Part shown: positions 1 to 34,410 of the stretch, one piece after another
Position numbering within the stretch: position 1 is the stretch's first letter
Layout of the letters: every line of letters begins with the position of its first letter
Assembly (NCBI GenBank): GCA_012974475.1
Contig: JAAXQD010000119.1
Location: forward strand, 1-34,410
Source: Desulfobacterales bacterium
GTDB lineage: Bacteria > Desulfobacterota > Desulfobacteria > Desulfobacterales > UBA11574
DNA: 34,410 bases
Direction: 5' to 3'
The notes under the pieces: model-generated
Database searches by the model: none
What the model was told of the DNA's origin: nothing
Seen by the model: the letters and a program-made list of their open reading frames with translations, nothing else
Made by a program: the position numbers and the translations under genes

Positions 1-127
1 CCATAAAATCCATACATTGTTTTCACCCCTTGATTAATATTTATTCAAACACGGATGAATTTACAGGGTCTGTTTGGACGACAGGTTGCGTGGTTTAGAG
101 TGTGTTGCCGGTGGGTGGATCAACATC

Positions 128-459
128 TCAATATAACGGATTATAACCCGAGATAGGCGGTCTTGATGTGGGGATCGTCCAGAAGATTTTTGGCCGGACC
201 TTCCATGACAATTCGGCCAGTTTGTCCTTGATTTTTTCCGTGACCATACGGAACTGTTCCAGCTGATCATAGATGGCATTCAATTGAGTCATATCCCGTT
301 CATTGACCACCACTAAAAAATACCCACCTTTTTAGCGCTTAGGTGGAGAATTTTTTCAGCACGCTGATTGATATAGACGATATTACCGGATGCATCGGTG
401 ATGACGACACCGTTGCTGGTTGCGTAAAAAATCTGTTCATATGTAATGTTTTTGTCCAT
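128..459 (-). pseudogene. Remnant of a PAS-domain regulator (probably a sigma54-dependent activator N-terminus), frameshifted and truncated
   Basis: ATG at 459 gives MDKNITYEQIFYATSNGVVITDASGNIVYINQRAEKILHL... (PAS start) and stops at TAG 313-315. An adjacent frame continues FLVVVNERDMTQLNAIYDQLEQ (PAS terminal strand plus coiled coil). One extra T in the T6 run (315-320) would join them. No AAA+ or HTH domain follows. Confidence 0.65.
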
Positions 460-542
460 GGTAAAAATCGGATGTTTTTTTCTACGCTATCTTGTGTTTC
501 CACAAACTATAATATTTTCTCAAACACGGGTCAAGGACGAGC

Positions 543-572
543 TTGACCCTTTGCTGAATATATGGGTATAAA
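543..572 (+). promoter_or_regulatory. Putative sigma70 promoter
   Basis: TTGACC (543-548), 18-nt spacer, TATAAA (567-572), directly before the GTG at 582. Confidence 0.45.
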
Positions 573-581
573 TCATTCGGG

Positions 582-1061
582 GTGAATCAAGAGATGCAAA
601 AACAGAAAAACTCACGAGGGTGTTTTCTCTGCGGACTCGAAAATGATGTTTCATTAAAGATGAGATGGTACGAAGATCATCAGGTCCAGGAAGTACGTTC
701 GACAGTAACGGTTCCCGATCATTTCAACGGTTATCCGGGCGTTGTACACGGGGGGATCGTTTCAGCGATATTGGATGAAACATCCGGCCGTGCGGTCATG
801 TTGAAATCAGGCAAAGATGCTTTGATGGTTGCCCTCAAACTGGAGGTCACGTTTCGCCGTCCCACCCCAACCAACACGCCATTAATGGCCGTCGGCTGGG
901 TGATTAAGCAGAGTTCGAGCCGGGCACAAGTTGCCGGAGAGATCCGTCTTCCAGACGGAACCATAACCGCCGAATGCAAAGCCATCGTCGTTCGCCCTCC
1001 CCAGGATATTCTTGACAAATGGGAAGCAGAGAAACCTTACTGGAAAGAATACGATGATTGA
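582..1061 (+). CDS. PaaI-family hotdog thioesterase
   Basis: N-terminal CFLCG..N motif; GYPGVVHGGIVSAILDE hotdog signature; FRRPTP. Confidence 0.85.
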   Translation: MNQEMQKQKNSRGCFLCGLENDVSLKMRWYEDHQVQEVRSTVTVPDHFNGYPGVVHGGIVSAILDETSGRAVMLKSGKDALMVALKLEVTFRRPTPTNTPLMAVGWVIKQSSSRAQVAGEIRLPDGTITAECKAIVVRPPQDILDKWEAEKPYWKEYDD

Positions 1062-1395
1062 TAAATATTCTTTTGGAAATATCATTGTAAATGGAACCAC
1101 CTACAAGGATGATATTAAAATCATTCGAGGCAAAGTGGTTTCCCCCTGGCGGAGAAACCGTAGTCATAAGGTGGACCTTAATGATATCAAAGATATTATT
1201 GAGGCCAAACCCGGTGTTTTGGTGCTGGGTAAAGGCCAGCCCGGTTTGATGAAGTCGACCCGATCGTTAAGGGAATTTCTTCAAAAAAATGACGTTGATT
1301 TGATCGAGGAGAAGACATCCAAAGCGGTAAAGACCTTCAACCGCCTCTTTATTGAAGGTAAAAATGTTTGTGCTGGATTCCATTTGTCCTGCTAA
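1054..1395 (+). CDS. Mth938-like (DUF498) domain protein
   Basis: Starts MIDKYSFGNIIVNGTTYKDDI; LVLGKG; T..AVKTFN; ends FHLSC. The ATG at 1054 overlaps the upstream stop and is preferred over 1012. Confidence 0.85.
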   Translation: MIDKYSFGNIIVNGTTYKDDIKIIRGKVVSPWRRNRSHKVDLNDIKDIIEAKPGVLVLGKGQPGLMKSTRSLREFLQKNDVDLIEEKTSKAVKTFNRLFIEGKNVCAGFHLSC

Positions 1396-1420
1396 TGCAA
1401 GTCCACCAAGGAGGTTTTAA

Positions 1421-1903
1421 ATGCAGATTTTGGTTCTCTATTTTTCAAAAGGCGGTAATACAAAAAAGTTGGCTGAAGCTATTGCAAAAGGCGTTGAGAG
1501 TGTCCAGGACGTTCGGTGCGTTCTGAAACATACCGATGACGTAACCAAGGAAGATTTTGTTGCCTCGGGTGGCGTCATCGCAGGCTCTCCCGTCTATTTC
1601 GGAATTATGGCTGCCCAGCTCAAAAAGATATTCGACGAATTTGTGGGTGTACGCAAAAAAATGGAAGGCAAGATTGGAGCCGCCTTTGCAACTTCCGCAG
1701 ATCCGTCGGGCGGTAAGGAGACCACCATGATGTCCATTATCAAGGTAATGTTGATTTACGGCATGGTGATTGCCGGTGATCCCATGTCAGCCACCGGGCA
1801 TTTCGGAACGTCCTGCGTAGGGTCGCCGGACAGCGGCTCCCTGGAAAACGGGATGAAACTGGGCCGAAGAGTTGCAGAATTGGCTAAAAAATTAAATGGT
1901 TAA
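1421..1903 (+). CDS. Flavodoxin-fold NAD(P)H-dependent oxidoreductase (WrbA-like)
   Basis: YFSKGGNTKKLA FMN loop, GSPVYFG, GAAFATS..SGGKETT; strong AAGGAGG RBS. Confidence 0.88.
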   Translation: MQILVLYFSKGGNTKKLAEAIAKGVESVQDVRCVLKHTDDVTKEDFVASGGVIAGSPVYFGIMAAQLKKIFDEFVGVRKKMEGKIGAAFATSADPSGGKETTMMSIIKVMLIYGMVIAGDPMSATGHFGTSCVGSPDSGSLENGMKLGRRVAELAKKLNG

Positions 1904-1911
1904 CTTGATCT

Positions 1912-2757
1912 TTGCTAAAAAATACATTTCTCCATATCCCCGGCATCGGGATCCAAACAGAAAAGCGATTGTGGGAATCCGGAATTCAAAACTGGGATGA
2001 CGTTACAAATGATCGAACAGCAGGTCTATCCCCGAAAAAACGGAATACGGTGGTCGAGCACCTCAGGGAATCAAAAGAACAGTTTGACTCCATTAACCCG
2101 AACTACTTTTTCGAGTTAAGCCCCTCCAGCCACCACTGGCGATTTTTCCCTGAATTCAGCGACGCCACCGTTTATCTGGATATCGAGACAACGGGACTGA
2201 GCCCGCATTACGAAACCATCACCACCATTGCGCTTTATGATGGAGAATCGATTTTCTATTATGTCAAAGACCGCAATCTGGATGACTTCCCGGAGGATAT
2301 AGGGAGATACAAAATCATTGTAACCTACAACGGCAAGAGTTTCGACCTCCCTTTTATCGAAAGACATTTCGGGATCAAGCTGAATCAAGCACATATCGAT
2401 TTAAGATATGTGCTCGCAAGCTTGGGGTATAAGGGGGGCCTGAAAGGCTGCGAAACCCGGTTGGGATTCCATCGGGGAGATTTAGCAGATATCGACGGAT
2501 TTTTTGCTGTCCTGCTTTGGCATGATTACCGAAAAAACAGGAACGAAAAGGCTCTTCAGACGCTGCTGGCGTATAATATTCAAGATGTCCTGTCCCTGGA
2601 AATTCTGATGGTTATTGCATACAATCTGAAAATCGAAGACACGCCCTTTTATTTAAATAGGCTGCCGGAGCCGGTGTTGCCGGAAACACCGTTCGAAGTG
2701 GATATAAACACTGTGGAGCGGATCAGGTCCGAACAAAATTATTTTGCTCTCCTCTAA
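1912..2757 (+). CDS. RNase H-like (DEDD/YprB-type) exonuclease domain protein with N-terminal HhH
   Basis: HhH-like IPGIG; YLDIETTG, TYNGKSFD and YNIQD exonuclease motifs. Confidence 0.85.
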   Translation: MLKNTFLHIPGIGIQTEKRLWESGIQNWDDVTNDRTAGLSPKKRNTVVEHLRESKEQFDSINPNYFFELSPSSHHWRFFPEFSDATVYLDIETTGLSPHYETITTIALYDGESIFYYVKDRNLDDFPEDIGRYKIIVTYNGKSFDLPFIERHFGIKLNQAHIDLRYVLASLGYKGGLKGCETRLGFHRGDLADIDGFFAVLLWHDYRKNRNEKALQTLLAYNIQDVLSLEILMVIAYNLKIEDTPFYLNRLPEPVLPETPFEVDINTVERIRSEQNYFALL

Positions 2758-2780
2758 CCCAAATCCCCATTTTTTCCACC

Positions 2781-2809
2781 TTGACACCATCTTTGGATTT
2801 ATTTATATT
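2781..2809 (+). promoter_or_regulatory. Sigma70 promoter of the menaquinone operon
   Basis: TTGACA (2781-2786), 17-nt spacer, TATATT (2804-2809); near-consensus. Confidence 0.7.
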
Positions 2810-2864
2810 TTTTAATTTAGTCTAAAATTCTAAAGTCTGATTTTTTTTGTTAGGACCTTTACCT

Positions 2865-4310
2865 ATGGCGCTTAAAAACACACAGGAATTTATCAAAAAA
2901 CTCGAATCCGAAGGCGAACTCAAAAGGATTTCCGCAGAAGTCGATCCTGTATTGGAAATAACGGAAATCGCAGACCGGATGAGTAAAACCAACGGTCCCG
3001 CCTTGCTTTTTGAAAACATTAAAGGTTTCTCATTTCCGCTGATGATCAATGCTTTCGGCAGCTTTCGGCGGATGGAAATGGCGTTGGGGTGCGATTCCTT
3101 CGATGATATCGGCCGCCGTATCGAATCGCTCATCAAAATCAAACCCCCAGGAAGTTTCACCCAAAAAATACGGATGTTTTTCGACTTGAAAGAACTGGCC
3201 GGCATTACCCCCAAAAAGGTAAAACATGCGCCGTGCCAGCAGCAGGTTTACGGTCCGGACGGACCATTGCTGGATATGCTCCCCATTCTCACCTGCTGGC
3301 CCCACGACGGCGGTCCGTTCATAACCCTTCCGATTGTCATTACAAAGGACCCTGAAAGCAGCACTCAGAATGTCGGCATGTATCGCATGCATAAATATGA
3401 TAATGCCACCACCGGTATGCACTGGCAGTACAATAAAGACGGCAGCCGCCATTTTGACAAATACAAATCCCGGGGAGAACGTATGGAAGTGGCGGTGGCC
3501 CTTGGCGGACCCCCTTTGGTGACCTATGCTGCAACAGCACCGATGCCGCCGGATATTGATGAATTTTTACTTGCAGGTTTTATCGGATCACGCCCCATTG
3601 AAATCACTCGGGGAAAAACGGTGGACATCTTTGTCCCCGCCGAATCCGACTTTATCATTGAAGGGTACGTAGATCCCAATGAGGACCGGGTTGAAGGTCC
3701 ATTCGGAGATCATACCGGATTTTACTCTCCTGCCGATCTTTATCCGGTATTTCATGTAACCTCCATCACATGCAGGAATGACGCTGTTTATCCTTCGACC
3801 ATTGTGGGGAAACCGCCCATGGAGGATTGTTATATGGCAAAGGCAACGGAAAGAATCTTTCTGCCGTTGTTAAAGATGCTCGTTCCGGAAATAGTGGATA
3901 TGGAGCTCCCCATGGAAGGCGTGTTTCACAACTGCGCCCTGATATCCATTGACAAGAAGTTTCCCGGCCAGGCAAAAAAAGTAATCCATGCACTCTGGGG
4001 CCTCGGACAAATGGCCTCCACGAAATATATTGCCGTATTTGATAAAGATATTGATCTTCGCGATTCGAGTACGGTGGTCTGGAAGCTCCTTAATAACGTA
4101 GATCCCAAAAGAGATCTGTTGGTATCGGAAGGGCCCCTGGATGCTCTGGACCATTCGGCGCCGTACCCGAATTTTGGCGGGAAAATGGGGATAGACGCCA
4201 CAAGAAAAACCCGGGAAGAAGGTATGGGCCGGGAATGGCCTGAAGAAATCAAAATGTCTGAAGAAATCATCGAAAAAGTCAGCAACCGCTGGAAGGAATA
4301 TGGATTTTAA
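2865..4310 (+). CDS. ubiD: Menaquinone biosynthesis decarboxylase, UbiD family (MqnL-type)
   Basis: NVGMYR, EGPFGDHTGFY, GKPPMED, GGKMGIDATRK; ATG 2865 after AGGA; first gene of the mqn cluster. Confidence 0.92.
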   Translation: MALKNTQEFIKKLESEGELKRISAEVDPVLEITEIADRMSKTNGPALLFENIKGFSFPLMINAFGSFRRMEMALGCDSFDDIGRRIESLIKIKPPGSFTQKIRMFFDLKELAGITPKKVKHAPCQQQVYGPDGPLLDMLPILTCWPHDGGPFITLPIVITKDPESSTQNVGMYRMHKYDNATTGMHWQYNKDGSRHFDKYKSRGERMEVAVALGGPPLVTYAATAPMPPDIDEFLLAGFIGSRPIEITRGKTVDIFVPAESDFIIEGYVDPNEDRVEGPFGDHTGFYSPADLYPVFHVTSITCRNDAVYPSTIVGKPPMEDCYMAKATERIFLPLLKMLVPEIVDMELPMEGVFHNCALISIDKKFPGQAKKVIHALWGLGQMASTKYIAVFDKDIDLRDSSTVVWKLLNNVDPKRDLLVSEGPLDALDHSAPYPNFGGKMGIDATRKTREEGMGREWPEEIKMSEEIIEKVSNRWKEYGF

Positions 4311-5151
4311 GAAATTCTCAGAGCTCATTATGATCGAGCAGACCTTTTTTGCCCTTCCTTTTGCATTGTTGGGTGTGCTGTTTGCCGGTGGTGGAACGTT
4401 TAAGACCTGGTTCTGGGTCATCGTCGCTCTGGCTGCAGCCAGAACTGCCGGCATGTCATTCAACCGGGTTATCGATGCTGAAATCGATGGGAAAAATCCC
4501 CGCACCCGTGACCGGCTGGTTCCAAAAGGAGAGGTTGGGTCTTCGGTGGTATGGATGGCGGCGGTAATATCCTCGCTGGTGCTTGTGGGTGCTTCGTTCA
4601 TGCTCAACAGGCTCTGTTTTTATCTGTCTTTTCCAGCGGTTTTAATGCTGTTAACCTATTCTTATCTTAAACGCTTCAGCGCTTCGTCTCATTTTTATCT
4701 CGGCCTGGTTGAAGCCGCCGCCCCCGTCGGCGGATACATTGCAGTCACCGGGGAATTTGGGCGTGTTCCTTTGGTTCTGGGGCTCGTTATCTTGACCTGG
4801 ATTGCCGGGCTCGACATCGTATACGCCATACAGGACATCGATTTTGATATTAAAGAAGATCTTCACTCCATACCGGCTCGGCTGGGGAAGAAAAAGGCCC
4901 TCGTCATCTCTGCAGCCTGCTATATTGGCTCCATAAGCGCAATGATATATGCGGGTTTTCTGACACATAAGAATGTTCCCTACTGGACTGCGGTTTTATT
5001 GGTCGGAATAATATTTTTTTACCAGCAGAGACTTGCCAGGCGTAAAAACATCGCTTTGGCTGTAAAGAATTTTTTCAAAGTCAACATGTATATATCCCCG
5101 ATACTTTTTTTCGGAACTCTCACGGATGTTTTTCTCGGACAAATTTTATAA
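4300..5151 (+). CDS. ubiA: UbiA-family polyprenyltransferase (MqnP-type)
   Basis: FNRVIDAEIDGKNPRTRDR and DIVYAIQDIDFD Asp-rich motifs; multiple TM segments. Confidence 0.9.
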   Translation: MDFKKFSELIMIEQTFFALPFALLGVLFAGGGTFKTWFWVIVALAAARTAGMSFNRVIDAEIDGKNPRTRDRLVPKGEVGSSVVWMAAVISSLVLVGASFMLNRLCFYLSFPAVLMLLTYSYLKRFSASSHFYLGLVEAAAPVGGYIAVTGEFGRVPLVLGLVILTWIAGLDIVYAIQDIDFDIKEDLHSIPARLGKKKALVISAACYIGSISAMIYAGFLTHKNVPYWTAVLLVGIIFFYQQRLARRKNIALAVKNFFKVNMYISPILFFGTLTDVFLGQIL

Positions 5152-5186
5152 ACGTCGAACAGAGGATTAATATAAGGCTGAACACA

Positions 5187-5789
5187 ATGATCGTTGTCGG
5201 AATTTCAGGTGCCAGCGGCCCCATCATGGGCATTCGTTTGATTGAAGAACTCCTCAATTCAAAAGAGCGGGTCGCAGGAATTGTTTCACAGGCTGCCGGA
5301 CAAATTATTGAATACGAAATGCTCAATGAAAAGGAATCCTTTACATCCTTAAAAGAACTGCTTTTAAAACGCGGCGTTTCGCGCAACCATAATCTTTTGA
5401 GCGAATTTAAAAATCATGATTTCTTTACCCCGGTTGCCAGCGGATCTGCAGAATTTGAAGCGATGGTTGTCATGCCCTGCTCCATGAAAACATTGTCCGC
5501 CATTGTCCATGGATATGCCGATTCACTGATTACCAGAGCCTGTGACGTGGCATTAAAAGAACGGCGAAGATGCATCATCGTTCCCAGAGAAACACCGCTG
5601 AGTGTTGTTCATACTGAAAATTTGCACAAGGCAGCCCTGGCAGGAATTGAGATCGTGCCGCCGGTTCCGGGGTTTTACACCCGGCCTGAATCCCTTGATG
5701 ACGTGATCAATTTTGTTGTGGGAAAGGTGTTGAACCTTTTGGGAAGAAGGCATGACCTGTTTGAAAGCTGGGGAAAGAGGGAAGTATAA
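5187..5789 (+). CDS. ubiX: Flavin prenyltransferase UbiX
   Basis: VGISGASG, ASGS, PCSMKTL, RACDVALKERR, PRETP. Confidence 0.93.
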   Translation: MIVVGISGASGPIMGIRLIEELLNSKERVAGIVSQAAGQIIEYEMLNEKESFTSLKELLLKRGVSRNHNLLSEFKNHDFFTPVASGSAEFEAMVVMPCSMKTLSAIVHGYADSLITRACDVALKERRRCIIVPRETPLSVVHTENLHKAALAGIEIVPPVPGFYTRPESLDDVINFVVGKVLNLLGRRHDLFESWGKREV

Positions 5790-5790
5790 C

Positions 5791-6909
5791 GTGGAATTTC
5801 TGGATACGTTACAGAATAAAACACTCCGCAGCATTGCCGAAAAAGTTTGCAGCAAAGTTCCCGTCAACAAAGAAGATGCCCTTTACATGCTCACAACCGA
5901 CCACATCCTCGATCTTGGCGCCATTGCCCATCATATCCGGACCAGATTGCACGGAAACCTTGCATACTATGGTGTAAACATGAATCTTAACTACACCAAC
6001 ATATGCGAGCTTCGATGCCCGTTATGCGCCTATTCCTGTGATGAAAACGACGAAAACGCGTTTCTGCTTTCCATAGACGAAATTGACCGGAGGATACGAA
6101 AGGCTTCTTTGGTGGGAATTGATGAAGTTCACATCGTGGGCGGGCTCCATCCCGATCTTGGTATCGATTATTTCGAGCAGATGTTAAGACGCATAAAAAA
6201 GATAAAACCGGATATTCATATTGTTGGTTTTACTGCGGTTGAATACGATTATTTTGCGAAAAAAAACAAAATTTCCCTTGAAGAAGTGTTCAAACGGCTT
6301 ATGGATGCCGGCGTCGAAGCACTCCCCGGAGGCGGTGCTGAAATTTTTTCGCCCCGGGTCCGCGATATCATCGCGCCGAAGAAAATATCAGGGTCAAAAT
6401 GGCTGTCCGTAATGCGGACAGCGCACAAAATGGGTCTTAAAACCAATGCCACCCTGCTGTATAACCATATCGAGACCCCGGAAGATATTGTGGATCACCT
6501 TTCACAGATCCGCGATCTGCAGGATGAGACCGGGGGATTCAAAACCTTTGTGCCCTTACAGTTTCACGGAGAAAACACAAAAATTGACCCACGCCCATCG
6601 ACCTCCGGTTACGACGACATCAGGCTCTATGCTGCGAGCAGGATTTTTCTTCACAATGTCCCCCATCTTAAGGCATTGTGGATGTATCTGGGTGATAAAA
6701 TGGCTCAAGTACTTCTCCGGTTCGGCGTTGATGATATCGGCGCAACGTATCACAATGAAAAAGTGGTTCATGCTGCCGGTGCACAAACACCCGATTTTGG
6801 ATCCGAGCCGTTTTTAAGAAGACTTATCCATGAAGCCCAACTCATACCTGAACGAACAACAGCCAGTTACCGCAGTTCATCGGGCAGCCTGAAAAAGGAA
6901 ATTGTATGA
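5791..6909 (+). CDS. mqnE: Aminofutalosine synthase MqnE (CofH-like radical SAM)
   Basis: CxxxCxxC (CELRCPLC), EVHIVGG, LPGGGAE, HLKALW; GTG 5791 after GAGGGA; located in the mqn cluster. Confidence 0.85.
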   Translation: MEFLDTLQNKTLRSIAEKVCSKVPVNKEDALYMLTTDHILDLGAIAHHIRTRLHGNLAYYGVNMNLNYTNICELRCPLCAYSCDENDENAFLLSIDEIDRRIRKASLVGIDEVHIVGGLHPDLGIDYFEQMLRRIKKIKPDIHIVGFTAVEYDYFAKKNKISLEEVFKRLMDAGVEALPGGGAEIFSPRVRDIIAPKKISGSKWLSVMRTAHKMGLKTNATLLYNHIETPEDIVDHLSQIRDLQDETGGFKTFVPLQFHGENTKIDPRPSTSGYDDIRLYAASRIFLHNVPHLKALWMYLGDKMAQVLLRFGVDDIGATYHNEKVVHAAGAQTPDFGSEPFLRRLIHEAQLIPERTTASYRSSSGSLKKEIV

Positions 6910-7718
6910 GGCTCGGGTATATCGACTATCTTAACTGCTATCCCTTTTATTACCGGATGTTTGAAAAAAAACCTGTCCCAGGAATCAGCATCTATCCGGG
7001 GTACCCGTGCATGCTCAATAAAATGATGGCGGACCGGCAACTCGACATGAGTCCCATTTCTTCCGCAACCTGTGCAGAAATTGCTGACGATGTGGCCCTC
7101 CTTCCCCAATTCTGTTTAAGTTCGGTGGGATATGTGGGATCGGTGATTCTTACGAGCAAAATTCCCATTGAAGAATTGAATCACAAGAAAGTGGGAATTA
7201 CCAGCGCATCTCATACGTCAGCGGTGCTGTTAAAAATTCTTCTTAAAAATTATTACAATGCAGAGCCGTTTTACATACCCACCGATCCGAGGCCGGTGCT
7301 TAAAGATATGGATGCCGCTCTGGTTATCGGCAACGATGCCATGGCAATATCCTCTGAACCGGCATCCTATAGTTATGACCTTGGGGACCTGTGGCTTCGC
7401 AAGACCGGTTTCCCTGTGGTATTTGCCGTGTTTGCAGTCAGAAAAAGCATCGTTGAAAAATACGCGTCGGAAATCAGAGCGGTGGTTTCTTCATATCACA
7501 GCGCTTTGCGCCACCTCAAAGAGGATAAAGAGCAGGTCGTTTCAAAGGCAAGCGCAAAATATCCGGATATTATTTACGACATAAACAGCTACTTTGACCT
7601 GTTGCAGTTTAAGTTCGACGAGGATTTGAAAGATGCCTTGATGTTTTACTATTCAATGGCCGGAGACATGGGTCTGATAAAAAAGGTGAAAGGCTTAAAA
7701 TATTTGTCTTTTGAATAG
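6906..7718 (+). CDS. mqnA: Chorismate dehydratase MqnA
   Basis: IDYLNCYP, S.TSAVLL, LVIGNDA, DLGDLW...TGFPVVFAVF; ATGA overlap with mqnE. Confidence 0.88.
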   Translation: MRLGYIDYLNCYPFYYRMFEKKPVPGISIYPGYPCMLNKMMADRQLDMSPISSATCAEIADDVALLPQFCLSSVGYVGSVILTSKIPIEELNHKKVGITSASHTSAVLLKILLKNYYNAEPFYIPTDPRPVLKDMDAALVIGNDAMAISSEPASYSYDLGDLWLRKTGFPVVFAVFAVRKSIVEKYASEIRAVVSSYHSALRHLKEDKEQVVSKASAKYPDIIYDINSYFDLLQFKFDEDLKDALMFYYSMAGDMGLIKKVKGLKYLSFE

Positions 7719-7720
7719 AA

Positions 7721-8800
7721 ATGGAGGACATAATTCAAAACAGCGATCTTTATCATAATATATGCGGGGGTAACAGAATCACCTCCAAAGAAGCTCTGGA
7801 TCTATTTTCCTGGGACATCATCGATCTGGGGAACGCCGGAGATATGAGAAGAAAACTGACATTCCCCAAAGAAAAGGTCGGATTCATCGTCGATCGGATT
7901 GTGAACTTTACCAATATTTGTGAGGCGGCCTGTGCTTTCTGCGCATTTCATTCCCGGGCAAATCTCATTCAATCTTATGAACTGACCATTGATGAAATTT
8001 GCCGGAAGGTTGAAGAACTGGTTGCTGTTGGAGGAACCCAGGTGATGCTTCAGGGCGGACTTCACCCCGATTACACACTGGATAAATACATCCACATGGT
8101 GACGTCCGTGAAAAAACGTTTCCCGGAAATCCACCTTCACTCCTTTTCTCCTGCGGAAATTGTGCATATTTCGCGGAAAAACTCGCTGTCGACAGATGAT
8201 GTCGTAAAAGCATTAAAAGAAGCCGGCCTCGATTCCGTACCGGGGGCATCAGATCTTTTGGTTGACAGAATCCGCGCCAAGGTGAGCCCGAAAAAAAACA
8301 CCGTGGATGAATGGCGGGAGGTCATACACTCGCTATGCAAAAATGAAATGAAGTCATCAGCGACCATGACCTACGGCATGGGAGAGACCCTTAAAGAGAA
8401 GATAGAACATCTTGAGGTCATCCGCGATGTTCAAGACCGAACCGGCGTTTTCCAGGCGTTTATTCCCTGGTCTTTTTCACCTCCAAGGACGCAAATGGCG
8501 GATCTCCTCCCGGCAACGGGTATGGATTATCTTAAAATCGTGGCCATCTCGAGGATATTCCTTGACAATATCACCCATATTCAGGCGGGATGGCTGACCG
8601 AAGGTTTGAAGCTTGCACAGATCGCCCTGACCATGGGGGCCAACGACATGGGCGGCGTGCTCATGGAAGAGGTTGTGGTAAAGGCTACAGGAATAACAAC
8701 CCGGACCCACCAAAAGGAGCTTGTCCATATCATTAAAAACGCCGGAAAGATTCCTGTTCAAAGGGATTCTGTATATCAGGCCCTAAGGAATTTCCGGTGA
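7721..8800 (+). CDS. mqnC: Cyclic dehypoxanthine futalosine synthase MqnC (radical SAM)
   Basis: IVDRIVNFTNICEAACAFCAF, VMLQGGLHP, AFIPWSF, GANDMGGVLMEE. Confidence 0.88.
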   Translation: MEDIIQNSDLYHNICGGNRITSKEALDLFSWDIIDLGNAGDMRRKLTFPKEKVGFIVDRIVNFTNICEAACAFCAFHSRANLIQSYELTIDEICRKVEELVAVGGTQVMLQGGLHPDYTLDKYIHMVTSVKKRFPEIHLHSFSPAEIVHISRKNSLSTDDVVKALKEAGLDSVPGASDLLVDRIRAKVSPKKNTVDEWREVIHSLCKNEMKSSATMTYGMGETLKEKIEHLEVIRDVQDRTGVFQAFIPWSFSPPRTQMADLLPATGMDYLKIVAISRIFLDNITHIQAGWLTEGLKLAQIALTMGANDMGGVLMEEVVVKATGITTRTHQKELVHIIKNAGKIPVQRDSVYQALRNFR

Positions 8801-8872
8801 ACATCAGCTTGGGTGGGCGTTTTATATCGAAGTATTGCATCTTCATTAACCGTTTAAATTCTGAATAGATTC

Positions 8873-8892
8873 CCACGGGCATACGCCCGTGG
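8873..8892. repeat. REP-like GC-rich palindrome
   Basis: CCACGGGC-ATAC-GCCCGTGG, a perfect 8-bp stem in the mqnC-mqnD gap; half-copy CCACGGGCATA at 26678-26688. Confidence 0.6.
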
Positions 8893-8920
8893 TCCTCTGC
8901 CAATTTTGGAAAGAAGCATC

Positions 8921-9721
8921 ATGACAACACTCGATATTGCTTTTTCAACATGCCCCAATGATACCTTTATATTTCATGCAATGCTTCACGACGCTATCGA
9001 TACGGGAAATTTGCGCTTTATTCCCCATATGCACGACGTGGAAGATCTTAATAAAAAAGCTTTTTCTAAAACATTTGATGTTTCAAAGCTTTCCTTCTAT
9101 GCCTATCTTAAACTAAGACAAAACTACGAAATCCTTGATGCAGGATCGGCTCTGGGGTATGGATGTGGACCGCTTCTTGTGGGAAGGTCGGCTGATCTAT
9201 CCTTGCCCGAAGCAAAAATCGCCGTACCCGGTGAATATACAACCGCACATCTTCTGTTAAAACTATGGCGTCCTGAAATTCGCAACGTCGAAATAACCCG
9301 GTTTGACAACATCCTTGAAAAGGTACAAATCGGAAAATATGATGCCGGGCTGATCATTCACGAGGGCCGGTTCATCTATCCGGAATATGACTGTGTCGAG
9401 ATCGTCGATCTTGGCAAATGGTGGGAAAGTGAAACAGGGCTTCCGATCCCTTTGGGCTGTATCGCTGTCAGAAAAGATCGTCCAGCCATCGATCTGAAAA
9501 ATGATATTGAATCTGTGCTTCGGAATTCGGTGCAATATGCTTTGGAAAACAGACATGCGTCCAGGGAATTTGTAAAATTACATGCCCAGGAAATGGATGA
9601 TCGGGTCATTGACGGACATATCGACCTGTATGTCAATAATTTTACCGTATCACTTGGAGAAACCGGTGAAAAAGCGATACAAGCCCTTGAGGAGATGGCA
9701 CGGTGGAAAAAAATTTTGTAA
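8921..9721 (+). CDS. mqnD: 1,4-dihydroxy-6-naphthoate synthase MqnD
   Basis: FSTCPNDTFIF, GYGCGPL, PGEYTTA, LIIHEGR, PIPLG, HIDLYVN. Confidence 0.93.
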   Translation: MTTLDIAFSTCPNDTFIFHAMLHDAIDTGNLRFIPHMHDVEDLNKKAFSKTFDVSKLSFYAYLKLRQNYEILDAGSALGYGCGPLLVGRSADLSLPEAKIAVPGEYTTAHLLLKLWRPEIRNVEITRFDNILEKVQIGKYDAGLIIHEGRFIYPEYDCVEIVDLGKWWESETGLPIPLGCIAVRKDRPAIDLKNDIESVLRNSVQYALENRHASREFVKLHAQEMDDRVIDGHIDLYVNNFTVSLGETGEKAIQALEEMARWKKIL

Positions 9722-10374
9722 CTGCAATGGTCATGGCCACCCTGCTCGAAGCAAAACCGTTTGTTCAGGGAATGTCTTTGAAGGAAACCCGGAACACACC
9801 GTTTCGGCTATTTCAAAATGATGATGTTCTCTTGATAATTTCGGGCATCGGCAAAGCAAATGCAGCCATGGCAACCGCCTACTGCTGTCACAAGTATACG
9901 CCTGCCTGCATCTGCAATCTGGGTGCGGTGGGAGCAGCAGGCATTGGCCATTCTCTGGGTGAAATATTTCACATTGATGAAATTATCGAATACGACAGAC
10001 CTGAACTGAAATCGGGAACACCCCGTATTCATAAACCGGATACTATAGATGGGTTCCGGACCGCAAAACTCGCCACCAGCGACCGAGCGATTCTTGCTCC
10101 AGAAGAACGAAAAAAAATCTCCAAAAATGCCGACCTGATCGATATGGAAGGGGCCTCAGTGGTTCAGGCGTGCAGGAAGTTCCGGACAAAGTGCTTTATG
10201 TTTAAATTTGTCAGTGACACACCGGAGCATACAAGAAGTGAAAATATCGTTGAAAATATCAGAGGGTATCGCGCTTTTTTTTACGAGTATGTTTGGGATT
10301 CCGTGATGCCTTTTTTACATAGCAATTTTATTATTGAATCACAAAAGCACCTCGGCTTCCATCCGGCAGAGTGA
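9703..10374 (+). CDS. MTA/SAH nucleosidase family protein; probable (amino)futalosine nucleosidase (MqnB step)
   Basis: AT..E, GIGKANAA, NLGAVG, DMEGA, KFVSD; last gene of the mqn cluster, overlapping mqnD. Confidence 0.78.
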   Translation: MEKNFVTAMVMATLLEAKPFVQGMSLKETRNTPFRLFQNDDVLLIISGIGKANAAMATAYCCHKYTPACICNLGAVGAAGIGHSLGEIFHIDEIIEYDRPELKSGTPRIHKPDTIDGFRTAKLATSDRAILAPEERKKISKNADLIDMEGASVVQACRKFRTKCFMFKFVSDTPEHTRSENIVENIRGYRAFFYEYVWDSVMPFLHSNFIIESQKHLGFHPAE

Positions 10375-10419
10375 AGCAAGCGGTTACGCGCAACCCATCT
10401 TTTGGAATGAAAAACAGCC

Positions 10420-10707
10420 TTATTTACCACAGCATTTTTTATGCTTAATGCCGCTTCCGCACGGGCAGGGGTCATTGCGCCCGACTTTCTTTTCGGAGAC
10501 CTGTGGTTTTGGCGGATTCAATAATCTTTCTAAATCGGTAATATCTTCCGGTTTATCCGGTTCCAATCCGATTGTATATTGCCACCCGTTTTCTTCAAAG
10601 ATTGATGCGACTTCTTTCAATCTATCTTCTGTTTGTACACAAACAACAGCAGGGTTCTTTTCAGTACCCAATTTTCCCGTCTTTTTACCATTGAATATTT
10701 TTGCCAT
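10420..10707 (-). CDS. SWIM/SEC-C metal-binding motif protein (PBPRA1643-like)
   Basis: [16 protein letters not shown]-terminus; C-terminal [19 protein letters not shown]. Confidence 0.88.
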
Positions 10708-10969
10708 TTTTTCACCGATAAATAAATATTATAGGATTCATCTGCCGCCTAACGAAGAGCGTTTATCCATTATCCCATAAAACCTTAAACTTGGAAATAT
10801 AAAAAATCAAGCTGTTAAAGCGGATGATCTCGTAAAAAGTGCAGACTTAATCTCTTCATGGAATCGACAGGGTCAATCATTTCCTGCCCAAGCATTGAAA
10901 TTATCAATTTTACATATCGTCTATCCTTATACTATATATCTCCCATTTAAAATCTGAAGTTTCCTGCAG

Positions 10970-11027
10970 CCCCGTGAAACTGGATTTACGCCCAGTTAAA
11001 CCGAAAAGACAGATTGTTTTCACGGGG
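10970..11027. repeat. Nested inverted repeat (REP/MITE-like)
   Basis: CCCCGTGAAA (10970-10979) / TTTCACGGGG (11018-11027); overlapping inner IR AACTGG/CCAGTT (10978-10997). Confidence 0.6.
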
Positions 11028-11086
11028 TAAACTTCGCGTCAATACGCTTGCGGGGTATGCCATCGCTGTTGCAGTTCATGTCAGTG

Positions 11087-11111
11087 TGAAATGTAACCGC
11101 TTAACATTTCA
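11087..11111. promoter_or_regulatory. Palindromic operator candidate upstream of the MauE-rhodanese genes
   Basis: TGAAATGT-N9-ACATTTCA, perfect 8-bp AT-rich arms. Confidence 0.4.
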
Positions 11112-11168
11112 AGGGCATTTTGGCTTCATCGGGGTGTAAAATCCAACCTGAATCTGGAAAATTTGGAA

Positions 11169-11708
11169 ATGATACATTCAACAATGAGTGAAGCAGGCGG
11201 AACGTTCGCCGGCCGAAAAAATGAAGGGCTTGCCGCCCTGAAAAATTTCTTTTCATCTATCTTTATCTATCGATCATTTCGTATCTTGCTGAGTGCCATT
11301 TTTTTATGGTCCGGGATTTCCAAGCTGATGGACCCTAATTATTTTGCTCTTATAATAGATGGTTATGGTTTGTTAACCGATCCATTGACCATGCCGGCGG
11401 CCATAGTCTTCTCCATAATAGAAGTTCTCGCGGGACTGGGACTCTTGGTCGATATCCGTGGATCTCTGGCTGTCGTCACCGGACTGTTGGCGTCATTTAT
11501 GGTGATTTTGAGTTATGGTATCTGGCTGGGACTCGATGTCGATTGCGGGTGTTTTGCTCCCGAAGATCCGGAATCCGAGGCCTTTCGTGGGTTGCGATCG
11601 GCCCTTTTACAGGACATTGCCATGATGTTGGTTATCTTTCACCTTTATTTTTGGCGTTATCGCCAAAGCATGGCACCCAAACCGTTAACAAATCTTTTTA
11701 GAAGCTAA
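11169..11708 (+). CDS. MauE/DoxX-family membrane protein with CGC motif
   Basis: R.LL..IFLWSGISKL.DP..F, EVLAGLGLL, GLDVDCGCF; about four TM helices; start uncertain (11163/11169/11184). Confidence 0.85.
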   Translation: MIHSTMSEAGGTFAGRKNEGLAALKNFFSSIFIYRSFRILLSAIFLWSGISKLMDPNYFALIIDGYGLLTDPLTMPAAIVFSIIEVLAGLGLLVDIRGSLAVVTGLLASFMVILSYGIWLGLDVDCGCFAPEDPESEAFRGLRSALLQDIAMMLVIFHLYFWRYRQSMAPKPLTNLFRS

Positions 11709-11722
11709 AAAAAGAAGGCGGC

Positions 11723-12259
11723 GTGATGATTCGAATGGGAAAACTTATTTTCGGTTTTATGGCCGTCGGACTCTTTCTGATGCAACCGGCAAATCCGGCA
11801 TTCGCCAAAAACAAATTTGAAAAAGAGGTCGTAAAAGAGCAGGAAGCCGTCAAGTTGGTCCGTGAAGTTCAGCAGGGCGGTTACGACGTGATCACAGCCA
11901 AGGAGCTTAAAGGCCTGATCGATTCCGGCAAGGATATTCTTATTATCGACACCATGCCCTATGATGCCAGTTATAAAAAAACGCATGTCCCTGGTGCAAA
12001 GCAGTTTTTGTTTCCCATTCCCGAGATGAAAACGTGGGATACCAAAGAGACGGATGGCAAAACCCTTGACGATTTCAAGGCGCTGCTCGGTCCCGACATG
12101 TCAAAAACCATCGTCATCTACTGCGGATTCGTCAAATGTACCCGAAGCCACAATGGGGCCATGTGGGCCCAGAAGCTGGGCTACAAAAATGTTTTCCGAT
12201 TTCCCGGGGGAATTTTTGCCTGGAAAGGTGCCAAATACCCCATAGAAAAAGTAAAATAA
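11723..12259 (+). CDS. Exported rhodanese-like domain protein
   Basis: Signal peptide ending PAFA; IIDTMP, HVPGA, active-site loop YCGFVKCTRS, GGIFAW. Confidence 0.88.
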   Translation: MMIRMGKLIFGFMAVGLFLMQPANPAFAKNKFEKEVVKEQEAVKLVREVQQGGYDVITAKELKGLIDSGKDILIIDTMPYDASYKKTHVPGAKQFLFPIPEMKTWDTKETDGKTLDDFKALLGPDMSKTIVIYCGFVKCTRSHNGAMWAQKLGYKNVFRFPGGIFAWKGAKYPIEKVK

Positions 12260-12556
12260 GGATTCAAAATGGGTTTAGGACACACACCTCCAACCCGTGA
12301 TATTTCAAGTTCGGGGTAATATGTCTTTAAAAATTTATTATGATACGACCGAACCCAAAAAATTTCCGTTTGGACCGCAGGGTGGAAGCACTGATTAAGA
12401 AAATCCGGCAATTGCCCGACACGCTTCAATCCTAAGCGACTGTTTTATATTTTACCGATGGAATACCCTACACCACTTTGATGAAATATCTTGACCTTAG
12501 CATTAAAGTAGAAGAAGAATAGCATACAACAATTCCAACCATGGAGCATTCATACA

Positions 12557-13615
12557 GTGAAACTGAACCTTTTCAAAAAGCCGACCCTGCTAAGTCTGTC
12601 AAAAACGTGCGGTTGAGCCGCAAAAATCGACCCGGTCGGGCTCGGAAATTTGTTGGCAGGTCTACCCAAAAACGAAGATCCCAACTTGTTGGTGGGCTAT
12701 GAAACCAGTGATGATGCCGGCATTTATCGATTGACCGACGACCTCGCCGTCATTATGACTGCCGATTATATTACGCCACCGGTAAACGATCCGTATGTAT
12801 TCGGCCAGATTGCGGCCGCCAACGCCATCAGCGATGTTTATGCCATGGGCGGTCGTCCTATCGCCTGCCTTAATCTGGTCAGTTTTCCCGCTAAGAAGCT
12901 GCCTTTTGATGTCCTGCACCAAATCGTCGCCGGCGCTTTAAGCAAGATTACCGAAGCAGGAGCGGTGCTGGCAGGGGGGCATTCCATCGAAGACGAAGAA
13001 CCCAAATTCGGGTTGGCGGTGACCGGCGTCGTACATCCCGACAAGTTCTGGACCAACCGGGGCGCCCGGCCAGGAGATGTGTTGATTCTCACCAAACCCA
13101 TCGGAAGCGGCGTACTGTTTAATGCCAATTTGAAACAATGGGTCTCCAAGAAGGCCATGGATGCCTGTGTGGCAGCCATTTCAACCCTCAACCGAACCGC
13201 TGCTGAGGTCATGGCGGGTTTCGACATACATGCCGCAACCGATGTAACCGGATTCGGACTGTCCGGACACGGCTTTGAAATGGCCAAAGCTTCTGAAGTC
13301 TGTTTGGAAATCGAAGTTTCCCGTTTGCCGATCATGGACGAGGCACTGGCGGTCTATAAAAAAGGGATGAGAACCAGCGTAAATGCTGACAACAGAAAGA
13401 TGGTGGAAAAATATATGCGGTTTGAGGCCGATCTCCCCATCTGGCACCAAGAGATTGTATTTGACCCGCAAACCAGCGGCGGCCTTTTAGTGGCGCTATC
13501 CGAAGCCCAGGGAGAAGACCTCATCAACGCCTTAGGCGCAGCAGGCGTGGCCGCGGCAAAAATCATCGGTCGCATTCGTGAAGTGAAAGCGGCGACGTAT
13601 CTGGTATTTAAGTAA
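12557..13615 (+). CDS. selD: Selenophosphate synthetase SelD, selenocysteine-containing (UGA at codon 20)
   Basis: GTG 12557 after GGAG, in frame with ORF 12650: MKLNLFKKPTLLSLSKTCG-TGA(12614-12616)-AAKIDP; SDDAGIY, ANAISDVYAMGG, GGHS, TDVTGFG, DPQTSGGLL. Confidence 0.95.
12627..12645 (+). promoter_or_regulatory. Bacterial SECIS element of selD
   Basis: TCGA-CCC [GGTC] GGG-(C)-TCGG; the stem starts 10 nt after UGA and a G-leading apical loop starts 17 nt after UGA. Confidence 0.75.
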
Positions 13616-13625
13616 AGAATCCGGT

Positions 13626-14036
13626 CTAAAGACCCTCTACTTTCTCGGCGATAATCTTGGGCAAAGGTATCGCCTTCCAGGTATGATCGATGGCCACAAA
13701 GGTAACACTCCCTTCCGCCAGCAAGCGAGTTTCTGGAGGTCGATAAAAATGGAACTGAAAAATGATGGCTTTTTCCCGGATCTCTTTGATGGAGGTATGC
13801 ATCTCTAGCAAATCCCCATAATAGGCCGGGGCTAAAAAATGGCAGTCGGCAGCCACTTTGGGCATACCGAATTTTTCTTCCTTGTTTCGAAAAAAAGTGC
13901 CGGGGTTTATGCCGATATGACGCAGGAATTCTTCAATGCCCTGATGAAAATATCTGAAATAGGCGACGAAGTAAACAACACCATAGGGATCGGTATCACC
14001 AAAACGAACCTGAACTTGGGTTTTATGAACGAGCAT
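13626..14036 (-). CDS. 4HBT/YbgC-family acyl-CoA thioesterase
   Basis: VRFGDTDPYGVVYF..YF signature; F.APAYYGD. Confidence 0.88.
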   Translation of the reverse strand: MLVHKTQVQVRFGDTDPYGVVYFVAYFRYFHQGIEEFLRHIGINPGTFFRNKEEKFGMPKVAADCHFLAPAYYGDLLEMHTSIKEIREKAIIFQFHFYRPPETRLLAEGSVTFVAIDHTWKAIPLPKIIAEKVEGL

Positions 14037-14159
14037 TTTTCCCTCCTGTAGATTACAACATAACTATTTTCTTGAAAAATTTATGCGTTGTGTTTAGAAG
14101 TTTGCAAAGGATTCAAATTTCCAAACGATTGTGGTTATAAATACAACAAAGAGGTCATG

Positions 14160-15056
14160 ATGCGATTTTTCAAACATTCTATTCTGGTCTGCCTGCTTGT
14201 CTTTATGTACATAAACCCGCCGGCCCGGGCGGCTGGAGATATCGGGGTAGAGCTGGTTCGCCTGAAAACCACCGATGGAATACCGCTAACCGGTGTGATG
14301 CGAACGCCCCATAAGGCCCAAAAAAATGCCGGGGTGGTCATGATTCACGGCTACAGCGGCAATTTTTATTCGGGCATCATGAGCTTTCTCCCGAAAGCAC
14401 TTGCAGATCGAGGGTTTACCACCCTTGCCCTCAATATGCGTGATCATGACCGGGGTCCCAAAAAGAACCGTTTTGAAGACAACCGCCATGACATTGCAGC
14501 GGCAGTCCATAAAATGGCACAACTTGGATATAACTCCATCTTTCTCTACGGTCACAGCATGGGAACCAACCGGGTCTTATACTATCTGGCGAAAACCGGA
14601 GATTCCAGGATTAAAGGCGTGCTTTTAACCGGTCCTCCGGGCAATCTGTTCGAGTGGAATATTCATATATTCGGTATCGAAACTGCAACCCGCGTTCTCC
14701 GCCAGGCACAAGATCTGGTGGCCAATGGAAAAGGAGGCCAATGGATGCTCATCGATCTCGGCCCTTTGGGGAAGGCGCTTTACACCGCCGAGCACGTTGT
14801 GAGCCTTAGAGGACCGAATACAGTCTCTGATCCATACTGGAACATCGCCCGAATTTCCAAACCGGCTTTCATTGTTCACGGCCTTGCTGACCGACTGGCC
14901 AATCCTGACATTGCTGACCGGCTCCGAAGCAGCGGAACGTCCGCCTCCGAGGTGACGGTGCTCAAAATACCCGACGCCAATCACCGTTTCAGCAATCACC
15001 AAGAAACGCTTGCGAACGTTCTATCCCGGTGGATGATTGAGCAGATCAATCCTTAA
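14160..15056 (+). CDS. Exported alpha/beta hydrolase
   Basis: Signal peptide ending PARA; IHG oxyanion motif, GHSMG nucleophile, G.AD, ANH triad; ATG 14160 after GAGG. Confidence 0.85.
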   Translation: MRFFKHSILVCLLVFMYINPPARAAGDIGVELVRLKTTDGIPLTGVMRTPHKAQKNAGVVMIHGYSGNFYSGIMSFLPKALADRGFTTLALNMRDHDRGPKKNRFEDNRHDIAAAVHKMAQLGYNSIFLYGHSMGTNRVLYYLAKTGDSRIKGVLLTGPPGNLFEWNIHIFGIETATRVLRQAQDLVANGKGGQWMLIDLGPLGKALYTAEHVVSLRGPNTVSDPYWNIARISKPAFIVHGLADRLANPDIADRLRSSGTSASEVTVLKIPDANHRFSNHQETLANVLSRWMIEQINP

Positions 15057-15628
15057 TATAATTGTTCTAATTCATGGATAAGTCTTTTAATTTCTTTTTT
15101 TGTCAATTTAAGTTTAACTTTTCCTCCGCCGGGATGGGCAAGACTTAACGTACAGCCATCTCTATGTTCATCCACCCCCCATTTTTGTCCTTTGGGAAAT
15201 ACAGCGGATTTGTCCAGCCAGTCGTCCGGGTCAAATTCTGCAATCTGGATGAGAACGCCGAAGGCATCTTTGGGATGAATAAAGATCTCCTTCCAGAAAT
15301 CGGCATATTCATTATACCCGAAATAAGGAATATTATGATCCTCCAGCTTCTGCATGGCTTTTTGGATATCCGGGGCCTGCAGGGAAATATGGTGAAGGCC
15401 GCCGTTTTTATTTTTTTTAAAAAAATTGGACAGAAAACTTTCCTCCCCGGTAGAACTTATCAACTCGAGACGAGAGAGGTCTCCAAATGAAAAAATTTGC
15501 CAATGATATTTCAATTTATGGTTTTTATCGCCCGCGCCGGGGATCGCCCCGAGTATATCTTCAAAAAAATGGCGTGCTTTTGCATAATCATTCGCGGCGA
15601 TTGAGATATGGTCGATCCTTGAAATCAT
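15053..15628 (-). CDS. VOC-family protein, methylmalonyl-CoA epimerase-like, with C-terminal extension
   Basis: IDHISIA, LELI, GLHHISL, FIHPKDAFGVLIQIAE. Confidence 0.82.
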   Translation of the reverse strand: MISRIDHISIAANDYAKARHFFEDILGAIPGAGDKNHKLKYHWQIFSFGDLSRLELISSTGEESFLSNFFKKNKNGGLHHISLQAPDIQKAMQKLEDHNIPYFGYNEYADFWKEIFIHPKDAFGVLIQIAEFDPDDWLDKSAVFPKGQKWGVDEHRDGCTLSLAHPGGGKVKLKLTKKEIKRLIHELEQLY

Positions 15629-16429
15629 TTAAGAACTCTCTTGAAGACTGTTTCGAACTTGAGAGTAAATACCCGGAGCCATAACCAGAAGGCGGTCATT
15701 GATCTTTTGCCCATTCAGATATTCATTGATGAAAAAGTCGCTCCCATCCATCTTGCAGATTTTTCCGCCGGCCGCCTCAAGAATAATGCCGGCGGCTGCA
15801 AGATCCTGATAGGACTCATTGGCGATCACGGCAGCTTCTGCACGACCCATGGCCACATAACATATGTGGGCGCCGGTGCAGCCCAGATCGCGGATTTTTC
15901 CCGGAAATGTTGAACGGTAACGGTGGTGAAATCGTGAATACGTGAAGAGAAGGCTCTCGTCGTTGATATTCTTCATATCTGAAACGCGAATTTCTTCATC
16001 TCCCAGAAAAGCATTTTGGTCGGCCCGTGCATGAAAAAGATCGCCGGTTGCAGGCATGTAAAACACGCCGAAAATCGGCCAGAAATTTTCAATGAGCGCC
16101 AGAGAGATACCCCATATGGGAATGCCCGCCTGAAAGTTGGCCACACCGTCCAATGGATCGAATATCCAGATATAGCGCTTTTCATCATGGGTATAATCCG
16201 TGTTCGTTTGATTGTTTTTAAACACCTGGTGTTCAGGAAAACGATTGTCCAGTTGATCCTGAAAAAATTCCATCAGGTGGGAATCCGCCTCTGTAACAAG
16301 ATCTTCGTCGAATTTAATACGGGAATTCCCTTTGCCATAATACAACAGCGCCTCTTCACCTGAACGGCGGATCACTTCCATTGCGAATTGAGTCAACACT
16401 TCAATCCCATGACGTTTTTTAGCAGTCAT
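15629..16429 (-). CDS. Inositol monophosphatase family protein (divergent active site)
   Basis: DLVTEAD, WIFDPLDG.ANF, YVAMGR, DLAAAGIILEAAGG; GGAGG RBS. Confidence 0.85.
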   Translation of the reverse strand: MTAKKRHGIEVLTQFAMEVIRRSGEEALLYYGKGNSRIKFDEDLVTEADSHLMEFFQDQLDNRFPEHQVFKNNQTNTDYTHDEKRYIWIFDPLDGVANFQAGIPIWGISLALIENFWPIFGVFYMPATGDLFHARADQNAFLGDEEIRVSDMKNINDESLLFTYSRFHHRYRSTFPGKIRDLGCTGAHICYVAMGRAEAAVIANESYQDLAAAGIILEAAGGKICKMDGSDFFINEYLNGQKINDRLLVMAPGIYSQVRNSLQESS

Positions 16430-16490
16430 CTGCCCTCCTTATTTAAACGTGCCGATCCATCTTTATAAAAAGTGGAATGAATTAAAAAAC

Positions 16491-16793
16491 CTAAAAATCT
16501 CCCAGGGGCCTTTTAAAGGTAAATTGGGCGGGATCTTTCACCAGCTTTTGGGATGCTTCTTTGGTATTGTTCCCCAAGGCCGAGAAGGGGAGAGATACAA
16601 TAAAAACGGCGCATCCCAAAACGGTGGCAACGATTCCCAACGGTCTGACAAGCACAAGATCAGCGGTCATGGCGCCGGCGGTATTTTTCTCATCCAGGGA
16701 CGCCTCCCGTGCCAAAACGGAAGTCCCCATTGGAACCAGAACAAGCGTTGCAATCAAAAAAAATACCATGGATTGTTTTGCAATTTTATGCAT
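16491..16793 (-). CDS. Small membrane/exported protein with two RPLG motifs
   Basis: AAGGAGG RBS; signal peptide; DLVLVRPLG, hydrophobic segment, FTFKRPLGDF. Confidence 0.8.
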   Translation of the reverse strand: MHKIAKQSMVFFLIATLVLVPMGTSVLAREASLDEKNTAGAMTADLVLVRPLGIVATVLGCAVFIVSLPFSALGNNTKEASQKLVKDPAQFTFKRPLGDF

Positions 16794-17124
16794 ATTCTCC
16801 TCCTTAAATCGGTTGTAGAATTTCCGAGATGTTTATTTTATCTCCTTTTTTCGGGTGTTAATATAAAGTTGTGGTGCTGATAGCCCAGGCAGGATATTTG
16901 GATTTTTTTCGGGTGTGCGTTTTGAGAGTATGATGACGTTAATTTTTTGAAAACCGACGATGCGCATAACTTATTTAGAAATGGTTGAAAAATATCGACA
17001 TTAACGCTATATTTTGGAAGGTTTTATAAAGAACGCTGCACGATTTTATCCGATTTCAATTGCAATGGGATTGAATCGAAATGTTTTTAAAATATCTAAT
17101 TTTCACGGATAGTTTCCAGATAAC

Positions 17125-17153
17125 AGCTTAAAGAAAAGCCGGTTGGCTGTCAA
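17125..17153 (-). promoter_or_regulatory. Putative sigma70 promoter divergent from priA
   Basis: Minus strand TTGACA (17153-17148), 17-nt spacer, TAAGCT (17130-17125). Confidence 0.55.
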
Positions 17154-17216
17154 GAAAAAAGCCACCGCTTACCATCATGCTTTCTTTATACCCATAACAA
17201 CAAGGCACTTAGCCCA

Positions 17217-19658
17217 GTGACATCCGCTTCGATTTACATAGAGGTCGCCATTGCCCTTCCGGTACATAACACGTATACATACCGGGTTCCGGAAGGCCTT
17301 TCAGCGCTGGCCACCACAGGAAAAAGGGTCCTTGTTCCGTTTGGTCGGCGCAGGGTAACGGGATATATTTTGGGTTCCTGCAAAGAAATCCATCCGGAAG
17401 AGATAAAAACGGTTCTGGATATCCTTGACGAATCGTCGCTGTTTCCGTCATCCATGATACCTTTCTTTAGATGGATTGCCGATTACTACATGCATCCCAT
17501 CGGAGATGTCATCAAGAGCGCACTGCCGGGCGGACTCAATGTTTGCGACGACCACATTGTGAGTATTACGGCAAAAGGGGAACAAGCCCTTGTCAAGAAT
17601 TCGGTGACACCTTTGGAAAGCGAGATTTTAAATCTGCTGACCACAGCACCCTGCCGCCTAAAAGAACTCCGAAAAAAACTCCACAAGCAAATCCCCAATG
17701 CCCTGATGTATGCCATGGAAAATCGAGGACATATTGAGCACTCATGCAAACTTAAAGGTGGAACAACAAAGCCGAAGGTAGAACGGCATGTGGCGTTGAC
17801 CGGTTCAAATATGCCCGTGGACGGTCTTTCCAAATCAAGAAAAAAAATCCTTGAGATGATCGAAGCGCAGGGTGAAATCTCGGCGAGAAAATTAAAGGCC
17901 GTGGTTCCGTCTGCCCCGAACTTAATCAAACATTTAGAAGCGGACGGTTATATTTCAATTTTTTATAAAAGGGTTTATCGCGATCCCTTTGGTGAAACCA
18001 TCAACTCGGACATCCCGCACAATCTTACCCAGGAACAAACAACGGTGGTCTCCACCGTAATGGCATCTCTGGGTCAAAAATTTTCAACCTACCTTTTAAT
18101 CGGCGTGACCGGCAGCGGCAAGACCGAAGTTTACATGCAACTTGCGGCAAAGGCCATCGACGGCGGTTATTCCGTTTTAGTTCTGGTTCCCGAAATCGCC
18201 CTTATATCACAGATGGAGCGGCGTTTCCGGGCACGATTTGGTGAGCGCGTCGCCGTTCTTCACAGCGCACTTTCTCCGGGAGAACGCTATGATCAGTGGA
18301 CCCGAATTGTACGGGGTGAGGTCGCCATCGCCATTGGCGCCAGATCTGCCGTTTTTGCACCGTTAAAAAATATCGGCATTATCATCGTCGATGAAGAACA
18401 TGACACATCCTACAAACAGGACAGTCGTTTGCGATACAATGCCAGAGATCTTGCCGTCGTAAGGGCAAAGCTTCAAAACGGTGTTGCCCTTCTGGGATCC
18501 GCCACGCCGTCTCTACAGTCCTACTATAATGTTAAAACAAATAAATTTAAGGGGGTTACACTAAAGAAACGTGTTGAAAAACGACCGCTGCCCAAAATAA
18601 CAATGATCGATCTGCGAAAAAATAGAGATGTCAGGGGAATCCAGCGTTTTATTACTTCCGAACTCCACGAGGCAATGAGAACAACCCTTGCGCGTGGTGA
18701 GCAGGTTCTCCTTTTTCTGAACCGGCGAGGCTTCGCCAGCTATCCGGTCTGCTCAGCCTGTGGTGAAGCCATACAATGTAAGAACTGTGACATTTCTCTG
18801 ACACTGCACCAAACGGCCAATGCATATAAATGTCATTACTGTGGTTTTACACGGGCGGCGGTATCGAACTGCAAGACCTGCGGGTCCTCAAAGATAAGGC
18901 TGCTGGGACTCGGCACTGAAAAGATCGAATCTACGGTGAAGACCCTTTTTCCGGATGCCACCGTGGCCAGGATGGATCGTGATACCACCCGGAGAAAAGG
19001 ATCGATTATCAAGATACTGAAAGGCCTGAGAAACCAAACCATCGATGTTCTGGTGGGAACTCAGATGGTGGCCAAAGGACATGACTATCCGAATATTACC
19101 CTGGTGGGTATTATCTGTGCAGATCTCTCTCTCAACTTTCCGGACTTTCGAGCCGCAGAACGAACCTTTCAGCTTCTGGCCCAGGTCGCCGGACGTGCCG
19201 GACGGGGGTCTGTGCCCGGCAATGTAATCCTTCAAACCTACAACCCAGATCACTTCAGCATCTTATCTGCGACAGCTCAGGACTTTCAGGCCTTTTACAA
19301 CGATGAGATAGGGTTCCGCGAAAATCTGAATTATCCCCCATTTTCAAGAATGGTCCAACTTAAAATATCCGGGAAAAACAAGGAAAAAACCCGGGACCAT
19401 GCCCAGGCGTTGGGAGATCTCTGCTTTGATTTAAAAAGAAACGATCGATCCTTTTTGAGATCTTTGGAGATTTTAGGCCCCATTGAAGCGCCGATCCCAA
19501 AGATTGCCAAACACTACCGTTGGCAAATATTATTAAAAGGCCGAAGCGTTAAACCGCTCCGCGAGTTTCTTCACAAGGTGTGGTTTGAGAACAGGGCTGC
19601 CATCCAAAACCGGGATGTCAAGGTTGTTCTGGACGTGGACCCGTTTTTTATGACTTAA
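17217..19658 (+). CDS. priA: Primosomal protein N' (replication restart helicase)
   Basis: GVTGSGKT, LVPEIAL, DEEH, SATPS, LNRRG, four CxxC zinc motifs, QVAGRAGR, LDVDP. Confidence 0.97.
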   Translation: MTSASIYIEVAIALPVHNTYTYRVPEGLSALATTGKRVLVPFGRRRVTGYILGSCKEIHPEEIKTVLDILDESSLFPSSMIPFFRWIADYYMHPIGDVIKSALPGGLNVCDDHIVSITAKGEQALVKNSVTPLESEILNLLTTAPCRLKELRKKLHKQIPNALMYAMENRGHIEHSCKLKGGTTKPKVERHVALTGSNMPVDGLSKSRKKILEMIEAQGEISARKLKAVVPSAPNLIKHLEADGYISIFYKRVYRDPFGETINSDIPHNLTQEQTTVVSTVMASLGQKFSTYLLIGVTGSGKTEVYMQLAAKAIDGGYSVLVLVPEIALISQMERRFRARFGERVAVLHSALSPGERYDQWTRIVRGEVAIAIGARSAVFAPLKNIGIIIVDEEHDTSYKQDSRLRYNARDLAVVRAKLQNGVALLGSATPSLQSYYNVKTNKFKGVTLKKRVEKRPLPKITMIDLRKNRDVRGIQRFITSELHEAMRTTLARGEQVLLFLNRRGFASYPVCSACGEAIQCKNCDISLTLHQTANAYKCHYCGFTRAAVSNCKTCGSSKIRLLGLGTEKIESTVKTLFPDATVARMDRDTTRRKGSIIKILKGLRNQTIDVLVGTQMVAKGHDYPNITLVGIICADLSLNFPDFRAAERTFQLLAQVAGRAGRGSVPGNVILQTYNPDHFSILSATAQDFQAFYNDEIGFRENLNYPPFSRMVQLKISGKNKEKTRDHAQALGDLCFDLKRNDRSFLRSLEILGPIEAPIPKIAKHYRWQILLKGRSVKPLREFLHKVWFENRAAIQNRDVKVVLDVDPFFMT

Positions 19659-19743
19659 ATCCTGTATTCAGATACGGGTTGCCTGGCGTTTGCCGTGTCG
19701 ATCCTTGCACAGGCAAAACAAACGGAACAGCTTAAAACAAAAA

Positions 19744-19775
19744 GATGCAACTTGACATTACAAAGGATGCAACTT
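19744..19775 (+). promoter_or_regulatory. Direct-repeat operator candidate overlapping a -35 box
   Basis: GATGCAACTT at 19744-19753 and 19766-19775 (22-bp period); TTGACA at 19752-19757. Confidence 0.45.
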
Positions 19776-19875
19776 AAGTAGTCTGTTCATGCCCTGTCGA
19801 GCAACCGGATGATGGGCCCCAAGATCCGATTTCTCAAACCCAATTACCACATATTATATATAGGAATTTTTCAAC

Positions 19876-20607
19876 ATGAAATTTAAAATCTGTGCTGCTT
19901 TCTTTCTACTGTTCTGCTTGGTTTTTTCCCAAACCAGTGCTTTTGGCGCCTCGAAACAAACGCCTCAATCACCATCCGCCGTTGTACCGGAAAGCCGTTA
20001 CACCTTTGCTCAAGTTGCAGACGGCACTGAAGTAACCCATGGTTTTGTTATACAAAACAAAGGAACCGCTCTGCTGAAGATCGAGAGCGTCAAAACCGGG
20101 TGAGGGTGCACCGCTGTCTCATACCCGAGACAGATCCCTGCCGGCGGCGAGGGAAAGGTTGTCATCAAAGTCGATACATCGGGCTACGGTGGAAGAACGA
20201 TGACCAAAACCATAACGGTCAAAACCAATGCACCCGACCAACCCGTACTTCATCTGATCGTTTCTGGTAATGTTGAAAACTTTGTTACCATCGTCCCGAA
20301 GCGGGCCACTCTCCGCGGTTTTCCCGGCGATAAAATAATATCAACCGTAAAGATCATACCTGAAAAAAAGTATCCGTTCAGAATTTCCGACGTCACGGCA
20401 ATTAATGGCAAATACATCCGTTATACACTGGAAAAAAATAAATCTTCAGAAAATATGGAATATGTTCTGACGGTTGAAAACCTGAAAAATGATAAGGGCC
20501 GCTATTTTGATACCATCAAATTAACAACGGACAGCAAAATACGGCCGGAGATCAAAATCTATGTTTACGGTTACATCTCAGACCGGCCGACAAACCCCAA
20601 AAAATAA
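19876..20607 (+). CDS. Exported DUF1573-type (Ig-like) protein with in-frame UGA; putative selenoprotein (U-G-C motif), 243 aa
   Basis: ORFs 19876..20103 and 20200..20607 share a frame. The 32 intervening codons are open (GCTAVSYPRQIPAGGEGKVVIKVDTSGYGGRT) and complete the DUF1573 pattern F.I.N.G...L.I..V...CGCT......I.PG. TGA 20101-20103 occupies the first Cys position. Confidence 0.8.
20114..20133 (+). promoter_or_regulatory. SECIS-like hairpin after the DUF1573 UGA (non-canonical loop)
   Basis: CTGTCTC [ATACCC] GAGACAG, a perfect 7-bp stem starting 10 nt after UGA, with the loop 17 nt after UGA. Confidence 0.55.
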
Positions 20608-20608
20608 G

Positions 20609-21253
20609 ATGAAAAATATCAAAGTTGTTGCTTTCGATTGTGACGGCGTTATGTTCGACACAACCAAGGCAAACATTGCTTACTATAATCAGATATTGGA
20701 CCATCTCGGTCAGCCGCCATTGACCCCCGATCAATTTGCTTACTGTCACAGCCATACCGTAGACCAATCCATTGAATTCCTCTGTAATGACCCGGAAAAT
20801 ATCCAGGCGGCCCAGAGTTATCGGAAAAATATGAGCTATCTCCCGTTTTTAAAATATATGGTCATAGAACCCCATTTAAAACAGCTACTTAAAATGCTCA
20901 GGCCGACATATAAAACCGCAGTTGCAACCAACCGATCGGACACCATGGACCGGGTTCTCAAAGAACACGGCCTGGAAGGGTATTTTGACCTTGTGGTCAG
21001 TTCCATGGACGTGGAGCGTCCCAAACCTCACCCAGACCCGCTGATCAAGATTCTGGACCATTTTGGAATAGAACCGAACCATGCGTTATATGTAGGGGAT
21101 TCGAACCTCGACGAAATTGCGGCAAAAGCCGCGGGGATGCCGTTTGTGGCGTATCAAAACAGATCCCTTTCCGCTGAGTTTCATATACACAGCTTGAAAG
21201 AAATCACAAAGATCCTTGATTTAGAAATAGGGTGGCAAGAAGACGTCACATAA
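20609..21253 (+). CDS. HAD-family hydrolase (phosphoglycolate phosphatase-like)
   Basis: FDCDGV, VATNR, KPHP, YVGDS..D; ATG 1 nt after the upstream stop. Confidence 0.9.
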   Translation: MKNIKVVAFDCDGVMFDTTKANIAYYNQILDHLGQPPLTPDQFAYCHSHTVDQSIEFLCNDPENIQAAQSYRKNMSYLPFLKYMVIEPHLKQLLKMLRPTYKTAVATNRSDTMDRVLKEHGLEGYFDLVVSSMDVERPKPHPDPLIKILDHFGIEPNHALYVGDSNLDEIAAKAAGMPFVAYQNRSLSAEFHIHSLKEITKILDLEIGWQEDVT

Positions 21254-21313
21254 AAAACATTGACTTCCATGGATTGAAGAAAATCTGCGCTGTAAATTTA
21301 TTATATGGGTCGG

Positions 21314-21538
21314 TTATTGGTTGCCCAACCCATTGTTATCACCGCAGTCCGGGCATTCCCAGGTTATTCCGTTGCAAGACATCCCCCAGAAATTTTCCAA
21401 CATGCATTCCTGACAAATAGCAAAGCCGCACCGGCATCTCCAGCAGAAAAGTGGTTTCTCCCTGCAGCAATGGCAGCCGCTTTGTCTGCCAATGCGGCGT
21501 CTTTCTCTATAAGGCGTTCTTTTTACAGAGTTTTTCAT
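21314..21538 (-). CDS. Small Cys-rich protein, C4C4 RING-like zinc finger
   Basis: 11 Cys in 74 aa; spacing C-X2-C-X9-C-X-C-X4-C-X2-C-X16-C-X2-C; start overlaps the upstream gene end. Confidence 0.7.
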   Translation of the reverse strand: MKNSVKRTPYRERRRIGRQSGCHCCREKPLFCWRCRCGFAICQECMLENFWGMSCNGITWECPDCGDNNGLGNQ

Positions 21539-21941
21539 GTTCGATCTTTATACATTTGTTCGTTACCACATCAACGCCTGCTTCTGTTAACAGTGCTGCA
21601 GCTTCCGGGTTTTCGATGTTCAGCTGCATCCAGAAGACTTTCGGCGACAGGCGGGCGGCTTCAAGGGCATGGGGCACAATCTGTGCGGAATTTCTGAATA
21701 CGTCCACAATATCCACTTTTTCCTGGATATCATCGAGTGTGGCATGGGCTTTTTCTCCCAGAATTTCTTTTTGCCCGGGCCGGACCGGAATTATTCTGTA
21801 TCCTTGATTTTTGAGATATTTTGCGACCTTATTGGAGTCCCTTTCGGGTTTGGGGCTTAAACCCACGATGGCAATGGTCTTTGCATTTTCGAGTGTTCTT
21901 TTGATTTCATCATCTTCGGTAATTATCTTGCCGGGTTTCAT
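21507..21941 (-). CDS. CoA-binding protein (YccU-like)
   Basis: IAIVGLSPKPERDS, VDIVDVFR, WMQL, NKCIKIEH. Confidence 0.92.
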   Translation of the reverse strand: MKPGKIITEDDEIKRTLENAKTIAIVGLSPKPERDSNKVAKYLKNQGYRIIPVRPGQKEILGEKAHATLDDIQEKVDIVDVFRNSAQIVPHALEAARLSPKVFWMQLNIENPEAAALLTEAGVDVVTNKCIKIEHEKLCKKNAL

Positions 21942-22098
21942 TTTATAATTCCTTAAGCGATCTTGCTGTTTTACTGAATTACTGATAGGAACAGAACGGT
22001 CAACAACACATTATGGTAGAAAATTAATGCAACAAAGGATCCATGTCAACCGGCACCGAGCCGGAACGAACACAGCCCGCAACACCATCTGAAACCAT

Positions 22099-24777
22099 AT
22101 GAAAAATGACAGAACAGTATATCTTATAGACGGCAGTGCATATATTTACCGTGCCTACCACGCCATACGGGGGTTGAGCAATTCAAAGGGCCTTCCAACA
22201 AATGCAGCGTTCGGGTTCACCCGAATGTTAATAAAACTCATTGAAGATCGATCCCCGGAGTATGTGGTGATGTTTTTTGATGCCAAGGGACCGACTTTCC
22301 GGCACGAAATATACCCGGACTACAAAGCCAATCGTCCCCCCATGCCTGAAGACTTGTCGGTTCAAGTCCCCTATATAAAGAAAATCACCCATGGATTCAA
22401 CATCCCGGTTATGGAAATGCAGGGTTTTGAGGCGGATGATCTTATCGGCACTTTCAGACGACGGGCTGAGGCAGCCGGATTTTCGGTTGTAATGGTCACC
22501 GGGGACAAAGATTTCGTGCAGCTGGTCACCGATACGACCATTATCTGGGATCCCATGAAAGAAAAAATCATCGATTTAGAAGGCGTTAGAAAATCTTTTG
22601 GTGTTGAGCCCGAACAAATGATCGATGTTATGGCGCTTTCCGGCGATTCGTCGGACAATATCCCCGGCGTTCCCGGTATCGGATCCAAAACCGCCCTGTC
22701 TTTGATTCAAACCTACGGAAACCTTGAGCATCTTTATGAACAAATCGAAACGATTACAAAGAAAAAACAGCATCAAAATCTTGTTCAATACAAAGACCAG
22801 GCCTTTTTGAGCAAAAAGCTGGTTAAAATCGATACGGATGCGCCGGTTCCATTCAATCCTGAAAACTTAAAATGCCAACCACCGGACAACAGCAAACTGT
22901 CTGGCCTTTTTAAAAAGTTGGAATTCAGGCAATTGCAGCGGGCCTTCCCTCAGAAGGCCGATCTTTCAAATAAAAATTACCGTCCGATATTTGACATGTC
23001 GGCTCTGTCGGATCTGCTCGTTCTTCTGGAAACAGCCGAAATATTCGCCGTCGACACCGAAACCACCTCCAAGAATCCCATGGAGGCACGGATCGTAGGT
23101 TTGTCCTTTTCCATTAAGCCTCATGAGGCGTTTTATATTCCCTGTGCCCATACGTATCCGGGTGCTCCTGCACAGCTGGCGCTTAAAGAAGTATTGAAAC
23201 AGTTGATACCGGTGCTGGAAAATCCCAAGATCAAAAAGGTCGGTCAAAATATAAAATATGACTGGATGGTTCTTAAGCGACACGGAATAAACCTGGCTGG
23301 CGTTATTTTCGACACCATGTTGGCATCCTATTTGATCGACCCTTCAAAACGTGCCCACAACCTGGACCAGATCGCCCTCGATTTTCTGGATCACAAAACA
23401 ATTACCTACGAGGAAGTTGCAGGCAAAGGCAAAAAGAACATTAGTTTTGCAGACATTCCCATTGAAAAGGCCGCCCCCTATTCTTGCGAAGATGCAGATG
23501 TTACCTTAGCAGCCTATCATGTTCTGATGCCGAAAATCAAAGCCTCCGGTTTGATGGAACTGTTTGAAAAAGTCGAAATGCCCCTGGTGCCTGTTTTGAT
23601 GAAGATGGAAATGACCGGGATATGTGTCGATCGGGAAAAGCTCCAGGATCTCTCAAAATCGTTTGAACACCAGCTCGAGTTGCTCGAAAAAATGATATAT
23701 TCAATTGCCGGAGAAGAATTTAATATAAAATCGACCCAGCAGCTTGGAAAGATACTGTTTGAAAAACTCAAACTGCCGGTTCAAAAAAAGACCAAGAAAA
23801 AAACCGGATATTCAACGGATGTTAGCGTGTTGACATCCCTTGCAGACAAGCATGAACTCCCTGAACTAATTTTAAGACACAGAACCCTTGCCAAGCTGAA
23901 ATCGACCTATACGGATGCCCTGCTCGATATCGTTCACCCGGAAACCGGAAGAATTCATACCTCCTACAACCAAACGGTGACCGCCACCGGAAGATTGAGC
24001 AGCTCTGATCCGAACTTGCAGAATATACCCATCCGAACCGAAGAGGGGATAGAAATTCGCAGAGCATTTATTCCCAGAAAAGGGTGGACGTTGGTTTCCG
24101 CAGATTATTCCCAGATAGAACTCCGTATCCTGGCCCATTATGCCGATGATGAAATTTTGATTCAAGCTTTCAAAGCTGATGAGGACATTCATACACGAAC
24201 CGCAACAGAAGTGTTCCAGGTCTTTCCGTCGTTTATAACGTCGGAATTGCGACGGCAGGCCAAAGTGATCAATTTCGGTATTGTATATGGCATGAGTCCT
24301 TTCGGCCTTTCCAGAGAGCTGGGCATCAGCCGTAAAATGGCCAAAACCTATATCGACAATTATTTCTCCAGATATAAAGGTGTGAAAAGGTTTATCGACC
24401 AGGCCATCGAAGATGCCAGAAAGACCCAAAGAACCAGTACCCTTCTGGGGCGAATCAGACTTCTGCCGGACATCAACAGCCCCAACAAAATGGTCCGGGA
24501 GTTTGCAGAACGTACCGCCATCAATACACCGGTGCAGGGGACAGCCGCGGACCTTATCAAACTGGCCATGATTTATGTGAACACCGCCTTCGGAGAAAAA
24601 GGCTTTAAAAGTGCGATGCTCCTTTCAGTGCATGATGAAATCGTATTTGAAGTCCCGCCTGAAGAGCTCGAACCCGTTAAAAATCTTGTGAAAAAAACCA
24701 TGGAAGGAATCTGGGATCTCAAGGTGCCCCTGAAGGTGAATGTGGTATCGGGCAGTAATTGGGCTGAAGCCCACTAA
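22099..24777 (+). CDS. polA: DNA polymerase I
   Basis: 5'-3' exonuclease (LIDGS..YRAYH, EADD); intact 3'-5' exonuclease motifs (DTETT, QNIKYD, YSCED); polymerase motifs DYSQIELR, R..AK..NFG..YG, VHDE. Confidence 0.98.
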   Translation: MKNDRTVYLIDGSAYIYRAYHAIRGLSNSKGLPTNAAFGFTRMLIKLIEDRSPEYVVMFFDAKGPTFRHEIYPDYKANRPPMPEDLSVQVPYIKKITHGFNIPVMEMQGFEADDLIGTFRRRAEAAGFSVVMVTGDKDFVQLVTDTTIIWDPMKEKIIDLEGVRKSFGVEPEQMIDVMALSGDSSDNIPGVPGIGSKTALSLIQTYGNLEHLYEQIETITKKKQHQNLVQYKDQAFLSKKLVKIDTDAPVPFNPENLKCQPPDNSKLSGLFKKLEFRQLQRAFPQKADLSNKNYRPIFDMSALSDLLVLLETAEIFAVDTETTSKNPMEARIVGLSFSIKPHEAFYIPCAHTYPGAPAQLALKEVLKQLIPVLENPKIKKVGQNIKYDWMVLKRHGINLAGVIFDTMLASYLIDPSKRAHNLDQIALDFLDHKTITYEEVAGKGKKNISFADIPIEKAAPYSCEDADVTLAAYHVLMPKIKASGLMELFEKVEMPLVPVLMKMEMTGICVDREKLQDLSKSFEHQLELLEKMIYSIAGEEFNIKSTQQLGKILFEKLKLPVQKKTKKKTGYSTDVSVLTSLADKHELPELILRHRTLAKLKSTYTDALLDIVHPETGRIHTSYNQTVTATGRLSSSDPNLQNIPIRTEEGIEIRRAFIPRKGWTLVSADYSQIELRILAHYADDEILIQAFKADEDIHTRTATEVFQVFPSFITSELRRQAKVINFGIVYGMSPFGLSRELGISRKMAKTYIDNYFSRYKGVKRFIDQAIEDARKTQRTSTLLGRIRLLPDINSPNKMVREFAERTAINTPVQGTAADLIKLAMIYVNTAFGEKGFKSAMLLSVHDEIVFEVPPEELEPVKNLVKKTMEGIWDLKVPLKVNVVSGSNWAEAH

Positions 24778-24826
24778 CCCGGATTTCTCATTAAACACGT
24801 ATTCGATTTTTCGAAACCGTCACCGC

Positions 24827-25000
24827 TTACGCTTCGGATTTCTCGGGAGTTTCTTCCAAACCTTTCACTGTTTCTTCCACAGTTTGGTAGATAGACTTGA
24901 ATGTCTCGTGAAAACCGGCGGGGCCCAGCCTTCCGGTTTCGATGAATTTCACAACGATTTCTTTGGTGGATCTGAGAATCAGCTCATCGACAGAACTCAT
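24827..25000 (-). CDS. Small helical protein (57 aa), MucR/Ros N-terminal-like pattern
   Basis: ATG 25000 after AAAGGTG RBS; MSSVDELILRSTKEIVVKFIETGRLGPAGFHETFKSIYQTV. Confidence 0.75.
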   Translation of the reverse strand: MSSVDELILRSTKEIVVKFIETGRLGPAGFHETFKSIYQTVEETVKGLEETPEKSEA

Positions 25001-25203
25001 TTGCGGCACCTTTCGTTAGGAGTTTTTACAATAAAATTGATCTGTTAACAGAAAAAACCTTCGATGTCAAGATTCTCACGAACCGTTTTGTCCCCGGCAG
25101 TTAAAAAATAATAAGGGTTTATTTGACACCAAACGTTTTCTTAATTATTAAAAGAGTGGATAATACCGGCCCATTGAAAATTTTCAATCTATTTTCAATG
25201 AAC

Positions 25204-25274
25204 TACCCCGCAGCAGAGCTGCGAGGTATCAAAATGAATTTTTATCTTATTAACCCCGATGCAGAGCATCGAGG
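25204..25274. repeat. Tandem pair of REP-like hairpins
   Basis: CCCCG-CA-GCAGAGC-TG-CGAGG (from 25206) and CCCCG-AT-GCAGAGC-AT-CGAGG (from 25254), with compensatory substitutions. Confidence 0.75.
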
Positions 25275-25308
25275 AATTCTTTTGATTAAATTATAATGGA
25301 GCAAGGAA

Positions 25309-25716
25309 ATGATACCACCTTTTGAAAAGCATATAAAATACAATATTGAAAGTCCGGACATTGTAAAAACCGACGTTCTGACGCCCATCGAATATCAATA
25401 TCGATCCCGAAGAGACGTTGATATCGTCATCCGACAACCGGAATACACATCGGTATGTCCCATGACCGGATTGCCCGACATAGGATGCATAACCATTAAG
25501 TACCGGCCGGACGAGAAACTCGTTGAACTGAAATCCTTGAAATTTTATCTGTTGCAGTACCGAAACGTCGGTATTTTTTATGAGCATGTGGCCAACCGGA
25601 TTCTCGATGATCTTGTTGCCGTTCTGTCGCCCAAATTTATGGAGGTTACCGGGGATTTCACAGCCAGAGGCGGAATCACGGCCAGAGTTACGGCGGTCTT
25701 CGAGGGGAAGACATAA
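25309..25716 (+). CDS. queF: NADPH-dependent 7-cyano-7-deazaguanine reductase (preQ1 synthase), unimodular
   Basis: EYTSVCPMTGLPD, VELKSLKFYL (QueF motif), YEH, ARGGI. Confidence 0.93.
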   Translation: MIPPFEKHIKYNIESPDIVKTDVLTPIEYQYRSRRDVDIVIRQPEYTSVCPMTGLPDIGCITIKYRPDEKLVELKSLKFYLLQYRNVGIFYEHVANRILDDLVAVLSPKFMEVTGDFTARGGITARVTAVFEGKT

Positions 25717-26675
25717 TGTCCAAGACAACCAAAACGCACGGTGCAAATCGGTATCACGTTGCTGCTATTTTATTCTTATTCCTAATTTTATCACTGATTG
25801 GAGGGTGTACAACCTACTCGTCCATGGAGAGAAAAACCAAGCGAATGGTCAGAGATCTTCGGGCTCCAGACAGTGATCTGAAAAAAAGGATTGGCATTAC
25901 GCTTTTTGAAAACAAAACCGCTTTTTCTGATACGGAGATGCAACAAAGCTTTTTAATCGATCTGACGGAAAAGATAATGTCTTCATGTCCGGACGTCCTT
26001 TTGGAAAAACCGGGCGATTCCGGATATCCCGATTTTTTGGTAAAGTTACCCAGAAAGGCGTCCGGACGGATCGGCAACTACGATCTGGCCAAGTCCGGCA
26101 GACGGTCCGGTTTGAATTCAATTGTAACCGGAGCGTTAAATGATGTCAGAATCGATAAAAGGAAAAAGGGAATCTGGTGGTTTAAAGACATTCATCACTA
26201 CGTCCAAGTGCAGATTGTAGCTGAAGTATACGATACCGAGACCGGCGCAAAGCTTCTCGACGAAAGTTTTATGCGTGAAATCGAAATCGATGAATCAGAC
26301 TTGGAATCCACCGGTGCAGACGCTGAAATCAAGGCGTATATAAAAGATGATATTTTTAAGCAAATCGCCATTGATACGGGCGAAAAAATCTGCAATGCCG
26401 TGGTGTTAGATCCCTGGACAGGATACATTACTTCGACCGTTGACGATAAGATCATCCTATCCTCTGGAGAACGGGTGGGAATAAAGCCCGGGGACATATT
26501 TGAAGTTTATAACAGTATGGATACCTTCCAGGGCGTGGACGGTCACCGATTCTTTATACCCGGTCTTAAGACCGGAGAGATAGAAATAACTGCCGTCTAT
26601 CCCGACACTGCTGAAGCTGTTCTTATTTCAGGGCAAGATATTCGGGCAGGCTTTACGGTTCGGCCAAAAGATTAA
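25716..26675 (+). CDS. Lipoprotein with CsgG/FlgT-like architecture
   Basis: Lipobox LIGG-C after a hydrophobic stretch; IGITLFEN and VYDTETG; C-terminal beta-barrel pattern G...GIKPGDIFEVY. Confidence 0.65.
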   Translation: MSKTTKTHGANRYHVAAILFLFLILSLIGGCTTYSSMERKTKRMVRDLRAPDSDLKKRIGITLFENKTAFSDTEMQQSFLIDLTEKIMSSCPDVLLEKPGDSGYPDFLVKLPRKASGRIGNYDLAKSGRRSGLNSIVTGALNDVRIDKRKKGIWWFKDIHHYVQVQIVAEVYDTETGAKLLDESFMREIEIDESDLESTGADAEIKAYIKDDIFKQIAIDTGEKICNAVVLDPWTGYITSTVDDKIILSSGERVGIKPGDIFEVYNSMDTFQGVDGHRFFIPGLKTGEIEITAVYPDTAEAVLISGQDIRAGFTVRPKD

Positions 26676-26724
26676 TTCCACGGGCATAAAAAGTCTATCT
26701 TGCTCTTAAAAAACAAATGATCAA

Positions 26725-27717
26725 TTAGGGTTCAACTTTGTAAGCGACAATCGATCGGTCAACCCCCTTTACGGTGACCGAAGGGAGGGTTTCAACTTTT
26801 ATTTCGCCCGAAAATTTTTGAAACGTCGCATCGCTGATGAGGATTTCACCGCCCTTTGCCATGCTTTGCAGCCGTGCGGCGATATTGACCGGCATTCCTA
26901 TGGACGTAAATTCTTTGATTCTCAATGAACCCAAAATGCCGGAAAATACCTTTCCTGTTGATATGCCGATGCCGATTTTCAACCTCAATCCATTTTTTTT
27001 GTATAGTTTTTCATCGATTTTTTTTGCGCATCTCTGCATTTCCATGGCCGTTTCCACAGCACGGGTCGCATTGTCATCATCGGCCACCGGCGAGCCGAAA
27101 ACCACCATAATACTGTCACCAATATGTTTGTCCACGGTTCCGTTATACCGATAAGCGATCTCACCCAGCGGCGTGAAATAGTCGTTGTTTAAAAAGTCGG
27201 CGATTTTGTCAGGTTGAACATGCTGAGACATCCGGGTGAAATCGCGAATATCGGAAAAAAGAATCGAAGCTTCATGGTACGTCGGCTTCAGAACCCCCGA
27301 CGATTTTTCGATCTTTTGGTAAACCTGTTCGGACACAAACTGCTTGAGGCGCTTTCGAACGTGGATGGTGTGGATTTTGGCCCTGAGTTCCATATTGTCA
27401 AACGGTTTGGTTAGAAAACCGTCAATCCCGTCGTTGGTAGCCTGAATCGCCGCTTCCATGGTTGCGTATCCCGTAAGGACGATGCGGGTGATTTCAGGAT
27501 TGATGGATCCGATGATGGCGAGGGTTTCGATGCCGTCCAATCCCGGCATTTTGTAATCGGAAATTACCGTTGTCGTGTCAGAAATGTTCTCTTTCACAAA
27601 GGCAATGCCGGTTTCACCGTTTTCGGCGGTATGGGTATTATACGGCTCCTGTTTAAGGGCACGGACCACCGAACGCCGGATGCCTTCTTCGTCATCGATG
27701 AAAAGCAGTTTGTCCAT
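26725..27717 (-). CDS. Response-regulator receiver fused to class III adenylate cyclase
   Basis: REC: FIDDE, ISDYKMPGLDG, LTG, TKP. Cyclase: FSDIRDFT, DKHIGD, FTSIG, VNIAARL. Alternative start at 27738. Confidence 0.92.
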   Translation of the reverse strand: MDKLLFIDDEEGIRRSVVRALKQEPYNTHTAENGETGIAFVKENISDTTTVISDYKMPGLDGIETLAIIGSINPEITRIVLTGYATMEAAIQATNDGIDGFLTKPFDNMELRAKIHTIHVRKRLKQFVSEQVYQKIEKSSGVLKPTYHEASILFSDIRDFTRMSQHVQPDKIADFLNNDYFTPLGEIAYRYNGTVDKHIGDSIMVVFGSPVADDDNATRAVETAMEMQRCAKKIDEKLYKKNGLRLKIGIGISTGKVFSGILGSLRIKEFTSIGMPVNIAARLQSMAKGGEILISDATFQKFSGEIKVETLPSVTVKGVDRSIVAYKVEP

Positions 27718-27784
27718 CGGTTCTCTCTTGAACTGCATCAGCTCGCCCAGTTGAATTTCAGGGATTCAACAAGGCAAGCGCATT

Positions 27785-27837
27785 CCCTGCAAGCGTGTTG
27801 AAGCGTAGCGGAAATCCCGCCTTACGGAGCTGCAGGG
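27785..27837. repeat. REP-like inverted repeat with inserted GC-rich segment
   Basis: CCCTGCA (27785-27791) / TGCAGGG (27831-27837), enclosing GCGG-AAATC-CCGC. Confidence 0.4.
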
Positions 27838-27884
27838 CGCTTCAAACTTTGGAAGTTGATGGAATTCGACCTCGAACTCTGTAA

Positions 27885-27900
27885 ATCAATTTTTGTGCCA
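27885..27900 (-). promoter_or_regulatory. Putative sigma54 (-24/-12) promoter for the adenylate cyclase
   Basis: TGGCAC-AAAAA-TTGAT versus consensus TGGCAC-N5-TTGCW (one mismatch). Confidence 0.6.
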
Positions 27901-28276
27901 AAACCGGATTTCTTTTAAACCCATTGGAAACGTTGGGGTCGATTCAGCACCGTATACTTGAAATTCTTTGTTTTAAAGACGGTTACGGTGGTTAAAATTT
28001 TCCATCTTGATGATTTTGGTTTGCGCATTTAATCGAACCATAAAATCCATAAAAGCAGAATGCACAGAAAACGGTTCATATGCGCACATGTTTTTGTGCA
28101 TTTTGACGCCGGCGATGAACCGATAACCACGCGGGACGTATAAACAATCTTTAGAAATTTCTTTTCGATACCGAAAGGAAAAAAGACCAAATAGTGTCTT
28201 GATATATCGTTGATAAAAAGTTATAAGATAAAATTTTTAGTATCCAGCTATACAGAATCTTCGAGGGTTAAAACTG

Positions 28277-29845
28277 ATGACGTCGCCGAATTATAAATCC
28301 TGGCCTTTCAGAGAGGCCGACAAGTTACGCAAACGATTTTCAAAATCCGTAAATATTCCCGTCCAGTTTGAAACCGGCTTTGGACCCAGTGGGTTACCCC
28401 ATATCGGCACATTTGCCGAGATCGCTCGAACGACCTGGATACGCCGGGCCTTCGAATTTTCAACCCAGCGTCAAACCCAACTCATTGCTTTTAGTGATGA
28501 TATGGACGGTTTGAGAAAAGTACCCTTAAATATGCCGCAACAGGAAATGTTGACTGAAAATTTGGGGAAGCCCCTATGTCGCATCCCCGATCCATTTGAT
28601 GCGTGTGAAAGTTATAGCGCATATATGAACAAAAAATTGCGTGAATTTTTGGATAGCTACAAATTTGATTATGTGTTTCAAAGTTCATATGAAGCCTATA
28701 CCCGGGGTGATTTTAATGAAGGTTTGGCCATCATCCTTCAAAAGGTTGAAGATATCAAACGGATAATTCTCCCCACCATGGGTGAGGAAAAGCGTACAAA
28801 TTGGTCTCCGTTTTTCCCAATCTGCGAAAAATGCGGACGGATTTACAGCACCCGGGTGACCGCCTATGACGCTGAAAAAAATACCATCGACTACATCTGC
28901 GACCGAGAAGAAGGTTTGGTAAAAAATTGCGGAAATAAAGGGACGATTTCGATCTTTAACGGCCATGTCAAAGTGGGTTGGAAAATTGACTGGGCCTTGC
29001 GCTGGTATGCTTATGACATTGGATATGAGATGTATGGAAAAGATCTGATCGAATCCGCAAAGCTTTCCGGTAAGATTATCCGGTTAATGGGCAAACAGCC
29101 CCCCATAGGATTGTTCTATGAACTCTTTTTAGACGAAAAGGGTCGGAAGATTTCAAAGAGCATCGGTAAAGGGTTAACCATAGAATCTTGGATGAGTTAC
29201 GCTCCGTTAGAGTCTTTGTTGTACTATATTTTTCAGAACCCAAAGCAAGCGAAGCGGCTCTTTTGGGGGATTGTACCAAAATCGGTGGATGAATACCTCG
29301 CGGGTTTAAATAATTACGAAAAATTGGATGCCGAGAAAAAGCCTGATTCGACGATTTGGCACCTTTTTAATCAGGGCACAGCGGTTCCTGATTACAGGAC
29401 ATCCATCAATTTTTCATTGATCAACAACCTCATTTCAGCGGTGGGTGCGGATGATATAGACTTAATATTAGAATATCTAAAACGCTATGATCCTTCTATG
29501 GATGAGTTCAGCGCTGTCATAGAAGATTTGGTAAAGAAGGCCATGAACTACTATCGGGATTTTATCTTGCCGAACAAGCATTATCGCACCCCGACCGAAA
29601 AAGAAAAAGAGATGTTAAAAGGTCTTCGGGATGAACTCGCAAATTATGATGGCGATGATGAAAACGAAATTCAATCCATCCCGTTTTCGGTGGCTCGATC
29701 GTTTGATGAATCGCCAAAGAACTTTTTTAAAACCTTTTATGAAGTGGTTTTTGGTCAAGAACGTGGACCGCGCTTTGGAACCTTTGTGCAACTGGTTGGC
29801 AAGGAAAAAGCCCTTTCATTGTTGGATACGGCCGCCAACACCTGA
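28277..29845 (+). CDS. lysS: Lysine--tRNA ligase, class I (LysRS1)
   Basis: FETGFGPSGLPHIGT (HIGH), SDDMDGLRKVP, WKIDWALRW, YEMYGKD, KISKS (KMSKS), GPRFGTF. Confidence 0.95.
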   Translation: MTSPNYKSWPFREADKLRKRFSKSVNIPVQFETGFGPSGLPHIGTFAEIARTTWIRRAFEFSTQRQTQLIAFSDDMDGLRKVPLNMPQQEMLTENLGKPLCRIPDPFDACESYSAYMNKKLREFLDSYKFDYVFQSSYEAYTRGDFNEGLAIILQKVEDIKRIILPTMGEEKRTNWSPFFPICEKCGRIYSTRVTAYDAEKNTIDYICDREEGLVKNCGNKGTISIFNGHVKVGWKIDWALRWYAYDIGYEMYGKDLIESAKLSGKIIRLMGKQPPIGLFYELFLDEKGRKISKSIGKGLTIESWMSYAPLESLLYYIFQNPKQAKRLFWGIVPKSVDEYLAGLNNYEKLDAEKKPDSTIWHLFNQGTAVPDYRTSINFSLINNLISAVGADDIDLILEYLKRYDPSMDEFSAVIEDLVKKAMNYYRDFILPNKHYRTPTEKEKEMLKGLRDELANYDGDDENEIQSIPFSVARSFDESPKNFFKTFYEVVFGQERGPRFGTFVQLVGKEKALSLLDTAANT

Positions 29846-30056
29846 TTCTGACATGGATGGCCCCAGTTGTTCCCAAGGGGCCCGGACATTGGGGATCGGT
29901 TTTCCGACCATAAACCAACGGTCCTCTTACCTTTATTATGGGTCATCAAATCCGACCCATTCAACATTGCAACCAATTGATATCATAAATTTAATATGCT
30001 GTTGCGGCCGTGATGGGACCGTCGGTTCGAGCCGGATCAGGAGCACCGAACATTTC

Positions 30057-30092
30057 AAAAAAAGTCGGTCTGTCTGGCCGGCTCTTTTTCTT
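30057..30092. terminator. Possible bidirectional intrinsic terminator
   Basis: A7 run, GTCGGTC-TGTCT-GGCCGGC stem (two G-U pairs), then TCTTTTTCTT. Confidence 0.45.
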
Positions 30093-30195
30093 GGACGCTC
30101 TCTTTTTACTCAACCCCTCCCCCTTCTTCCCTTGACATAACAATTGTATTGGCTTAAAAAACCTTGTCATTTTGTTAACAAAACGTTGATGCGTC

Positions 30196-30765
30196 ATGAT
30201 TAAAAAAAATCGTATGTCCTATCCGTGTTCTTCGCTTATTACCGGCGTTGTCATATGCACGGTTCTGGTGATGATGCCCTTTAAGTCCTGGGGATTGGAT
30301 CAATTCGGGCAAAAACCAAGATTCGTTGAAGCACAACATTCAGACAAGTCTGTTGTCCATCTGTATTTTTCCGACAAAAACAATTCGTTTCTCATTGCAG
30401 AAGCGTGGAATCTGGGTCATTCTGACAATCCGGCTGAATTTGGCAAAGTCATCGTCGAAGCTCTGGCAAACGGTCCCCGCACAGGACTTATCCGGACGCT
30501 TCCTGAAGGTACGACCCTCAATGCATTCTATGTTACCCGGGATGGAACCGCGTATGTCGATCTGTCGGATAAAATAAGGCAGGCTCACCCCGGCGGAATT
30601 AAATCGGAACTTTTTATTATTTATTCAATCGTAAATTCATTGATATTGAATATCCCTGAAATCGACGCGGTGAAGATCCTTATCGGCGGACATGACGCCA
30701 TGACGCTGGCCGGCCATATCGATCTTCGCTTTCCCTTTAAAGCCAACATGCTTCTGATACGATGA
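30196..30765 (+). CDS. GerMN domain protein
   Basis: N-terminal hydrophobic anchor; LYF, L..GP, P.GT.L, AYVDLS, E...[14 protein letters not shown]. Confidence 0.88.
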
Positions 30766-32795
30766 AAAAAAAGATCCACATAAAAAATATAAGGAATATC
30801 GGCATTATCGCCCATATTGACGCCGGCAAGACCACCGTAACAGAGCGTATACTTTACTATACGGGCCGCTCCCACAAAATCGGCGAAGTTCATGACGGTG
30901 AAGCGGTTATGGACTGGATGCCCGATGAACAGGAACGGGGCATTACGATTACCTCTGCCGTTACAACCTGTCACTGGAAGGGGTGCACGATCCAGATCAT
31001 CGATACACCGGGGCATGTCGATTTTACCATCGAAGTTGAACGTTCGCTGAGAGTCCTCGACGGTGCCATCGGCGTCTTCTGCGCGGTTGGCGGTGTAGAA
31101 CCCCAGTCGGAAACCGTATGGCGACAGGCGGACAAATATCGGGTTCCAAAGATTGCCTTGGTCAATAAGCTCGACCGGGTGGGTGCCGATTTCTTGGGCA
31201 CAATCGAAATGATGAAAGAGAGACTGCGTGCGAATCCGCTTATTTTACAACTTCCGGTTGGCGCCGAAGATGATTTTACAGGCGTCATCGATCTCATCAA
31301 TATGAAACAGATTATCTGGGAAGCCGAGACCCTGGGTGCTACGTATAGTTCGGAGGAGATCCCTCCGAGCCTGCTCGATTCCGCAACGGAATATCATGAA
31401 AAACTTATTGAAACCGTCGCTGAAGTCGATGATGATATCATGGAAGATTATTTATCAGAAACACCGATTGCCCCGGAAAATCTGATTGCTGCCATACGAA
31501 GGGCAACCATAGACTTGAAGCTGGTTCCGGTTTTTTGCGGCAGTGCGCTGAGAAACAAAGGGATACAACCGCTCCTTGACGCCATTGTGATGTTTCTTCC
31601 GAGTCCTGTAGACATCCCCCCCATCAAAGGTGTACACCCTGAAACCGGAGATTCGATGGTATGCAACGCCAAAGACACGGAACCCCTTGCGGCGCTCATA
31701 TTCAAAGTCGCCATGTCAGAAGGCCGCAAACTGTCCTATGTAAGAATTTACAGCGGGACAATGCGCGTCAAAGCCGATACTTATAACCCTTCTCGGAAAA
31801 TAAATGAAAAACTTTCCCGAATATTGGAAATGCACGCCAACAAAAGGGAGCGGATCGATGCTGCCGGTGCCGGAAGTATTGTCGGGGTTGTTGGATTGAA
31901 GGAATCGACTACCGGCGAAACACTCTGCTCTATGGATCATCCTGTTTTGCTGGAAAAAATGGAGTTCTACGAGCCGGTCATTTCTGTGGCTGTGGAGCCA
32001 AAGACCCAAGCTGATCAAGAAAAATTCGATCACGTCCTTGAAAAATTTATGGCTGAAGACCCGACCCTCAAGCTTAAAAAGGATGACGATACCGGACAGA
32101 CAATTTTGTCCGGTATGGGAGAGCTTCATCTTGAAGTTATCATCAGCCGCATGCAGCGTGAATTTAAAACCAATGTAAACGTGGGAAAACCTCAGGTTGT
32201 CTACAGGGAAACCATTGCAAAAAAGGGGCGGGCATCTGCTGTATTCGACAAGGAGGTTGCGGGGCAGCGACACTTTGCCGAAGTAACCTTGAAACTGATA
32301 CCACTGGACCGAGGTGTTGAAAAAAGATTCAGATCTGAAGTGGACAATGAAACCATACCGGATGTCTTTATTCCCGCTATCAAAGAAGGGGTGATGGAAT
32401 CTTTGGAAAGCGGTTCGCTGATGGGCTACCCGGTTGTGGATGTAGAAGTGGTTCTCATGGGCGGGGTGTATAAAGAATCCCTGAGCACGGAATTGGCGTT
32501 TAAAGTCAGTGCATCCATGGCGTGCAAAACAGCGATTGAAACCTGTAAGCCATTTCTCCTTGATCCGATTATGAATGTGGAAATTTTTATTTCAGAAGCT
32601 GTCATGGGCGATGTTATCGGGGACCTTAATTCCCGCGGTGGAAAAATTGAATCCATTGAACACAAAATGGGGGCAAATGTTATCAAAGCCATCGTTCCGC
32701 TTTCACGCATGTTCGGGTACTCAACCTCATTACGATCGGCAACTCAGGGCAGAGGGACATTTACAATGCAGTTCTCTCATTTTGACCGGTCTTGA
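30762..32795 (+). CDS. fusA: Elongation factor G paralogue (outside the str operon)
   Basis: [51 protein letters not shown]; ATGA overlap with the GerMN gene. Confidence 0.93.
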
Positions 32796-32817
32796 CGGCA
32801 ACCGGTTTCAAAACCTC

Positions 32818-34236
32818 CTATTTTTCAGCTTTCGCTTTTTCTATCTGCTTTCCTTTGACGTCTTTCAACATGTTTTCAATAACGGCCCTTTTATTTGGAT
32901 CATCCATAAGCTCCAAGGCCTTTTTCAGATGAAAAGCGGCATTTTTCAAATCCCCTTTTTTTTCGTAATAAATCCCCAAATTATAATGGGCATCATCTAG
33001 TTTTCCAAGCTTCCCATAGGTTTCACCCAGGAAATAAAAGGCACGTGGATAGTTGTATTTTTTTGCGATCAGCGCTTCAAACGTGGCGGCTGCATCCGTA
33101 AGATGTCCCAGCTCTGCCTGGGTTCGTCCGAGATAAAAGAGAATTTCCGGATCATTGGAAATGATGCTGGCGGCGCCTTCGAGAATGCGGGATGCTTGCT
33201 CATACTGGCCGTCGTTGAAATAGATCAGGCCAAGATCTTTCAAGATATAAGGATCGAATGCTCTTTTGCCCAATGCTGCTTTAAGCTGCTCAACGGCACC
33301 TTTGGGGTCACCTTCCCTTTCCAGAACCAGGCCGTATCCGTAATGTGCCAACGGATTGGCAGGATTCTTTTTCACCGCCGATTTAAACTGTATGAGTGCG
33401 GTGCTTTTATCCCCGTAAACAGCAACAAGTCGTGTGTGAGCCCTTTCAAAATAATAAGGATCCATCGGCGCTGCCTTTTTTTTATGTTTCTCGAGCCAGG
33501 TGTCGATATAGGCCATCCGTTCTTCTGCACCGGGATGTGTCTGTAAATACGTTGGAATCTCGTTTGAATCGAACCACCGTTTGCTCCGGATTTTTTTGAG
33601 TACATCCATCAGTCCTTTGCCGTTATATCCCGCTTTTCTTTCTATGTGGAGGCCGATCTGGTCCGCCTGCCTTTCGTCTTCACGGCTGTATGCCAAAGTC
33701 ATGGATTGAGCGGCAGCCATAGATCCCATGGTGACGGCATTGGCTGCTGCTGCTGCTCCCCCGGCGGCGCCAAGGAGCACACCGGCCACCATCCCGGCAA
33801 GGGTGGCCATGTTTATTTTTCGTGCCCTTTCTATTTTTTGGGAAATATGACGGCACACCACATGCGCTATTTCATGGGACAGTATACCTGCAAGTTCTTC
33901 TTCACTATCCATGGCTTCAAAGAGTCCGCTGTTTATAAAAATATGGCCTCCCGGGATTGCAAATGCATTATAAACATCTTCTTTTATGACATAAAAATGA
34001 TAGTAAAACGGCTGGGGAGGAAGCACCGAGAGTATTTTGTTGCCGACTTCATTGACATAGTTGGCGATAAGAGGATCATCGATAATCTCGTAGTGAGCTA
34101 AAACGACTTTTATGAATTCCCGTGATAGCTCCTCTTCTTCTTGTAGGGTAATGCCAAAAGCGCTTTGAGGCGAAAGAGTGCTCCCCATGATAATGAGCGC
34201 AACCCATAGCAAAGTCATTTTTTCGAAAAATTTCAT
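32818..34236 (-). CDS. M48-family metalloprotease with TPR repeats (BepA/YfgC-like)
   Basis: Signal peptide; NAFA.PGG, HEIAH, YSREDERQAD, THP; C-terminal TPRs; ATG 34236 after GAGG (alternative start 34266). Confidence 0.9.
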   Translation of the reverse strand: MKFFEKMTLLWVALIIMGSTLSPQSAFGITLQEEEELSREFIKVVLAHYEIIDDPLIANYVNEVGNKILSVLPPQPFYYHFYVIKEDVYNAFAIPGGHIFINSGLFEAMDSEEELAGILSHEIAHVVCRHISQKIERARKINMATLAGMVAGVLLGAAGGAAAAANAVTMGSMAAAQSMTLAYSREDERQADQIGLHIERKAGYNGKGLMDVLKKIRSKRWFDSNEIPTYLQTHPGAEERMAYIDTWLEKHKKKAAPMDPYYFERAHTRLVAVYGDKSTALIQFKSAVKKNPANPLAHYGYGLVLEREGDPKGAVEQLKAALGKRAFDPYILKDLGLIYFNDGQYEQASRILEGAASIISNDPEILFYLGRTQAELGHLTDAAATFEALIAKKYNYPRAFYFLGETYGKLGKLDDAHYNLGIYYEKKGDLKNAAFHLKKALELMDDPNKRAVIENMLKDVKGKQIEKAKAEK

Positions 34237-34410
34237 AGTTCCTCGACAGAAGAGACCGATCTCCATCGATTTTTTAATTCAACCAAAAACAAAACCGAAG
34301 GTACTATTTTTTATCCACTATTATTGAATATTCACTGGTTAATAGTCAATTCATATCTGCATATGCCTTTTCAAACATCATATTTTATGATAGAGTTTCG
34401 CGAACATGAC

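Follow-up and report, generated by a model that had tools for sequence, protein, structure and literature searches.

The frame at 19876-20607 in the stretch of DNA analysed here (the window, 34,410 nucleotides) is, to judge from its sequence and from that of its relatives, very probably a genuine selenocysteine (Sec)-decoded member of the OS_HP2 / DUF1573 U-G-C family. That family is already known as a selenoprotein family and no new family is added. OS_HP2 was catalogued by Zhang & Gladyshev in 2007, in a paper whose selenoprotein criterion, as given in its available portion, includes a stable SECIS-like stem-loop downstream of the UGA; the available table of Zhang & Gladyshev 2008 has the entry 'OS_HP2, pfam07610, UxC', and the accessible tables of reviews of 2022 and 2026 place a 'DUF1573 domain-containing protein, UGC' among prokaryotic selenoproteins. 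Identity of the 2007 family with the present one follows, as far as these parts of the sources go, from the 2008 entry, the name of the NCBIfam model NF041425 and the review tables, and because the family was catalogued in 2007, the gene here is an ordinary member of it. A preliminary description of this DNA left undecided whether the family was on record, and comparison with the published lists of those four years gives the answer.

The reading frame and its family

Two ORFs called with table 11, 19876..20103 (75 aa) and 20200..20607 (135 aa), share one frame on the + strand, and between them stand just TGA 20101-20103 and 32 open codons (20104-20199) that reach to the next ATG and are, among related loci, the stretch of the gene that is best conserved. 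This TGA is the single one in frame within the 243 codons; with it read as U the product has 243 residues, ...LKIESVKTG-U-GCTAVSYPRQIPAGGEG..., and ends at the stop TAA 20605-20607. An AGGA lies ~11 nt 5' of the ATG. The preliminary description had joined the two ORFs into one protein of this length, as the frame analysis bears out, and had held that gene callers split it, with which the identity of a 135-aa public fragment (P0008) to 20200..20607 agrees. It is one more selenoprotein split or mistranslated by standard gene callers, despite the curated model NF041425. Public protein sets also contain, besides many fragments of ~135-180 aa, entries of full length that show W as residue 76. In two independent DNA metagenome runs the region recurs, with 0 differences over 19600-20245 and the TGA intact in one (X4), and with 7 differences in 1701 nt, none of them at 20101-20103, in the other (X14).

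NF041425, 'OS_HP2 family (seleno)protein', matches residues 37-134 over its full 98 positions at 144.4 bits (curated cut-off 100 bits), and Pfam DUF1573 (PF07610) matches residues 39-133 at 70.5 bits (cut-off 26.1 bits); both matches run across the TGA. The local motif is KTG-U-GC-TAV here and [ST/G]-C-GC-T in Cys forms, so that C-G-C is found in Cys-form homologues where U-G-C sits here, and the earlier assignment to a DUF1573-type Ig-fold protein with U-G-C at the conserved CGC stands on these two models and on that alignment. The over-cut-off score, the place of U-G-C, the alternation of Sec and Cys forms, the Desulfobacterota (deltaproteobacterial) marine sediment hosts and the stem-loop downstream of the UGA are all shared with OS_HP2 as catalogued, from which the gene here has no essential difference, the model covering just the 98 residues of domain 1. 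Published OS_HP2 accounts, in their available parts, do not mention four features described here (Table 1): a predicted signal peptide, a predicted second beta-sandwich, a layout of two hairpins and an adjoining HAD gene.

Table 1. Features of the gene, its surroundings and the selD gene, with the basis on which each was placed
Feature	Positions	Strand	Basis or description
selD (selenophosphate synthetase)	~12557..13615	+	own in-frame TGA 12614-12616, context TCG-U-AAK; 368.4 bits
Complete gene of the probable selenoprotein	19876..20607	+	243 codons, Sec = codon 76; frame, family models across TGA, collinear homologues of full length at 30 loci, purifying selection before and after TGA
Predicted Sec-type signal peptide, residues 1-24	19876..19947	+	sequence reading; hydrophobic N-termini conserved in alignment A2
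Domain 1, DUF1573 / OS_HP2 Ig-like beta-sandwich, residues 37-134	19984..20277	+	family models, conserved columns, AlphaFold2 strands 41-134 (pLDDT >90)
In-frame TGA, very probably read as selenocysteine 76	20101..20103	+	followed by GGG (Gly77) and TGC (Cys78, 20107-20109)
Hairpin 1 of putative SECIS	20114..20133	+	7-bp stem CUGUCUC/GAGACAG, loop AUACCC, start 10 nt after UGA
Hairpin 2 of putative SECIS	20135..20154	+	UCCCU/AGGGA core, inner C-G stem, G-rich loop, over codons I-P-A/P-G-G-E-G
Domain 2, predicted second beta-sandwich, residues ~137-234	20284..20577	+	AlphaFold2 strands 137-234 (pLDDT 88-97), tandem Ig-like fold matches, omega 0.11-0.30
HAD-IA family hydrolase gene	20609..21253	+	HAD_2 match, no equivalog reached; start 1 nt after selenoprotein stop

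Codon 76 and the decoding of UGA

Tabulation of codon 76, set as a test beforehand, gave TGA in relatives with the decoding machinery and Cys where selA was not found. At the aligned codon in 30 related-genome loci, TGA is present in 28 and TGC (Cys) in the other two. An over-cut-off family match occurs in 37 of 41 close relatives, and among 42 such matches in 41 related genomes an in-frame TGA is present in 36 and none in 6. In a sample of 301 genomes of the phylum the family was matched in 122 at E <= 0.001, 21 of them over the curated cut-off, and TGA is present in 19 of 23 over-cut-off matches among the matches listed; the family is widespread in marine-sediment Desulfobacterota. A match to selA was found in 279 of the 301. 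Five genomes of the sample (G047, G182, G187, G211 and G290) have a good family match and no selA match, and all have stop-free forms. The exceptions are G126 and G160 (62% and 61% complete), with a TGA form and no selA match, both of them with selB.

The codons after the TGA are under purifying selection. Against ten relatives, dN/dS is 0.17-0.46 before the TGA, 0.20-0.61 for codons 77-134 and 0.11-0.30 for codons 135-243, being below 1 downstream of the TGA in all ten comparisons. One related copy, L047, has an additional TAG and a frame break. The broken look of that copy, together with the two ORFs that table 11 calls and the many C-terminal fragments of ~135-180 aa in public databases, would be in keeping with a true stop, the locus then being a pseudogene or two small genes (75 aa and 135 aa). 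Such a reading is hardly credible when a single domain model crosses the TGA, the codons that follow it are both open and the gene's best conserved, TGA holds one codon position among the related loci and across the phylum with Cys in its place in stop-free forms, and selection continues downstream.

That the UGA is decoded as Sec is also what the host's gene content points to. Its genome has selA (611.9 bits), selB (390.9 bits) and selD, all above their cut-offs. The selD gene, with its own in-frame TGA, ends ~6.3 kb upstream, as the earlier statement that a Sec-containing selD lies ~6 kb away had it, and that the genome decodes UGA as Sec is probable. Some anaerobes read UGA as Cys, and here a non-Sec read-through, with Cys supplied by a tRNA-Sec-like tRNA or Trp or Gly by a reassigned code, could draw on the apparent lack of tRNA-Sec (selC) in the assembly: the best Rfam match, at 40.5 bits (threshold 47), is a tRNA-Leu, and ARAGORN reports no tRNA-Sec among the assembly's 33 tRNAs. 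It could draw too on the several database entries that show W at codon 76. It is nevertheless very improbable. The locus at which tRNA-Sec is expected coincides with an assembly gap, contig C211 stopping at its one edge and contig C88 starting at the other, and five of six same-genus genomes have a standard tRNA-Sec (74-75 bits), to be set beside the selA, selB and selD of this one. TGA closes 350 of 1003 long ORFs, from which it follows that the organism does not generally read TGA as sense, and in four relatives this very gene itself ends with TGA. The W entries are what automatic translation of short contigs with TGA=W would give, and no Trp encoded as TGG was seen at codon 76 in the stop-free homologues examined.

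Two hairpins that follow the UGA in Sec forms

The UGA of Sec forms is followed by a pair of neighbouring hairpins that show compensatory changes and are absent from Cys forms. Folded alone, hairpin 1 has -10.7 kcal/mol (z = -5.0) and compensatory changes in 3 of its 7 pairs, of which 6.4 on average are formed in 35 Sec forms vs 2.0 in 5 Cys forms. For hairpin 2 z is -2.1, 96.2% of cells are paired and one pair is compensatory; 4.66 of its 5 core pairs are formed in Sec forms vs 2.0 in Cys forms, and the hairpin is kept in Sec forms phylum-wide. Across 26 different sequences of Sec forms pairing is kept in 95.1% of cells, vs 34-56% when the partners are slid, and four pairs have compensatory changes, the observed covariation score being reached by none of 500 shuffles. 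In L021, for example, AGA (Arg) has become AAA (Lys) together with a synonymous change of Val, GUC to GUU, and the pair is preserved. Conserved codons underlie both hairpins, whose conservation is therefore due in part to the protein; in the Sec forms of the phylum both are kept even where the encoded residues differ.

Over the 54 nt that follow the codon, folding energy averages -20.9 kcal/mol in the 35 Sec forms vs -8.4 in the 5 Cys forms, and at wider phylum loci ~-20.5 in 17 Sec forms vs -12.9 in 3 Cys forms. These Sec/Cys contrasts leave out the stop-free L050 from both sets and the stop-free L067 from the phylum set; L056 is outside the first contrast and inside the phylum set, and L068 (+ strand, internal stops) was dropped as a false pattern match. 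Folded as a whole, the 60-71 nt downstream of the UGA are indistinguishable from shuffles (z = -0.9, -1.3), so that the weight lies solely with the hairpins taken singly and with the comparative evidence. Against Rfam no part of the whole window attains a gathering score, 20060-20220 gave chance hits only (E at least 7), and none of the curated bacterial SECIS families is applicable.

The fdhF-type SECIS of E. coli and the selD element of the window have in common with the present case a hairpin that lies within the coding sequence and starts ~10 nt 3' of the UGA, and both hairpin 1 and the selD hairpin begin at +13 from the U of UGA. The selD hairpin, also starting 10 nt after its UGA, has a bulge and a GGUC loop; the loop of hairpin 1 has neither this GU nor GGUC, and directly after it comes another conserved hairpin, this one with a G-rich loop. 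A conserved apical-loop G (GU) is a criterion for a bacterial SECIS. Conserved guanosines in SECIS apical loops are also what a figure legend of the 2007 paper speaks of, and no OS_HP2 SECIS is listed in the legend of its Figure 5, as available. Here the loop of the hairpin ~11 nt after the UGA has no conserved G (GU) of the canonical fdhF-like kind, hairpin 1 having the loops AUACCC, UUAUAC, GUACCC, CUUUCC and others, and G-rich loops are confined to hairpin 2, ~40 nt from the UGA. SelB and Sec-tRNA(Sec) would bind this bipartite stem-loop region and so insert Sec at codon 76.

Predicted fold, gene context and possible chemistry

Prediction from sequence and modelling gives an exported protein without the thioredoxin fold, in which a DUF1573 domain is followed by a second Ig-like domain. 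By eye, the N-terminus has MKFK, a hydrophobic core and A22-F23-G24|A25, with likely cleavage at AFG|A; AlphaFold2 places a helix at 4-18 with low pLDDT. The model is all-beta, with two Ig-like sandwiches, and a fold search matched it to Ig-like or ASH domains. The export, non-thioredoxin fold and second Ig-like domain proposed in the preliminary description are each supported at this level, the first by an N-terminus that reads as a Sec-type signal peptide in a family with conserved hydrophobic N-termini, the others by the model and its tandem Ig-like matches. A thioredoxin-fold oxidoreductase would be expected to have that fold with CxxC or UxxC; the model here is all-beta and the motif UxC. 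The family would then be among the few exported selenoproteins that lack a thioredoxin fold. Domain 2 gave no family match in a Pfam search and accompanies domain 1, collinear and conserved, in every full-length homologue.

A PDB sequence search gave nothing significant, the best hit (E 0.063) being an unrelated Fn3/Ig receptor. By fold, the best bacterial match is PDB 2qsv from Porphyromonas gingivalis (two domains, 220 residues, E 1.1e-8, TM 0.37-0.40), which on the model may possibly be a Cys-containing DUF1573 relative. Cys-type DUF1573 (PF07610) proteins, e.g. those of Bacteroidota, agree with the protein here in Pfam domain and in the place of C-G-C; they differ in having Cys for Sec, in lacking the downstream hairpins and, in many cases, in being longer or multi-domain. 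ASH / HYDIN / CFA65 / VesB-like Ig domains (PF22544) belong to the same fold class (Pfam match 35.2 bits), and ciliary central-apparatus chains are the top Foldseek matches, a likeness in fold only at 8-16% identity; proteins of the ASH/HYDIN/CFA65 type are structural, eukaryotic and without the Sec/Cys motif.

The HAD gene adjoins the selenoprotein gene in 28 of 30 order-level related loci, as against no more than 5 of the 20 wider loci, and is probably co-transcribed with it here; the adjacency represents conserved gene order and possibly an operon. The neighbourhood consists of priA, the HAD-IA hydrolase, a 130-aa ORF without a family, and polA, and no neighbour besides HAD recurs in the 20 wider loci. 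Gene context was considered as a clue to function and rejected. A promoter and terminator scan of 19500-21400 is uninformative, as its counts are within the shuffle range. Three RNA-library runs contain just 5-7% of sampled words. Of the RNA-library contigs, that from run X18 covers part of the HAD gene only and that from run X20, derived from a relative (19859-21297, 107 differences), spans both genes; such contigs do not prove transcription, and no expression is inferred from them.

No function for the OS_HP2 / DUF1573 selenoprotein family, no measured activity of a DUF1573 protein and no experimental proof of Sec incorporation for any member were found in the available parts of the literature searched, for which reason biochemical study is still worthwhile. 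The 243-aa precursor would be exported by the Sec pathway via its N-terminal signal peptide, and in the mature protein, with its two tandem Ig-like beta-sandwiches, U76-G77-C78 would stand at the loop into strand 4 of domain 1. The chemistry that seems most likely, although at a confidence somewhat below even, is a reversible selenenylsulfide between U76 and C78, forming an extracytoplasmic site for thiol/selenol-disulfide exchange or chalcogen transfer on a non-thioredoxin scaffold.

Sec decoding may also be real with U76-x-C78, possibly joined by H55, acting as a soft metal or metalloid site for Cu(I), Hg, Cd, Zn, As or selenium/sulfur species, in a periplasmic binding or chaperone protein instead of a redox relay. 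Other proteins use CXC motifs to bind Cu(I) or Zn, and among the conserved columns of domain 1, where the motif continues as U76-G77-C78-T79, H55 varies hardly at all and N61 and G63 not at all, alongside U/C76-G77-C78. One distant tandem-DUF1573 protein has the automatic name 'cupredoxin-like copper-binding protein', and the available published selenoprotein tables place MerT-like, YHS and CobW-like proteins and a cation-transporting ATPase near OS_HP2. Against this stands the lack of metal-handling genes among the neighbours, whether here or recurring in the wider loci, and the metal site is a tentative proposal, of middling-to-low likelihood.

Parallels to the motif are found among CXC redox motifs, such as the C-G-C electron-shuttle tail in sulfhydryl oxidases and the CGC peptides that act as disulfide-isomerase mimics. 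They share with U-G-C two chalcogen residues one Gly apart; the fold differs, and the comparison is one of analogy only. It is unlikely that a real variant mechanism is represented either by a bipartite SECIS (hairpin 1 at canonical spacing without the loop G, plus hairpin 2 with its G-rich loop) or by a new extracytoplasmic selenenylsulfide or soft-metal centre, with U-G-C and H55 on an exported Ig-like scaffold co-transcribed order-wide with a HAD phosphatase.

A reading frame interrupted by UGA and its relatives

The stretch 19876-20607 (+) is one reading frame whose sole interruption is the TGA at 20101-20103. Under translation table 11 it is split into ORFs of 75 aa (19876..20103) and 135 aa (20200..20607); from the TGA to the ATG of the second ORF there are 32 open codons, just as the preliminary description had it. 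When the TGA is read as U, the product has 243 residues and the local sequence is ...LKIESVKTG-U-GC-TAVSYPRQIPAGGEG.... The Pfam DUF1573 model (PF07610) matches residues 39-133 (70.5 bits), a related HYDIN/VesB-like Ig model gives 35.2 bits, and the NCBIfam model NF041425, ‘OS_HP2 family (seleno)protein’, aligns over its full length to residues 37-134 with 144.4 bits (curated cut-off 100). Since both PF07610 and NF041425 cross the TGA, the two ORFs are parts of one domain, and the earlier assignment to DUF1573 type holds. In public protein collections, entries P0002-P0006, P0010 and P0008 have either W at the Sec position (TGA as Trp) or are the 135-aa C-terminal fragment; these are annotation artefacts that could mislead homology searches.

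Comparison with published selenoprotein lists settles whether the family was new: it has been catalogued as selenoproteins since 2007 and is NCBI-curated, and the present gene is an ordinary member. The paper concerned counts OS_HP2 among six selenoprotein families newly identified in the metagenome of the Olavius algarvensis symbionts (Table 2), with two TGA genes, one each from symbionts delta1 and delta4 (Zhang & Gladyshev 2007, PMC1976440), and the corresponding part of the 2008 ocean-sampling paper by the same authors carries the entry ‘OS_HP2, pfam07610, UxC’ (PMC2398784). A full-text literature search on DUF1573 led to reviews of 2022 (PMC9312934) and 2026 (PMC13188914), which list a ‘DUF1573 domain-containing protein, UGC’; the accessible portions of these and of the 2007 and 2008 papers contain neither a function for OS_HP2/DUF1573 nor an experimental test of Sec incorporation.

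The TGA is not peculiar to this assembly. NF041425 has a match in 38 of 41 genomes from the same genus, family and order, above the cut-off in 37, and the 42 above-cut-off matches divide into 36 with an in-frame TGA and 6 with none. Homologues from 30 fetched loci align with the protein end to end and in the same order (40-93% identity); opposite U76, 28 of them have TGA and two have TGC. One TGA copy (L047, G025:C13) also contains a TAG and a break in the frame; it may be decaying or defective, or the product of an assembly error. Another locus (L052, G029:C37:14970-15254 and 15924-16208) carries two copies side by side on a single contig, separated by about 670 nt: one is a Sec form and the other a Cys form. 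Across an even phylum sample of 301 genomes there is a family match in 122, with TGA in 19 of 23 above-cut-off matches, among the matches listed; the source names of database relatives indicate Desulfobacterales or Desulfobacteraceae. A 1.7-kb stretch around the gene also recurs in metagenome runs of 11 studies, chiefly of marine sediment, with 0 differences over 19600-20245 in one run (X4) and 7 over all 1701 nt in another (X14), none of them in the TGA.

Sec decoding and other readings of the TGA

Both selA (611.9 bits) and selB (390.9 bits) are present in the assembly (2.74 Mb in 265 contigs, 89% complete), in addition to the selD in the window, itself a selenoprotein gene. No tRNA-Sec turned up in the assembly: Rfam gives tRNA-Leu, Ser and Arg as its best matches, and none of the 33 tRNAs reported by ARAGORN is tRNA-Sec. 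It is present at 74-75 bits in five of six genomes of the genus, and when the tRNA-Sec locus of a congener (L081:1501-1594) is aligned, its left flank runs out precisely where contig C211 ends, and the right flank starts at base 1 of contig C88, so that the place of the gene falls in an assembly gap. The earlier argument from selD, with its own in-frame TGA, to a genome that decodes Sec is thereby supported.

Features in the window around the selenoprotein gene
Feature	Position	Strand	Remarks
selD	12557-13615		368.4 bits; own in-frame TGA 12614-12616, context TCG-U-AAK
priA	17217-19658		upstream neighbour
Hairpin 1	20114-20133	+	CUGUCUC / AUACCC / GAGACAG; begins 10 nt past UGA
Hairpin 2	20135-20154	+	UCCCU/AGGGA core, inner C-G stem, G-rich loop
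HAD-IA hydrolase	20609-21253		begins 1 nt past selenoprotein stop
130-aa ORF	21305-21697		between HAD gene and polA; no Pfam or NCBIfam match
polA			downstream of 130-aa ORF

General reassignment of TGA is rejected, as TGA closes 350 of the 1003 ATG-initiated ORFs of at least 300 aa in the assembly, and the DUF1573 gene itself stops at TGA in four relatives. In Nei-Gojobori comparisons with 10 relatives, dN/dS is 0.17-0.46 over codons 26-75, before the TGA, and after it 0.20-0.61 over codons 77-134 and 0.11-0.30 over codons 135-243. Constraint after the TGA is at least equal to that before it, so that both a pseudogene and a true stop at the TGA are ruled out.

TGA forms in genomes devoid of the Sec trait were likewise not seen. 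Across the phylum sample selA was found in 279 of the 301 genomes, and the comparison for its absence covers 20 genomes listed as being without it. Five of these match the family well (G047, G182, G187, G211 and G290, 91-100% complete), and they have stop-free forms only. Two of one genus (G126, 62% complete, and G160, 61%) have TGA forms, and G154 has a stop-free match of 80 bits and a weak TGA-containing one of 46 bits; selB is above the cut-off in all three. Four genomes of the genus of G126 and G160, namely these two, G048 and G089, all 61-79% complete, have no selA match at E <= 1e-60; selB is found in three of the four and the TGA form of the gene in two. Either the bins are incomplete there or selA has diverged.

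RNA structure after the UGA

Computation finds Sec-form-specific RNA structure downstream of the UGA, in a genome with selA, selB and selD. Hairpin 1 by itself folds with -10.7 kcal/mol (z = -5.0), and hairpin 2 has z = -2.1. Among 28 Sec-form sequences (26 distinct, and as relatives not independent), 95.1% of cells pair vs 34-56% with slid partners, four pairs have double, compensatory changes, and the covariation score was matched by 0 of 500 shuffles; RNAalifold recovers both helices independently. In locus L021 an Arg AGA has become Lys AAA and a Val GUC the synonymous GUU, with the base pair kept. Sec forms (n=35) form 6.4 of 7 hairpin 1 pairs and 4.66 of 5 hairpin 2 core pairs, at a mean folding energy of -20.9 kcal/mol, vs 2.0 of 7, 2.0 of 5 and -8.4 kcal/mol in the few Cys forms (n=5). 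At 20 more distant loci the two hairpins, both of which overlie conserved codons, recur in 17 Sec forms, where the sequence of hairpin 1 and the encoded residues differ; mean folding energy is about -20.5 kcal/mol there vs about -12.9 in three Cys forms caught by the motif pattern.

The hairpin in selD has the same spacing from its UGA, 10 nt, as hairpin 1, but has a GGUC loop and a bulge. Given this, and the lack of a conserved G in the loop of hairpin 1, SelB may bind hairpin 1 or hairpin 2, or may need both. No Rfam family matches the hairpin region. Short metagenome contigs from other organisms match, at 90% identity or above, solely 20089-20157 (69 nt, comprising the U-G-C codons and both hairpins), so that nucleotide conservation at the locus is highest here.

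Protein, neighbours and proposed role

Computation shows the gene to be conserved, its product to be a protein of two domains that is predicted to be exported, and the UGA to stand at a Cys-equivalent position. MKFK, followed by a hydrophobic core and A-F-G|A, suggests a signal peptide of the Sec type at the N-terminus, a prediction with which the hydrophobic N-termini conserved among homologues, and an N-terminal helix of low confidence in the structural model, are consistent. That AlphaFold2 model, made with a 34-sequence alignment (mean pLDDT 90.0, pTM 0.74), is of low confidence for the first ~30 residues and has a seven-stranded sandwich at 41-134 followed by a second at 137-234. Foldseek against PDB retrieves tandem Ig-like ASH/HYDIN-type chains, the best bacterial match being 2qsv, a functionally uncharacterised protein from Porphyromonas gingivalis. 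The predicted fold is thus other than thioredoxin, and the second domain Ig-like, as had been proposed. The model has U76 in the loop that joins strand 67-73 to strand 78-82, the latter starting with C78; N61, G63, G77, G90, G106 and K111 are invariant in the alignment, and H55, C78 and T79 nearly so.

The split Sec gene noticed at the outset is confirmed, and its reading as an exported DUF1573 selenoprotein is supported. In the scheme envisaged, SelB would direct Sec insertion at codon 76, the protein would be exported via the Sec pathway, and U76 and C78 would form a reactive pair in the periplasm. That Sec, a costly residue, is used at a C-x-C site speaks for a role in catalysis or in tight binding rather than for a structural disulfide. 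A putative selenenylsulfide redox or chalcogen-transfer site is tentatively preferred, at slightly under an even chance; a putative soft-metal or metalloid site, perhaps involving H55, is a serious though less probable contender, and what probability remains falls to some other role.

Small points that call for further attention are the two hairpins of the putative recoding signal, a conserved HAD partner and the function of the family. At the order-level loci the HAD gene is next downstream in 28 of 30, a Cys-form locus included, and priA is upstream in 20 of 30. At the 20 wider loci, where other neighbours do not recur, HAD is adjacent in five in all, once outside the order. This arrangement suggests a stable operon, with no functional clue from the neighbours; an exported selenoprotein and a cytoplasmic phosphatase (HAD) may share one operon. 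The HAD hydrolase also keeps its place in G079, a genome from another family.

Follow-up and report, generated by a model that had tools for sequence, protein, structure and literature searches.

Work in Escherichia coli has indicated that the distance between a selenocysteine (Sec) UGA codon and its SECIS element is tight. The general bacterial model—the bSECIS consensus of Zhang and Gladyshev (2005), as relayed in extracts of a 2026 review (PMC13188914), with E. coli fdhF as its paradigm—describes a coding-region hairpin located 3′ of the Sec UGA, as is the case at the locus described here; the limits applied below are a loop of 3–9 nt, an upper stem of 4–16 bp, a UGA-to-loop spacing of 16–37 nt and a minimum free energy (MFE) of −7.5 kcal/mol or lower. 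An earlier, sequence-only reading of this DNA held that bacterial models require a G at the start of the apical loop; a G is indeed needed near the start, but the consensus accepts it in either of the first two loop positions (PMC13188914, legend to Figure 2), and an excerpt of Itoh et al. (2015; PMC4605307) puts the conserved G some 20 nt past the UGA. Extracts of the 2026 review also mention that some putative bacterial SECIS elements lie outside the consensus.

At the protein level, the closest described system is the OS_HP2 family (Zhang and Gladyshev 2007, PMC1976440; pfam07610, with a U-x-C motif), of which the protein encoded here is a plain member, with a U-G-C motif and from a deltaproteobacterial lineage; we see no difference between the two on the protein level. 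Since an exported, Ig-like DUF1573 protein with U-G-C has already been catalogued, the interest of the locus is confined to its RNA signal. Predicted SECIS elements are given in the legend to Figure 5 of PMC1976440 for five of the paper's six new families; the exception is OS_HP2.

The window—the whole stretch of 34,410 nt that was analysed, from contig JAAXQD010000119.1 of a Desulfobacterales bacterium—contains a gene that stays open across an in-frame UGA (Table 1). The Sec, residue 76 of its product, falls within a T-G-U-G-C-T motif, and the N-terminus, judged by eye, looks like a signal peptide. The protein matches NCBIfam NF041425 (OS_HP2_seleno) at 144.4 bits (cut-off 100; residues 37–134), with the UGA inside the match, and Pfam DUF1573 at 1.3e-19 (70.5 bits versus 26.1; residues 39–133). 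Across 164 homologous sites the codon aligned with the UGA is TGA in 117, TGC or TGT in 46 and TCT in one; the UGA thereby occupies the place of the first Cys in a conserved C-G-C motif, in a family curated as a selenoprotein. Judged from these alignments, the UGA at 20101 is the selenocysteine codon of an exported OS_HP2/DUF1573 protein.

Table 1. Features of the window, followed by the loops found 3′ of the UGA in other selenoprotein genes of the genome (distances counted from the UGA)
Feature	Positions	Strand	Details
selD (selenophosphate synthetase)	12557..13615	+	TIGR00476, 368.4 bits, one TGA inside the match; start codon uncertain; Sec UGA 12614–12616; SECIS 12627–12646, loop GGUC 12634–12637
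OS_HP2/DUF1573 selenoprotein gene	19876..20607	+	Open from ATG 19876 to TAA 20605–20607 if TGA is read as U; 243 aa
In-frame UGA read as selenocysteine	20101..20103	+	Homologue codon alignment
Single-stranded spacer, UGA to hairpin 1	20104..20113	+	10 nt, GGGUGCACCG; sequence and RNAfold
Hairpin 1	20114..20133	+	Perfect 7-bp stem CUGUCUC (20114–20120) / GAGACAG (20127–20133); G-less 6-nt loop AUACCC (20121–20126), starting at 17 nt
Hairpin 2	20135..20154	+	UCCCU-GCC[GGC]GGC-G-AGGGA; lower stem 20135–20139/20150–20154, upper stem 20140–20142/20146–20148; loop GGC (20143–20145), starting at 39 nt; bulged G 20149
SelD			Loop GGUC at 17 nt
HdrA, three copies			Loop AGGU at 22 nt
HmcF/DsrK-like			Loops GGUC at 22 nt and GGU at 23 nt
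VhuD-like			Loop GGA at 23 nt
NiFe large subunit			Loop GGGC at 28 nt
Trx-like lipoprotein			Loop AGGU at 34 nt

Working downstream from the UGA, RNAfold gives just two hairpins, separated by a single linker base (A, 20134), the 60-nt fold having an energy of −23.2 kcal/mol. Both are as the sequence-only reading had drawn them: the perfect stem of hairpin 1, with its loop opening 17 nt past the UGA, can be read directly from the sequence, and hairpin 2, with a G-led loop 39 nt from the UGA, follows from sequence and RNAfold alike. The latter has 8 bp, interrupted by a one-base bulge on its 3′ side, and ends in a GGC triloop closed by a C-G pair. Folded alone, hairpin 1 reaches −10.7 kcal/mol (z −5.45; none of 200 dinucleotide shuffles as good) and hairpin 2 reaches −11.0 kcal/mol (z −1.03; as good a fold in 26 of 200 shuffles), so that hairpin 2 is not beyond chance from the window sequence by itself; energy evaluation of the bare hairpins gives −9.4 and −9.5 kcal/mol, respectively. 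When upstream sequence is included, the MFE fold pairs the UGA region with the 5′ strand and loop of hairpin 1 (−27.9 kcal/mol, z −0.91).

The selD gene of the same window served as our canonical reference, with folds made for it and for 30 relatives. Its element runs UGA, 10 nt, UCGACCC, loop GGUC, GGG(C)UCGG; the likeness to hairpin 1 that had been pointed out earlier therefore holds for the 10 nt, the 7 bp and the loop at 17 nt, but is looser within the stem, where selD reaches seven pairs only with a bulged C and a G-U pair. Two other pairings were set aside. The alternative helix UGAG:CUCA raised by the sequence-only reading, which would hide the UGA, does exist in the window, but its four pairs all form in only 32 of the 117 TGA homologues and it is not conserved. 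A pseudoknot between GGGU, just past the UGA, and ACCC of the hairpin 1 loop was rejected by reasoning only: the loop varies, a 3′ linker would be lacking, and the bases would lie inside the ribosome with the UGA in the A site.

Set against the bacterial consensus, the OS_HP2 gene has two selected hairpins where the model has one. Hairpin 2 shares the apex (G G N above a closing base pair), a stem of 4–16 bp and the small loop; hairpin 1 shares the position, its loop lying 17 nt past the UGA. Both lie within the loop-size, stem-length and −7.5 kcal/mol limits, but hairpin 1 falls in the 16–37 nt range and has no G in the first two loop positions, whereas hairpin 2 has such a G and lies at 39 nt; no one hairpin in the window combines the two. 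Our consensus filter is a re-implementation of our own rather than bSECISearch: with the −7.5 kcal/mol limit imposed on the bare hairpin it was too strict, dropping four of nine genuine SECIS elements of the genome and 17 of 31 selD elements, and it was calibrated such that 31 of 31 selD elements pass. The calibrated filter passes 34 to 39 of the 117 OS_HP2 TGA forms, and 113 to 114 with the spacing limit at 42 nt. Rfam covariance models, SECIS among them, give no match at gathering scores over the whole window, and at E-values up to 10 on positions 20060–20200 return two chance-level matches only, both to unrelated families. An earlier suggestion, of a SECIS that standard predictors miss, therefore stands insofar as the gene's signal lies outside the published consensus, but not as a G-less class in which hairpin 1, with its unconstrained loop, would contact SelB.

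Selection at the RNA level, specific to the TGA-bearing genes, acts on both hairpins. Our comparison set comprised 117 TGA-bearing and 47 Cys/Ser forms, related by ancestry such that counts over them overstate independence: hairpin 1 is found in 108/117 versus 21/47, hairpin 2 in 111/117 versus 21/47, and the two together in 106/117 versus 10/47. Mean MFE is −9.34 versus −4.17 across the hairpin 1 window and −10.81 versus −6.85 across that of hairpin 2, at a GC content that is alike in the two groups (0.60 and 0.61). Measured against synonymous-codon resamples, hairpin 1 has a mean z of −2.51 in TGA forms (80/117 below −2) and −0.62 in Cys forms; for hairpin 2 the figures are −1.85 (50/117 below −2) and −0.13. 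Cys paralogues without the hairpins occur in the same genomes, even as neighbours on one contig (L069, a TGA form, and L073, a Cys form), and the Gly17 codon, located in the stem of hairpin 2, is GGA in 85/109 TGA forms versus 8/31 Cys forms. The TGA form is also present in two cultured strains, Desulfobacter curvatus DSM 3379 (L320) and Desulfobotulus alkaliphilus ASO4-4 (L289), which makes the two-hairpin idea testable.

Among 56 order-level TGA sequences, 90.9% of cells pair, whereas sliding the partners leaves no more than 56.5% paired; double-sided changes are seen in five of the seven hairpin 1 pairs, and the covariation score is reached by none of 500 shuffles. For hairpin 2 the order-level set has a double-sided change in one of seven pairs, most of which never or barely vary and are uninformative either way. 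No single register fits all clades: the position of hairpin 1 moves by one base in distant clades, and the column test over 57 phylum-level sequences gives a weak contrast (71.0% paired versus 63.3% at slide −1). Covariation and a comparison of TGA with Cys homologues had been put forward by the sequence-only reading as tests of the G-less hairpin; on both, hairpin 1 comes out as more than chance, with compensatory changes in the TGA homologues and a structure that is largely lost from, rather than equally present in, the Cys homologues.

The two loops behave differently. A G lies within the first two positions of the loop in 8/108 hairpin 1 elements versus 108/111 for hairpin 2, and where the first loop base of hairpin 1 is synonymous it takes all four letters (U 24, A 16, C 10 and G 8 of 58); in hairpin 2 the loop Gs fall on the first two bases of Gly codons belonging to a conserved P-G-G motif, so that their conservation is forced by the protein. 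A second set of 70 new distinct sequences, gathered by a DNA pattern scan, gives 9/63 for hairpin 1 and 66/66 for hairpin 2, and is informative mostly on the former because the pattern demands the hairpin 2 peptide motif. A 3′-side bulge is found in hairpin 2 of 78/117 forms and in 16/31 selD elements, with hairpin 1 forming an uninterrupted helix in 93/117. The spacing from UGA to hairpin 2 loop ranges from 37 to 42 nt in the homologues (mode 39). In the 106 with both hairpins, the base of hairpin 1 most commonly lies 9–11 nt from the UGA (71/106), the linker is 0–2 nt in 79/106 and hairpin 1 is 11–27 nt long; subtracting this length from the spacing leaves a mean of 18.9 nt (sd 3.1, n=106).

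A codon-usage scan for other selenoprotein genes was noisy (9,967 candidates, 2,133 over threshold), leaving 118 after removal of sites under long ORFs in other frames; of 10 candidates chosen by eye, NCBIfam confirmed eight and had no match for two. Nine further selenoprotein genes of the genome are confirmed by NCBIfam matches spanning the UGA, and all nine have G-led loops at 17–34 nt.

The two-hairpin layout recurs in a second selenoprotein family. The thioredoxin (Trx)-like selenolipoprotein (G000:C48), with a U-P-Y-C motif, is unrelated to OS_HP2 as a protein, its nearest model being NF041057 (83.5 bits, below the cut-off of 190). Its TGA homologues have a variable proximal hairpin in 24/26 and a distal hairpin, with the loop AGGU or AGUU at 34 nt, in 26/26; the loop G comes from a Gln codon, which reads CAG in 26/26, versus CAG 50 to CAA 19 elsewhere in those windows. 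As in OS_HP2, a variable, covarying proximal hairpin about 11 nt past the UGA is followed by a distal, G-led one, and the effective spacing (spacing minus proximal hairpin length) is again close to 19 nt, averaging 19.4 nt. At 34 nt, the distal loop differs in lying just within the consensus range; standard tools would thus accept the AGGU hairpin and miss the proximal one.

The reading that we favour, with a probability of roughly 0.6, is that the Sec insertion signal of the OS_HP2 gene is bipartite, hairpin 2 docking SelB and hairpin 1 serving as a looped-out spacer or helper. By analogy it looks as though hairpin 2, rather than the G-less hairpin 1, binds SelB; contact would be made by the C-terminal winged-helix domains of SelB, with a loop of the type that also tops the SECIS elements of other selenoprotein genes in the genome. 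Hairpin 2 sits at 39 nt, about twice the usual distance, and the reason would be that among nearby codons only those of the conserved I-P-P/A-G-G-E-G-K motif can form a hairpin of this kind. Starting 10 nt past the UGA, hairpin 1 would be placed at the mRNA entrance when the UGA is in the A site, and we infer that it acts by compaction: as a stem with a sequence-free loop, its folding would remove about 20 nt from the path, leaving an effective distance from UGA to hairpin 2 loop of about 19 nt, as in canonical elements. Hairpin 1 may further slow the ribosome or disfavour release-factor action, in the manner of the eukaryotic Sec redefinition element (SRE). The SRE was reportedly described by Howard and colleagues in 2005, in eukaryotic genes such as SEPN1. 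Excerpts of PMC4561486 present it, for SEPN1 among others, as a UGA-adjacent stem-loop that aids recoding and is distinct from the factor-binding SECIS, making it an analogue of the role proposed here for hairpin 1. The two differ in that the SRE is eukaryotic, with its SECIS in the 3′ UTR, and no homology is implied. To our knowledge a compaction role has never been proposed for the SRE; a literature search found no precedent for a looped-out spacer.

Several observations weigh against the bipartite reading. Some form of hairpin 2 is also present in 21/47 Cys/Ser forms, and its loop Gs are protein-forced; it shows a double-sided change in one of seven pairs and a window z of −1.03 against shuffles; the register of hairpin 1 drifts between clades, with a weak fixed-register test at the phylum level. 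The tight UGA-to-SECIS distance indicated for E. coli counts against it too, as does the literature search that found no looped-out spacer. Hairpin 1 also matches the selD SECIS exactly in its geometry (a 10-nt spacer, 7 bp and a loop starting at 17 nt), and the spacer reading must call that place natural for any structure at the mRNA entrance. The same canonical place, mirrored by selD in the very same window, would be expected were hairpin 1 itself the SelB-binding SECIS, of a G-less class read by shape or by other bases, with hairpin 2 playing an accessory part or simply resulting from the P-P-G-G-E-G codons. Such a role would also fit the stronger covariation of hairpin 1 (5/7 pairs), its stronger signal against synonymous resampling (mean z −2.51) and the putative bacterial SECIS elements outside the consensus noted in extracts of PMC13188914. 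We nevertheless consider it distinctly unlikely: the first loop base varies freely where it is synonymous, the SelB of this genome also serves nine other genes, each with a G-led loop, and selection on the G-led hairpin 2, just as specific to Sec, would be left unexplained; in the Trx-like family, moreover, the proximal hairpin is equally variable and the distal AGGU is fixed even at a synonymous site. The two hairpins might instead form one composite structure, coaxially stacked for example, which SelB or the ribosome recognises whole, neither part being a mere spacer; the short linker (0–2 nt in 79/106), the joint presence of both hairpins in 106/117 and the reappearance of the pair in the Trx-like family are as this would predict. 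Saying this, the register, length (11–27 nt) and loop of hairpin 1 vary so widely as to be hard to square with a specific fold, and we hold a composite to be rather unlikely.

It is also conceivable that the UGA does not, or does not only, encode Sec, the hairpins promoting SelB-independent readthrough, Cys insertion or the production of two isoforms (75 aa and full-length). In other systems, readthrough can be stimulated by a stable hairpin that directly follows a stop codon. In excerpts of PMC4561486 the eukaryotic SRE likewise drives Sec-independent readthrough when the SECIS is absent. The UGA, however, replaces the first Cys of C-G-C in a curated selenoprotein family, and the genome has selD with a Sec codon of its own, selB and nine more selenoprotein genes; stopping at the UGA would leave a signal peptide and half of an Ig-like domain. 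The different UGA decoder, such as one inserting Cys, that the sequence-only reading had entertained finds no support either: one selB lies over the family cut-off in the genome, the five remaining matches being different GTPases that fall far short of it, and no additional tRNA(UCA) appears in the genome or its relatives. In the 89%-complete assembly no tRNA with anticodon UCA is found at all (the best sub-threshold Rfam tRNA-Sec matches are tRNA-Leu, tRNA-Ser and tRNA-Arg), so that selC would simply be unassembled; three of five relatives searched, one of the same genus, have a single tRNA-Sec each over the Rfam threshold. We judge a non-Sec role very improbable, and least probable of all that the hairpins have no function and simply follow from the protein sequence, the codon usage and common descent. 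A run of C-rich codons followed by G-rich ones, as in P-P-G-G-E-G, does tend to pair anyway, each hairpin window shows some hairpin in 21/47 Cys/Ser forms, and the homologues are related; yet folding in the TGA forms is far better than in synonymous resamples of the same sequences, a difference that the Cys forms do not show, hairpin 1 has compensatory double changes, the hairpins are missing from Cys paralogues of the same genomes, and GC content is equal in both groups.

Beyond this gene, the bipartite reading raises the prospect of a recurrent bacterial class of tandem-hairpin SECIS, in which a sequence-free proximal hairpin would loop out about 20 nt and the SelB hairpin would lie at 34–42 nt; we regard the case for such a class as evenly balanced. 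Selenoprotein finders look for one hairpin with a G-led loop 16–37 nt past the UGA, and a family most of whose members break this rule is either invisible to them or accepted by homology only; if true, such a class would account for some of the non-consensus SECIS elements. Were a folded spacer to stretch the distance, prediction models ought to score the length of the path instead of the linear distance, and those engineering recombinant Sec proteins could move the SelB site away from the neighbours of the Sec. The set of SECIS-constrained codons would change as well: the 8–10 codons after the Sec would be freed from encoding a G-led loop, and a Cys codon could become a Sec codon wherever a suitable C-rich/G-rich peptide motif is found no more than about 14 codons away.

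The UGA at 20101-20103 lies in a frame whose 243-residue product, translated with TGA as selenocysteine (Sec), carries the motif T-G-U-G-C-T and begins with what, judged by eye, resembles a signal peptide. The product matches Pfam DUF1573 (1.3e-19) and, at 144.4 bits where the cut-off is 100, the curated NCBIfam model NF041425 for the ‘OS_HP2 family (seleno)protein’, with the UGA falling inside the latter match. The protein is already known, and the open question is limited to its RNA signal, because the family—‘Olavius symbiont's hypothetical protein 2’—is a 2007 selenoprotein prediction of Zhang and Gladyshev (PMC1976440), and is entered as pfam07610 with the motif UxC in their ocean survey (PMC2398784) and, likewise, in a 2026 review (PMC13188914). 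The gene sits in an ordinary context, with priA upstream, a HAD hydrolase starting one base past its stop codon, and then polA. The selD gene, which has a Sec codon of its own and is directly preceded by a rhodanese-domain gene, lies 7.5 kb upstream; selD and the OS_HP2 gene are also found ~6-9 kb apart on one contig in several relatives (G002:C19, G013:C3, G025:C120, G032:C236, G004:C53 and G030:C8), an arrangement that may represent conserved synteny.

Coordinates of the features discussed (G000, genome of the window; other G numbers, related genomes; C, contig within a genome; L, fetched locus)
Feature	Location	Strand	Description
OS_HP2/DUF1573 gene	window 19876-20607	+	732 bases; open from ATG to TAA with TGA as Sec
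Hairpin 1	window 20114-20133		loop AUACCC
Hairpin 2	window 20135-20154		loop GGC
selD	window 12557-13615		
Rhodanese-domain gene	window 11723-12259		
OS_HP2 homologue, TGA form	L069 (G041:C37:15924-16208)		
OS_HP2 homologue, Cys form	L073 (G041:C37:14970-15254)		
OS_HP2 homologue, Ser form	L052:409-477 (G019:C178)		TCT at the Sec/Cys position
Thioredoxin-like selenolipoprotein	L211:1-861 (G000:C48:1711-2571)	+	motif U-P-Y-C; homologues L217-L246
[NiFe] hydrogenase large subunit	L212:1-1716 (G000:C241:6474-8189)	-	hydrogenase-2-like, 873.6 bits
Frame with in-frame UGA	L215:1-492 (G000:C76:13874-14365)	-	162 codons; …G-A-V-G-G-U-M-M-G…

Direct reading of the sequence bears out the positions and pairings that the sequence-only reading gave for both hairpins, and RNAfold folds the 60 nt from the UGA into exactly these two structures. 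Hairpin 1 (-10.7 kcal/mol, z -5.45) is equalled in stability by none of 200 shuffles; hairpin 2 (-11.0 kcal/mol, z -1.03) is within chance on the window sequence alone. With upstream bases added, the best fold joins the UGA region to part of hairpin 1; this competing pairing, of the kind proposed to sequester the UGA, is not conserved among homologues. The selD SECIS, to which hairpin 1 had been likened, has the geometry claimed for it, although one of its seven pairs is G-U and the stem forms only with a C bulged out.

The OS_HP2 profile, used in six-frame searches, scored over its cut-off in 57 of 61 same-order genomes and gave matches at an E-value of 1e-15 or better in 147 of 401 phylum-sampled genomes. 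At order level we took all 67 listed places whose E-value did not exceed 1e-12; at phylum level, the first 60 new TGA entries and first 40 no-stop entries listed, so that ~20 further listed TGA entries, the remaining listed no-stop entries and 39 unlisted matches lie outside the sample. Three loci (L075, L076 and L135) were dropped as their alignment did not cover the Sec/Cys site, and 164 sites were retained: 117 TGA, 46 TGC or TGT, and 1 TCT.

Selection on both hairpins, like the statistics of their loops, is directly visible in these sequences. Minimum-energy folding of the stretch 4-62 bases after the U of UGA finds hairpin 1 in 108/117 TGA forms and 21/47 Cys/Ser forms, hairpin 2 in 111/117 and 21/47, and both together in 106/117 and 10/47; mean folding energies are -9.34 against -4.17 for the hairpin 1 window and -10.81 against -6.85 for that of hairpin 2, at equal GC content (0.60 and 0.61). 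Synonymous codon resampling (100 per sequence), which removes the effect of the protein sequence, gives a mean z for hairpin 1 of -2.51 in TGA forms (80/117 below -2, none above 0) and -0.62 in Cys forms, and for hairpin 2 of -1.85 (50/117 below -2) and -0.13, respectively. Codon choice within the hairpin 2 stem differs between TGA and Cys forms: Pro12 is CCU in 66/98 TGA forms versus 6/19 Cys forms, and Gly17 is GGA in 85/109 versus 8/31. Cys paralogues from the same genomes lack the hairpins. The tandem paralogues L069 and L073 share one contig, with hairpins in the TGA copy only, and are a natural matched pair for experiments; the Ser form L052 still holds a 6-bp hairpin-1-like stem (UUCCUU/AAGGGA) and appears to have lost Sec recently.

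The covariation that had been suggested as a check is indeed present in hairpin 1. In an alignment of 56 distinct order-level TGA sequences, 90.9% of cells are paired, against at most 56.5% with the partners slid; in hairpin 1, 5/7 pairs vary on both sides, with compensated stems such as GUCUC/GAGAC, GCCUU/AAGGC, GCCGG/CCGGC and CGUCGA/UCGACG, and the score is matched by 0/500 shuffles. Hairpin 2 is near-invariant (93.4% paired; both-sided changes in 1/7 pairs). Distant clades retain hairpin 1 with its register moved by one base, which is why a single fixed structure scores low on 57 phylum-level sequences (71.0% paired versus 63.3% at a slide of -1), making this a weak test. A degenerate DNA pattern (UGA-Gly-Cys, 8 codons, I-P-x-G-G-E-G) matched at least 120 stretches in a collection of species-representative genomes; the 80 matches listed are nearly all from Desulfobacterales or Thermodesulfobacteriota, with one from Thermoanaerobaculia and two from cultured strains. 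Among the 70 new sequences in that list, 63 have hairpin 1, 66 hairpin 2 and 61 both. The first or second loop base is G in 9/63 for hairpin 1 and 66/66 for hairpin 2, figures that bear mainly on hairpin 1 because the peptide encoded by hairpin 2 is already written into the pattern.

The bacterial SECIS consensus, as summarised in a figure legend (PMC13188914, Fig. 2), comprises a stem of 4-16 bp bearing a 3-9 nt loop with G as its first or second base, a UGA-to-loop distance of 16-37 nt and an energy of -7.5 kcal/mol or lower; some elements lie outside it, according to the same review. Hairpin 1 fits every criterion except the G rule, and hairpin 2 every criterion except spacing (39 nt). Our own re-implementation of this consensus, distinct from the published predictor bSECISearch and calibrated to a bare-hairpin limit of -4 to -5 kcal/mol at which 31/31 selD elements pass, admits 34 to 39 of the 117 OS_HP2 TGA forms, rising to 113 to 114 once spacing is loosened to 42 nt; at the literal -7.5 limit, which 17/31 selD elements fail, 18 pass, or 103 with relaxed spacing.

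Scanning G000 for read-through UGAs, with an NCBIfam match spanning the UGA as confirmation, yielded eight further selenoprotein genes: three HdrA, a VhuD-like, two HmcF/DsrK-like, a [NiFe] hydrogenase large subunit and a thioredoxin-like lipoprotein. All nine genes, selD included, have G-led loops (GGUC, AGGU, GGU, GGA or GGGC) located 17-34 nt from the UGA, a type to which hairpin 2 with its GGC triloop belongs and the loop of hairpin 1 does not. In the hydrogenase, the nickel motif that contains the UGA is the N-terminal one (R-I-C-G-V-U) rather than the usual C-terminal one; an N-terminal CXXU has so far been reported for two Group 1 and one Group 3 sequences only, according to a 2026 paper (PMC13582414). 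L215, with good coding scores either side of its UGA (0.30 and 0.43) and no match in NCBIfam, is possibly an uncatalogued selenoprotein, or else two genes. A tRNA-Sec gene was not found in the G000 assembly (34 tRNAs; 89% complete), and is presumably unassembled, given that no fewer than ten genes of this genome contain Sec.

The thioredoxin-like selenolipoprotein, whose nearest NCBIfam model is NF041057 (83.5 bits, under the cut-off of 190), has the same layout: a G-led hairpin (CUCGAGC-AGGU-GCUCGAG) at 34 nt, with a small hairpin before it. Amongst 26 TGA homologues from related genomes the distal hairpin is present in all, always at 34 nt (loop AGGU in 23, AGUU in 3), and the proximal one in 24, with covarying stems and diverse loop sequences; resampling gives z of -2.14 (proximal) and -3.75 (distal). 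The Gln codon that supplies the distal-loop G is CAG in 26/26, other Gln codons in the same windows being CAG 50 times and CAA 19. Three Cys forms near TGA forms of this family keep much of the tandem structure.

A bipartite SECIS is, we believe, the best explanation (probability roughly 0.6), with hairpin 2 as the probable SelB-binding element, positioned over the codons for P-P-G-G-E-G, which allow such a hairpin, and hairpin 1 as a putative sequence-free helper at the mRNA entrance, whose folding would bring the path length back to its canonical value. With the proximal hairpin counted as folded out, UGA and distal loop are separated on average by 18.9 nt in OS_HP2 (sd 3.1, n=106) and by 19.4 nt in the thioredoxin-like proteins; Itoh et al. 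2015 (PMC4605307) put the conserved G ~20 nt from the UGA and, in their model of ribosome-bound SelB, the loop ~57 Å from the A-site codon. Like the eukaryotic Sec redefinition element (PMC4561486), hairpin 1 may in addition delay the ribosome or make termination less favourable.

The sequence-only reading suggested that hairpin 1 itself may be a G-less SECIS, or the signal for another UGA decoder. Its spacing and covarying stem are consistent with the former; its first loop base, however, is a synonymous site at which all four letters occur, and a G occupies the first two positions in just 8/108 homologues, against 108/111 for hairpin 2 (mainly GGC, GGA or GGU, 37-42 nt from UGA), and we consider this account improbable. 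Searches for selB and tRNA genes in G000, and for tRNA-Sec in five relatives, gave no sign of a second decoder. That both hairpins form one composite structure, recognised as a whole, accords with their joint presence in TGA forms; set beside the wide variation in register, length and loop of hairpin 1, it seems rather unlikely.

Returning to the bipartite SECIS, neither a two-hairpin or spacer-hairpin bacterial SECIS nor this layout for DUF1573 with selenocysteine was found described among full texts that do not extend to subscription titles or to the paper first presenting bSECISearch; the Figure 5 legend of the 2007 study lists SECIS drawings for five of six new families, OS_HP2 not among them (PMC1976440). 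The two-hairpin signal is of moderate, specialist interest, and is directly testable.
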